A DNA stretch of 64,000 bases, from positions 10,168,001-10,232,000 of the forward strand of contig NC_086097.1 of assembly GCF_963921235.1 (NCBI RefSeq), given 5' to 3'. Positions 1 to 64,000 of this stretch are shown here, one piece after another. The notes beneath the pieces are model-generated. The model saw nothing but the letters and a program-made list of their open reading frames with translations. It did no database searches and was not told the origin of the DNA. This DNA is from Mobula hypostoma. Its lineage: Eukaryota. The position numbers were made by a program, and so were the translations under genes. Position 1 is the stretch's first letter. Each line of letters opens with the position of its first letter.

Positions 1-1255
1 ACTCAATCAAAGCTCTCAGTGTGGCATCATAGGCAACTGAAGCCCAACTGGTGGCACTAACCAGAGACTAGCATGGCTGCTTAATACTAATCAAAAGGTG
101 CTTGAGAAGGCAATGGATAAATAGATAGAAGACTTGGCCAAAACCCGCTTGGGATATCGGAAAGTTCAAAATATACCCTAACAGGTACCATTACACCCAT
201 GGGACTGGCCCTCTTCACCATGGCAAAGAGTACTTATTGACTTTTCTGGGACATTCATGGACTCCATGTTTTTGATTGCTGTAGATGTTCTTTTGAAGTA
301 GCCGGAGGTTATATCAATGAAGTCAAACAAGTCAGCAAAGACTTTCTGTGCTCTGAGGATTAGCTTCATCAGAGTGGCTTACCAGGATAAATTGTGAGTG
401 ACAATGGACCACAATACAAGTCAGAAGATTTCCAACTGTTCATGACGAAAAATGGCATTAGACATTTCAAGTCAGCTCCTCAAGACCCAGCAATGAGTGG
501 GTTAGCTGAAACATTTATCTAAATCTTCGAGAAGTCCATTAAAGCTATAGACAAGGAGGACATTTCTCTACAGCACAAGGTGGACAACTTCCTTTCTGTG
601 TGTCAGAACTCTGTTTATACAATGATAAATCAAGCACCTGCAATGCTGTTCATGAACAGGAATCAGAGGTCTCGCATAGGCCTCCTGAAACCAGATCTAC
701 GAAGAGAAGTGCAGAATAATCAGTTCAGCCAATTGTCAAGTGAAGCAGCAAGGAGCATCGAGATTGGACAGGAAGTACTCATGTGTGATTACTGAGAAGA
801 CAAGTGGACATCCAGTAGGATAGCTACAAGAACTGGACCACTGAAGTACATGGTGGATGTTGGAGATCAGACATGGAGTCATCATGTGGACCACATATTG
901 GATGCTCAACCAAAGAACACACCTGAGTCTATTGCATCCAATAAGACAGACACATTACAGTTACCAGACTTAACTCTCAGTGATGATCATATCGCTGACA
1001 ACAACGTGATACCAGAAACTGAGAACATTATCGTTGACAAGAGACCCGTCATTCCTAGACCCACTCCACAAGCCCAGAGGCACTATTCTGAAAGAAACAG
1101 AGTGCCACCCAAAAGACTGAACCTTGAGAACTGTGAAGCTGTTATGGACTGTTATTGTGAAAGCATGTTTATTTGGAATATGGATTTATGCAAGAGAAAT
1201 TGGATGTTTTGTACATATACAGTTTTATGGTTCATTATTCTAAAGGGGGGGGAAG
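1..1255 (+). mobile_element. Gypsy/Ty3 LTR retrotransposon, decayed integrase and 3' internal region
   Basis: Manual translation gives integrase motifs PLHPWDWPSSPWQRVLIDFSG...FLIAVD (~182-290) and IVSDNGPQY (~391-417), with stops and frameshifts. Polypurine tract aaagggggggggaag at 1242-1255. Confidence 0.9.
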
Positions 1256-1456
1256 TGTAATGTATGGATCTATATCTTTTACAGCACCCCTCCCCTTAGT
1301 GCAATGTATTGATCTGTTGCCAGTGTATGCGCTGCGATCTACCCATGGACATTGTTCTCTCTCTCACTCACATTGCAATGTGAATACACCAGTTAAAGCC
1401 ACCTCCTCCATGTGTGCTTTTATTTAGTTGATATGTAGTTGTGTACAGACACAACA
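1256..1456 (+). repeat. 3' LTR of the Gypsy element (~200 bp)
   Basis: Begins TGTAA directly after the PPT and ends ...ACAACA (TG...CA termini). Confidence 0.75.
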
Positions 1457-1524
1457 GAATATGGTACATCCATAGTGTGAGAGTATATGGAAATTCTGAA
1501 GTATGATGAGTGTGGGAGAAAAGA

Positions 1525-1875
1525 AACATACACAAAATGCTGGAGGAACTCAGCAGGTCAGGAAGCATCTCTCAAGAGGAATAAGCAGTGAACGTTTCAG
1601 GCCAAGACCCTTCCCTTCACTGGGAAGGAAGGGGGAAGAAGCCAGAATAAGAAGGTGGGGAGGGGAGAGGAGTACCAGCTGGTAGGTGATAGGTGAGAGC
1701 AAGTTGGAGGTAGGTGATTGGGTGGGGGAGGGAGCATGATGTGAGAAACTGGGAGGTGATAGGTGGAAGGGGTAGGCTGAAGAAGAAAGAATCTTATAGG
1801 AGAGGACAGTGGACCATGAAATAAAGGGAAGGAGGGTGGGAACCAGAAGGAGGTGATAGGTAGGTCACAGTGGAG
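1525..1875 (-). mobile_element. Penelope-like element terminal fragment (degenerate)
   Basis: acacaaaatgctggaggaactcagcaggtcagg... followed by a purine-rich tract; same family as 2946-3367 and 60786-61249. Hammerhead core is destroyed here. Confidence 0.7.
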
Positions 1876-2074
1876 AAGAGCGCAAGGCTTGGTCTAAAAA
1901 ATAATAAAAAGATTATTTAAAGGGAGATTCTTTATTATTGATGAGTAAGCTTCGAACGATCAGGCAATAACACAATAATTATTTCAGCAGAAATAGCTTG
2001 TAGAAACAGTATTGCAGAGACGCTTTGGATAGATGAATCAAGAAGAAATAAATAAAATCATTGTTGCAATCTCA

Positions 2075-2562
2075 AAGTACACGTGCTCCACCTTGTTAGG
2101 TGTTTAAAGAGATTTAGTATGTGCAAAAGTATCTTACAAATTTCTATAGATATACAGTGGAAAGTATTCTCACGGGTTGTATCGCAGCCTGGTCGGAAGC
2201 CTCCAATTCACAGGATTGCAGGGGAATGCAGAGGGCTGCACTCTCCCTCAGTTCCAACATGGGCACAGTCTTCCCCGCCATTGAGTTGGTGCCTCGAGGA
2301 CCCTCACCACCCAGGACATGCCCTCTTCAGCAAGGAGGTACAGGAGCTTCAAAACACGTACTTAACAATTTTAGAGCAACTTCTTCCTCTCCACCATCAA
2401 ACTTCTGATTGGGTGATGAAGCCACGAACACTACCACATTGTTCCTTTTTCTGCACAGTATATTTATGTTTATTTAGAGATGTTTATGTCTTTGCATTGT
2501 GCTGGTGCCACAAAACAACAAACTTCATGTCATATGTCAGTGATAATAAATCTGATTTGAAT
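2075..2562 (+). mobile_element. Rex1/Babar-like LINE 3' fragment
   Basis: ORF remnant LTNFYRYTVESILTGCIAAW resembles the C-terminus of the 43242-44627 RT ORF; ends gataataaatctgatttga. Confidence 0.75.
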
Positions 2563-2945
2563 TCAATTGCACAGCTGTTACCACTTTACAGAAAGTTTAA
2601 CTAGAAGAAGCAATGTTACATTCAATTATGGAAACAGGCGATAAGAAATAGTGACTTCCCAATGAATTAGGGAGATCAGACTGCTACTGACAATGTTTAC
2701 TGTGCTCTGGTATCAATGACCATCTGTTTAGTCTCATTCATCACTTTTTCTATCTATATAATTTAATAGCAATTTTCATAGTAGATTTTTTTAACAAGAT
2801 CAACAACAGTTTCCAATGTTATCACTATATGATGTTCACTGATAAAGCAAGCTGCAGATCGTCTGCTCTGTCCTTCTTACAGCTGACAGGAGGTACTCTG
2901 ACCTCCGATCATTCCTCTGTTCAAAATCTATGTAATGTTTACAGT

Positions 2946-3367
2946 CGCAAACACGAGGAATTCTGCAGATGCTGGAAATTCAGGCAACACACATCAAAGT
3001 TGCTGATGAACGCAGCAGGCCAGGCAGCATCTCTAGGAGGAGGTACAGTTGATGTTTCAGGCCGAGACCCTTCGTCAGGACTAACTGAAGGAAGAGCTAG
3101 TAAGAGATTTGAAAGTGGGAGGGGGAGGGAGAGATCCGAAATGATAGGAGAAGAAAGGAGGGGGAGGGATGGAGCCAAGAGCTGGACAGGTGATTGGCAA
3201 AAGGGATATGAGAGGATCATGGGACAGGAGGCCCGGGGAGAAGGAAAAGGGGAGAGGGGGGGAAACCCAGAGGATGGGCAAGGGGTATAGTCAGAGGGAC
3301 AGAGGGAGAAAAAGGAGAGTGAGAGAAAGAATGTGTGTATATAAATAACGGATGGGGAACGAGAGGG
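2946..3367 (-). mobile_element. Penelope-like element 3' fragment with 9-bp TSD
   Basis: Flanked by gtttacagt at 2937-2945 and 3368-3376; contains a hammerhead-like motif at 3046-3083; closely similar to 60786-61249. Confidence 0.85.
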
Positions 3368-3399
3368 GTTTACAGTACCAGGTGTGCTGTCTTTATGTT

Positions 3400-3680
3400 A
3401 CTTATTTATTTTATTTATTGAGATGCAGCGTGGAATAGGCCTTTCTGGGCCTTCGAGCCACACCACACAGCATCTCACCTATTTTACCCTAGCGTAATCA
3501 CAGGACAGTTAACCTACCAACGGGTATGTCTTTAGACTGTGGGAGGAAACGAGAGCACCCGGAGGAAACCCATGTGTATGTGGAAAAAAGGTACAAACTC
3601 CTTACAAGCACCAGCGGGAAATGAACCTGGGCTGCCTGTATTGTAAAGTATTGTGCTAACCACTACGCTACAGTGCCAGG
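3400..3680 (-). mobile_element. tRNA-derived SINE
   Basis: Minus strand starts ggcactgtagcgtagtggttag (A-box-like), then ccaggttcatttccc (B-box-like); A-rich tail. Homologous to 29632-30025, 32287-32552 and 47870-48162. Confidence 0.8.
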
Positions 3681-3877
3681 CCACAATATCTATCTATCTT
3701 TATGCTGGATATTGAACTGATGTCTCTCAAATGGACATAAAATATTACTAGCGCTACTTTGAAGAAACAGTTTGTAGTTCAAGTTCAGTTTATTGTCATT
3801 CAACCGTACACATGTATACCACCAAATTAAGCAATGTTCCTCCAGACCAAGGTGCACAGCACCGTACGTATAACACA

Positions 3878-4618
3878 TGTGACACCCTGATTAAGATTTT
3901 TACTGCTAATGCTGTAGATATTTTCACTTAACAGTTTTCTGTAGAAGCAGTGTTTTGGTTTCAGTTAAAGACAAGAGGTTGTGATGTTCAACTTAAGAAT
4001 GTTGAGTCAGCCAATCAGGAAGGTGGAATTGGGAGAAGGTTCTAGAGAAAGCTGGGTGGAGAGGTTTTGTGACGGACACTGGTGGGGTTTGTGGTCTTTT
4101 TCAGTGGAAGATGAAGACAGAAGAAGGTTGAAAGAACCAGCCGTAGGATTCGATCCAACTGGAACGCATGATTCGATGGAGTCCAAGATGGAAAGTTCTA
4201 CCAGTGATTGGTAAATAGGAGTTGGTGCCATGAGCAGGAGCGACGTCCAGCTTCTGGAAGATCTGAGCTCTAACCATGTGTACATTTGACTGCTTAATGA
4301 ATATAGGCCCTTTTACTTATTCTTTTTTCTCTTTCTTCCTCTAATAACTGTTTGATTAAGCTGATATTTGCAAATATACCTTTTTATAATTGTATGCAGT
4401 GTATGATCTATTATTTCTTGCTGACGGATAATTGCACGTGGGCGATACTTACATAGTATTCGCTCAGATTAGGGTTCGGGTGGTCAAAACATCCCAACCT
4501 CCTGGTTTGGTGGGACCCAAGTCATATCGACCTTCGATGTGTGGAGTTTGAGAAAGGTGGCTTTCTCACTGCTGAGTCCAGTGGCTGTTAGCAAGTGGCT
4601 TCGAGAGAAGCGGTTATA
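3878..4618 (+). repeat. 5' LTR of a Gypsy element (~740 bp)
   Basis: Starts TGTGACACC and ends ...CGGTTATA (decayed ...ACA). Followed at 4622 by tgggggctatcatcc, a degenerate match to the tRNA-Pro primer-binding site TGGGGGCTCGTCC. Confidence 0.65.
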
Positions 4619-7345
4619 TTGTGGGGGCTATCATCCAGTATCTGATTCACTGAATGCTGTGTACTTGCTTTAGGAATTGATGAAGTGGTTTGTGTGTTTA
4701 AGCCTGTGTTTAAACTAGTGTCCGGGAAAGTGATTAAGATACTTGATTATGGATGCCGCAGGGATTAAGCCTTGGTGCGATTCAGAGATTACCCACGACT
4801 AATGCTTGTGTTCTGAGAGGGGTGGATATCTGCAGCCCAGATGATTTGCTGATGATAATTTTAAGTTCAGTTCCAGTATTAGGCAAAGTTACACTTATTG
4901 AACGCCACATTGACCAAACGGCGGGCAAACATCGTGGTTTTAGTTTAGACTAGCAGTGGTGTGACTGGAGTGGAGCTGTCTGGTACGATTGGGGCATCTG
5001 GAGAGGCGGGTCCATGGGCTGTCCTTACTTTTAGAAAGGAGAAGAGTGTAGCTGAGGGTGAAGATTTTGAAGACAAGTTCCTCATAGCTGAGGGCGGAGA
5101 CTTTAAAGACAAGTTGCTATCATTCCTGTGGAATGAGGGGAATGAATTATCTGACGTGAAGGATTTAATGGGCCGCTCAGCAGGTGGTGAAACTTCTGAG
5201 TTGGTCTTGGCAATTACCCCCTTAGTAGATAAATGCCGGCAGAGGGTCAAAGTTATTGTAGGCTGAGAATGTTCTCAGGCATCATGCCCACCCCTGAGGG
5301 GGAGAGGGAATATGAAACTGGAGCAGAGCAGACACCTCAGTTACTGGGTGAGTTGCAGTGCTCAAATAATATGAAAAGACAGCAACTGGTAGACTGTCTA
5401 AAAGACCCAACTACTGACATGATGAGGTCGTTAAAGACAGAGAACCCATTTGCCAAGTCTGCGGACTACATGAAAGCATTAAAAAGCATTTTTGGCAAAG
5501 TAAACAGCCCAACGGATCTTATGACGAGGTTCAGGCACATATTCCAGGAGAAAGGGCAGATAGCTGCATTGCTTGCACCATAAAGGGCGTCCAACTGGCC
5601 GAGATAAATCAAATAAGGAAAGATCAAGTGGCGAAGGGCGTGCAGTCATGCAACAAGGTTGCTATTAGTCTCCATAAGTCTCTCCCCCTCCCTCATTTGT
5701 TAAAGGCCTGTCCCTTTAAAAGGCACACCCTGTAAGAACAATTTCTTTAACTTCCGACCAGTTGTTCAGGTTTCTCCAGTTACTCTGCTATACAGATTCT
5801 TCTACGACCGATATTTGATGCATTTACCATTGATTCCGCTCAGTGCCCAAGAGATTTTGTGCCTTAGTACTGATGGCTACCCATATGATGATTACTTGTA
5901 GTTGAAGTTGGAGTTTTTGGAAGCAGATGTTGGAGTAGCTGAGGCCTTTGATGTGACAGTGTTGGCATATCCGGACTCTGTTGAGAAGAGTGAAGCTTCT
6001 ATTCTTGTGAGAACAAATACTCTCATTTTGAGAAGGCTAGTGCAGAGCCTGGAGGGAGAGAACTGAAGAGAATTTTCTGAAACCTTGGTCCATTCACCTG
6101 ATGTTCAGAGCTGTTTTTGAGAAGATGCAAGTTCATCCTAGGCAGGGTGATGAGCTGAAACAAGGAACTGCATGGTACACCTAGCCAAAGCCCGCTGTGT
6201 TACAGCCTGGAGGAGGAGCTAGAGAGATAGGAAATCCCAAATTCCTTGGAACGCCTGATGCCGAGGACCTCCAGGTGGATGCTCTAAAAGATCACAAAGA
6301 AGAGTCATGCTTACCTGCTGGTGTGCTGGTTAGGCCTGAAACACAGAAACCGTCATCTGTACATGTAAACAGGATGACAGGGATTTGTCAGGAGAACCTC
6401 AGAGTGAAAGATCACCCTCAGGCGTGGAATGCCGATGGTACATCTTTCCCCAGTGACTGCAATGTCTAGTTTTCTCTTGAGAAAATCAAGAGAGAGACAA
6501 TCAACACACACAAAATGCTGGAGTAAACCCTCACTAATTTTTATAGATGCACCGTAGAAAGCATTCTTCTAGGGTGCATCACAACCTGGTATGGAAGTTG
6601 TCCTGTCCAAGACTGAAAGAAGCTGCAGAAGATCGTGAACATGGCGCAGCACATCACACAAACCAATCTTCCGTCCGTGGACTCACTTTACACTGCACGC
6701 TGTTGGAGCAGTGCTGCCAGGATAATCAAGGACACGATCCACCCAGCCAACACACTTTTCGTCCCTCTTCCCTCCGGGAGAAGGCTCAGGAGCTTGAAGA
6801 CTCGTATGGCCAGATTTGGGAACAGCTTCTTTCCAACTGTGATAAGACTGCTGAACAGATCCTGACCCAAATCTGGGCCGTACCCTCCAAATATCCGGAC
6901 CTGCCTCTCGGTTTTTTTGCACTACCTTACTTTCCATTTTTCTATTTTCTATTTATGATTTATGATTTAAATTTTTAATATTTACTAATTTTAACTATTT
7001 TTAATATTTAATATTTGTAATCCAGGGAGTGTGAAGCGTAGATTCAAATATCGCTGTGATGATTGTACGTTCTAGTACTAATTGTTAGGTGACAATAAAG
7101 TATAAAGTATGAAGTATAAAGTAAAGGAATTCAGCAGGTCAGGCAGCATCTGTGGAAAAAAAGTAGAGTCGACCTTTTGGGCTGAGACAATTCATCAAGA
7201 CTGATGAAGGAACTCGGCCCAAAATGTCAACTATGAAGTTCAAAGATGTCTTTTCGACTGACGAGTCTGATGTGGGTTGATCCAAGAGTACTCGCCACAC
7301 CATCCGAGTGACAGAGGACACCCCTTTCAGAGAAAGGTCCGATGG
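4619..7345 (+). mobile_element. Gypsy LTR retrotransposon internal region: PNMA-like gag, protease region and pre-RT segment; frameshifted and interrupted
   Basis: ORF 5233-5583 (YCRLRMFSG...GEREYE...KRQQLVDCLKDP...ENP...ALKSIFG...DLMTRFRHIFQEKG) resembles PNMA-type capsid. A VTLLYRFFYDRYL protease-region remnant lies at ~5780-5820, and KDVFSTDESDVG*SKSTRHTIRVTEDTPFRERS at ~7240-7340. PLE and Rex1 insertions interrupt it at ~6500-7232. Confidence 0.85.
6531..7123 (+). mobile_element. Rex1/Babar-like LINE 3' fragment, nested in a PLE fragment
   Basis: ORF 6635-6865 (HPANTLFVPLPSGRRLRSLKTRMARFGNSFFPTVIRLLN); aataaa plus (aagtata)n tail. Splits PLE sequence aaaatgctgga | ggaattcagcaggtcagg. Confidence 0.85.
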
Positions 7346-7349
7346 TAAA

Positions 7350-7628
7350 GTAGCTGGCCAGGACACTCTCAATGGTGTTTCTGGAAAAATTGGTTAGAAT
7401 AAGGGGCGGGAGGGGAGGGTGGGAAGAACCTTGCACACCTCAAAGTCCTCAGGAAGTGGAGTCATTGGTGTACTCTCTTGGCTAAAGAGGTTTGTTGAGG
7501 GACCAGGTCAGATCGTCCATTATGAGCACTCCCATAAACTGGGTGATCCTATCTCTCTCCATGGAGGTGCTGTTTATGTGTAGTGAGGAGTGGTCAGCCT
7601 GCACCTTCCTAAAGTCCACAACCAGCTC
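7350..7628 (-). mobile_element. Rex1-like LINE fragments
   Basis: gaggaccaggtcagatcgtcc...cacctt cctaaagtccacaaccagctc (ELVVDFRK on the minus strand), homologous to 43670-43800. Confidence 0.6.
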
Positions 7629-8371
7629 TCAAGACATCCAAGTTATCCACGGTATTCTAGCAAATACTTTCCCTCATCAACATCAATAATGAAAATCTAT
7701 TACAATATGGTATAATTCCAGTAATCAGGCATCATCTATCCTATTGGACAGAAAATACAAAAGCCTGAAAGCATGTAGCATCAGTTCAAGGATAGTTTCT
7801 ATTCCACTGCTATCAGAGTCTTGAGTACACCTCTCATAGGATAAAGTGGAGTCTTAATCATACAAGCTTCAAGTTCAAGCTCAAGTTGGTATGCCTTGTG
7901 CTCTGTGAAACATACACTGAAATGCATTACAGTACTTGTATTAACAGCAAACACACCCAAGGCTATGCTTGGGCAGCCCATAAGTGCAGCCACACATTGT
8001 GATGCCAAAATAGCCCACAGTTCTTGACAGAACAACACTGAACAAAAGCATGTTTTTATGCTCTTGCACTGGATTGCTTACGTTCCCCACGCCTTCTCCA
8101 TAACTTTAACACCTTATTCTGCGTTGTTATTGTTTTACCTTATCCTACATTAATGCACTGCACAATGATCATTCTGTATGAACAGTATGCAAGGCAAACT
8201 TATCACTCTATCTTGGTACTTGGGACAATAATAAACCAGTATCAATAAATCAATAGTCTTCAGAATTTGGTGGATCTGGGGTAGCAGGTTTTACTGTCCG
8301 TAGGATATTAAATTCCTAACTCACATTATTTAACTTATTTTATGTGTTTCATTGTGGCATCATGAATAATT

Positions 8372-8680
8372 ACCATCAGGAAGGAGGTACAGAAGCCTGA
8401 AGGCACACACACAGCGATTCAGGGACAGATTCTTCCCCTCTGCCACATGATTCCTAAATGGGCATTGAACCCACGAACAATACCTCATTTTGTTTAAAAA
8501 TATATATTACTTCTGTTTCTGCACTATTTTAGTCTATTTAATATACATATATATACTTACTGTAATTGATTTACTTATTTATTTTTTTCTGTATTTATCA
8601 TGTATTGCATTGAACTGCTGCTGCTAAGTTAACAAATTTCACGGTACATGCCAGTGATAATAAACCTGATTCTAATTCAG
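8372..8680 (+). mobile_element. Rex1-like LINE 3' end
   Basis: ccatcaggaaggaggtacagaagcctgaaggcacacac...gataataaacctgattct; similar to 39540-39828. Confidence 0.7.
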
Positions 8681-8754
8681 ATAATTTAGTGGACTTGAAG
8701 GGAACAAGACACAACCTATTGACTCACTTTCAAAGACTCTTCATCTCATGTTTT

Positions 8755-10990
8755 CATAGAAACATAGAAAACCTACAGCACAGTACAGGCCCTTCGGCCC
8801 ACAGAGTTGTGCCGAACATGTCCCTACCTTAGAAATTACTAGGCTTACCTATAGCCCTCTATTTTACTAATCTCCATGTACCTATCTAAAAGTCTCTTAA
8901 AAGACCCTATCCTATCTGCCACCACCACCGTTGCCGGCAACCCATTCCACGCACTCACCACTCTCTCAGTAAAAACTTACCCCGACATCTCCTCTGTACC
9001 TTCTCCCCAGCACCTTAAATCTGTGTCCTCTTGTGGCAACCATTTCAGCCCTGGGAAAAAGTCTCTGACTATCCACATGATCAATGCCTCTCACCATCTT
9101 ATACACCTCTATCAGGTCATCTCTCATCCTCCATTGCTCCAAGGAGAAAAGGCCGAGTTCCCTCAACCTATTCTCATAAGGCATGCTCCCCAATCCAGGC
9201 AACATCCTTGAAAATCTCCTCTGCACACTTTCTATGGTTTCTACATCCTTCCTGTAGTGAGGCGAACAGAACTGAGTACAGTACTCCAAGTGGGGTCTGA
9301 CCAGGGTCCTATATAGCTGCAACATTACCTCTCAGCTCCTAAATTCAATTCCACGATTGATGAAGGCCAATACACCATACGCCTTCTTAACCACAGCATC
9401 AACCTGCACAGCTGCTTTGACTGTCCTATGGACTCGGACCCCAAGATCCCTCTGATTCTCCACACTGCCAAGAGTCTTACCATTAATACCATATTCTGCC
9501 ATCATATTTGACCTACAAAATGAACCACTTCACACTTATCTGGGTTGAACTCCATCTGCCACTTCTCAGCCCAGTTTTGCATCCTATCAATGTCCCGCTG
9601 TAACCTCTGACAGCCCTCCACACTATCCACAATGCCCCAACCTTTGTGTCATCAGCAAACTTACTAACCCATCCCTCCACTTCCTCATCCAGGTTATTTA
9701 TAAAAATCACGAAGAGTAAGGGCCCCAGAACAGATCCCTGAGGCACACCACTGGTCACCAACCTCCATGCAGAATATGACCCGTCTACAATCACTCTTTG
9801 CCTTCTGTGGGCAAGCCATTTCTGGATCCACAAAGCAATGTCCCCTTGGATCCCATATCTCCTTACTTTCTCAATAAGACTTGCATGGGGTACCTTATCA
9901 AATGCCTTGCTGAAATCCATATACACTAAATCTACTGCTCTTCCTTCATGTGTTTAGTCACATCCTCAAAAAATTCAATCAGGCTCCTAAGGCATGATCT
10001 ACCCTTGACAAAGCCATGCTGACTACTCCTAATCATATTATACCTCTCCAAATGCTCATAAATCCTACCTCTCAGGATCTTCTCTATCAACTTACCAACC
10101 ACTGAAGTAAGACTCACTGGTCTGTAATTTCCTGGGTATCTCTACTCCCTTTCTTGAATAAAGGAACAACATCTGCAACCCTCCAATCCTCCAGGACCTC
10201 TCCCATCCCCATTGATGATGCAAAGATCATCGCCAGAGGCTCAATAATCTCCTCCCTTGCCTCCCACAGTAGCCTGGGGTACATCTTATCCCGTTCCGGC
10301 GACCTATCCAACTTGACACTTTCCAAAAGCTCCAGCACATCCTCTTTCTTAATATCTACATGCTCAAGCTTTTCAGTCTGCTGCAAGTCGTCAATACAAT
10401 CACCAAGAACCATTTCCATAGTGAATACTGAAGTAAGGTATTCATTAAGTACCTCTGCTATTTCCTCCGGTTCCATACACACTTTCCCACTGTCACACTT
10501 GATAGGTCCTATTCTTCCAGATCTGATCCCCTTGCTCCTCACATACTTGTAGAATGCCTTGGGATTTTCCTTAATCCTGCCTCCAAGGCCTTTTCATGGC
10601 CCCTTCTGGCTCTCCTAATTTCCTTCTTAAGCTCATTCCTATTTGCCTTGTAATCTTCTAGATCTCTAACATTACCTAGCTCTCTGAACCTTTTGTAAGC
10701 TTTTCTTTTCTTCTTGACTAGATTTATTACAGCCTTTGTACACCACGGTTCCTATACCCTACCATAACTTCCCTGTCTCATTGGAACCTACCTATGCAGA
10801 ACTCCACATAAATATCCCCGAACATTTGCCACATTTCTTCCATACTTTTCCCTGAGAACATCTATTTCCAATTTAAGCCTCCAATTTCCTGCCTGATAGC
10901 CTTATAGTTCCCCTTAATCCGATGAAATGCTTTCCTAACTTGTCTGTTCCTATCTATCTCCAATGCTATTGTAAATGAGATAGAATTATG
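8755..10990 (-). mobile_element. CR1 LINE (HER1-like), 5'-truncated ORF2 with frameshifts
   Basis: ORF pieces 10114-10542, 9932-10117, 9513-9926 ([29 protein letters not shown]) and 8966-9325 (LVRPHLEYC); (catagaaa)n 3' tail at 8755. Confidence 0.95.
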
Positions 10991-13659
10991 ACAATTTCTG
11001 CTTTCTGAAAGGGTTATAAAAGACACTTAGGCATTTGCTTTGAAAAGCGTAGCGTAAAAATTAGCATGTGCATCAGTCTGAAATATGTCTCAAAGTTCTC
11101 AGACACAAAATATTCCATTGTCAGCAGAATATTTTCTCTGTGCAGTGATCATTTTGCTCCTGATTTATGGGTCTTTCACGATCACTTAAATAATGCATTT
11201 AGTACCCACCATTGAGATGATTGTTGTGTTTAATGTATGTGCTAGTGTCATTTCTCCAATAACTTCTGATAACAATCATGCAACAAAATTGCCATGTCTC
11301 TGAAATAAATGCTATTGTGAAAGATCTCTGGATGCAGAAATAATTGAGTTATTTATTAACATGGTTCCATATACAGTGCAAGTGATTAAATGTGTGGGGT
11401 TTGATTGCACACCAAGACAATTTGCAAGGATAAATACTTGACTAAGAAGTCAGAGGATTCTGGACACAGAAGCAGAAAGCTACTCTTGCAGTCATTGTTG
11501 AAGTGAAAATATTGTTTCACTATTTGTAGTCTATGATCCATAGAAGAGAGCATGATAGATTCAGCAATACTCAGCTGAACCTGCGCTATAATAGTCGACA
11601 AAGTCAATGAAAGTGTTTACATTGACTCTCTCCCTCTCGCTTGATGCTGTCGGAGGATGGTGCCGAAGTCGATTGGTCTTGGGCAAGTTTAAATAATGTG
11701 ATTTGCGGATTGGATTCTGCAGTTCATGCCATGATGTGATTCTGGCTTCTGGACGCTTCTTTTTTCATTGCTGTCTTGTGCGATTTTGTTCGGGGTGGTC
11801 TAACGCTGTGGCCTGCAGATAGCAAGAGACCGTGTTTCTTTGATTGAACTGAGCTGAGCTGAACTGAATATACCTGGACTCTTTCAATGTCTTTCTGATT
11901 TGGTGTTTTGTATTCTGTATTCTTCGCTAATCTGATTTATTACCGTTAGCACGACTTATTCTTTTTATTTTGTTTTGAGGTTTTTATATTTTTCTTTAAA
12001 TGGATTCCATGGATTCCATGGTTTTCTACTTTCCACGGCTGTCTATGTCTCAGGGATGTTTACCGAATACAGACTTTAAAAATAAATGTACTTTGAATCT
12101 TTGAATTTTGAACAGGGTACCAACTGCTGAAAATCTGCTTACCATATTTAAGGGATCCAGCATCTGTTTCAGCCCAATGCCTTGCACACAGCTTGATTTC
12201 TGCAGCTTCTCTCCATGTCTTCATTAGTTCTGGAGGAGGTCAGTCGCGAGAGACCAAAACCTGGAAAATGGCCGCCACCCACAATATTAATGCTGAATGA
12301 CAGTGTTGCTTTCCCAGAGGGATCAGAGAAGAGAGTATTCAAGGTACCCTCTTGAAATTTTTGTTCTATTCAGATGGAAGTTTGTATATTGAGTTGATTG
12401 ATTACATGTATCAACAGCAGCCACTGACGGCAATGACCTTATATCTGTTTTTCTCCTTGTCACCAGGCTGATGATGGAGTGAAGATGCACACACATTTAT
12501 CAATAAAATGACAGCCAGCTGTCATATCAGTGCTGAATCCACAAATAAGGGACCCCAGTGTCACACAAAGAAAGGACTGCCTCATAAACAGTATCAGCAT
12601 TCCCCAGAAACTGCAGTCTTCACAATGAATCACATATGACAGCCTGGAGACATATTTTGAGCAATGATTACCTGGGAAGGAAAGTGCTATTAAGTAAGGA
12701 TGTAAGAACTTGGCACAACCCAGTGACAGGTCCCTTTCATATTTTGATGAATCCCACCTTCTTTTGTCGTGGCTAAAGGTTGCTCACTTTCCAACTCGAT
12801 AGTACCTGTCACCCTGATACAGGTTAAGTATGCTAGAGCACAGCAATTAAAATTGATCCATCACGTATTTGTTATCACTGTATGTCATTTTCATTTCCTT
12901 CCTTCACAGGCAGCCGATGAGAAACAGGAATCATTGAAATTCACCGCTCGCTGTGGGTCTTGACTGATATGGAGATTTTTATGTCTTGGTTGCTATATTG
13001 TGACAAAGAGTCTACAGATCTGATAAGTATAACAAAAATCCTCCAACAATGAGACTGCAGAGATAGACGGAAAGTCTATTCAGAGAAAGTAAGCTATGAT
13101 CATTTCACATGAATCGCATTGAATAAAAACTAAACCTAAAGAAAGTCACATTTAGTTTCTTATATGTTGCTATGGGAGCTCATCACTGGTCACCTAACTT
13201 TAGACACATTTGTGGTGAGTTCAAGCCAGGTCTTTCAACCATCGTTTCAGAGGGAGTCAGAATTAAATTTTACCTTTGCATGTTTAATGGACTCCTCTGG
13301 ACACATGAAAGCAAAGAAAAGCTGTTCCTTAGGGCAAAAATATATCTCAAGAAACCAATCCTAAATCATACTGTTGTTTATACACCATGTGATCTCATAC
13401 ACAACTCTGCATCAAGTAATACATTCCAAATAAGCCCAAAAAAGGCAGTCTGAAGCAATTCTCTATTTCATTGACTCTGAGAAATACAATGCATTGGTTC
13501 ATGTAATTTTCCATCTCAATAGTGCATCGGTATTAGTTATCAGACTCAGAAAGAGAAGGAAGAGATAGGCTATTCAGGTTTGCTCAGACATTCAATTATG
13601 ACTAATTTATTATCCCCCCTCAATCTCATTCTCCTGCCTACTGCTCATATCCTTTGGAT

Positions 13660-14440
13660 CGTTGGAGGGGCAAGTAGCTTTGAGGAAACAGGGAGTCTGC
13701 AGATGGGGAGAAATTTCATAAATCAGAGCACAAAGGGAATTGGGAGTCCTCATGCTGGATCACTTTGCAGGTTAACTCATTGGTAAGGAAGGCAAATGCA
13801 ATATTAGCATTCATTTTGAGAGAACTAGAATACAAAAGTAAGGGTGTAGTACTGAGGCTTTATACAGCATTGGTCAGACCACACAGAGTATTATGAGCAG
13901 TTTTGGGCCCTTTATCTAAAAAAGATGTGCTGGCATTGGAGAGAGTCTAGAGGAGGTTCACACAAGAATGATTCTGGGAATGAAAGGGTTAATGTATGAG
14001 GAACTTTTGATGCCTTTAGGCCTGTACTCACTGGAGTTTTGAAGAATGAGGGAGGATCTCATTGAAACCTATCGAATATTGAAAGACCTAAAAGGAGTTC
14101 TTGTGGAGAGGATGTTTCCAATATTGAGGGAGTCTCAGATCAGAGGGCACATTCTCAGAGTACAGGGACATCTATTTAGAAAATAGGTGAGGAGAATTTT
14201 TTTTATGGAGATGGTAGTGCATCTATGGAATTCATTCCCACAGATAACTATGGAAGCCAAGTCATTGGGTATATTTAAATCGGAGGTTGATAGATGCTTG
14301 ATTGGTCAGGGCATGAAGGGATACAGGGAGAAGGCAGGAGACTGGGGCTGAGAGGGAAAATGGATCAGCCATAATGAAATATTTGAGTAACCCTGATGGG
14401 CCAAATGACCTAATTCTGCTCCAATATCTTATGGTCTTAT
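13660..14440 (+). mobile_element. CR1 LINE 3' fragment
   Basis: aaggcaaatgcaatattagcattc...gagtattatgagcagttttggg...tatggtcttatgg tail. An inverted CR1-tail piece precedes it at ~13560-13655. Confidence 0.8.
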
Positions 14441-14504
14441 GGAATTACAACAAAAGCTAATCTAGTAACTTTTCACTGGCATGCATACAACATGGACGTG
14501 TGTG

Positions 14505-15525
14505 GGGCAAGTTGTGTCTCACTAACTTGATTGAGCTTTTCTGACAAGGTGATGAGTGTGACTGACGAAGGTAGAGCTGTGGATGTTGTCTACATGGATT
14601 TTAGTAAAGTGTTTGACAGGTCCCTCAGGGGAGACCCATACAGAAGATTAAGATGCATAGGATCCATAGTGAATTGGTCATTTGGATTCGGAACTGGCTT
14701 ATCCATAGAACGCAGTGGGTGGTCGTGGAAGGGATTTATTCTAGCTGGGGGTCTGTGATTAGTGGTATTCCACAGGTATCTCAACTCGTACCTGCGTTGT
14801 TTGTGATGTATACAAATGACTTGGATGAAAATGTAGATGGTGGGACTTTAGTAAGTTTGCAGATGATACAAAGATTGAGAGTGTTTTGGATAGCGTATAT
14901 GACTGGCAAAGAATACAGTGGGATACAGATCATTTGCAGGTATGGGTGGAGAAATGGCAGATGGTGCTTAACCTGTCAAATGTGATGACCCTGTACACTG
15001 TTATTGGAAAGACCCTTAACAGCTTTGAGGAGCAGAGGGAACATGGGGTCCCAATTCATAGCTCCCTGAAAGTAACCACAAAGTTTGTAGTGTCGTTAAA
15101 AAGGCATATGGCATGCTGGCCTTTATTAGTTGGCACACTGAGTTCGAAAGTCACAAAGTTATGACACAAAGATAGAGGTTTATAAGATTATGATGGGCAT
15201 AATTGAGTATCCCAGGGTAGAAATGTATAATATCAGAGGTCTGAGGAGGTAATTTCAAAGGAAATGTGAGGGGCAAAGTTTTTTACACAGAGAGTGATGA
15301 GTGCCTGGAATGCACTGCCTGGCATGGTGGTAGAGGCAGATACATTAGGGTCTTTTAAGAAATATTTCGATGGCCACGTGAGTGTAAGGAAAATGGATGG
15401 AATTAAACATTGTGTAGGAAAAAGGGATTAGTTTAGTTGGCTATTTAATTAGTAATTTATTTGGTTTGACACAACTTTGAGGGCTGGAGGGCCCCTTCCT
15501 GTGCTGTACCGGTTTATATTCAATG
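14505..15525 (+). mobile_element. CR1 LINE RT fragment, decayed
   Basis: ORFs 14531-14758 (AVDVVYMDFSKVFD) and 14653-14985 (SGIPQ), then the CR1 3' region. Confidence 0.85.
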
Positions 15526-15869
15526 TAATTACCATGAGAGAACTGGGGCTCAGTTGTAATGCTTAATTATTTAATTTTAAAAACTTAAATAAGCAAGCAG
15601 ACTTCTATAGAAATGAAGGCACTGGAGATATTACAACTTTTGCTATTATTACTCTGACATATACTGTATGCTGGAGTTAATCAATATTGGATTATTGATC
15701 TATAATAACATTAATTACTAAAGATTATGAACAGAACTGTAATATTTGATGCTATGTACCACCTTAATCACTTCATACTACAAAACATTTTTTTGTTCTA
15801 ATTGTGTACTTTTGGTAAAATTTTGTATAATTTATGTGTAACTTATATTTATAATTATATACAGTGATG

Positions 15870-16160
15870 TGATGTGATGGCATTCTTCTGTCTCAAAGAA
15901 CAATGGGTGTTTTGGCACTGCAGTGTCTTTATATAAGAAGGTGTGGAGATCCTGAGATGCCGCATCATCAAGATCCGCCCCTCAGCTTCACTGGTGTAGT
16001 CCAAAGAAAAACAAAGCAATATGTTTGGCATCAGCTTGGCTGCAGAAGGTGCTGGAAGGAGGTTCAGTGATGTCCAGCCGACTTAGGGGCTCCACTCTGG
16101 ATTTTTTGTCTGGGTTTACTCCTGTAGCCTTCATCTCTCCCAAGAGTGCCCACAAGGAAG
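15870..16160 (-). mobile_element. Interspersed repeat, possibly RTE-related
   Basis: Shares ctctggattttt...gggtttactc..agccttc with 54380-54420; (gatgt)n simple end. The family assignment is recognition only. Confidence 0.35.
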
Positions 16161-16559
16161 TGGGGCATTTACCCATAGCTGGTACCCAGATCTGGGTCAC
16201 GAGCGTCAGGATGTGTACACACATTGGTGGACCTCCGTGCTATATGTCCGGGGGCCAGACCACCTCCCTGTCCTCTGTGGTTCAGCAATGTCTCCTAATC
16301 TGTAGACTGGGAAGCTGTGTATTATGCTGGGGAATTCTAGTGTGTCTAACTTCTGTCGCTCCACGCTATGTGACTTCTATATCTGCCCAATGGCAATTAA
16401 GGCCTTCCCTTCAGCCGCAGATGGGAGTCAGCACAAACAGTTCAAACAAGGTTGAGTTTTAATACTTCACATGCCTCTTACTCAGGAATACCTAGCACTG
16501 AGGGAGTGCTCCACTTTAAAGTTCAAAGTTTAAAATAAATTTATATATGTCACCATATA

Positions 16560-16632
16560 CAATACTGTGCAAAAGTCTCAGGCACATACTGTATATATAG
16601 CTAGGATCCCTAAGACTTCTTGCACAATACTG
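16560..16632. mobile_element. Tc1/mariner-type miniature inverted-repeat element
   Basis: TIR caatactgtgcaaaagtct...agacttcttgcacaatactg, preceded by TA; same family as 17385-17451. Confidence 0.75.
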
Positions 16633-16659
16633 CATTTGTCAATGTGGAGTGGAGAACAG

Positions 16660-17240
16660 AGCTCGGATGTAATACTGAGGCTTTATAAAGCACCTGAGAG
16701 GCCTCACCTGGTGTATTGTGAGCAGGTTTGGGCCCATTATCTAAGAAAGAATGTACTGAAATTGGAGAGCGTTCAAAGGAGGTTCACAAAAATGATTTCA
16801 GATTTGAAACGCTCGTCATATGAGAAGCGTTTGATGGCTCTAGGCCTCTACTCACTGGAATTCAGAAGAACAAGTGGGGACCTCATGTAAACCTATTGAA
16901 TGTTGAGAGGATGTTTCCTATGGAGGGGAGTCTAAGACCAGAGGATACAGCCTCAGAATAGAGGGACTCCCTTTTAGAATGGAGATGAGAAAGGATTTCT
17001 TTAGCCAGAGTGTGGTGAATCTGTGGAATTCTTTGCCACAGGCAGCTGCGGAGGCCAAATCTTTATGTACATTTAAAGCAGAGTTTGATAGATTCTTGAT
17101 TGGTCAGGGCATGAAGGGATACAGGGGGAAGGCAGGAGATTGGGGCTGAGAAGGAAAATAGATCAACCATCATGAAATGGTGGAGCAGACTCAATGGGCC
17201 AAGTAACCTAATTCTGTTGTTATATCATATGATCTTATGG
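16660..17240 (+). mobile_element. CR1 LINE 3' fragment
   Basis: ORF 16567-16890 contains LRLYKAPERPHLVYCEQVW...QRRFTKMI...LGLYSLEFRR; CR1 3' UTR follows. Confidence 0.85.
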
Positions 17241-17384
17241 TTCCCTCTCCCTGCACCCTTCATACTTTCAGTCTGCAATAGTGACCCATATCAGAATTAT
17301 ATATTGGCTTATTATCATTCACATGTGATATAATTAGGTCTTTTTTTTTGCAGTTGTAGTACAGTATAATACATAAAATTACTA

Positions 17385-17451
17385 CAATACTGTGCAAAAG
17401 TCTTAGGTTCCCTACCTATATATATGCATCTAAGACTTTTTCACAGTACTG
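17385..17451. mobile_element. Tc1/mariner-type MITE
   Basis: TA|caatactgtgcaaaagtcttagg...taagactttttcacagtactg|TA: TIRs with TA duplication. A partial third copy lies at ~56807-56891. Confidence 0.8.
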
Positions 17452-18766
17452 TACTACATTGATATTTATTTTCAGTCAGGATTTCACAGTAGAACAAAGA
17501 AATCCAATTGAATCAATGAAAAAATACACAGAAATGAAGACTGACACACACCACGATCCCCATGAATCCGTATTAAACTAATATCTGTTGAATATACTGT
17601 ACTTCCTTGAGTTTCACCATCTCTCAGGCATTCACAATAGAACTAAGAAGTACAATAGAATCAATGAAAAACTGCACACAAACAAGTAAACGGTCGATGT
17701 TTCATGGAATGGCATAGAACCAGAATCAGAATTAGAATCAGGTGTAATATTACCAGCACATGATGTGAAATTTGTTGTTTTTGCTGCAGCAGTACATACA
17801 TAATAATAGAGAAATAAATAAATAACCAGAATAACTAAACAAGTAAACAAAACTTTTATATTACTCTGTTAGCCTTGCCCAAATGACAGTATAATCTCTG
17901 TAAACCAGATCAGTCTACTTCTAAACCTTCACTGAGATTATGTATAAATTCTGTGAACAGCAAAGATTTTAAGACTGATTATCCAATTAGAAAATATATA
18001 ATTGATAGATTGTTTCACTTTGCTTCCAATTATTTAGCTAACACACTATTCAATTTACAATTTCCTTCTTTACCTCCAAGCCATTCAATTTACCTCTAAA
18101 TAAATCCTCAGCCAAGGAGCCAGGTTATGTTTATTTTGAAAATCGATATCTACATACCTCTGAGGTTTCAATCACCCATCAGTGCTGTTAAATCTCCAAA
18201 GAATTTCAATAAATTTGTTCAGCATGGTCTATCTTCTGCAGCGTGTATTAGTTTGGAATAATTGCATTTACTGCTGTTAATTGAAGTTGAATTACTTCCT
18301 TCATAATGGACTCCAATAGTTTCCCACATAGAAGTCAAACTAATAGGCCAATCATTTTCAGAATTGTGCTTTTGACCTCTTTTTTAACAAAAAACAGGTA
18401 AGTATATTCCTAATTTTGGTTATGTGCCTGCTCTTAATGAGCTGTGAAATCCTCAGCCAGAAATGTCCCTGTTTTTTATTGCAGTTGAGTAGTTTAAGAT
18501 GCATTTTTTCCCGGATACTGTTGCCTCATGAATATTCAGCACTTGATCCAATGTGCCAGTTTAATTTGACTGTCAGCAATTTCAATTTTGGGTCAATTTA
18601 AGATCCACAATGGATCTAATCTAATGGGCTACTGATAGAGAAATTATTCTTTCCCAAATCAATGGCGTATTTAACCAAAGCTGCCTACTTAAAGCACTAG
18701 AAAGATTCCATTAAACCAACTGAAAGGTTCAAAGTTCAAAGGAAATTTATTATTGAAGTACATATA

Positions 18767-19582
18767 ATGTGGATAAATGTGAAGTTATCCACTTTGGTGG
18801 CAAAAATAGGAAAACAGATTATTATCTGAATGGTGGCCGATTAGGAAAAGGGGAGGTGCAACGAGACCTGGGTGTCATTATACACCAGTCATTGAAAGTG
18901 GGCATGCAGGTACAGCAGGCGGTGAAAAAGGCGAATGGTATGCTGGCATTTATAGCGAGAGGATTCGAGTACAGGAGCAGGGAGGTACTACTGCAGTTGT
19001 ACAAGGCCTTGGTGAGACCACACCTGGAGTATTGTGTGCAGTTTTAGTCCCCTAATCTGAGGAAAGACATCTTTGCCATAGAGGGAGTACAAAGAAGGTT
19101 CACCAGATTGATTCCTGGGATGGCAGGTCTTTCATATGAAGAAAGACTGGATGAACTGGGCTTGTACTCGTTGGAATTTAGAAGATTGAGGGGGGATCTG
19201 ATTGAAACGTATAAGATCCTAAAGGGATTGGACAGGCTAGATGCAGGAAGATTGTTCCCGATGTTGGGGAGGTCTGGAACGAGGGGTCACAGTTTGAGGA
19301 TAGAGGGGAAGCCTTTTAGGACCGAGGTTAGGAAAAACTTCTTCACACAGAGAGTGGTGAATCTGTGGAATTCTCTGCCACAGCAAACTGTTGAGGCCAG
19401 TTCATTAGCTATGTTTAAAAGGAAGTTAGATATGGCCCTTGTGGCTACAGGGGTCAGGGGGTATGGAGGGAAGGCTGGGTTCTGAGTTGGATGATCAGCC
19501 ATGATCATAATAAATGGCGGTGCAGGCTCGAAGGGCCGAATGGCCTACTCCTGCACCTATTTTCTATGTTTCTATGTTTCTA
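18767..19582 (+). mobile_element. CR1 LINE 3' fragment (young)
   Basis: ORFs 18769-19047 and 19108-19485 (LVRPHLEYCVQF, RGDLIETYKIL, FFTQRVVNLWNSLP); (tttctatg)n tail. Confidence 0.95.
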
Positions 19583-19586
19583 TATA

Positions 19587-19931
19587 CGAGGGGTGATTGA
19601 TAAGCTTGTGGCCTAATGTAGAAGGAGATAAGATAACTTCAAACTTCCTGCATAATCACTAATAATCGCACATAAACTTTCTGCATAATCATAAGTTGAC
19701 CTGCATGTGCGTGTAACGAGAGCTGTATAACTCATCTCCTTCTACCTTAGGCCACAAACTTATCAATCACCCATCTGCAGACACTTTCTGGAGGTCCAAG
19801 ATCCGCACACTCCACGACCGCTGGACTAAGTGTGTAAATGTAGGAGGGGACTATGTTGAAAAATAAATGTGCTAGCTTTTCTAAAATTGACTCCTTCTAC
19901 CTTAGGCCACGAACATATCAATCGCCCCTCG
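19587..19931 (+). mobile_element. Non-autonomous mariner element with transposase C-terminal remnant
   Basis: TA|cgaggggtgattgataagcttgtggcctaatgtagaaggag ... ctccttctaccttaggccacgaacatatcaatcgcccctcg|TA. 19801-19866 translates IRTLHDRWTKCVNVGGDYVEK*, a typical mariner transposase end. Confidence 0.9.
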
Positions 19932-20630
19932 TATGTCACCAAATACAAGCTTGGGATTTATTTTCCTGTGTGCAATCACAGTAAATACTAGTTGAATTGA
20001 ATTGAATTGACTTTATTTCTTACATTCTTCACATACATGAGGAGTAAATATCTTTACGTTACGTCTCTGTCTAACTGTGCAATGTGAAATTTATAGTAAT
20101 TTGAATAAATCATATGTACAACAGGACAGTCAATATAGCATGGAAATACAATTGTATCAGTGTGAATTAATCAGTCTGATGGCCTGGTGGAAGAAGCTGT
20201 TCCATAGCCTGTTGGTCTTGGCTTTTAAGCCCTTTCCTGGATGGTAGCAGCTGGAACAATTTGTGGTTTGAACACAATCGAATCAATGAAAAACTACACA
20301 CAAAGGCAGACAACCAACCAAAGATGGACAAATACAAGTATCTCTCACTCCACATTTCTTCCTGATTCAACTGCAATGCAGAAACAGATAATTTAATTGT
20401 CCACTAACCTTCTAGTAACATGCCATCTGGCCTTAGATACCAGTCCTTAATGTCCCCGCAAGAACTTTGAAAGCACTCTGCCACACCAATTTAATTACAC
20501 TTTCCCACACTTTCTGATGGCAAGTAAGGATGGTTAGTAATCAAAAATAACTTTGTTAATGATTATTCTTAATGTGCTAGAATTTCAAAATCTGTAATAA
20601 TTTGCTTTTGATTCCCACTGCTCTCCATGA

Positions 20631-20888
20631 AGATCAATTCCCGCCATTTTCTGTAAGGATCAATTCCCCTCATTGTTTTTTTATCAATTCCAGCCGTTGT
20701 CTGTAAGGATCAGTTCCCACCATTGTCTGTAAGGGTCACGTCTCACAGTTATCTCCAAGAATCAATTCCCACCGTTTTCTGTAAGGTTCAATTCCCACTG
20801 TTTTGTGTAGGGATCAATTCCCGCCACTATCTTCAAGAATCGATTCCCGCCATTATCTCCAAGGATCAATTCCCACCGTTTTCTGTAA
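20631..20888 (+). repeat. Minisatellite, 10 x 26 bp (consensus GGATCAATTCCCACCGTTTTCTGTAA), derived from a SINE B-box
   Basis: Units start at 20631, 20657, ~20681, 20707, 20733, 20759, 20785, 20811, 20837 and 20863; the last unit runs directly into a SINE body. Confidence 0.9.
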
Positions 20889-21128
20889 GGAGTCTGCACA
20901 TTCGCTCTATGATCATGCAGATTTCCTCTGAATGCTCTGGTTTCCTCCCATATTTCAAAAACGTATGGGTTAGGGTTAGTAAGTTGAGTAGACACTGGAA
21001 GCATGGTGACTTACAGTCTGCCCTCCAGTACATATTCAGACAGTGTTGGTCATAGCTGCCGATGATGTATTTCTGTGTATGCTTCGACATTTGTTATGAA
21101 TGTCATCAATAAAGCTAATCTTTATCTT
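20889..21128 (+). mobile_element. tRNA-derived SINE body
   Basis: ggagtctgcacattc...atttcctctgaatgctctggtttcctcccatatttcaaaaacgta...aataaagctaatctt; homologous to 29720-29800 and 37640-37830. Confidence 0.75.
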
Positions 21129-21289
21129 CTGAAACTGGTATTGTTTGCATATTTCCAAGAGCTAATTATTGCTACATTTGTCCCCAAAAAATAGTTGAAA
21201 ATAATTTGGTATTCTGAAGCTCCAAAGGGATATTTTTGTCCATTAACGGTTTGGATACAGTATAAAGCACTTTTTCATTTAAAATTCCA

Positions 21290-22246
21290 TTTCGTGATTT
21301 TTATTAGCGACCTGGATGTGGGGGTAGAAGGGTGGGTTGACAAGTTTGCAGACAACACAAAGGTTGGTGGTGTTGTAGATAGTGTAGAGGATTGTCGAAG
21401 ATTGCAGAGGGACATTGATAGGATGCAGAAGTGGGCTGAGAAGTGGCAGATGGAGTTCAACCCGGAGAAGTGTGAGGTGGTACACTTTGGAAGGACAAAC
21501 TCCAAGGCAGAGTACAAAGTAAATGGCAGGATACTTGGTAGTGTGGAGGAGCAGAGGGATCTGGGGGTACATGTCCACAGATCCCTGAAAGTTGCCTCAC
21601 AGGTGGATAGTGTAGTTAAGAAAGCTTATGGGGTGTTAGCTTTCATAAGTCGAGGGATAGAGTTTAAGAGTCGCAATGTAATGATGCAGCTCTTTAAAAC
21701 TCCGGTTAGGCCACACTTGGAGTACAGTGTCCAGTTCTGGTCGCCTCATTATAGGAAGGATGTGGAAGCATTGGAAAGGGTACAGAGGAGATTTACCAGG
21801 ATGCTGCCTGGTTTAGAGAGTATGCATTATGATCAGAGATTAAGAAAACTAGGGCTTTACTGTTTGGAGAGAAGGAGGATGAGAGGAGACATGATAGAGG
21901 TGTACAAGATAATAAGAGGAATAAATAGAGTGGATAGCCAGTGCCTCTTCCCCAGGGCACCACTGCTCAATACAAGAGGACATGGGTTTAAGGTAAGGGG
22001 TGGGAAGTTCTAGGGGGATATTAGAGGATGGTTTTTTACTCAGAGAGTGGTTGGTGTGTGGAATGCACTGCCTGAGTCAGTGGTGGAGGCAGATACACTA
22101 GTGAAGTTTAAGAGACTACTAGACAGGTATATGGAGGAATTTAAGGTGGGGGCTTATATGGGAGGCAGGGTTTGAGGGTTGGTACAACATTGTGGGTCGA
22201 AGGGCCTGTACTATGCTGTACTATTCTATGTTCTATGTTCTATGTT
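21290..22246 (+). mobile_element. CR1 LINE 3' fragment (RT C-terminal half)
   Basis: ORF 21195-22013 (KFADNTKVGG, WQMEFNPEKC, VRPHLEYSVQFWSP); (ttctatg)n tail. The catalytic ADD reads ADN. Confidence 0.95.
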
Positions 22247-22487
22247 CAGCCGTGTTTGGGGGATATCCATACAGTCTGATCATGTCAGTCTTCAATGTGT
22301 TTCCCTTCAGACGATGTAGAAACCTGTAGACCACGTTTTTAGCCAATCAGATTTCAGTTGTTTGTGCTGGCCCAAATCAAAGGATTTAATGTACAGACCT
22401 TCAATGAGTACTCTTCATTGTAAATATCTCATTGGAAAGCAGTTTTACAGCTCGTGAATGGGGTTCAATTCCCTCTGTTGTCTGTAA

Positions 22488-23200
22488 GCAGTTAGAGTGG
22501 CTGATAGAAAGGTGCGAACACAACAACTTTAGTCTCAATGTGGACAAGACCAAAGGGATGATAGTGGACTTTAGGAAGTTGCAGGCTGACAACTCCTCAC
22601 TGCACATAAATGGCTCACTGTGGAGAGCATTAGGAGCACCAAGTTTATGGAAGTGTACATAATGGACGATCTCACCTGGTCCACACAAGTTAAGGAAGCA
22701 TAGCAGTGTTTTCACTTCCTGAGGAGACTGAGGTAAGCAAGGCTTAGCACTACTGAGAGTGTCCTGACCAGCTGCATCACCATCTGGTACGGGAATTGCA
22801 TAAGCATCTGACCGCAAGACCTTCCAAAGGTTTGCGAGAACTGCTGAGAGGATCATCAGAATTTCTCTTCCACCCTATCAGGAACAAAGTGTACGCAGGA
22901 CCTTATCATTGTCAACGATCCCTCCCATCCGTCCAGCCATCGCTTTGAACTCCTACGATAGGGCAGAAAGTACCGAGGCATTAGGACTAGGATGGTTAGA
23001 ATGACAAACTGCTTCTTCTCCAAGGCCATAAGACTGCTGAACTCCCTGACACCACCCAAGTCTCATCGCATATGAAACAGTAGTAGCATTTATCTGTTTA
23101 CAGTTTAACTTGCATCATAAATGCACCTTATTATTAGTTAATTTATTTGTGGTAATATTACTTTAATGTTGCATGTGAATTGTATGTACTGTGTTGGACA
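22488..23200 (+). mobile_element. Rex1-like LINE 3' fragment, decayed
   Basis: NNFSLNVDKTKGMIVDFRK in ORF 22432-22662; downstream ...caaactgcttcttctccaaggccataagactgctgaac. Confidence 0.75.
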
Positions 23201-24634
23201 CTCTAATAAAATGGCCACAGGGTACAATGTCGCAAATCCTATATTCAAAATGCTGACCGATGAAGATCAGTATTATACATGTCTTATTTCACTCAGTTAT
23301 GTTCAATGCCTTGTTAATCATGTTTAGAAACCAAAATTTCTTCCAGCCACAGGACAAATTATTGCAGAGGGACCTTCATCTTTTCAATGTTATTATCAGA
23401 TTAAGCAGATACAGAGTATATGGAAAATGATTATCGTCAAGAATTTGGTGCAATAATTAATATTGTGCCACAATATTGTAACTCTATGTGGAATTGTATG
23501 TGATGATCAGACGCAAAGATAAAACATGCCTGAAACTAATGAGGCTCTTTATGTGAAGTGGATCTCATCAGAAGCCAGCAATACGGATTAGGCTGTTAAC
23601 TGCATGGTTTACCTATGTAAAGCAGCCTCATCACTTTTGCAGAATGTAATTAAAAATGAATCAAAGAACGTGAATTGGAAATTACTGACTACCAATATTA
23701 AGTAAAAGTTGTGAGAAGAACACATCAGAAGAGTAAGTGAAAAATCTCATTAATTAGGTCATTTCATATCCAAACTTCAAAAGAAAGCTCAAACTGCATA
23801 CACAGCCACTTCTGAAATTTATAGTCATTTCAAATTCAGCTTATTCATTAAAGTTAACTACATTTTATTTGAAATTATTCTTTAAGTTAAATAAAAACAC
23901 TTCCCCCAAAACAAACAGCCTCCAGAAATTAAAATTCAACTCATTAGATTCAAAGATTCAGAGTATATGTATAAACAAATTGTGTATGCTGTATACAATA
24001 TTTGTCTTCCCAAACACAGCCATGAAATAAAGAAATAACCATGGTGTTAATTTTAAGAATGTATACTGCCCTTAAAAAATGCAATCTACCAAACAAAATC
24101 ATTTTTTCCAATATACAGTGCATATTATACTGGCTAAAATTTCAAGAGAATTGCAATATTTGTTGCATTAGATCAATTTCTAAAGTTACAGACTCTAATC
24201 TAGAGTATGCTCAAAACATGGTGGTTGTCCATTGAGTCCAACGATGGCAGGAAACCTGTGCGGGAGAGTTTTTAAAGTGGAAAAGCCATTGCGCTGGGGC
24301 AGTTCCAGTCTCTCAACTTTGGAAGTCCAAGTTTCGTGGTTAGAACAAACATCACAAACTGGGATCTTCCTTGTTTGAAGTGGATGACCATGATGTCTCC
24401 TGTGCCTTGGCATGCTCTCGCTCTCCACGAAGTGTTGTTGTACTGCCTTCTTGGCTGTTGAATCTCACTGTCAGAGCTCATCTGCCTAATCCACTATAGT
24501 TGATTTTGCATGCTAGGACAGGCATGTCGCTACTTAACCAGGGTATGAGGTAGCCGGCAACCTTCAAAACATAGATCCACCATTTAGATAACCCTTGATC
24601 ACAAATGTGTGGAATAAGGCTGCAATAATCTAGT

Positions 24635-24799
24635 CGCAAACAACAGGAATTCTGCAGATGCTGGAAATTCAAGCAACACCCATCAAAGTTGCTGGTGAAC
24701 GCAGCAGGCCAGGCAGCATCTCTAGGAAGAGGTGCAGTCGACGTTTCAGGCCGAGATGCTGCCTGGCCTGCTGCGTTCACCAGCAACTTTGATGTGTGT
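24635..24799. mobile_element. Penelope-like terminal fragment with internal inversion and 14-bp TSD
   Basis: tgcaataatctagt at 24621-24634 and 24800-24813; inverted arms 24673-24722 and 24753-24802 (49/50 match). Confidence 0.9.
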
Positions 24800-24825
24800 T
24801 GCAATAATCTAGTACTGGTTTTCAG

Positions 24826-25500
24826 TAGATTAGATTAGATTATGAGGACACTCAGTCCTCGTTTATTATCATTTAGTAATGCATGCATTAAAAATGATAC
24901 AATGTTCCTCCAGTATGATATCACAGAAACACAAGACAGACCAAGACTAAAACTGACAAAAACCACATAATTATAACATATAGTTACAACAGTGCAAAGC
25001 AATACCGTAATTTAATAAGAGCAGACCATGGGCACGGTAAAAAAAAGTCTCAAAGTCCCGATAGCCCCAACATCTCACGCAGATGGTAGAAGGGAGAAAC
25101 TCTCCCTGCCATGAGCTTCCAGCGCCGCCAACTTGCCGATGTAGCATCCTGGAAGCACTCGATCACAGTCCGACTCTGAGTCTGTCCGAAAACTTTGAGC
25201 CTCCGACCAGCCCTCCGACACCGAGCACCATCTCTGCCGAGCGCTTCGACCCCGGCCCCGGCCACCGAGCAACAGGCAAAGCCAAGGATTTGGGGCCTTC
25301 CCCTCCAGAGATTTCGGATCACACAACAGCAGCAGCAGCGACACAGGCATTTCAGAAGTTTCACCAGATGTTCCTCCGTGCTCTCACGTCTGCCTCCATC
25401 AAATCAGAATTGTGCATGGCACCCTACTTGACAGATAATGGATATTCATCACCGGTGAGGCAGCGCGCGCTGCATCATGCCGCCATCTTCTCCTCCCTCC
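24826..25500 (-). mobile_element. Non-autonomous LINE derivative (GC-rich 5' part joined to a Rex1-like 3' tail)
   Basis: (agatt)n tail and tttattatc...caatgttcctccag, resembling the 3' end of 42988-43200. CpG-rich body. Minus strand begins gggaggagaagatggcggc. Confidence 0.6.
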
Positions 25501-25784
25501 CAATACAGCATGGATCCACAATGCCTTCCCATCTAGTCCCAATTTCTTGAGTTTGGCCAATATCCGTTTATGTCCCACTCTTCCATGTATCTATCCAAGT
25601 GTTACATAAATTATATTATTGTACATGTCTCCATTACTTCCTCTGGCAGCTCATTCCTTGTATTCACCACCCTCTGTGTGAGAAAGTTGCTACTCAATTT
25701 CCCTTTTAAATCTTTCCTCTCTCACCCTAAATCTTTGCCCCTTTGGTTGGGACTCCCCCAACCTGGGTAAAGGACTGCTGCTGT

Positions 25785-26448
25785 CAGAATCAGAATCAGA
25801 TTTAATATCACCGACGTACATCATAAATTTTTTTGTCTTTGCGGCAGCAGTACAATGCAATACATAATAATAGGGACAAAACTATGAATGACAGTAAGTA
25901 TATATATATGTTAAATAGTTAAATTAAATAAGTTCTGCATAAAATTAAAATTAAAAAGTAGTGAGGTGATGTTCATGGATTCGATGTCCATTCAGAAATT
26001 GGATGACAGAGGGGAAGAAGCTGTCCTCAAATGGTTGTGTGTGTGCTTTCAGACTCCTATACCTTCTTCCTGATGGTAGCAATGAGAACAAGATATAGCC
26101 TGGGTGATGGAGGTCCTTTAGGATGGATAGCGTCTTTTTGAGTCATCACTCCTTGAAGATATTCTGGATACTCTGGAGGCTAGTGCCCAAGATGGGACTG
26201 AACTTACAATTCTCTACAGTTATTTCGATCCTGTATAGTAGTTCCCTCCACCCCCATACCAGATGATGATACAATCAGTTAGAATGCTCTCCACTGCATA
26301 TCTGCAGAAATTTGTGAGTGTTTTTGGTGACATACCAAATCTCCTCAAACCCCTAATGAAATAGAGCTACTGTTGGGCCTTCTGTATGGCTGCATCAATA
26401 TGTTGGGCCTAGGATAGATCCTCAGATTTGTCGACACCCTGAAACTTG
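25785..26448 (-). mobile_element. Rex1-like LINE 3' fragment nested in a CR1 3' fragment (CR1 ~25503-25783 and ~26450-26785)
   Basis: (agaatc)n tail and gggaagaagctg...gaatgctctccactgcatatctgcagaaatttg; CR1 sequence resumes on both sides. Confidence 0.75.
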
Positions 26449-26850
26449 TCTGAGTCCCTCATGATTTAATAAATTTCTCTAAGGTCATCCCTTGTTCTCC
26501 TATGCTCCAATGAACAAAGACACAACTTAGCCAGATCTGGTCCTAGCAACATTTTCACAAATATTTTTGCACACTTTATATTTGAACCACATCAGTCCAA
26601 TAATAAGGTGACTAACACTATACACAGTGCTTCAAGTGTGGCCTCACCATCGAATTATACAACTGCAACATAATGTCCCAACTGCAATACTCAGTGCCCT
26701 GACTGGTGAAGGCCAGAGTGCTGAGCAACCTTTTCATCACCCTGTCTGTATGTGATACTGTTTTCAATGAATTATGTACTTGTAGCCGGGCCAGGAGCCA
26801 TATTCAGTGCTTCATCTTCTCCATGTTTCTCAACTAAGAGATCCAGTCAT

Positions 26851-27812
26851 CGAGTCATAGAGTCATAGAAAACAACAGCACAGAATCAGGCCCTTCTTTC
26901 CATCTAGTCCATGCCAAACCATCTAAACTGCCTATTCTCATCAAACTGTACCTGGACCGTAACCCTTCATACCCCTCCCATTCATGTACCCACCCAAATT
27001 TCTTTTAAATATTGAAATCAAAGTCACATCCATTTTCACTTGCAGTTTGTTCAGCACTCTCACCACACTCCAAGTGAAGAGGTTTTCCCTTAAATACTTC
27101 ACCTTTCAGTCTTAACCCATGACCTCAAGTCTAGTCTCACCCAACTTCAATGGAAAAACCCTGATTGCATTTACCCTATCTATACCCCTCATAATGTTGT
27201 ATACCTCTACCAGTCTCCTCTCAATTTTCTATGTTCTAGGCTCAATAGGTACACTTAATGTCAGATAAATGTATACAATATACATCCTGAAATTCTTTTT
27301 CTTTGCAAACATCCACAAAAACAGAGGAGAGCCCCAAAGAATGAATGACAGTTAAATGTTAGAACCCTAAAGCACCCCCCAGCTCCCCCTGCCACACACA
27401 AACAGCAGCAAGACAATGACACCCCCCCCCCACCAGCAAGAAAAAAGCATTGGCACCCCCCTCCAAGCACTCAAGCGTGCAGCAAAGCATCATTAAAGAC
27501 ACAGACTTGCAGTACCCCAAAGACTACTCATTCACCCGGTAATTCAACATACCACAGGCTCTCTCTCTCCCCAATAAGCGAAAGGAGCTGTCTCCATTTC
27601 ACAGCGAGAGGGGAGACATTACAAACAACACGCCGATCCGTGACGTTAAAAGTCTATTCTGTCGCTTCTTCCAAGCTCCGCACCCAGAGAATCGGCCCTG
27701 AGGCCCAGGTCCCCGGTTCTAACCTATTCAATCTTTCTATATAACTCTGGTTCTCCAGTCCCAGCAAAAATATTGTAAACTTTCTCTTTCTGTCTTATTT
27801 ACATCTTTCCTG
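26851..27812 (-). mobile_element. CR1 3' fragment interrupted by a non-autonomous LINE-derived repeat (~27245-27718)
   Basis: (gagtcata)n tail; ...ctatacccctcataatgttgtatacctct...; CR1 sequence resumes at ~27720 (aacctattcaatctttc). Confidence 0.7.
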
Positions 27813-29002
27813 AATGTTGAACACCTTTTTCATCACCCTGTTTATATGTGATGCTGGTTTCAATGAATTATGTACTTGTAGCCATGCCAGTAGATAGAAA
27901 GACAGATAGATACTTTACTGATCCCAAAGAAAATTAGAGTGTCACTGTAGCATTACAAGTGCACAGATACACAAATATACAAATATTAGAAGAGAAGTAA
28001 GAAAGAATAAAAAGTAAGTTACCTCAAACAGTCTAACAGGAGGGTCTCATCAATTCCCCAACTATAGGTGGACATATTATTGAGCCTAATGGCCAAGGGT
28101 AAGAATAACTTCATATAGCACTCTTTGGAGCAGTGCAGTTGTCTTAGTCTATTACTAAAAGTGCTCCCCTGTTCAGCAAAGATGGCATGCTGAGAGTGAG
28201 AAACATTGTCCAGAATTGTCAGTAACCATAATCAATGATTTGATCTCTCCCTGCTTTTCAACTAAGAAATCCAAACATGTTGTATAGGATGGAAATATTG
28301 CTCTAAATTGCAGGAACTTTGAGACTGCTTGCAACTCCCTGAAGTAGGCTTGAGTCAGGTAGTTTGTGAAACTGATAACACTTTAAACAAAATCTTGAAT
28401 CCAGCCCATTGTGAATCCAGTCACTTTTGGTTTTAATGTTAGGATGCCCCAAGGGTAGGTGACAAAATTACTCTCTGGGGCTGGTTTGGTTCTTGTAACT
28501 GTTGAAAAAGCTGCAAGACTTCATTTTAACAAGATTTCTAATTATAACTGAGAATGATTTGATACCTCATGAAACCAGTTCAATAAAAGGAGGTGAGAAA
28601 TTAAGGTGACAATATTGTTTGTGGGCAAAATCAAACAGGGCTGTTTGCTGCAGGCTAAAAGGTGCCTCCTAATACATTCCCCACCAGTATATGCATTCAT
28701 CCGACCTCTAATCATGTTCCATTCATTTGACCCATGATCGCTCCTGGACCATCACTAAACTTAACAGTCCTTCAGCTTCAGCCTCTTTCAGAACTGGCAA
28801 GCAGCATAAACTCCTAATGAGCCTAGCAAGCATGCACCATAACTAGTCAAGATGAGTTTGCTGTCCTATTCACAAGTACAGTGAAACACAGGAACAATAA
28901 TGTACTTGTTTTTAGCAGCATTACAGTCACATAGATTCAGATATTTCATTCACAATTTCAAAGTTCAAAGTTCAAAGCACCTTTATTATTAAAGTATATT
29001 AT

Positions 29003-29352
29003 GAGGGATATAGTTAGGGTAAATGCAAGCAGGCTGTTTCCTCTGAGGTTGGGTAGGACAACAGCCAGATATTATGGGTCAAAGGTGAAAGCTGAGAAGT
29101 TGAGGGAAACACGGGGGTAAGCTTCTTCCCTCAGAGGGTCGTGAGACTGTGGAATGAGCTGCCAGCACAAATGATGTATGCAAGCTCAATTTCAATATTT
29201 AAGAGAAGTTTGGATAGGTAGATGGATAGTTGGGGTATGGACGGCTATGGTCCTGGTGGAGGTTGATGGCAGTAGGCAGTTTAAATGCTTTTGGCATGGA
29301 CTAGATGGGCCAAAGGGGCTGTTTCTGTACTATACTTTTCTATGATTCTATG
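29003..29352 (+). mobile_element. CR1 LINE 3' end
   Basis: gagggatatagttagggtaaatgcaagcaggctg...cagagggtcgtgagactgtggaatgagctgcc...ttctatgattctatg. Confidence 0.8.
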
Positions 29353-29631
29353 GCTGCATGAATACATTATACATTTTTGAGATTTGTCTACTTACAGGCA
29401 GCCACAAAACAAAGAAATCCAAAAGAACTCATTTAAAAAAGACCAACAAATACTTAATGTGCAGAGGGAGAGAAAAAAATAAATCATGTAAGCATCAGAG
29501 CAAAAGTGGTTGCACAGACAAGAAGCCTGGAGCAGCCGGATTAAACCATAACCTCAGCCTCAGTTTAGCACAGAGTCAAGCTATGTCACGGAGCATCGAG
29601 CAGAAGTGGACCAGCCCTTGTCTCTATCCAC

Positions 29632-30025
29632 GCGGGGGTGTCATGGTAGCATGGTGGTTAGCACGATGCTATTAGAGCGTGAGGCATTGAAGTTCAGAGT
29701 TCATTTCCAATGACATCTGTAAGGAATTTATATGTTATGCCCGTGATCGTCTGCGTTTCCTTCCGATGTTCCAGTTTCCTCCCACAGACCAAAGACGTAC
29801 CAGTTAGTGGGATAACTGGTCATTGTAGATTGTCCTGTGGTTGGGCTAAGGGTAAACAGTTAGGTTGTTGGGTGATGTTGCTCACTGGATCAGTAGGGCC
29901 TGTACCACACTGTATCTCTAAATCGGGGATTCCCAACCTATTTCATGCCATGGACAAAGGGACATTTTGCAAAGGGACTGTGAACCCCAGGTGGGGGACT
30001 CCTGCTCTAAATAAATAAAAGACTA
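29632..30025 (+). mobile_element. tRNA-derived SINE
   Basis: ggtagcatggtggttagc (A box), gagttcatttcc (B box), SINE core and (taaa)n tail. Confidence 0.75.
29924..30004. mobile_element. hAT (Charlie-like) MITE, 81 bp, with 8-bp TSD
   Basis: TSD ctctaaat at 29916-29923 and 30005-30012; TIRs cggggattcccaacc / ggtggggactcctg. Confidence 0.8.
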
Positions 30026-31072
30026 AAATAAATAAATTATACAAGACAATAAAAAAAACTGTGCACAATAAGGCATTATTGCAAAAAAATATATAATCGG
30101 AAGCAAATCCATGGTCGTTCATAGTGTTCCATTCCTGAGGAAGGATTAAGGTTGTGTAGAAATCTATGTGTTGAAGGAAAATAACTTTCCTGAACCTGGT
30201 TGTGTGGAGCTTCTGGCTTTGATACTTCGTGCCAATGCAGCAATAAGAAGAGGGTTTGACCCAGGTGGTGGGGATTCTTAGTCATAGTCATAGTCGTAGT
30301 CATACTTTATTGATCCCGGGAAAACTGGTTTTCGTTACAGTTGCACCTGCCTTCCTGAGGCAGCCTCTCCTCTGGTTGCGTTCGGTGATGGGGAGTTGAT
30401 TTGATTAATTCCTCCTGGTGAAGTTAAGCAGCGACATTTAGTTGCAGCTCTTTATGATTAACTGGCGGCGGGAGAGAGTGGAGTCAGACACCCACAATTG
30501 TTATCCCACAATCTTTGCAGGAAGCTCCAAGAAAATAGTGGCAAGGCATGAATATTAAACAGGGTCACATGTTTTCAATCGGGGGCACTGGCAGATATGC
30601 TTGGGTCCCAGAGAGTCAATGTTTGTAGAAATGGAGGTCCATTTGCCAATAAAACACTGTGGTGCTTATTTTCTGAGGGCAGTAATTGACATAGCCTTCT
30701 CCAGCTGATTCCCCCAAAATTCTGTTTCTCCTTTTGTGTCTTTACTTGATTTTGTTTGCTCCTCATGATACTTTTGGGACCTTTTACTAATGTGACTGAA
30801 TAATTGAGTTTGCCTTCAAAGTAAGACCTTAAGGCCATAAGACATAGGAGCAGAATTAGGATCTTCTCTGCCACTTCATCGTGTCTGATTTATTATCTCT
30901 CTCAACCCCATTCTCCTGCCTTCTTCCTGTAACCTTTAACAGGTTGACTAAATAAGAACATGCCAACATCCACTGTATAATTAATATTGTAATAAGCTAA
31001 CAAATGCGTGGATGCTACTTCAACCAAGCATCTATCATGTTAATTGTCAGAAGCTGTACGTCTGTCTTTTTA

Positions 31073-31976
31073 TGTAACCAGGTGACTGTTGAATATCTTT
31101 TTTTATTGTTAAAGTGCACTTATGTATTCACCTTGGTAATACTAAAATAGCTGCCTGTGCCTTTAAGAGAAAGCAGTGATGTCATTTTGCATGGGTGGAG
31201 TAGAACCAAGAGTTGCCATGTTCTAGAAAGGACAACGTTTGAGTGCTTTTCCCAGGTTTGGTGAGGAAAGGGGAATAATATTTGATAATATCCATGTGAA
31301 TTCATTTATACTTGTTTGTAAATCTAGAATATTGGTAATTTGGCATGTTTTAAATGTGGATGCTTTAGATTTTTGCAAGTAAATTGATCAGCGCTGGATA
31401 GCGTGATTGCAAAGTTCCTTAATTGGCCAACTGGGCTAGTATTTTTAGTAATTCAACTACAAGGCAATATATTATAAAAGTTTATTTTTCTTTCTTTATT
31501 GTTTCATGAGCTGAATGTGGATGTAACAGAGTAATGTGAATGTGTTCATCTCTGTTCACGTAGCGTGAGTGAGGAGAATTCATTTCAAGGTCTAGCCTAT
31601 ATGTCTTTGGAAGTAAGCACGTGTGTGTCAAATGTGAGTACTTCTCTTAGTTAAGATGAGATGTATTTATTCATGTTTTTGATGTTGTGTATAAAGTACA
31701 GGGTAGGTGGGATTCTAACGTTGTTTGTATTTTTTTAGATTTGCCACTACCGTATTGGTTTTGTATGTTTTGTTTCAGTTATTTTCATACTGCATACGTA
31801 ACAAGGGTGTGGTCTGAAATTAAACTGAGATTGTAATGGCAGGTACTGTTTTTAATTTATTTTGTCATTTTTATTTTGATACCCTCTTTCTGCAATTATC
31901 ATCTAAAACTGATAAAGAAAGTTAAGGCCTGACAAAGTATTTGTTGTCCTGCGTGTGTATTTTTGCCTAGGCTACA
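31073..31976 (+). repeat. Candidate solo LTR (~900 bp)
   Basis: Begins tgtaaccagg and ends cctaggctaca (imperfect terminal inverted match); internal gcctttaaga. No TSD was found. Confidence 0.3.
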
Positions 31977-32286
31977 AAATTTACTTAGATAATTTATGTT
32001 AGTTTTTGTTGTGGAATTTATAGTACTGTGCAAAAAACCTTTACCCAGTACTATATATGACTTTAAAATTTTACCTGGTTTAATATTTTCACTATGTGAC
32101 CTCAGTTATTTTGTGTGATACAGATGATAGAAGATTATGACATAGAAATTATATCACAAAATGAGACTATCTATCGCATTATGCTCATCATAGTTCTTCA
32201 GATGGAGTTGTCTGCTGTAGTCAGATAAAGTTTAATGTCACGTGCACCGGTATAGTTAGGCACAAACACAATGATATATCATTAAG

Positions 32287-32552
32287 ACGGCACAGTAGCA
32301 TAGTGATTCGAACAATAGAGGTGACTCAGGTTTAATTCCTGCAACTGCCTGTAGGAAGTTTGTATGTTCTACCCATGACTGTGTGTGTTTCCTCCAGGTG
32401 CTTTAGTTTCTTCCCACAGTTCAAAGATGCACCATTTAGGAGGTTAATTGATCATTGTAAATTGCCCTTAAGTCGAGAGATTTCTGGGCCGTGTGGCTCG
32501 AAGGGCCAGAAGGGCCCATTCTGCACTCTATCTCAACAAATAAATAAAATAA
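32287..32552 (+). mobile_element. tRNA-derived SINE
   Basis: ggcacagtagcatagtg, ggtttaattcctgc, SINE core and CR1-like tail ggctcgaagggccagaagggcc...(taaa)n. Confidence 0.75.
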
Positions 32553-33149
32553 CATAAATCTTACTTGCATCAGCATCACAGGAACATAGACACAAGTAAC
32601 ACCTCATACAAAACAGTAAAGGAAAGAAAAACTGTGCAAAACAAGACATTAGTTCAAAAAAAAATTCAAAACAAGTCCATGGTAATACAAAAGATGATCC
32701 ATAATATTTGCAGTCTGCAGTCTAACCCTGTTTATTGCAGGCACTACTCTTGGAAAACTGCCACTTAATTTTACTTATGATCAATTCATCACTTTTTTTC
32801 TGCAGTTTGCATCTACTTTATTCTTTCAATTGCAACTTATCTCTTTGTGTTTCTGGTTTAATTCGTGATAAAGATTACAATGATCCATCACCAAGTTCTG
32901 TTTTTTGTAGTGCTCTCAACAACCATACAGCCCTCAGTGCTATTATAAAGTTGCTGTGAAGGGTGCAAGAATATCATATCATATCATATTCTTTATAGTT
33001 CTAAACATAATAAAAAAGGCAGCTGAAATAAAATAGTTCCATGGATGGATTGCATGAACTTCTATCGGTGATGGTGCATTCCTGTGCATGCGCATTCTTC
33101 CAACAGGATCACAACATTGTTGTAGGGCGTGCTCCAGTGTCCCACAGAT

Positions 33150-33993
33150 CTACGTTGGCCAGAGTCAGGGCTTCATGATTTGGGTCTTGGTAGGATCACC
33201 CATGCCAAACAGGTCAAAGGGTAGAGGCCAAACTAAAGGCTGATTTATACTTCTGCGTCAAATCGACGCCGTAGCCGCAAACCCTGCGCAAAGCCTACGC
33301 GGATCTCTACACCATAGCTTGACATGCAGCTCTCCCAAAATGTAACTACGCATTGCGGCAACGCAGACCGCAACAACTGTGATTGGTCCACTTGGTAGCA
33401 TTGCATTTCCTCCTACGCTGCAATAGCTTCCCATTGGGTGACTGAAGGGCAGGGAAGGAACTCTGGCTGCAATGCTTTCCATAAAGCTTTTCAGACCTCC
33501 GAAATTATGGAGGACACATTTTGCTTTTACGAGAAAAGATGCTCGCTTTAAACTTGTTTACCCCGACAGACTACCATGACCATGAAGCCTTGCATGGGCA
33601 GGTGTGTGTGTATGCGCGACGTGCCCAAATTGCAGAGCGATGCAGACACACCAACGCACAAGTATAAATGCTCACAACGCGGGTAGGCCACTTATGTAGG
33701 TTACGGCGTCCATTTGACGCAGAAGTATAAATCAGCCTTTAGAGCAGTCCACTGGTCCTTCAGGTTCATGGGTTCAGCTCAGGGCTAACAGCTCTGACTG
33801 GTAAAACTAAACTGTTATGGAAACAGCAACAAAAGCATCCTTCTGCATCTGAGTGCAACTATGTTCCTGAGTCTCCACCCAGGACTTGTATGACTGACAG
33901 TACTGAAAAGCAACAAGATGAAGGAAGCCCTGAACACTACCAGAGATGAAGGACCTTCATTGCTGCTCGAAACACCAGTGGCAAAACAGGCAG
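33150..33993 (+). mobile_element. Interspersed repeat (probably RTE-related) split by a Harbinger MITE
   Basis: catgccaaacaggtcaaagggtagaggccaaactaa | gagcagtccactggtcc...ggtaaaac...gttatggaaacagcaac. The family assignment is from recognition only. Confidence 0.45.
33237..33738. mobile_element. PIF/Harbinger-type MITE (~500 bp)
   Basis: TIRs aggctgatttatacttctgcgtcaaat.gacgccgta.cc / ggttacggcgtccatttgacgcagaagtataaatcagcct, flanked by TAA and TTA (TWA 3-bp target). Confidence 0.85.
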
Positions 33994-34020
33994 TAATAAT
34001 AATAATAATAATAATAATAA

Positions 34021-35146
34021 ATTATGAAGAAAAATACAAACTGAAACGAAAATTGCAACAAACACTATATACACTCACATACTTAGATTAACACTACCTC
34101 GGACAGAAGAGGGAAGAGGAATAACAGTCATTAAATAATTACACAACTGACAGATAAAATTTCTAAGGATATACAATATTTTCATCAGGATTCAGCACTC
34201 CACACAACCATATGCAATTCTGATAAGAAGCACACATCACAAAACTTAAATGAGAGCACAACCCAGAAAAAGGAAGAAATTATCACTATTGAAGAAAACG
34301 TTAACCAATGGAAGCACATGACCCTCCATGGAAGACATCCCCATGATGTGGGCAGACCGGACGATAACAAAGAAACGTCAAACACCTGGCTCAGAGTTGG
34401 AGACCCCTTCCCAGAAACAGAAGGGTTCTTTGTGGCAATATAGGACCAGGTGGTTAACACAAAAAAAAACAGATCAAAAGTCCAACAAATTCAAGAGGAT
34501 AAATATAGAAAATGCCAAGAAAAAACAGAAGCCATCCAACACGTCACAGGATCCTGCAGCAGTTTAACTCAATCTGATTAATTACACAGGCACAATCAAG
34601 TGGCAAACATCATACATCTAAATCTTGCTTTGAGATACAAACGCATAAAAGAAATCTAACCTTAATATAAATACAAGCCTGATCTAGTTTTAGAGTCAGA
34701 ATCCCACAAATTATATTACCACCAATCTGTTATTATGGATAGGACAATCCATAATAACCGTCTGGATATAATAACACGGGATAAACAAGCAAGAACAACT
34801 TATTTAATAAATACAGCCATTCCAAACACACATAACTTACAGAAATCAATAAGTGAAAAACACCAGAAATATATGGAATTAAAAGAGGAAATTGAAAGAT
34901 TATGGAACATGAACGGGGTGTACATTGTCCAATAGTAATTCGTACAGCTGGTATCATCCCATAGGCACTATACAACAGCATTAAACAATTAGGGCTACGC
35001 AGCAATATGTATGTAAATCTTTAGAAAGCCACAGTACTAAACATCACTAGAATTGTCTGAATGTTCCTAGCAATTGAGAAATGAGTGTGCTTGGCTATGC
35101 CCATACCTCAGGTTTTGCCAGCTTCAGCTGAGAAAAAAAATAGATT
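34021..35146 (+). mobile_element. R4/Dong (Rex6-like) non-LTR retrotransposon 3' fragment with zinc knuckle and restriction-like endonuclease
   Basis: Translation across frameshifts: LHGRHP...WLRVGDPFPETEGFFVAI*DQVVNT...RKCQEKTEAIQHVTGSC...HRHNQVANIIH...DRTIHNNRLDII...LINTAIP...EKHQKY.ELKEEIERLW. Flanked by TAA repeats. Confidence 0.85.
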
Positions 35147-35321
35147 TAATAACAATAATAATAACTGTTTACAGTTACTGTTCTATAGATTTGCTAAGTA
35201 TGCTGGCAGGAAAAGAATCTCAGGGTTGTATGTGGTGACATGCATGTACTCTGATAATAAGCTTTACATTGAACTTTAATAATAATAATATTGTAAATGA
35301 ATTACATTGCCGGAAGTCAGA

Positions 35322-37278
35322 CATAGAAACATAAAAACATAGAAAACTTACAGCACAATACAGGCACTTCGGCCCCCAAAGTTGTGCTAAACATGTCCCT
35401 ACCTTAGAAATTACTAGGCTTACCTATAGCCCTCTATTTTTCTAAGCTCCATGTACCTATCCAGGAGTCTCTTAAAAGACCCAATCGTATCCGCTTCCAC
35501 CACCGTTGCCGGCAGCCCATTCCATGCACTCACCACTCTTTGTGTAAAAAACTTACTCCTGACATCTCCTCTGAACCTACTCCCCAGCACCTTAAACCTG
35601 TGTCCTCTTGTGGCAACCATTTCAGCCTCAGGAAAAAGCCTCTGACTATCCACACGATCAATGCCTCTCATCACCTTATACACCTTTAGACTATTCAGCT
35701 TCCTGAGTACTTTCTCTGTCGTAATTGTGACTGCGCATACTTCTCTTCCCTGCCACCCTTGAGTGTCCGGTATTCTGCTAATGTCTTCCTCAGTGAAGAC
35801 TGATGCAAAATACTCGTTTAGTTCCTCCGCTATCTCCTTATCTCCCATTACAATTTCTCCAGCATCATTTTCTATCGGTCCTATATCTATTCTCACCTGT
35901 CTTTTACTCTTTATATACTTGAAAAAGCTTTTAGTATCCTCTTGGATATTATTTGCAAGCTTCCTTTCATAGTTAATCTTTTCCCTCTTAATGACCTTCT
36001 TAGTTTCCTTTTGTAAGCTTTTAAAAAGTTCCCAAACCTCTGTCTTCCCACTAATTTTTGCTTCCTTGTATGCCCTCTCCTTTGCTTTAACTTTGGCTTT
36101 GACTTCTCTTGTCAGCCACGGTTGCAACCTTTTTCCATTCAAAAATTTCTTCTTTTTTGGAATATACCTATCTTGCACCTTCCTCACTTCTCGCATAAAC
36201 TCCAGCCACTGCTGCTCTGCCATCCGTCCTGCCAGTGTCCCTTTCCAGTCAACTTTGGCCAGTTCCTCTCTCATGCCACTGTAATTTCCTTTATTCCACT
36301 GAAATACTGACACATCAGATTTCGGCTTCTCTTTTTCAAATTTCACAGTGAACTCAATCATGTTATGATCACTGCCTCCTGAGGATTCCTTCACCTCAAT
36401 CTCTCTAATCACCTCTGGTTCATTAGACAATACCCAATCCAGTACAGCCAATCCCCTAGTGGGCTCAACAACAAGCTGTTCTAAAAAGCCATCTCGCAGA
36501 CATTCTACAAATTCTCTCTCTTGAGATCCAGTGCCGACCTGATTTTCCCAATCCACTTGCATGTTAAAATCCCCCACAATTATCATAACACTGCCCTTAT
36601 GACAAGCCTTTTCTATTTCCAGTTGTAATTTGTAGTCCACATCACTGCAGCTAAACAGGAGGCCTATAAGTAACTGCCATCAGGGTCCTTTTACCCCTGC
36701 AATTTCTTAGCTCAACCCATAAAGATTCTGCACCTTCCAATCCTATATCACCTCTTTCTAATGATTTAATATCATTTCTTACCAATAAAGCCACGCCTCC
36801 CCCTCTGCCTACCTTCCTATCCTTCTGATACACCGTGTATCCTTGGACGTTCAGCTCACAGAGACATGCATCCTTTAGCCACATCTCAGTGATGGCCACA
36901 ATATCATACTTGCCAATCTGTAGGTGTACGACAAGATCATCCACCCTATTCCTTATGTTGCGTGCATTTAAGTATAACAGCTTAAGACCAGTTATTTGGT
37001 ACTTTTCGCTTTGATTTCACTGCAACTTTATTGCAATGCAACTCATCCCAATGGGTACAAATTTGCCCCATCACCTGCCTGTCTTTCCTGACATCTTTAC
37101 TGCTCATTATCTGAGATTTATTTCTGTTTTCCCCTTCCTCCGCTCTATCATTCCAGTTCCCATCCCTCTGCTAAATTAGTTTAAACCCTCCCTAACAGCT
37201 CTATTAAACTTTCCCGCCAGGATATTGGTCCCCTTCGGGTTCAGGTGTAACCTGTCCATTTTGATTAGGTCATACTTC
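35322..37278 (-). mobile_element. CR1 LINE chimera: ORF1 end, APE endonuclease and linker, fused in frame to a CR1 C-terminus and 3' UTR; RT missing
   Basis: ORF 36651-36944 (YDIVAITEMWL, GGGVALLV, YRPP), ORF 35420-36640 (VGDFN, GSDH, then ...[17 protein letters not shown]...), ORF1 remnant RLHLNPKGTNILA; (catagaaa)n tail. Confidence 0.9.
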
Positions 37279-39199
37279 CATATTATTAATTTCCTTCCGT
37301 TGATGTTGCCTGACCTACTGAATTCCTCCAATGCTTTGTGTGTTCCAGAATTCAGCAATTGTCGTCTCTTGTGACAGCAGCATAGTGGTTACACAGAACA
37401 TAGAAATTTTACAGTACATTACAGGCTCTTTGGCCCACGATGTTGTGCCAACCATATAACCTACTGCCTAGAATTTCCCTAGCACATAGCCCTCTATTTT
37501 TCTAAGCTCCAAGTACCTATCTAAGAGGTTCTTAAAGGACGCTATTGTATCCCTATTGTAATATCATAATGCTTTTACAGCATCAGTGATCACCGACTGG
37601 GATTCGATTCCTGCCTCTGCCTGGGCCTGGAAAGAGCTTTTAAGTTCTCCGATTGATCCCATAGGTTTTCTCCTGGTGCTCAATTTTCCTCTCACATTTC
37701 AAAGATGCACGGTTGTGATGAGTGAGTTGTCGGCATGCTATATTGGTACTGGAAGCTGCCCAGCGCAATCCTTGCTGAATTGATTTGACACAGAACAATG
37801 GATTTCACTATATGTTTCAATGTGCATGTGATAGATTTTTCCTTCTGGAAAAAAATATTTTTCCCTTCCCTTTCCCTCTTCTTCAACTCCCCATTCTGGC
37901 TTCTAACTACTTCTCCCTTGCCTATCACCTCTCCTCTTTCCTTTTCTCTTCCAGCAATTTGATTGTGTTGCTTGTGATAAATGAAGCAAGACTGTAATGT
38001 TAACTGTGACAGGCGTGAGTCTAGGACTCCTGTGCTGAGAGCCAAATCCACATCATATTGGCCACTTAGCCTGTCTCCAACCACATTTGAATGGGGTCAC
38101 CAATATTCATTGAAACGAAGTAGGTGAAGTTAGGTGGCTTGAGCAAAAATATTTTTGAATAAATTACTTGTTTTAAATTTTAGCAATATCCTTACTTTGT
38201 ATTAATTAGAAGTATTTTCAGTTGTTTTAAAATGTGCTTGTTCACCAAAGACATCTGAAATGAATGGAGCTGCATATGGCCACCAGGCTGGTCTGAGGGA
38301 AGGGCATTTACCTTGCACTGGCTGGTATCTATTCCCTGCTAGGGCGCTTACGTTGTGCTTGATGCAGAAGTAGAAGCAAATGCTGAAGAACATTGAACCT
38401 CAGTATGCCGCAATAGTTTAGTGCCCCTGTGGGGATGCAGCAGGGCTTCACCACGAGACAAGGACTTGGTCAAACTCAATCCAACCTGTTGAGTTTTTCA
38501 AGCTCATTATGACAGACAAGGGAATTGTATCAAGAAAATTGATTAGACAACTACTTCATTCTTCAATAATAACTGCAACTAATGTAAAACCTAACTCCCA
38601 AGGCATATTCAGGAAATTTGACGGTTCATCGGAAATTATGAATGAATATGCACAAGTGATTTAAAGGATAAAATTGACTTTTGTTCGTAAATTAAAATCT
38701 GAATAATCGATTTAGCAGGCGTTTTCCTTCATTGTGAGATTCTTACTGTTCATCTGAGAAGGATAATTGGTCTGAAAGTGTATTAAAACTATGAAATTAA
38801 AGGGCCACCATTAGTTTACCTCCTTCTAATGCTATATTGTTGTTTAAAATTCATTTTCATAATAAATTGCATGATGCAAAGTGCTTAAGTACTTCTAGAT
38901 AACTGGATGAGTGCTTCCACCACTTAACAAGCATATTTCCAAAATGGATTGAAGTTAATGTCACAAATTAGAGTAAGGTTAAGTGACTCTTTTACAAAAT
39001 GTTGGCACAAGGATTTAGCAAAAATAAAGCAAGACAATTCAGGTGTGAATTTAAACTACAATTAAAAATGCAATTCTTAGCCCAAAAGCACAAAGCAAAG
39101 CAAAGGAAAGTGAGTATAAAGAATCAGAAATAGAAAACAAAAGCCAGGAAGAGATGAAGGATCTCAGCCTGAAACATTAACTGTTAATTCCCCTCCATA

Positions 39200-39828
39200 G
39201 ACCTGGTCCCAACATATCGATGCAGTTATAAAGTAGGCAAAAACAGCAACTATACTTCATTAAGACTTTGAAGAGATTTGGTATGTCAACAAAAACACTC
39301 AAAAACTTCTATAGATATACCGTGGAGAGCATTCTGACAGGCTGCATCACTGTCTGGTATGGGGGTGGACCCTATTGCACAGGACCGAAGGAAGCTGCAG
39401 AGGATCATAAATTTAGTCAGCTCCATCTTGGGTACTAGCCTACAAAGTACCCAGAACATCTTCAAGGAGCGCTGCCTCAGAAAGGAAGCATTCATTATTT
39501 AGAACCTCCAGCACCCAGGCCATACAATTTTCTCACTGTTACCATCAGGTAGGAGGTACAGAAGCCTGAAGGCACTCACTCAGCAATTCAGGAACAGCTT
39601 CTTCCCCTCTGTCATCCGATTCCTAATGGACATTGAACCCATGAACACTACCTCACTTTTTATATATATATTATTTCTGTTTTTGCACAATTTTTAATCT
39701 TTTTAATATACATATACTATAATTGATTGATTTTTTTTCTTCTATATTATGTATTGCATTGAACTGCTGCTGCTAAGTTGATAAATTTCAGGACACATGC
39801 TGGTGATGATAAATCTGATTCTGATTCA
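39200..39828 (+). mobile_element. Rex1-like LINE 3' fragment
   Basis: aaacttctatagatataccgtggagagcattctgacaggctgcatcactgtctggtatgg...gataaatctgattctgattc. Confidence 0.8.
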
Positions 39829-40004
39829 ATGCAGAATGAAGTGTAAAAATTCTGCACAGTTAAACAATAAAGTACGAGATCATAACAAGGTAAGTTGTGA
39901 GGTAAAGAGTCCATCTTATTTACAAGAGGTCTGTTCAAGAGTTTGATAACAGTGGGGTAGAAGCTGTGCTGAAGGCTGGTGATATGTGCTATGTGCTTTC
40001 AGCT

Positions 40005-40372
40005 TTTGACAAGAGGAACCCGCTCCCTGGTTTGGTGGCAGGAGGATCAGGTGAGTGCAGATGTGCACGAAACGGAAGCGATGTGGTGGAGGACAGCATT
40101 GATGGTGGAGGAAGGGAAGCTCCTTTCTTTGAAGAAGGAGAACATCACCTTAGTTCTGGAATGAAAAGCCTCAACCTAAGTGCAGATGTGGCAGAGACAC
40201 AGGAATTGAGAGAAGGGGATGTCATTTTCACAAGTAACAGAGTGGGAAGAGGTACAGTCCAGGTAGTTGTGAGAATCAATGGGTTTATAATAGACATCAG
40301 TAGATAAGCTGTCTCCAGAGATAGAGACAGAGAGATCAGAAAGAGGAGGAAGTTGTCAGAAATGGATCAGGA
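40005..40372 (-). mobile_element. Penelope-like element RT C-terminal coding fragment
   Basis: Minus-strand translation DLSVSISGDSLSTDVYYKPIDSHNYLDCTSSH...IPFSQFL...AFHSRT...FFKERSFP matches the PLE RT thumb pattern (YxKPT..H.YL...SSHP...IP.SQF.R). Confidence 0.85.
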
Positions 40373-40922
40373 TATTCACTTCACTATTTTTTTATTATTT
40401 ATAATACTTCAATGCCACAATGCTTCGAAACTCTTCATTAAATATGATATAGGTTGTGTTTATTTCCACTATTTCTGTGAATACGTTTTCTATTATTTTA
40501 TGTTAAAGATACAGTAGTTGAATTACTGTTCATACAGCCATCCTGACAAGAACATTTCAGAAACTAACAAAAGAAGTACAAGTTCTATAGTAAAGTACCT
40601 TTATCTGAGGTTAGAAATTACAGTAACCTTTGGGCAAAAGATGAGACAGGGAGGGGGTTTGAGGGTTGCTGGCTTGCGTTTCTTTCTACCTCTCTGGGCT
40701 ATGAGCTGTCCGCGGGTTCAGTTCACTGAGAACTCAAATGCAGCAAATCATCCAGTATCTTGGCAGAGCACTCTCTTCCAACTGCATTGCCTACATTGTT
40801 GAGAATTCTTAATGTAACGCAAGGTCAAAGGTAAAGAGGTTAGCTTTTCTTTGTTACATATTCTTTGAAACATTGAAACACGCAGTTGTTTTGTCCCAGC
40901 ACAAACTTCCACGCTATCTAAC

Positions 40923-41150
40923 TGAATCACCTTCAATAACTCCAAAAGACTGAGGTTAGGTAAAATACCGAAAGGTTTTTATTCGCTGTACAATATGACC
41001 TCCACGGTGAGTGTCTGCCCCCGGACTGAGGGGGAGGGGCAAGGCGAAACATCTGTATACGGGAATCTGTGGGAGGAGACACAGGGGCAGTCAGCAGAGG
41101 GGCGTGTCCAGACAGTTAACCCCGTTACAACATACATATGATTTACCACA
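40923..41150 (-). repeat. Solo LTR, 228 bp, with perfect 5-bp TSD
   Basis: ctaac at 40918-40922 and 41151-41155; TG...CA termini; AATAAA on the minus strand at ~40978-40983. Confidence 0.85.
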
Positions 41151-41489
41151 CTAACCCCATTGCCACAGTGGCTGTTCATGTTAACCTGATCCAGTTACTG
41201 ATGGCTATTTTAGGAAGCAGAGTGGAGTGGGCCACAAGCCATCAATGGGCTCAGATGACTGACTGTGAGGACTACACGACCCCCTTGCCCATTCATCCCT
41301 CCCCATTGATCTCCCTCCTGGCACCCATCCTTGCAAGCAGAACAATTATGAGGTTGTTTTGATCTCAGAATGCACAGATGGTCTTTTCACAGTTGATCAT
41401 TGTCATAGGCCTGTGTACTATTTCTGAATGCCTCTCATAATGAGAGACAATTCAAAATAGTTCCCACACCTTAAATAATCATTTTAAAT

Positions 41490-44400
41490 GAATAGGCTCA
41501 AACAGTAAATGCAGCAAATGTAGAGGTAGGCACATCCCAAAGAAATGCTTATGGAAAGTCCAGCAATAATTGTGGGAAGAAGAATCACTTTGCAAAGTGC
41601 TGCAAAGCTACCAAGAGAATGGTGCACATGGTTGCAAAGAAAATCGAGGAAACCTTTGTGGATTCTCTACAGACTGCTGGTGCTGGTAAAACAGAATGGA
41701 TTGTTCCAGTGACGGTGAATGAGACAGTAATTCCATTCAAACTTGACAGTGGAGCCCAGGTGAATTTGTTATCAGTGGACGATTGCAAAGCTTTCAAAGT
41801 AAAGAGCAAGATTTACCCAGTGAAGTTAACAGTGGAGAGAATGTTCCAGTAAAAGGGGACCTTCAAGCACAAGGGGCAGCAGCTAAAGGCAGAGCTACTG
41901 ATTGTAGAAAAGGAAGTATCGCCAATATTTGATCTGAGTGGATGTGAAAAGCACAACTTGGTGAAAAGTGTTTTCATTGCATCCTCATAGACCAAAGATA
42001 ATTACACTTCACACTTGGAAGAGTATGCAAATATCTTTGATGGGTTCAGATGGTTACCTGGTGTACTCAAAATCCATGTAGATGAGACAGCAGCTCCTGT
42101 TGTTCATGCATGCAGGGAAGTTCCATTTGTACTTAGAGACAAACTTAAACAAGAACTAGCACGCATGGAATGTATAAACGTCATACAGAAAATTGAAGAA
42201 CTATCAGATTGGGTGAGCACACTGGTCAGTGTGCAAAAGGAAAATGGAGCATTGGCAGTACACCAACAGATCTCAATAAATCCATTAAGAGAGAACATTT
42301 TAAATTGACAGCACAGGAGAAGATCATGTCCGGGTTTGCAGGGTCCAAGTGGTTTAGCAAATTCAAAGCATCATCTGGGTTTTAGCAGATGAAGATTGAT
42401 GAGGCACATTCAAGACGGTGCACTTTTAATACACCAGAGGGTAAATATTGCTTTCTTCAGTTACCTTATGCGATCCAGTCCATACCAGAGGTCTACCATA
42501 AAACCATCAACCTGATCTTTGAGGGCATACCTGGTGTCAAGACCATGATGGATAACATCATTTTCTGGGGCCCACCAAGGACGAACATGATGCATGACTG
42601 AGACAGATGCTGAATGTGGCGCAGAAAGTCAATTTGAAATTAAACGAAGACAAATGTGAGTTTGGTCATACGAAAGCTCATACCAGAAGAGGAAGAAAAG
42701 CCTGACCCAAGAAAGACGTCAGCCTTTGAGAACATAGAGAGGCCCCAAAACAAAAAGGAGGAGAGACACTTCCTGGGGCTGGTGACTTTCCGGGCTAATT
42801 TTATACCTTGACGATCCACTGTGTCAGCAACACATAGGTCATTCCTTAAGCAGCGAAATGAGTGGATTTGGTCTCAGGAGCAAGAAAGGTGTTTCCAGAG
42901 GCTGAAAGGAATCCTAACTGAAGTGCCAATGCTGAAGTTTTATGATCAGGAGAGGTGTACTGCAATCTTAGCTGAATGGCCTTGGAGTCAAGTCAAGTCA
43001 CTTGTTATTGTCATTTCGACCATAACTGCTGGTACAGTACACAGTAAGAATGAGACAACGTTTTCCAGGACCATGGTGCTACATGAAACAATACAAAAAC
43101 TACGCTGAACTATGTAAAACAACACAAAACTACACTAGACTACAGACCTACCCAGGACTGCATAAGGTGCACAAAACAGTTCAGGCATTACAATAAATAA
43201 TAAACAAGACAATAGGCACAGTAGAGGGCAGTAGGTTGGTGTCAGTCCAGGCTCTGGGTATTGAGGAGTCTGATGGCTTGGGGGAAGAAACTATTACATA
43301 GTCTGGTCGTGAGAGCCCGAATGCTTCGGTGCCTTTTGCCAGATGGCAGGAGGGAGAAGAGTTTGTATGAGGGGTGTGTGAGGTCCTTCATAATGCTGTT
43401 CGCTTTACAGATGCAGCGTGTGGCGTAAATGTCTATAATGGCGGGAAGATAGACCCTGATGATCTTCTCAGCTGACCTCACTATCCGCTGCAGGGTGTTG
43501 TGATCCGAGATGGGGCAATTTCTGAACCAGGCAGTGATGCAGCTGCTCAGGATGCTCTCAATACAACCTCTGTAGAATGTGGTGAGGATGGGGGGTGGGA
43601 GATGGACTTTTCTCAGCCTTTGCAGAAAGTAGAGACGCTGCTGGGCTTTCTTTGCTATGGAGCTGGTGTTGAGGGACCAGGTGAGATTCTCCACCAGGTG
43701 AACACCAAGAAACTTAATGCACTTAACGATCTCTACGGAGGAGTCATCGATGTTCAGCGGAGAGTGGTTGCTCCGTGTCCTCCTGAAGTCAACAACCATC
43801 TCTCTTGTTTTGTTCATATTCAGAGACAGGTTGTTGGCTCTGCACCAGTCCGTTAGCTGCTGCACCTCCTCTCTGTATGCTGACTCATCCTTCTTGCTGA
43901 TGAGACCCACCACGGTCGTGTCATTGGCGAATTTGATGATGTGGTTTGAGTTGTGTGTTGCAGCACAGTCGTGGGTCAGCAGAGTGAACAGCAGTGGACT
44001 GAGCACACAGCCCTGGGGGGCCCCCATGCTCAGTGTGATGGTGTTGGAGATGCTGCTTCCAATCCGGACTGACTGAGGTCTCCTAGTCAGGAAGTCTAGG
44101 ATCCAGTTACAGAGGGAGGTGTTCAGGCCCAGTAGGCTCAGCTTTCCAATCAGTTTCTGAGGAATGATTGTGTTGAATGCTGAACTGAAGTCCATGAACA
44201 GCATTCGAACATACGTGTCTTTTTTGTCCAGGTGGATTAGGGCCAGGTGGAGGGTGATGGCAATGGGATTGTCTGTTGAACGGTTGGGACGGTACGCAAA
44301 CTGCAGGTGGTCCAGTGAGGGGGGCAGCAGGGTCTTGAAGTGCTTCATGACGAGCCTCTCGAAACACTTCATGATGATGGATGTGAGTGCGACGGGACGG

Positions 44401-46683
44401 TAGTCGTTGAGGCAGGACACTGAAGACTTCTTCAGCACGGGGACGATGGTGGCGGCCTTGAAGCACGTAGGAACGATAGTGCTGCTCAGGGAGATGTTGA
44501 AGATGTCAGTGAGAATCTCTGCTAGCTGATCTGCACATCCTCTAAGCACTCTGCCAGGAATATTTTCTGGTCCAGCAGCCTTCCGTGGGTTGACCCTGCA
44601 CAGGGTTCTCCGGCCATGGTAAGACACAGCACTTGGTCATTTGGAGGAGGGGTGGTCTTCCTCGCCGCCACGTCATTTTCCACCTCAAAGCGAGCGTTGA
44701 AGTTGTTCAATGCATCTGGGAGGGAGGCATCACCAGCACAGGCAGGTGGTGTTGTCAGGAGCTGTACTACTGCAGCACCGTGATGACATATGGCACGCTG
44801 TGGCCAATGCATCAAGGACTTTAACAAGTCTGGAAGCTAACTATGCATAAATAGAGAAAGAGCTTCTTTCCAGCACATATGCATGCAAAGGGTTCCATCA
44901 GTATATCTATGGACAGGCTTTTAAAGTAGAGACAGAGTAGAAGCTACTGGTCTCAATTATGTCCAAACCACTGAATGACTGTCCTATGCAGATATGGCTT
45001 TTCAGGTGGAGACAGACATAAACCACTGAATGACTGTCTCATGAGGATACAACACATGTTGATAAGGCTGCAGAAATATGATGTGAAGATGACCTTCACA
45101 CCAGTAAAATATATGTTTGCTGCTGATGCGTTGTCTCAAGCAGTTAACAAGAAAGAAAAGAGTGACCAAGAGATCGATGTGGATAATCAGGCCAATACTG
45201 ACACGATTTTTGCCTCCATTCCAATATCTCCTAACAGAACAGAAAAGATTAGGACAGCAGCAAGGACAGGTGAAACAATGAAAGCACTCAAAGAGACAAT
45301 ACAGAACGGATAGCCAGCTGCAAAGAACAACTATTTAATGTGTATTTGGGGTCATTGTGCATGCAGAGCTGAACTGTCAGTAGTAAAAGATATGGACTTC
45401 AAAGGGATCAGATTTGTAATTCGAGTGTCGCTATGCAAGGAAGTGCTCCTGATGATACATGAAGGGCATCTTGATGAGGAAAAATACAAACGTAGAGCTT
45501 GGGAAGTGACATATTGGTCGAGAATGAACTAAGACATCAGTCAGACTATTGCTTCATATGAGATTGTCTTACTTACAGACTAAAACAGCAAGCAGAACCA
45601 CTTACACTACACCCTGTACCAGACAGACTGTACTTGAAAGTTGGAGTGGACTTGTTTGATTGTACTGGGAAGAGTCATATTGTTGTAACAGACTACTTTT
45701 CCAATTACACAGAGATTATAGCACTGCAATCAACATCCAGCAAAGTGGTCATCACCGTTCTGAAAGCCGTGTTTGCAAAGCACGGAGTTCCATGTGGAGT
45801 GGTAACAGACAATGGTCTACAATTCGAGCTATTAATTTGAGTCCTTTACCAATGATTGAGGGTTTCAACATATAAGTTCAAGTCCACACCACCAAAAATC
45901 TAATGGGCTAGAAGAGAATTGGGTTAAGGCAGTGAAGGGTCTCATGAAGAATGGGCAAGAAGATTTCCACGAACGTTTGATGATTTACATAACTGCGCCA
46001 CTGCATAATGGCCTTTCACCAGCCCGATGGGTTGACACATAAGCACTAGCATTCCAGTGCGTGAAAACCTGTTGACACCTCAAGAAGCACACCAGGTCAA
46101 TCTGACCAAAGTAAAGGGGAAGGAGAAACAGAAACAGTGCCCCAACAAGATGGTGAATAGTCTACCAGTCCTGAAGACTGGGGATCAATTGCACATCGGA
46201 GATCACAATTCATGATCTATGCAAGGATATGAGCAAGAGGAAGTTGCTCCACGCTCCTGGCAGATCCAGATGGAGCAAGGAACACCTCTGAGAAGGAATG
46301 ATGTGGATCTCCAGCCATGAGCTCAGGTGCATAACCATGACACATCACCTCTCAGTCCACCAAAGGGGCCTGCAGATGTAAAGAATGAACTTGTTGATCA
46401 GAATTCTCAGACTGACACAACTATTAATGCACCAATTACAAGCAATACAGCTGTGGAAAAATATAGCAGACCAAAAAGGTCATTAAATCACATTACAGAC
46501 TGATTGAGAGTTGACAAGTGCATAAGGGAGTGAATTTGATCATTACAATTGTAGTTAATATCAATATCAATGTTGGAAAGCTCATTACAATTGAAGTTAA
46601 TGTAACTATCTTCATTGGAAAGCATTATTGTTTTTTGCAGGCTTATGAGGACATAAGTGTGTGTTTGCTTTAAAGAGGGAAGA
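41490..46683 (+). mobile_element. Gypsy/Ty3 LTR retrotransposon: gag knuckle, protease, RT, RNase H and integrase, all disrupted
   Basis: CGKKNHFAKCC knuckle (~41570-41603), FKLDSGAQVNLL, RCTFNTPEGKYCFLQLPY...MMDNII (decayed YxDD), GLG|AVLLQ, ADALS, IHEGHL, VGVDLF...VVTDYFS, VTDNG; PPT aaagagggaaga at 46672-46683. Confidence 0.92.
42988..44757 (-). mobile_element. Rex1/Babar-like LINE, 5'-truncated, long open RT ORF (43242-44627), inserted in the Gypsy RNase H
   Basis: 461-aa ORF with [42 protein letters not shown]; (tcaag)n tail; ggag on both flanks (42984-42987 and 44758-44761). Confidence 0.95.
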
Positions 46684-46876
46684 TGTTTTGTTATGTGTGA
46701 ACATAATAAAGAACTTCATTTCCCATTGCACAATGCAGGCAGTTAACTGGCAACCGGGAGTGACATTGATAAACTGGGAACATGTGCTAAAGTGTGGAGT
46801 TAGAAAGCATGACTGTCTACTATTAATAAAAGCTTTTAAACCCACACAAAGTGTGTCTTTGTAGAAGAAGATAACA
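46684..46876 (+). repeat. 3' LTR of the Gypsy element (~190 bp)
   Basis: TGTTTTG after the PPT, AATAAA at 46825-46830, ends GATAACA. Confidence 0.8.
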
Positions 46877-47869
46877 GATGGCATGAAACTAGAGGTGTGC
46901 TTGCAAAATGCACTCACCACATTAGCTCACATCCTGGCCTTAACAATGAATACACTGGAAAAGAGAGAAGTCAGCTGCCTGGCTTTGATCTCCAGCTCAC
47001 CTGTGGTGTCCATACCTGAATGCCCAGGCATGGAAACTGGAGGCAAGCTGGTCCATAAGGACATGACAGGCAGCGTTCACTGTAGCCAGAAGTGAAAACC
47101 ATCTGGTCCAGTGCGATCATCCATAATGATTCAAAAGCTTTTGGCAGTATCTCCACAGCCCAAATGAACAGGGAGCTACTCCTCCAATCATTTGACAGTT
47201 CAACAGTTATATTTAGCATTGTGCTTCTTTTTCAATTAGACTGAATTTGATTAAAATTTAAGTTTCTGATAGATTGTCCAACGATCAATGGTTCGTGCTA
47301 AGGACCTTGGACTAAATAATTAATTCCATCAGTTAACACACAGCAGATCAGAATAGAAGAAAAAAACACAGTATCACTGCTAATGTTAACATTTGTAATT
47401 GGTCAGCAAAATAACTGAAACAAAAAATATGGTTCCAAGTTATAACCAGCATCAGGTTAAAATATTAACCTAAAATAGACATAAAAATTGCTTATTTCAG
47501 CTGTCACAGTGGTGTCTGTGTTCTGAATACTGAATGAGTTATTGGTAGTGTCTTAATCTGCAAGAATTCTTCATTTTACAAGTGTTCTGAAAATGGAAAA
47601 AGGAGCTGCTTAATCCTTCTGTTTCATAAAGGCAGGAGGAAGTTAAGATAAATGAGACAGGAATGCATTACATATGGGTTCAAAATACAGGCAAAGATTT
47701 ACTTTTGATCTCAGCTATGTTAAATAAAAGCCTGTCATATATTCCAAATTTTATTAGAGTCTCCTGTTCTTGCAATATTGCTACATACTTCACACAGAAG
47801 TCTCATTCTTTCATTCAATCCGCTGATACTCTTTCTATCTTCTCTCTTTCCGGACGTTCAGAATTGACT

Positions 47870-48162
47870 AATTTATTTTACATCAAGATACAGTGCAGAA
47901 CAGGCCCTTTTGGCCCTTCAAGCTGTGCAACCCAGCAACCCTCAATTTAACCCTCGCCTAATCATGGGACAATTTACAATGACCAATTAACCTACTAAAT
48001 GGTACGCCGTTGAGTTGTAGGAGGAAGCTGGAGCGCCAAGAGGAAACCTACATGTTCCAAGGGGAGGACGTACAGGGTCCTTACAGATGATGTCGGAATT
48101 CAATTCTGAACTCTGATGCTCCAAGCTGTCATAGTGTCAAGCCAACTATTGTGCGACCATGG
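47870..48162 (-). mobile_element. tRNA-derived SINE
   Basis: caggcccttttggcccttc...caatttacaatgaccaattaacc...gaggaaacc...ccttacaga; homologous to 3400-3680. Confidence 0.75.
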
Positions 48163-49429
48163 CTCTAGCAGAGTGCACAATGATCGTGTGATTTGCAACA
48201 AGAAAAATACTGTTTTGGCATTTAATTTGGTAATTGCAAGCTTCAGTTCACTCAGCATTATTTACTTTGGTCTTATTTCACGTCCTTGTAAATTCTCAGC
48301 TCGAGCTTGAAATTTTTTGCATTGCTTTGGCTCAGAAGCAGGAATGGCTACTTGGAGTTGCAGGCTTCAGATGTTTCAGAAAGGACAGGGAGGAAAGCAA
48401 AAGAGGTAAATGGCTGTGAACTGACTCAGGCCTGATAACAGTAGAAGTGCAGAAGTATCAGATTTTCCTGTCACGACGTTCTACAAGATCTAAGGGATGT
48501 TGCTTGGCCATTCATAGTTTGAATTCATATAAGTGGAATTTATGGAAGGAAAAGAGGCAAGGTATTGCACTAAGGTCTCAGGTATAGGATCCTGCTGAGA
48601 CTTATCTTTGCTCTCATGCTTCAGTGGGCTTCTCAGTCCATTCTCACCTAACTTCTCCATAGTTACACCTTTAGAACCATTACCTCCTCCAGACAAGCTA
48701 TTTCTTCTGGTGATTGACTTCAGAGTAAGTTGATTCTTCTGATCAGTAATTAAATTATTATGTTAAGTTCTCCAGTGCTTTCAACACTTTTAGTTAATCT
48801 TAACATTCTCCATTTTAAGGAAGGTAACTGTGGTTTGCTGTTGTTTTCCTTTCCGTTAAAAGTCCTTTACTGATATGAATCTGGTAAATTGCCTGTTCAA
48901 CATTCTCTGCCACAGGCCATCTGCTTAATAAGACAGTTAGTCTACAAACCACATTTTATCACTCCAAAATCAACAGAAGATTTTCAATTGATCTTATAAA
49001 GAAAGTCTGGACATCCATAACTCTGAGCTGAGCTTGTAACACAGTTATAATTTCTTCTGAATCTCTCTGGACTATCTGAATGTTCAGGAGGCTCTCAAAG
49101 TCCTGAAGTCTACCAAACAGAATTAACAGACTGTCTCTGGTACTCGTTCAGGCTAGCTATTTCATCCGGTGAAAGCACTTTTCCTCATGCTCCTTCCCAC
49201 AATTCCATCAGATGTAATAAACTTAGCTTTCACACAGATCCTAAGAACCTTTTACTTTTGTGTTGGCCCTTATAACCTATACACCTCAATGAAGATGATT
49301 ACACCTCAGTCAGACCTATAGGCTGCACAGCTACTCAGGTCCATCGGTGAGGTTTGCGACAGGATGCATGCAGAGGAGATCTTGGCTCTCTGTAGATCTG
49401 GTGGCATATAACAGCCACTAATCTCAATT

Positions 49430-49752
49430 TCTTGGTGGCGGGTGGAGATATGTCTCTCCCAAAGGAGGTGTAAGGTGCTTCTTCATTCCAGTAACCTGCA
49501 GGTCACCCTTAGGCAAGGTGTAACACCTGCTTAGCCCCCAGATCAGAGTCATGGGAAGCCAGGTGGTGGATGGTCGTATGGGCAGCTGGTCTTATATCAC
49601 AAGTCCTGGTTATGTGATCACTGATGTCAGGCAGACAATCTCCAGAAGACACAGCCCAGAAGAAGGCAATAGCAAACCACTTCAGCAGAAAATTTGCCGA
49701 GAATAATCATGATTATAGAAGGTCCATGATTGCCCATGTCATACGACACACA
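49430..49752 (+). mobile_element. RTE/BovB-tail-related SINE-like repeat
   Basis: 3' part agaaggcaatagcaaaccacttc...ttgccgagaataatcatg resembles the Bov-A/RTE segment (ggcaatggcaacccactccagtattcttgcc). Confidence 0.5.
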
Positions 49753-49899
49753 AACTCTCCAAGGGAGAGACAGGATTCCAGTAATGATGAAGAAGCCACA
49801 AGATTGTCAATTCTCTCTTGGTCTGAAACAAGTTAAATGTTGCAATGTTGATTAGAACTCTAATTGCTTATTGCCATTTTATCTGGAAATGATTCTCAT

Positions 49900-50280
49900 A
49901 AGAGTTATAGAAAATGACTGCACAGAAACAGGCCCTATGGCCCATCTAGTCCATGTCAAACCATCCTAACTGCCTATTCCCATCAACCTGGACCAGGACC
50001 ATAGCCCTCCATACCCTTACCATCCATTTACCCATCGAAACTTCTCTGAAGTGTTGAAATCTAGTTTGCATGCACCACTTGCACCAGCAGCTCATTCCAA
50101 ACTCTCGCAGCCCTCTGAGTGAAGAAGTTTCCCCTCATGTTCCCCTTAGACTTTTCACCTTTCTTCCTTAACCCATGACCTCTGGTTGTAGTCCCATCCA
50201 ACCTCAGTGGAAATAGCCTGCTTGCATTTACCCTATCTGTACCCCTCATAAGTTTGTATAACTCTATGAAATCTCCTTCA
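49900..50280 (-). mobile_element. CR1 LINE 3' end
   Basis: ORF 50061-50288 (GDFIELYKLMRG...TTRGHGL...FFTQRAARVWNEL). Confidence 0.85.
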
Positions 50281-50690
50281 AAGTCCACTTCTCTCCTGGT
50301 TCTTCTGTTTTCATTGTCATTTCTCTCTTTTTAGCAGTCTTCAGACAGTGGTTAATAAGTTCTTAATGATACTCTCTTGTACTTACTTTTAATCACTGGA
50401 GGTGAAACCTATTTCTATTTCTATCATTTGCACTACTGCAGACACTTCTGTAAGAGTGACATACTCTGAATATAAAAAGTATTTGTTGACTAACTTCATT
50501 CTGGATATCTATACCTACATTCAGCCTTCACTGAATTCAGATGAGCTTTGATTAATCCTGGATGTACTTTTTATATTCCTTGGGTGTAACTGTTGCCAGA
50601 TCCCATGAGTAGCCTTCTATTTTATTGTTAACTTTGCACAGTGTAAACTCAATGAGTACACATAACATTACATCATTATTCTAAGGAGAT

Positions 50691-50954
50691 TTTTTCTTCA
50701 TTTAGCGTGTCGCAGCGGACAGTCAGCCAGTCTTGTCTGGCGTGTGGTGTCAGGATTGGTCTCCTTTCGGATTAACCGGGTCACGATATGAACGTTCCTG
50801 ACTCGACCCTTTTTTTTACGAGGCCGAGTGGCTAGCTCGACGCTCAACCCAGCACGGATGGAAAGCGTGCTCGGGGGGTGGCCCGACTTGGATTCGAACT
50901 CGGGAGCCTTCGCTCCTGAGTCCAGCGCTAATGCCATTGCGCCACCAGCCGGCC
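50691..50954 (-). mobile_element. Young, CpG-rich tRNA-derived SINE
   Basis: Minus strand GGCCGGCTGGTGGCGCAATGG (A box)...GAGTTCGAATCC (B box), then a non-tRNA body and A tail. Flanks ttctaaggagat (50679-50690) and ttctagagagat (50958-50969) form an imperfect TSD. Confidence 0.85.
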
Positions 50955-51462
50955 ACCTTCTAGAGAGATGAGATTGAATGATAGAAATAAGGAATGTGGA
51001 ATTTCATGGAAGTCGATTGAATCATTTGTTCAGGTAAGGCAGTGCATTGGAAATACGTGCAGTTTATATTTTGTGTTGCTGTTTTATTCTAAACTTGTCT
51101 GTACATTTTTCCACTGTCAGACATTTGTTTAAAAATTTCAATTCATAGGAAATGGACATTACGGTTCAGACCAGAGTTTAAGGAATATAGGGGGAAGAGA
51201 ATTAGAAGGGCAAAAAGAGATTATTAAATAATCTTGGCTGGTTAGATTCAGGAGAATCCTAAGTCATTCTATGTATATTATAGAGTAGATAAGGAAGAGT
51301 AGTTCCTCTGTAGGAACCAAGGAGTTTATATTCACCATATTATCTGAACTGAAGTTTTTTAAAATTCAGGACAGCTACTTAATGATAGCATCAAAAGTAT
51401 CAGCAGGCCATTTGGATTATCAGACCTATTCTGGTTTTCTGAAAGAGTTATCCGATTTGAGT

Positions 51463-52792
51463 CACAAACAGATGAAAGTCTGCAGATGCTGCAAATCTAC
51501 AGCAACACACACAAAGTGCTGGAGGAACTCAGCAGGTCAGATAGTATCCATGGAAAAGAATAAACAGTTGACATTTTGGGCTGAGACCCTTCATCAGGAC
51601 TGGGAAGGTCGGGGCAGAAGCTAGAATAAGAAGGTGGGGGTAGGGGGGAAGTAGTGCAAGCTGACAGGTGATAGGTGCCAGTCCTAATAGTATTTATTTA
51701 TTTATTTGAGATACGGCATGGAGTAGGCGTTTCCAGCCCTTGAAGCCATGCTGCCCCAGTAACCCCCGACAATTCTGATTTAACTCAGACCTAATCATTG
51801 GACAATTTACATAGATAGGTAGATAGATAGATATACTTTATTGATCCTGAGGGAAATTGGGTTTCGTTACAGCTGCACAAACCAAAAATAGAGCATAAAT
51901 ATAGCAATACAAAAACCACAAACAATGAAACAACAATATGCAAACTATGCCAGACGGAAGTAAGTCCAGGACCAGCCTATTGGCTCAGGGTGTCTGACCC
52001 TCCATGGGAAGAGCTGCAAAGTTCGATGGCCACAGGCAGGAACAACCTCCCGTGACACCCTATGTTGTATCTCGGTGGAATATGGCCGGAGTCCAACAGC
52101 AAAAAGTTCAATATCCGGTCTACAAACACGTTCCTCGATTGTAATATGACCAGGATTGCACCATCCATTGTTAACCAGAACAGTAAGCACCTAACTCCTT
52201 CATGTATCCCGCTCTCAGTGCACTTCCGGTCAGCCCGAATGCTCTGGAAGCCATCCATGGAAAAGTTTTGCTCGAGTATGTCCTTGTGCAGCCCTGTTCC
52301 AGTAAAACACATAACACTGCACTCCTGAAATGTTCTCTGACGCCTGGCTAGCGCCGTCAACTCGTCATTTTATTACCCACCAAACTCCTCTTCTCCATAA
52401 GTCTCTGTTGTCTCGACCCGGTCCTCTTTCCTCACCTTTGTGATCCCCCTCTGCATCCTCTGTGTGTTTTCCTCCAGATTTCAGCAGGGGTGTCCGCTGC
52501 TCTGTTCGCTAAACATTGACCAATTAAACAATCCGTTATGTCTTTGGACCGTTTGAAGAAACCAGATCACCTGGAGGAAACCTAGGCATTCCACGAGGAA
52601 GATATACAAAGACTCCTTACAGAGGACACCGGGATTGAACTGCAAACTCCAACACCCCAAGCTGTAAAGCATCATGCTAACCATAATGCTACCATAGTGC
52701 CCATGAAGGGTCTCGGTTCAAAACATTGACTATTTATACCTCTCCATTGATGCTTGCTGACTTGCTGAGTTCCTCCGGCATTTTGTGTGTGT
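51463..52792. mobile_element. Inverted pair of Penelope-like terminal fragments with a nested SINE and LINE
   Basis: Minus PLE ~51463-51678; plus PLE cagtcct (51679-51685) resumes as atgaagggtctcgg at 52703. A SINE (~51691-51811 plus ~52515-52702, minus) is split by a LINE derivative (~51812-52514). Confidence 0.8.
51812..52514 (-). mobile_element. Internally deleted LINE: endonuclease N-terminus joined to the 3' end
   Basis: ORF 51977-52360 (ECSVMCFTGT.LH...DGFQSIRADR, APE-like) and GLRPY abut a 3' end nearly identical to 63660-63740; (taga)n tail. Confidence 0.75.
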
Positions 52793-53344
52793 AAAATTGA
52801 GAGACCAGGCGAGACCTATGAGGTGGAAGGTGAGTGGGTGGGGGAGAGGCCACAAATCGAGAGAGTGTATGGAGAGAAGAGGTAAAGAGCTGCAGAAGAA
52901 GGAGTCAAATAGGAGATGACAGCATCCAATTATTGTATCTTTTCCTTCTTTAATCATGACAAAACACATTCCACATTGAACCTTCAATTAACTATCTTCT
53001 TTTTTTAATTAAAACATACATAATAAATGGCCTACAGGTCTTTTGAAATTATGTACATACTCTGATGGTTAGGACTTCAAAACTTTACAATTAATTATAT
53101 GCTGAGTTTCCAAACTGATTCTGAAAATGAGAGGGCTTATTTTTGACAACTGGTCAGCAGAACCACTTGCTTACTCAGCAGGGATCTTATCCACCTGATT
53201 TTAATTACTCCTGTAATTATGTTGGCTAGGAACAATGTGATGTGACTTCTGAAACCCTCAACCAGAGCTTATCTGTTTCTAGGAATGACGATCCTAACTC
53301 TCTCCTGTCTGACCACTCTCACTCTACTCTAAATGTACCTAAGG

Positions 53345-54050
53345 CTAAGCTTTCCCATAGCATCTACAAATTCGCTGTTGACACCACTGTTGTTGGCAGG
53401 ATCATGGATGATCACAAGGAGGCATATACAGGAGTGAGCTCGGTCAGCTGGTTGAGTGGCATCAACCTTGAAGTCAACATCAACAAATCTAAGGAACTGA
53501 TAGTGGGCTTTCGGACGAGGAAATCAGCCAATGCTCATTGATGGGTTGGTGGTGAAAAGGACGGCAGCTACAAATTCCCTGGTGTCAACATCTTGGAGGA
53601 GCTATCCTGAGTCCAGCATATAGGAACAGCCATGAAGAATGTCCCAATGTCTCTACTTTTTAGAGGATTAAGGAGATCCATGTCATCAAAGACTCTGACA
53701 AACTTCTACAGATATCCAATAGAAAACGTTCAGACGTGTTGCCTCAAGGCCTAGTGCGCAAACTCCCATCCACAAGAATGCAACGGACTGCAGAAAGTCT
53801 CACACTCGTCCTGTTCCAGCATGGGTTAAGCTCTCCCCACTCTCAAGGACATCTACAAAAGGGATTTCTGGTAGGTGACATTAATGTTTAAGGACCTTAC
53901 CATCTAAGCTACACCCTCTTCCCGATGTTGCCATCAAATAAGAGATACATGAACCTGAAGACCCACACTTCATGCTCACCAACAGCTTCTTCCCCACTGC
54001 CATTAGGACCTCGAACTGACCTGTAAAATAAAACTCTAATACTACTTTGT
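53345..54050 (+). mobile_element. Rex1-like LINE RT fragment, old
   Basis: IYKFAVDTTVVGRI...NLEVNINKSKELIVGFR in ORF 53242-53541. Confidence 0.75.
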
Positions 54051-54151
54051 ACTATTTCATTCTCCATCTCTCAACGTGCACTGATGTCATTATGTTTTTT
54101 CAGTTCATTCTGTCATGTGGGTTATGATGAAATTATGTTAATGAGATAATG

Positions 54152-54720
54152 AGATGAGGCCTCCATTGGTCAGGGTCAACCATAGTTATTGCATCCTAGC
54201 CGTCCAGATACGCAAGCCAGTACAGTACAACATGGAGAGCAAGCTGTTGCCCATGTAACACGCTCTGCCTCCCCATGCATCTGATGAACCCAAAGGAATG
54301 TCAGAGAACAATATAGTTTGATATCAGCAGTGTTGCAGGAGGTACCAGTCAGCATTGAACTCAACATACCTTAGACTTCAGCTCTGGATTTTTTACTCTG
54401 GGTTTACTCTCGAAGCCTTCCCCATGTTTGGGTATAGCCTCAACACAATCAAGGTTTGAGAATGAGTTTTCCTTCTCCTAGATGAGCTGCCAAACATGGT
54501 AGATGAGCCGCATTGGGCTGATGTGAGTGGCTTTAAGGTGCCAGTAACCCGCCTTTGCCCCTGCTTCTGTCAGTAGAAATGACTCTGCCAGGCTTAGTAG
54601 CTAAGTCACATGTGAAGGCCAGGAGCTGGACTCAGTTGTCAGAGGCTATTTGAGTCACATACCATTGGGAGCAATTGGTAGTGGGAGTTTACCCCCAGTG
54701 TTACTCCAGGCTATAACAAT
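54152..54720 (-). mobile_element. Interspersed repeat, probably RTE-related
   Basis: Shares a segment with 15870-16160; ttccttctcctagatgagctgcc motif. Recognition only. Confidence 0.35.
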
Positions 54721-57009
54721 ATCTGGAACTGAGTTAGTCACACCCTAGCTTGCACAGTACCTGACCATACATCATCTCTCCGATTGCTGGGCTACATTAA
54801 TCAAGGCATTTTCCCTTCTTAAGTTTATCCCAAATTGCTGATGTTCTGAGATTTCTTCAAAGCTGGCCTCCTAAACACATCTCCATATAATGATCATGCC
54901 TTATTTACCTAAACTCTGCAATTCCACCTCATTTCCTATCTGGGTAATTTAAGATGCTTCTTAAAATCCACCATCACCTCTTTGACCTATAATTTTATTC
55001 ACCTCCCCAAAACGTAGTATAACATTTTGTTTGTTAAATGTACAGTAAACTATTTTGGATGATTTATTTTGCTAAGCTATAATTTATTGCATCATTTGGA
55101 AAGCAAGGCAATGATGTATAAATCTTGTCTGGGCATTGAGCAACTTTTTTTCAAGATTCCAACCTACCAATTTTGCCAGCTTTGGAAAGATTGGCTATTA
55201 AACTGGCATGTTTGAGTATTTTATTCAACAGAGATTAAGAGGCAATCAGAAATTGATCTCTCTCACCTAAAATGAATTATCTTGACACAGGGGTTGCACA
55301 GCAAGCAGCTGCCTGTGGTTGTGAGACATAGTCAGGCAGAATGAACTTTACCTCTTAAAGGCTGATATTTACAAACGGTCTCACAAATTGATTGCTGATA
55401 GATATAAAACCATATTTACACAAAAAGAAAATCAAGAAAAAATAATTGTGGCTTTGTAATGGGTTCAGCTGTGTTTCCGGGATATGGCAGTTCTTGTAAT
55501 TGATTTAAAGTTCTGAAACTAACTATCAGCTACCATAGAGAGGAATTGAATAGAATATTTCAACAAAGATTTAACCTCTTTGACTGTGGTTTAAATGGGG
55601 ACAATTGTCAGCAAATTGACAAGGCTTTTGTGGTGTAATAGCATATCTGGAGGTAAAGTATTCTGAACTAGTTTAATCATTAAAGTTTTCATGTTGGAAA
55701 TGACAAATCTAAAAAGGGAAACAAAATTCACAGAAAAAAATGTGATGATTTCTGTATGGATTAATTCTCAAGTCATTTTCAATCACAGTTTGGATTTTTG
55801 TAACATGTTCAAGGATTTTTTTTTAAGATGAGAAAGAAATGATTTAAAGAACATCGTAGTACAGGAATGAATTAGAGGTGAAAGAAATTCCATCTTTCAA
55901 TGTGGGTTAGTTGAATTTGCAATTTTAAAATCACAGAGCAATTAAGCAAAAGATACCTAAGAGGGCAATATTATATAAATGGGTATAAAATGATAAATTC
56001 TGGGCCAAGAACACTTCACATATAGGAAGAGACATGCTTAATCAGGAAGGGACATGATTAACTAGAAGGCAATGTTAATTCAGACCAATACGGATGAAAG
56101 ACAGATTAAATACTGTAGATTTTGTGAGACAACAGAACCTTGGTGGAAATGCAAGCTTGTAATGTATTTAGAATGGTATTTGTTCAGTATGTTATGATGA
56201 TCAGAATTGGAATAAAAATCAGATTTAATATCACTGTCAAAAGGCATGAATTTTTTTTTTGCAGCAGTACTATACAATATAAAATAAAAGAACTGCAAAT
56301 TACAATAAGAAATATATATATATATCAATTATATATATCTATATTATAATAATTTAAGAATAAGAAAGCCAAAAATAAAAAAAAAGTAGTGATGTAATGT
56401 GCGTGGATTAAATGTCTATTTAGAAATCTGATGGTAGTAGGAAGAAGCTGTTCCTAAAATGCTGAGTGTGTGTGTCTCCTGTACTTCCTCACTGTGTGAT
56501 CACTTTTTGGTACAAGTGCTCTGTGAGGCATGGACTGAGAGAAGGAAGGGGGCAGAGAGAGGTGAATCATGGTTGGGGAAAGGGGAATGGAGAGGGGAGG
56601 GAGCTGGAAGCACGAGAGAGTCATTCTATAATGATCAATAAACCAATTATTTGGAATCAAGTGCCTTTGTCAACAGCCCCCTCCTGCCTCCAGGCACTTC
56701 TTTTCTGCCAAGTGTCCCACAGCCTTCTCACGGTGCTCCATCCACACCATTACCAACATTCTTTGCTGACAGCAGATTCACAAACTCACTCTGCATTCCA
56801 CGTTGACAAAGTCTTAGGCACCCTTGCTGTAGGTGTGTGTGTGTATATACAGTATATATAGGTGTGTGCCTCAGACTTCTGCACGGTACTGTACCTAAAA
56901 GTAAATAGAGATATTTATGACACAGTAGAACATCATTTGCCCCATGTGGCCAGATTAACTGTAGAATAGCAATCTCAACTATCTCAATGTAAATTAACAA
57001 CATTGAAAA

Positions 57010-57390
57010 GGCTTTGGACAGACACCAAGACCCCTCACACCCTCTCCATGAACTGTTTGTTCTTCTGCCATCAGGCAGACGTTACAGGAGCATCAAAACT
57101 AAAACCACAAGGCTACTAAACAGCTTCCTCCCACAGGCAGTCAGACTGCTAAATAGCTGCTCTACCTGACTCTGCTTTGGACACTTTTAACTTGCACTGG
57201 ACACTTATAACTTGATTTTAACTGACATGTGGCTGTTGTGTTTTACTATTTATTGTTATGTTTATTATTTAGTGTTGCGTTTGTTATGTTATGATTGCAC
57301 TGCTCCTGAGAAACGCTGTCTCGTTCTACCCTGCAGAGCTGATGTACAGTTAGAATGACAATGAAGTTTTTTGAATCTTGAATCTTGAAT
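57010..57390 (+). mobile_element. Rex1-like LINE 3' end
   Basis: DPSHPLHELFVLLPSGRRYRSIKTKTTRLLNSFLPQAVRLLN; (aatcttg)n tail. Confidence 0.85.
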
Positions 57391-57564
57391 GATCACGGCA
57401 TGGAATTAAAGCAAGTGATTAGGATCAACAAAGGTAGGCAAACTGATTGGCATAGATGTGTTGGGCTAACGGCTCTGTTTCTATCAAGTCCCACTCTATG
57501 ACCCTTGGCCTGTAGCATTTATAAGACCATTCCTTCATGCAGTGAAATCTAGTCCTTAATAATG

Positions 57565-57915
57565 ATCCCAGGAAAGAAAAGATTAATGTGTTAAGAGCTC
57601 TGGGTCTGTACTCAATGGAATTTAGAAGAATGAACAGGGATTTCATTGAAATCAACCCAACTCTCTCGGCCTAGACATGGAAATGATATGTCAAAGAGTG
57701 GATGATTCTAGGACTTCAGGGCACAGTCTCACAATAGAAGGATGTCCCTTTAGAACAGAGATGAGGATGAATTTCTTTAGCCAGAAGGTGGTGAACCTGT
57801 GGAACTTATTGCCAAAGACAGCTGTAGAGGCCAAGTCATTGAGTACACTTAAAGCAGAGTTTGATAATGTTCTTGATTAGTAAGGGCATCAAAGGTTGCA
57901 GGGAGAAAGCAGGGA
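57565..57915 (+). mobile_element. CR1 LINE 3' fragment
   Basis: ORF 57677-57880 (RTSGHSL...FFSQKVVNLWNLLP). Confidence 0.8.
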
Positions 57916-58287
57916 ATTCAAAATGCTGGAGGAACTCAGCAGGTCAGACTGCTTCTATAGAAAGGAATAAAGAGTCAACATTTCAGGCTGAGACATATAA
58001 TATGGTGTAATATATAAATACTTGAATCATTGAAGGCCCACAATTCATTCTTTTACCGCTGCGCTTACCTAGTGTGGTTGAATGATTCCCAGTGACCTTG
58101 AGGCTCCATTGTTGCATCCAGACTGTGAAGTTACATGTGACACCCTCGGCCTCAGGTAGCAGACCTGAAGACGTTATTCCAGACCACCCTAATGGTCTTT
58201 TGCCATCTGCTAATAACAGGAGGCACTTAAAAACGGCATGTAATGAACTGAGTAAAAAATATATCAAATTATTTAATTGGAGTTGTA

Positions 58288-58962
58288 AGATCATGAGACA
58301 TAGGAGCCAATTAGGCCATTTGGCCCATCCATTCTGTTCCACCATTCCATGATGCTGATTTATTATCCCTCTTCACCCCATTCACCTTCCTACTCTCTAT
58401 AACCTTTGATACCCAGATTAATCAAGAACCTATCAATCTCTATTTTAAATATAACCAACAACTTGGCTCTACAGCTGTTAGTGGCAATGAATTCCACAAA
58501 TTCACTAACTCTCCTTAAAGAAATTCCTCTGTTCAAAATAGATGTCCCTCTATTCTGAGGCTGTGAGTCCTAGACTCACCCACTAGAAGAAATATACTCC
58601 CCACAGCCACTTGATCTAGACTTTTCACTATTCAATAGGATTCAATAAGATTCTCCCCCTACCCCCACATTCTTCTAAGCTACAGCAAGTGCGGGCCAAG
58701 AGATACCAAATGCTCTTCGTACATTAATCCTTCCATTCCTTGATTTCTTCTCCTGAACTTCCTTTATAAGCACATCCTTTCTTCAATAAGGGGCCCAAAA
58801 CTCCAAGTGTAGTCTGATCGTTGCCTTATAAAGCGTCAGCATTACATCCTTGCTTTTACATTCCCGTCCTTTCAAAATGAATGCTAACATTGCATTTGCC
58901 TTCCTCACCACTGATTCAACCTGCAAGTTAACCTTTATCAAATCCTGTGCGAGGACTCCCAA
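58288..58962 (-). mobile_element. CR1 LINE 3' fragment
   Basis: ORF 58783-58992 (VRKANAMLAFI...LYKATIRLHLEFWAPY) and CR1 3' UTR. Confidence 0.8.
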
Positions 58963-59982
58963 AGTGAAAGTGAAATAAAGAAAAGGATTCACTTAGCTTT
59001 TAATGTGTAATGATCCCGTTCAGGTGAATTGGGCTGTGCTATATATCCCATTTATGGATGATGTTATGCTGAGAGGCTAAGTATGAAATGAGAGTTCAGG
59101 TGCATTAACATATATCCTCCAATTATTCAGTACGTACCAGCTGTAATACTTGGTGATGGAAAAAATAAATGTGCTCACCTCCAGGAAACAATTGATGCTC
59201 TCTTCTGAGCCACCATCCAGAGGAGAATGCGATTTGACCCAAGGCATTGAAATTTTGAACAGGGAAATATCTGAATGTTTTTGCAATTTAGCATGGTTCA
59301 GCACTTGGAATTATGATGTTATTGTAATCACAGAAATGTGGTTGAGGGAAAGGCAGAACTGGCAGTTTAATCTTCTCGGCTGTCCAAGTTGCAGGCACGA
59401 CAGAGGGGAATACAGAATTGGAGGGGATGTCTACTGGTTACGGAAAACATAACAGCAGTCCTTAGAGATGCAATCCTAGAGGATACTTGGACAGAGACTT
59501 ACAGGCTAAATCAAGGTGGCTGAATTCAGTGTATCCAGGTAGCAGAATCCATTGTTCAGCTGGAGATTTAAGTGCAATGCCAGATAGAAATGGTCAGGGT
59601 GATGAGGCCCAAGGTGAGGTATTGGCCAGTTCAGATCGCTGCTCCATGAGACGTTTACAGTGCTGAACTATGGGACTCTCTTTGCAGACTTCGGTTCAGA
59701 AACACTATTTGGTTGCAGATACCATTTGCATGATGTTTGTTTTTCATTGCGCATTGGGTATTAGACAGTCTTTACATATACTTTATTTATATATATGGAT
59801 TTTTTTTTTCGGGCGTCTTTGTTTTGTGGCTGCCTATTAGGAGACAAATCTCAGGGTTGTTTAATGTATACATACTTTAATAATAAAGGTAATTGAACTT
59901 TGTCCATTGGTAGAGCTTAAGATAAAATAGAAGAATGATCATTTTGTTACTATAGTAAGAGGAATTAGAGGAACTAATATAG

Positions 59983-60333
59983 AGTCACAGCGTCATAGAA
60001 CACTGAAGCACAGAAACAGACCCCTTGGCCCACCTAGTCCACGCTGAACTATTAATCTGCCTAGTTCGATCAATTTGCACCTGGAGCATAGCCATTCATC
60101 CCCTCCCATCCATGTATTTACCCAAATTTCTCTTAAATGTAGTCAAATGAGTGTCCACCAGTTGCACTGGCAGCTTGTTCCACACTCTCACTAACCTCTG
60201 AATGATGAAATTCCCTCTCAGGTTCCCCTTAAACATTTCACCTTTCACCCTTAACCCATGACCTCTAGTTGTAGACTCATGCAACCACAGTGGGAAAATG
60301 CGTGCTTGCATTTCCCCTATCTATACCCCTCAT
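59983..60333 (-). mobile_element. CR1 LINE 3' end
   Basis: ORF 60096-60311 (TTRGHGLRVKG...QRLVRVWNKLP). Confidence 0.8.
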
Positions 60334-60785
60334 GTAAGCATATTGCAGAATTGTGTAAGAGTAATAAAGTTATGGTAATGAGGTTTTTTAAGTACCAAAT
60401 ATTGATTAGTGCAAGGGGTTTGGATAAATAAATAAAGTTCATCCAAGGAAAGAACAATATGTTGAGAGTTTAACAAGAGAGAGGCAGTTCTTGACCTTGT
60501 CTTTGAAAATGAAATTGGATGTCTGGTAGATAACTAGAACATATAGAGTATCAGTCAAATACAACCACACAGAATATACATATATATATAGTCCAGGCTC
60601 CTCAGCAATGTTCCCTCTAATTTTTAGTAGTCAGTGTACACAAAAATCTTATGTTGTACTATTTTTTTTCCTGTGACAGAAGTATATGAGCGCTGAATGC
60701 ACATGTGGGACAGTTTATGTAGGCTTACAAAATATTTGACACAAAACTGCACAGAATAACAACAAAATAACACACATATTTAAAT

Positions 60786-61249
60786 CACACACACAAAAAA
60801 TGCTTGTGAACACAGCAGGCCAGGCAGCATCCATAGGAAGAGGTGCAGTCAACGTTTCGGGCTGAGACCCTTCATCAGGACTAACTGAAAGAAGAGATAA
60901 TAAGAGATTTGAAAGTGCGAGGGGGAGGGAGGGATCCAAAATGATTGGAGAAGACAGGAGGGGGCGGGATGGAGCTAAAAGCTGGAAAGTTGATTGGCAA
61001 AAAGGATACGAGGTTGGAGAAGGGAGAGGATCATGGGACGGGAGGCCTGGGGAGAGAGAAGGGTGGGGGGAGGCCCAGAGGATGGGCAAGGAGTTATAGT
61101 GAGAGGGACAGAGGGAGAAAAAAGAGATAAAAAAGGGGAAAGAAAAAAACAATAATAATAATAATGAATAAATAAGGGATGGGGTACGAAGGGGAGTAGG
61201 GGCATTAACGGAAGATAGAGATGTCAATGTTCATGCCATCAGGTTGGAG
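60786..61249 (-). mobile_element. Penelope-like element 3' fragment inserted in the hAT element
   Basis: TSD atatttaa at 60776-60783 and 61250-61257. The minus strand starts with LQPDGMNID, the GIY-YIG endonuclease C-terminal LxPxGxN motif of PLEs. Confidence 0.88.
60846..60883 (-). ncRNA. Minimal type-I hammerhead ribozyme motif
   Basis: Minus strand UAGUC-CUGAUGA-A-GGGU(CUCA)GCCC-GAAA-CG-UU-GACUG: stem I UAGUC/GACUG, intact CUGAUGA and GAAA boxes, palindromic ACGU stem III, GUU triplet. Confidence 0.75.
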
Positions 61250-63535
61250 ATATTTAATTTTTATCATATTTAAGTCACTCAGTTACTTTTTCTCTCTCCT
61301 GTCCTTGGCATTTACCCATTCTTTGTAAGCTCTATCTCGACTAATAGAACTTCCATCCCATTGATAGCCTTTGATTCTCATTAACATATCCAAATGACAT
61401 TCACCTAAACAGTTTCCCAGCTTGTTTTTGAGTTGATTCATTAGGGTAAAACCTCGTTCATAGTCTGCACTAGACGCAAGGAAGGTTCCCCAATGTCCAT
61501 CAACTGTGCAAGGTCGCAGAACTGTTCATCTTGAAGTACAAGTGCCACCATTTGAGCAAAGTTTGAAATCGGTTTGGATTTAATTTTTTCTTACACAGAA
61601 AATTTGAAATCATTAAACTGTCTAACTATTACAATATTTTCAACTAGAAAATAATGATATTTTAGACATAAGGCATTAACTTGTTCATCGCCAAATGTGA
61701 AGTCACAATCTGCAATTGTGGAGAAATCAAAAGCTGACCATTCTTGAACCTCAACTTTGATCTCCTCTGGGTTTGATCGTTTTCGCTCTCGCTCATCTGC
61801 ACTCAACCGTAACATGCGTAGCGCTCCTGTAACGGGTAACGACGGGTTCTGTTGCCTGAGCTTTTGTACACCATCCAAATGCGATTTACTTGCCAAATTT
61901 TGCTTCAAAAAGTCAAGTTTCCAAATATCATCCCACTTCTTTCCACTAACAAATTCTCCAGCAACTTTTGCATCACAACAATACAAACAGATACTCCAGT
62001 TTCCAAATCGTACATAAATATTTCTCGTAGCTGAACGTTCATGACCTCATGAGCTTTCGGTGTAACAGTTTCTACTATTTTGTTCAGCCATTCAACTTTA
62101 AACAAACTTGCAGTTCTTTTGTGCTTCACGCCCTTCGCTTTTTTTGAATTCGACATAGTGAATCAACATTTTTTTCCAATAAAAACTTAATAAGCCATCT
62201 ACAGGCTTTGAAACAGATCTTTGCAAACTTTACGATATGAACACTGTCCGCGAAACATGATTGCCACCATGATGCAGCTGTACAAACCAGAACAGGATAG
62301 GTGAGGTGATGTAAATTAGTGACATGCTTTGTGGTATTAGAAAAAACGACTAACTAGTTAACAGAAACAGTTAGCTAAAAGATTATTTTCAGTAAGTATA
62401 ATTATTAACTACTACATTATTTTAGGTAACTAACCTTTTGTATGCACATTAATTTCCTTTGTGCACTGGTTGAAAAACGTGTGTGCGCACGCATACGCGT
62501 ACAGCTTAGCGGGAACTATGCTCCCCAGATCATCAAAATCTTTAAGCGACCACAATAGAGACCATCTCCCACCGTCCAGCCTGGACAGTGTTTTGATATC
62601 CCGTGATACTCTGTAAAGATATCGACAGCAAGATGTTATATAGGGAAAGAAAGATTGCTCTTTAAAACCAAAGGGGTAAGCAATGTGTTTAGCCAGGCAA
62701 ATTAACTCTCATCAGTAATGTTAAGTTCAGTGAGGGGTATATGGGTACCTAAAGCAGGTCATTATGAAGAAGGAGGAGATGTTGGATGTCATAGTTTGCA
62801 TAAGGATCAAATAGGATCTATTCCAGACTGCTTTTGGAAGCAAGGCTGGAGAGAGCTGAGGCCCTGACGGGGAACGTTTGCATTTTCACTAACCATGGTG
62901 CAATGCCAGAAGTCTGGAAGTTCGCTAAAGTTATTACTTTATCCTCATCTTAACAAAACACTGGCTAGGATATATGTACTTGGACAATGTTGAGCAGTAC
63001 TGGTTACCACACCTTTGGAAAGTGCAGACGAGATTTGTGAGGATGTTGCCTAGATCGGGGAACTTTAGCTCTGAGGGAGGCTTATTTTCTGAAAGGAGAG
63101 ATGAGAATGTGTTCAAGCCTGTAACAATAAAGTTTGCTCCCCTTTCCCATTTTGATGAAGAGTTAACTCCCTAAGATATTAACTCTGTTTCTTGCTTCAC
63201 AAGCGGTGTCTAACTTGCTAAGTGTCCTCCAGCAGTTTCTGATATTTTTTATTGTGCTTCTAGGGTGGATGAAGAATGGACACAACTTTAATAAGGGAGA
63301 GGCAAAGGATGATTGCACAATAGGAGTATCAGGCCTGGGACTGGATAACAGCTTCTTCCCCCACACTGCGAGACTAGTAAATACCCTGCCACCACCGAGG
63401 TCTCGTCACCAGGAAGCCGGCTGTTTACTGTTACTGTACCAGAGTCAGGTTGTTTGTCAGAATCAGAAACACAATCAGGTTTAATATCTCTGGCAAATGT
63501 CATGAAATTTATATATATATATATATATATATATA

Positions 63536-64000
63536 GTCATAGTCATACTTTATTAATCCCGGGGGAAATTGGTTTTTGTTACAGTGGCTCCATAAATAAT
63601 AAATAGTAATAGAACCATAAGTAGTTAAATAGTAATATTTAAATTATGCCAGTAAATTATGAAATAAGTCCAGGACCAGCCTATTGGCTCAGGGTGTCTG
63701 ACCCTCCAAGGGAGGAGTTGTAAAGTTTGATGGCCACGAGCAGGAATGACTTCCTATGACGCTCTGTGCTGCATCTCGGTGGGATGAGTCTCTGGCTGAA
63801 TGTACTTCTGTGCCCAACCAGTACATTATGTAGTGGATGGGAGACATTGTCCAAGATGGCATGCAACTTGGACAGCATCCTCTTTTCAGACACCACCGTG
63901 AGAGAGTCCAGTTCCATCCCCACAACATCACTGGCCTTACAAATGTTTATTGATTCTGTTGGTGTCTGCCACCCTCAGCCTGCTGCCCCAGCACACAACA
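63536..64000 (-). mobile_element. Rex1-like LINE 3' part, running off the window end
   Basis: ORF 63681-63923 (ILDNVSHPLH...TERHRKSFLLVAIKLYN); (agtcat)n tail next to an (AT)n microsatellite at ~63510-63535. Confidence 0.85.

What the first reader, a model, noticed from the sequence alone, without database searches (positions are those of the whole stretch)
60846..60883. Intact minimal hammerhead ribozyme in the terminal repeat of an abundant Penelope-like element
Seen in sequence: the minus strand reads UAGUC CUGAUGA A GGGU-CUCA-GCCC GAAA CG UU GACUG. This gives a 5-bp stem I, both catalytic boxes, a 4-bp stem II, and a stem III reduced to the palindrome ACGU. The copy at 24735-24755 preserves the likely ancestral GAAACGUC-GACUG (GUC triplet). 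Established knowledge: PLEs carry minimal type-I hammerheads in their pseudo-LTRs, and hammerheads with a palindromic short stem III cleave efficiently as dimers. PLE identity is independently supported by the LQPDGMNID endonuclease end (61220-61249) and the RT fragment at 40005-40372. Inference: with about ten family fragments in 64 kb, this genome may hold very many ribozyme motifs, and some could cut host pre-mRNA. I do not know whether this family's ribozyme has been characterised.
Basis: partly seen in the sequence, partly recalled or inferred. Interest (0 to 1): 0.72.

Follow-up and report, generated by a model that had tools for sequence, protein, structure and literature searches.

The report
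Penelope hammerhead hitchhiking in hAT transposon
The self-cutting RNA motif is real and of a known kind, but this copy is a mutated scrap of a Penelope-type jumping gene that was carried here inside a cut-and-paste DNA transposon, and it is likely an inert passenger among about 86,000 similar motifs in this genome.

Summary
The motif at 60846-60883 (minus strand) is as described and is not chance. It is the known minimal hammerhead of Penelope-like elements (PLEs). Its family is Neptune-type, with open-frame copies elsewhere, and 86,221 genomic sites keep the core pattern. (1) This copy is not intact: it has three CpG transitions, one turning the GUC site into GUU (3,273 GUU against 49,156 GUC sites). 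(2) It did not arrive here by retrotransposition. The 460-bp PLE tail sits inside a 1.9-kb non-autonomous hAT DNA transposon (60606-62520; terminal inverted repeats, 8-bp target duplication). At least 167 copies share the junction, and empty sisters exist. In 35 such copies the catalytic core decays at the backbone rate. (3) Papers report low or protein-dependent cleavage, not efficient dimer cleavage. No host exon was found in the window, and expression could not be tested. The scan has reported this PLE family before in this genome, and similar hitchhiking in other genomes; this hAT carrier was not in its index. Ordinary; low interest.

The parts
60846..60883 (-). Minimal type-I hammerhead motif; predicted cleavage after 60851 (GUU; the family has GUC); three CpG transitions at 60874, 60863, 60851
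   Evidence: sequence; descriptor; differences from 29 relatives
60789..61249 (-). 5'-truncated, tail-less 3' end of a Neptune-type PLE: last endonuclease codons (LQPDGMNID...FR*), pyrimidine-rich 3' UTR, pseudo-LTR with the hammerhead
   Evidence: 78.7% identical to the open-frame copy L106; translation; ends
61265..61278 (.). First copy of the 14-bp target duplication made by the PLE insertion; 15 non-PLE filler bases lie at 61250-61264
   Evidence: direct repeat D13; empty sisters have this 14-mer once
60775..60788 (.). Second copy of the 14-bp PLE target duplication (one substitution)
60606..62520 (-). Non-autonomous hAT DNA transposon, 1,915 bp, carrying the PLE tail
   Evidence: ends, repeats and target duplications in this and related copies
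60606..60620 (+). Terminal inverted repeat of the hAT element, about 15 bp
62506..62520 (-). Other terminal inverted repeat (imperfect)
60598..60605 (.). 8-bp hAT target duplication, left copy (7 of 8 identical to the right copy)
62521..62528 (.). 8-bp hAT target duplication, right copy
61283..62156 (-). Internally deleted hAT transposase remnant (about residues 1-135 joined to about 504-659 of a 659-aa relative); in three broken pieces in this copy; its stop codon lies about 33 bases before the PLE fragment, on the same strand
40008..40371 (-). Separate RT-region fragment of the same PLE family (residues 697-809 of the L106 frame); not part of this insertion
24635..24802 (.). Separate young fold-back PLE scrap with the GUC site but without the CUGANGA box

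Best explanation
This is a CpG-decayed minimal hammerhead from the pseudo-LTR of a Neptune-type Penelope-like element, sitting inside a non-autonomous hAT transposon that has at least 167 copies with the same junction, and it is likely an inert passenger here. History: one truncated PLE 3' end inserted just behind the transposase remnant of a 1.42-kb hAT deletion derivative and duplicated 14 bp (shown by the empty sisters). The filled 1.9-kb form was then copied by cut-and-paste to about 200 sites, each with its own 8-bp duplication (shown). A transposase supplied in trans is inferred; no autonomous partner was found. Function in the source PLE (inferred from the motif and the literature): two motifs pair through the ACGU palindrome to form stem III and cut after GUC, likely only when the element's protein refolds an otherwise locked hairpin. 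In this copy the site is GUU, no second motif passes the descriptor in the window, and nothing shows transcription, so little or no cleavage is predicted.
For: 19 of 29 nearest relatives share both flanks of the PLE fragment. 43 of 47 loci examined have both terminal repeats, and 38 of those 43 have 6 or more of 8 target-duplication bases matching; two of the 43 are duplicates. Of 20 loci picked by carrier DNA alone, 9 are filled, 9 empty and 2 lack an end. The junction pattern has 167 matches at up to 2 mismatches, about 200 after correction for divergence. The carrier frame is 79-85% identical to both ends of a 659-aa protein whose relatives carry hAT domains. In 35 filled copies the 11 core bases change at the backbone rate (non-CpG 9/311 = 0.029 against 0.028; CpG 12/70 = 0.17 against 0.185), and only 6 of 35 still pass the descriptor, 5 with GUC. 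The transposase remnant also drifts (omega about 0.95; 4 of 35 open). The source family has RT, a CX4CxxC linker and GIY-YIG in one frame followed by the motif, and a tandem pseudo-LTR/ORF junction. Across four lineage majorities the motif is 90% alike while the next 15 columns are 52% alike. ViennaRNA folds GUC monomers into a rod that buries the core (open-core probability below 0.001), in line with protein-assisted cleavage in PMC11167929.
Against: No cleavage or expression data exist for this copy or family. GUU is still an NUH triplet (PMC3138052 lists it as cleavable; that it is slower than GUC is recalled, not checked). The decay weakens the locking helix: open-core probability is 0.11 for the bare 38-mer, so some activity in trans is not excluded. 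The tree of carrier sequence is star-like and does not itself separate filled from empty copies; single origin rests on the identical junction and five near-diagnostic columns. Stem variation across 209 copies is one-sided only, with no two-sided compensatory change, and Rfam gives no hammerhead hit. Thirty-five copies give limited power against weak selection. Pfam scores for RT and GIY-YIG are below the curated cut-offs.
Confidence: 0.85

Rival explanations
1. One reading: an intact, active PLE ribozyme that can cut host pre-mRNA at this locus, pairing with another copy.
For: All core bases and both stems are present. With 86,221 core-pattern sites, partners in long transcripts or in trans would be plentiful.
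Against: GUU site and two more CpG changes; no second descriptor hit in the window; no host exon found; low or protein-dependent activity in print (PMC4209133, PMC6765202, PMC11167929). Genome-wide, the catalysis-killing G8A change is not in excess over the neutral C7U change (1,565 against 2,601), so there is no sign that the host favours dead copies.
Confidence: 0.07
2. The hAT derivative uses the captured hammerhead: lying on the sense strand just behind the transposase remnant, it would cut that transcript and so help the filled form spread, for example by silencing a truncated repressor-like protein.
For: Same strand and 3'-UTR position; the deletion is in frame (291-aa majority frame); the filled form did amplify to about 200 copies with the motif complete in its majority sequence.
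Against: Empty sisters of the same deletion family spread too. Cut-and-paste needs no RNA intermediate. Motif and frame both decay neutrally after insertion, although this does not test selection on the donor copies during the burst.
Confidence: 0.05
3. The conserved 37-base island in the PLE is kept mainly as a protein-binding, promoter or transcript-start signal, and self-cleavage is vestigial in the whole family.
For: In anole, ribozyme mutants did not change insertion in vitro and no RNA-seq reads ended at the site (PMC11167929). Here 7 of 19 young fragments begin within 9 bases of the motif's 5' edge and none at the cleavage site. A second, downstream box is about as conserved (84%).
Against: The island matches the hammerhead core base for base, and loose ends in contigs of four organisms fall at the stem I borders. 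Lineage variants keep pairing (G-C to G-U, U-G to C-G or U-A). This rival concerns the family and is compatible with the passenger reading of this copy.
Confidence: 0.2

Closest known systems
Minimal hammerheads (min-HHR) of metazoan PLEs, including Xena, Poseidon and Neptune of fishes (Cervera and de la Pena 2014, PMC4209133; parts 1-2 of 4 of the main text read, supplements not seen)
   Same: Core boxes, unpaired base between positions 9 and 10.1, G10.1-C11.1, 4-5 bp helix I, palindromic 15.2-16.2 in place of helix III, place in the pseudo-LTR, mostly lone truncated copies.
   Different: Copy number: 86,221 core-pattern sites here against about 4,000 (coelacanth) and 9,000 (Xenopus tropicalis) there, by different search methods. 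This copy has GUU and rides in a hAT element.
Small PLE hammerhead variants that cleave as dimers (Lunse, Weinberg and Breaker 2016, PMC5785218; not held, seen only as a title and through passages of PMC6765202 and PMC6466107)
   Same: Shrunken palindromic stem III; predicted dimer.
   Different: I could not see whether this family is among their alignments or was assayed.
Poseidon element of Anolis (PAc; Frangieh et al. 2024, PMC11167929; parts 1-2 of 4 read)
   Same: RT plus C-terminal GIY-YIG, hammerhead in the pseudo-LTR, two classes of 3' end about 30-40 bases apart.
   Different: This family has the CX4CxxC linker of Neptune/Nematis, and its ORF appears to start about 135 bases past the cleavage site (L109) rather than inside the ribozyme.
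Neptune clade of endonuclease-bearing PLEs (Craig et al. 2021, PMC8557442; passages read)
   Same: Domain order, zinc-finger linker, tandem and inverted insertions, optional tail, hammerhead in the pseudo-LTR.
   Different: No tree against Neptune and Nematis references was built.
Non-autonomous hAT deletion derivatives (Ds-type; general knowledge plus the abstract start of PMC3260210)
   Same: Short terminal inverted repeats, 8-bp target duplications, internally deleted transposase.
   Different: One sub-lineage carries a retroelement tail with a ribozyme motif as cargo.
Animal non-LTR retrozymes (bioRxiv 10.64898/2026.07.22.740005; part 1, passages and Discussion read)
   Same: Type-I hammerhead of PLE origin in a non-coding repeat.
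   Different: Retrozymes are tandem arrays thought to move through RNA; this is a single motif moved as DNA.

Membership tests
min-HHR of PLEs | CUGANGA and GAAA boxes with U16.1 | tested here: met
min-HHR of PLEs | Unpaired base between 9 and 10.1; G10.1-C11.1 | tested here: met
   A in 201 of 209 copies
min-HHR of PLEs | Palindromic 15.2-16.2, no helix III; helix I of 4-5 bp | tested here: met
min-HHR of PLEs | NUH cleavage triplet | tested here: met
   GUU in this copy; C17 in 175 of 209 copies; 49,156 GUC against 3,273 GUU
min-HHR of PLEs | Located in the pseudo-LTR of a PLE | tested here: met
   L106 and L109
min-HHR of PLEs | Compensatory changes in the stems | tested here: inconclusive
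   only one-sided, pairing-compatible changes and CpG decay in 209 copies
min-HHR of PLEs | Self-cleavage as a dimer or with protein | not testable with these tools
   no raw RNA reads; folding only
Canonical type-I hammerhead (Rfam models) | Match to an Rfam hammerhead family; true helix III | tested here: not met
   no hammerhead among 5 matches at E<=1
Neptune-type PLE | One ORF with RT and C-terminal GIY-YIG | tested here: met
   L106, 1,010-aa open frame; Pfam RVT_1 E=1e-5 and GIY-YIG E=6e-4, both under curated cut-offs
Neptune-type PLE | CX2-5CxxC linker between RT and endonuclease | tested here: met
   CX4CxxC read in the L106 frame; shared with Nematis according to PMC8557442
Neptune-type PLE | Tandem and inverted insertion structure | tested here: met
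   L106, L107, L109, L111
Neptune-type PLE | Phylogenetic placement in Neptune rather than Nematis | not tested
hAT DNA transposon (non-autonomous) | Short terminal inverted repeats and 8-bp target duplication | tested here: met
hAT DNA transposon (non-autonomous) | Homology to a hAT transposase | tested here: met
   relatives with PF14291 and PF05699; the remnant itself has no Pfam hit
hAT DNA transposon (autonomous) | Full-length transposase | tested here: not met
   about 370 central residues missing; longest open frame among 150 scored genome hits is 382 aa
Non-LTR retrozyme | Tandem units each with a hammerhead | tested here: not met
   single motif; no second descriptor hit in the window

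The most novel reading that the evidence does not exclude
This genome carries one of the largest loads of core-intact hammerheads reported for a vertebrate (86,221 sites, about one per 40 kb). Whenever the PLE protein is expressed it would switch on cleavage of many host transcripts at once, and the 1.66-fold excess of a neutral over a catalysis-killing mutation at one CpG would be the footprint of selection for a working ribozyme in copies that pass through RNA, absent from the hAT-borne copies (5 against 5), which move as DNA.
Probability: 0.08. Interest if true: 0.6.

Novelty: new member of a known kind. Interest (0 to 1): 0.2.

Why it matters
The kind is known, so the locus itself matters little. 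Two by-products have some use. The hAT-borne copies are a natural control: about 200 copies of one ribozyme that multiplied without an RNA step and show what neutral decay of the motif looks like. And the family is very large and still has open-frame tandem copies, which makes the open question of whether PLE hammerheads cut in vivo easy to test in this organism once stranded RNA end-sequencing is available.

Tried and rejected
Rfam scan: no hammerhead family matched; the miRNA hits at 24674-24801 are the fold-back scrap. Box-only pattern: not above chance. PDB search with the PLE frame: 0 matches. Pfam on the three transposase pieces and on the 295-aa frame of L208: no meaningful hit; the identity came from longer homologues. 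Direct PLE insertion at this site: rejected. Selection on the motif or on the truncated transposase within the carrier: not seen. Pile-up of copy ends at the cleavage site: not seen, 0 of 19. The excess of C7U over G8A is not explained by trinucleotide context (ACG/TCG rate ratio 1.08, p=0.44) nor by a visible C7U sub-lineage among 20 + 20 copies read by eye; it remains unexplained. Autonomous hAT partner: none among 150 scored hits of 1,631 candidates or in 20 fetched loci. Nearest-neighbour energies do not favour the active dimer over inactive folds for any of three copies; the model lacks core tertiary energy, so this is weak. Literature: six searches (listings and abstract starts only) showed no paper on this family's ribozyme or on a hAT-borne hammerhead; Lunse 2016 and the supplements of PMC4209133 were not seen and may cover the family.

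Full report
Observation. The minus strand at 60883-60846 holds the motif as described: stem I of five pairs, CUGAUGA, one extra A, a four-pair stem II, GAAA, the palindrome ACGU and the triplet GUU. The boxes alone are common (4 seen, 2.18 expected). A descriptor that also demands both stems, the palindrome and NUH finds only this site in the window, 12 sites in 600 kb of evenly spaced genome stretches (10 GUC, 2 GUU, all of this family) and 1 in 6 Mb of Markov control. Rfam has no matching hammerhead model.

The family. The window is G000:C1:10168001-10232000 of a 3.48-Gb genome. A search with the RT fragment gave copies with long open frames. L106 has a 1,010-aa frame with RT (YIDD), a CX4CxxC linker, GIY-YIG and the same LQPDGMNID end, followed by the 3' UTR and the hammerhead. 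L109 shows the tandem junction in which the pseudo-LTR runs into the next frame, and several loci show the inverted partner typical of PLEs. By the features listed in PMC8557442 (passages read) this is a Neptune-type element; no tree was built to exclude Nematis. Exact counts: 49,156 sites for a tight GUC pattern, 3,273 for the same pattern with GUU, and 86,221 for a looser pattern with the whole core, G10.1-Y11.1, the palindrome and NUH; all reversed controls gave 0. The descriptor sample extrapolates to about 70,000 (36,000-121,000), and 115 pseudo-LTR fragments in 600 kb to roughly 670,000 fragments. Among 209 near-complete rows of 309 hits, four lineage majorities (131, 25, 14 and 8 copies) are 90% alike in the motif, 52% in the next 15 columns and 84% in a downstream box; the upstream columns mostly do not align. 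Contigs of four coded organisms show loose ends at the two borders of stem I. Stem changes keep pairing but are one-sided; no two-sided change was seen. So the structure rests on identity with the known core and on conservation, not on covariation.

This copy is decayed. Against the majority of its 29 nearest relatives it differs at 41 of 632 columns, three of them in the motif, all CpG transitions: position 7, the last base of loop 2, and the cleavage-site C17. The partner change at that last CpG (G1.1A) is about as common genome-wide (3,863) as C17U, as expected of deamination.

It came here inside a DNA transposon. In 19 of those 29 relatives the similarity runs on past both ends of the PLE fragment. 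The larger unit spans 60606-62520, has 15-bp terminal inverted repeats and an 8-bp target duplication. Of 47 loci examined, 43 had both ends and 38 of these had at least 6 of 8 duplicated bases, different at each site (two loci are duplicates). Among 20 loci picked by carrier DNA only, 9 carry the PLE tail, 9 are empty 1.42-kb sisters with the 14-bp target once, and 2 lack an end; this pick favours relatives of the window copy, so it is no estimate of the true ratio. The carrier-PLE junction occurs 167 times at up to two mismatches, about 200 after correction. The carrier's frame is an in-frame deletion of a hAT transposase: it keeps about residues 1-135 and 504-659 of a 659-aa relative at 85% and 79% identity, and relatives carry PF14291 and PF05699. 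The PLE tail lies on the same strand, just behind the stop codon. A tree of 52 elements (seven rows dropped as duplicates, refetched or mis-ended) is star-like and does not resolve filled from empty; two rows labelled filled were unrelated PLE insertions in another deletion family. Five columns nearly separate 35 filled from 11 empty copies, which with the shared junction points to one capture.

No sign of use in the carrier. In 35 filled copies the core changes at the backbone rate at both CpG and other sites, and 6 of 35 still pass the descriptor. The truncated frame has omega near 0.95 with 30 stop-making changes. That this copy kept its boxes is therefore luck, and it was noticed because it did.

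How the motif likely works in the source element. From PMC4209133 (parts 1-2 read): single minimal motifs showed no cleavage and dimers only low cleavage. PMC6765202 (passages) says the same. PMC11167929 (parts 1-2 read) found cleavage only with the element's protein, no effect of ribozyme mutants on insertion in vitro, and no reads ending at the site. ViennaRNA folds the GUC monomers here into a rod in which the first box pairs with the palindrome and cleavage site (open-core probability below 0.001; 0.11 for the window's decayed 38-mer). I infer a locked monomer that the PLE protein opens so that two motifs can share stem III through ACGU. Cleavage itself was not tested.

Host pre-mRNA. A Pfam scan of the 150 longest of 225 non-repeat frames found only a Gypsy-type remnant and no convincing host exon; this does not exclude a long intron. 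No RNA holder was listed. At the C7-G8 CpG the neutral change outnumbers the lethal one 2,601 to 1,565, the opposite of what host selection against active motifs would give. Context does not explain the excess, no sub-lineage was visible, and in the carrier it is 5 to 5. It is unexplained and is the basis of the novel case.

Novelty. A new member of a known kind. Six literature searches showed nothing on this family or on hAT-borne hammerheads, but the most relevant paper (PMC5785218) was not available. The scan's own notes already cover this PLE family in this genome and hitchhiking in other DNA transposons of other genomes; the carrier sequence had no look-alike in the index.

Noticed in passing
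window 50749-50822 (-), with 50830-50950 upstream: Weak Rfam match to the HDV-like CPEB3 ribozyme (22.9 bits, E=0.12, below gathering). By eye the P1, P2, P3 and P4 strands pair. It follows directly on a tRNA-like SINE head and an A-run; no second copy of the fold was found in the fetched loci.
   Followed up: partly
genome-wide, C7-G8 CpG of the hammerhead core: Neutral C7U outnumbers lethal G8A 1.66-fold on the same background; not explained by context or by a visible sub-lineage.
   Followed up: partly
random sample L086-L105, L126-L165: 7 of 19 young PLE fragments begin within 9 bases of the 5' edge of the hammerhead and none at the cleavage site; 3' ends fall in two groups about 35 bases apart.
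   Followed up: partly
L106 3805-6837; L107; L109 7100-10000: PLE copies with long open frames and 98-99% identical inverted or tandem partners suggest recent activity; L109 gives the pseudo-LTR/ORF junction.
   Followed up: partly
family-wide, pair 10.1-11.1: The youngest, most common lineage has G-U in place of the usual G-C at the base of stem II (109 against 86 of 209 rows).
   Followed up: no
L218, L219, L222, L225, L231, L233: A second deletion family of the same hAT transposon, which differs from this one over about 61760-62170.
   Followed up: no
window 41496-45837 (+): Decayed Gypsy-type LTR retrotransposon pieces: protease, RNase H, integrase.
   Followed up: no
window 20611-20916: Minisatellite of 26-bp period.
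   Followed up: no
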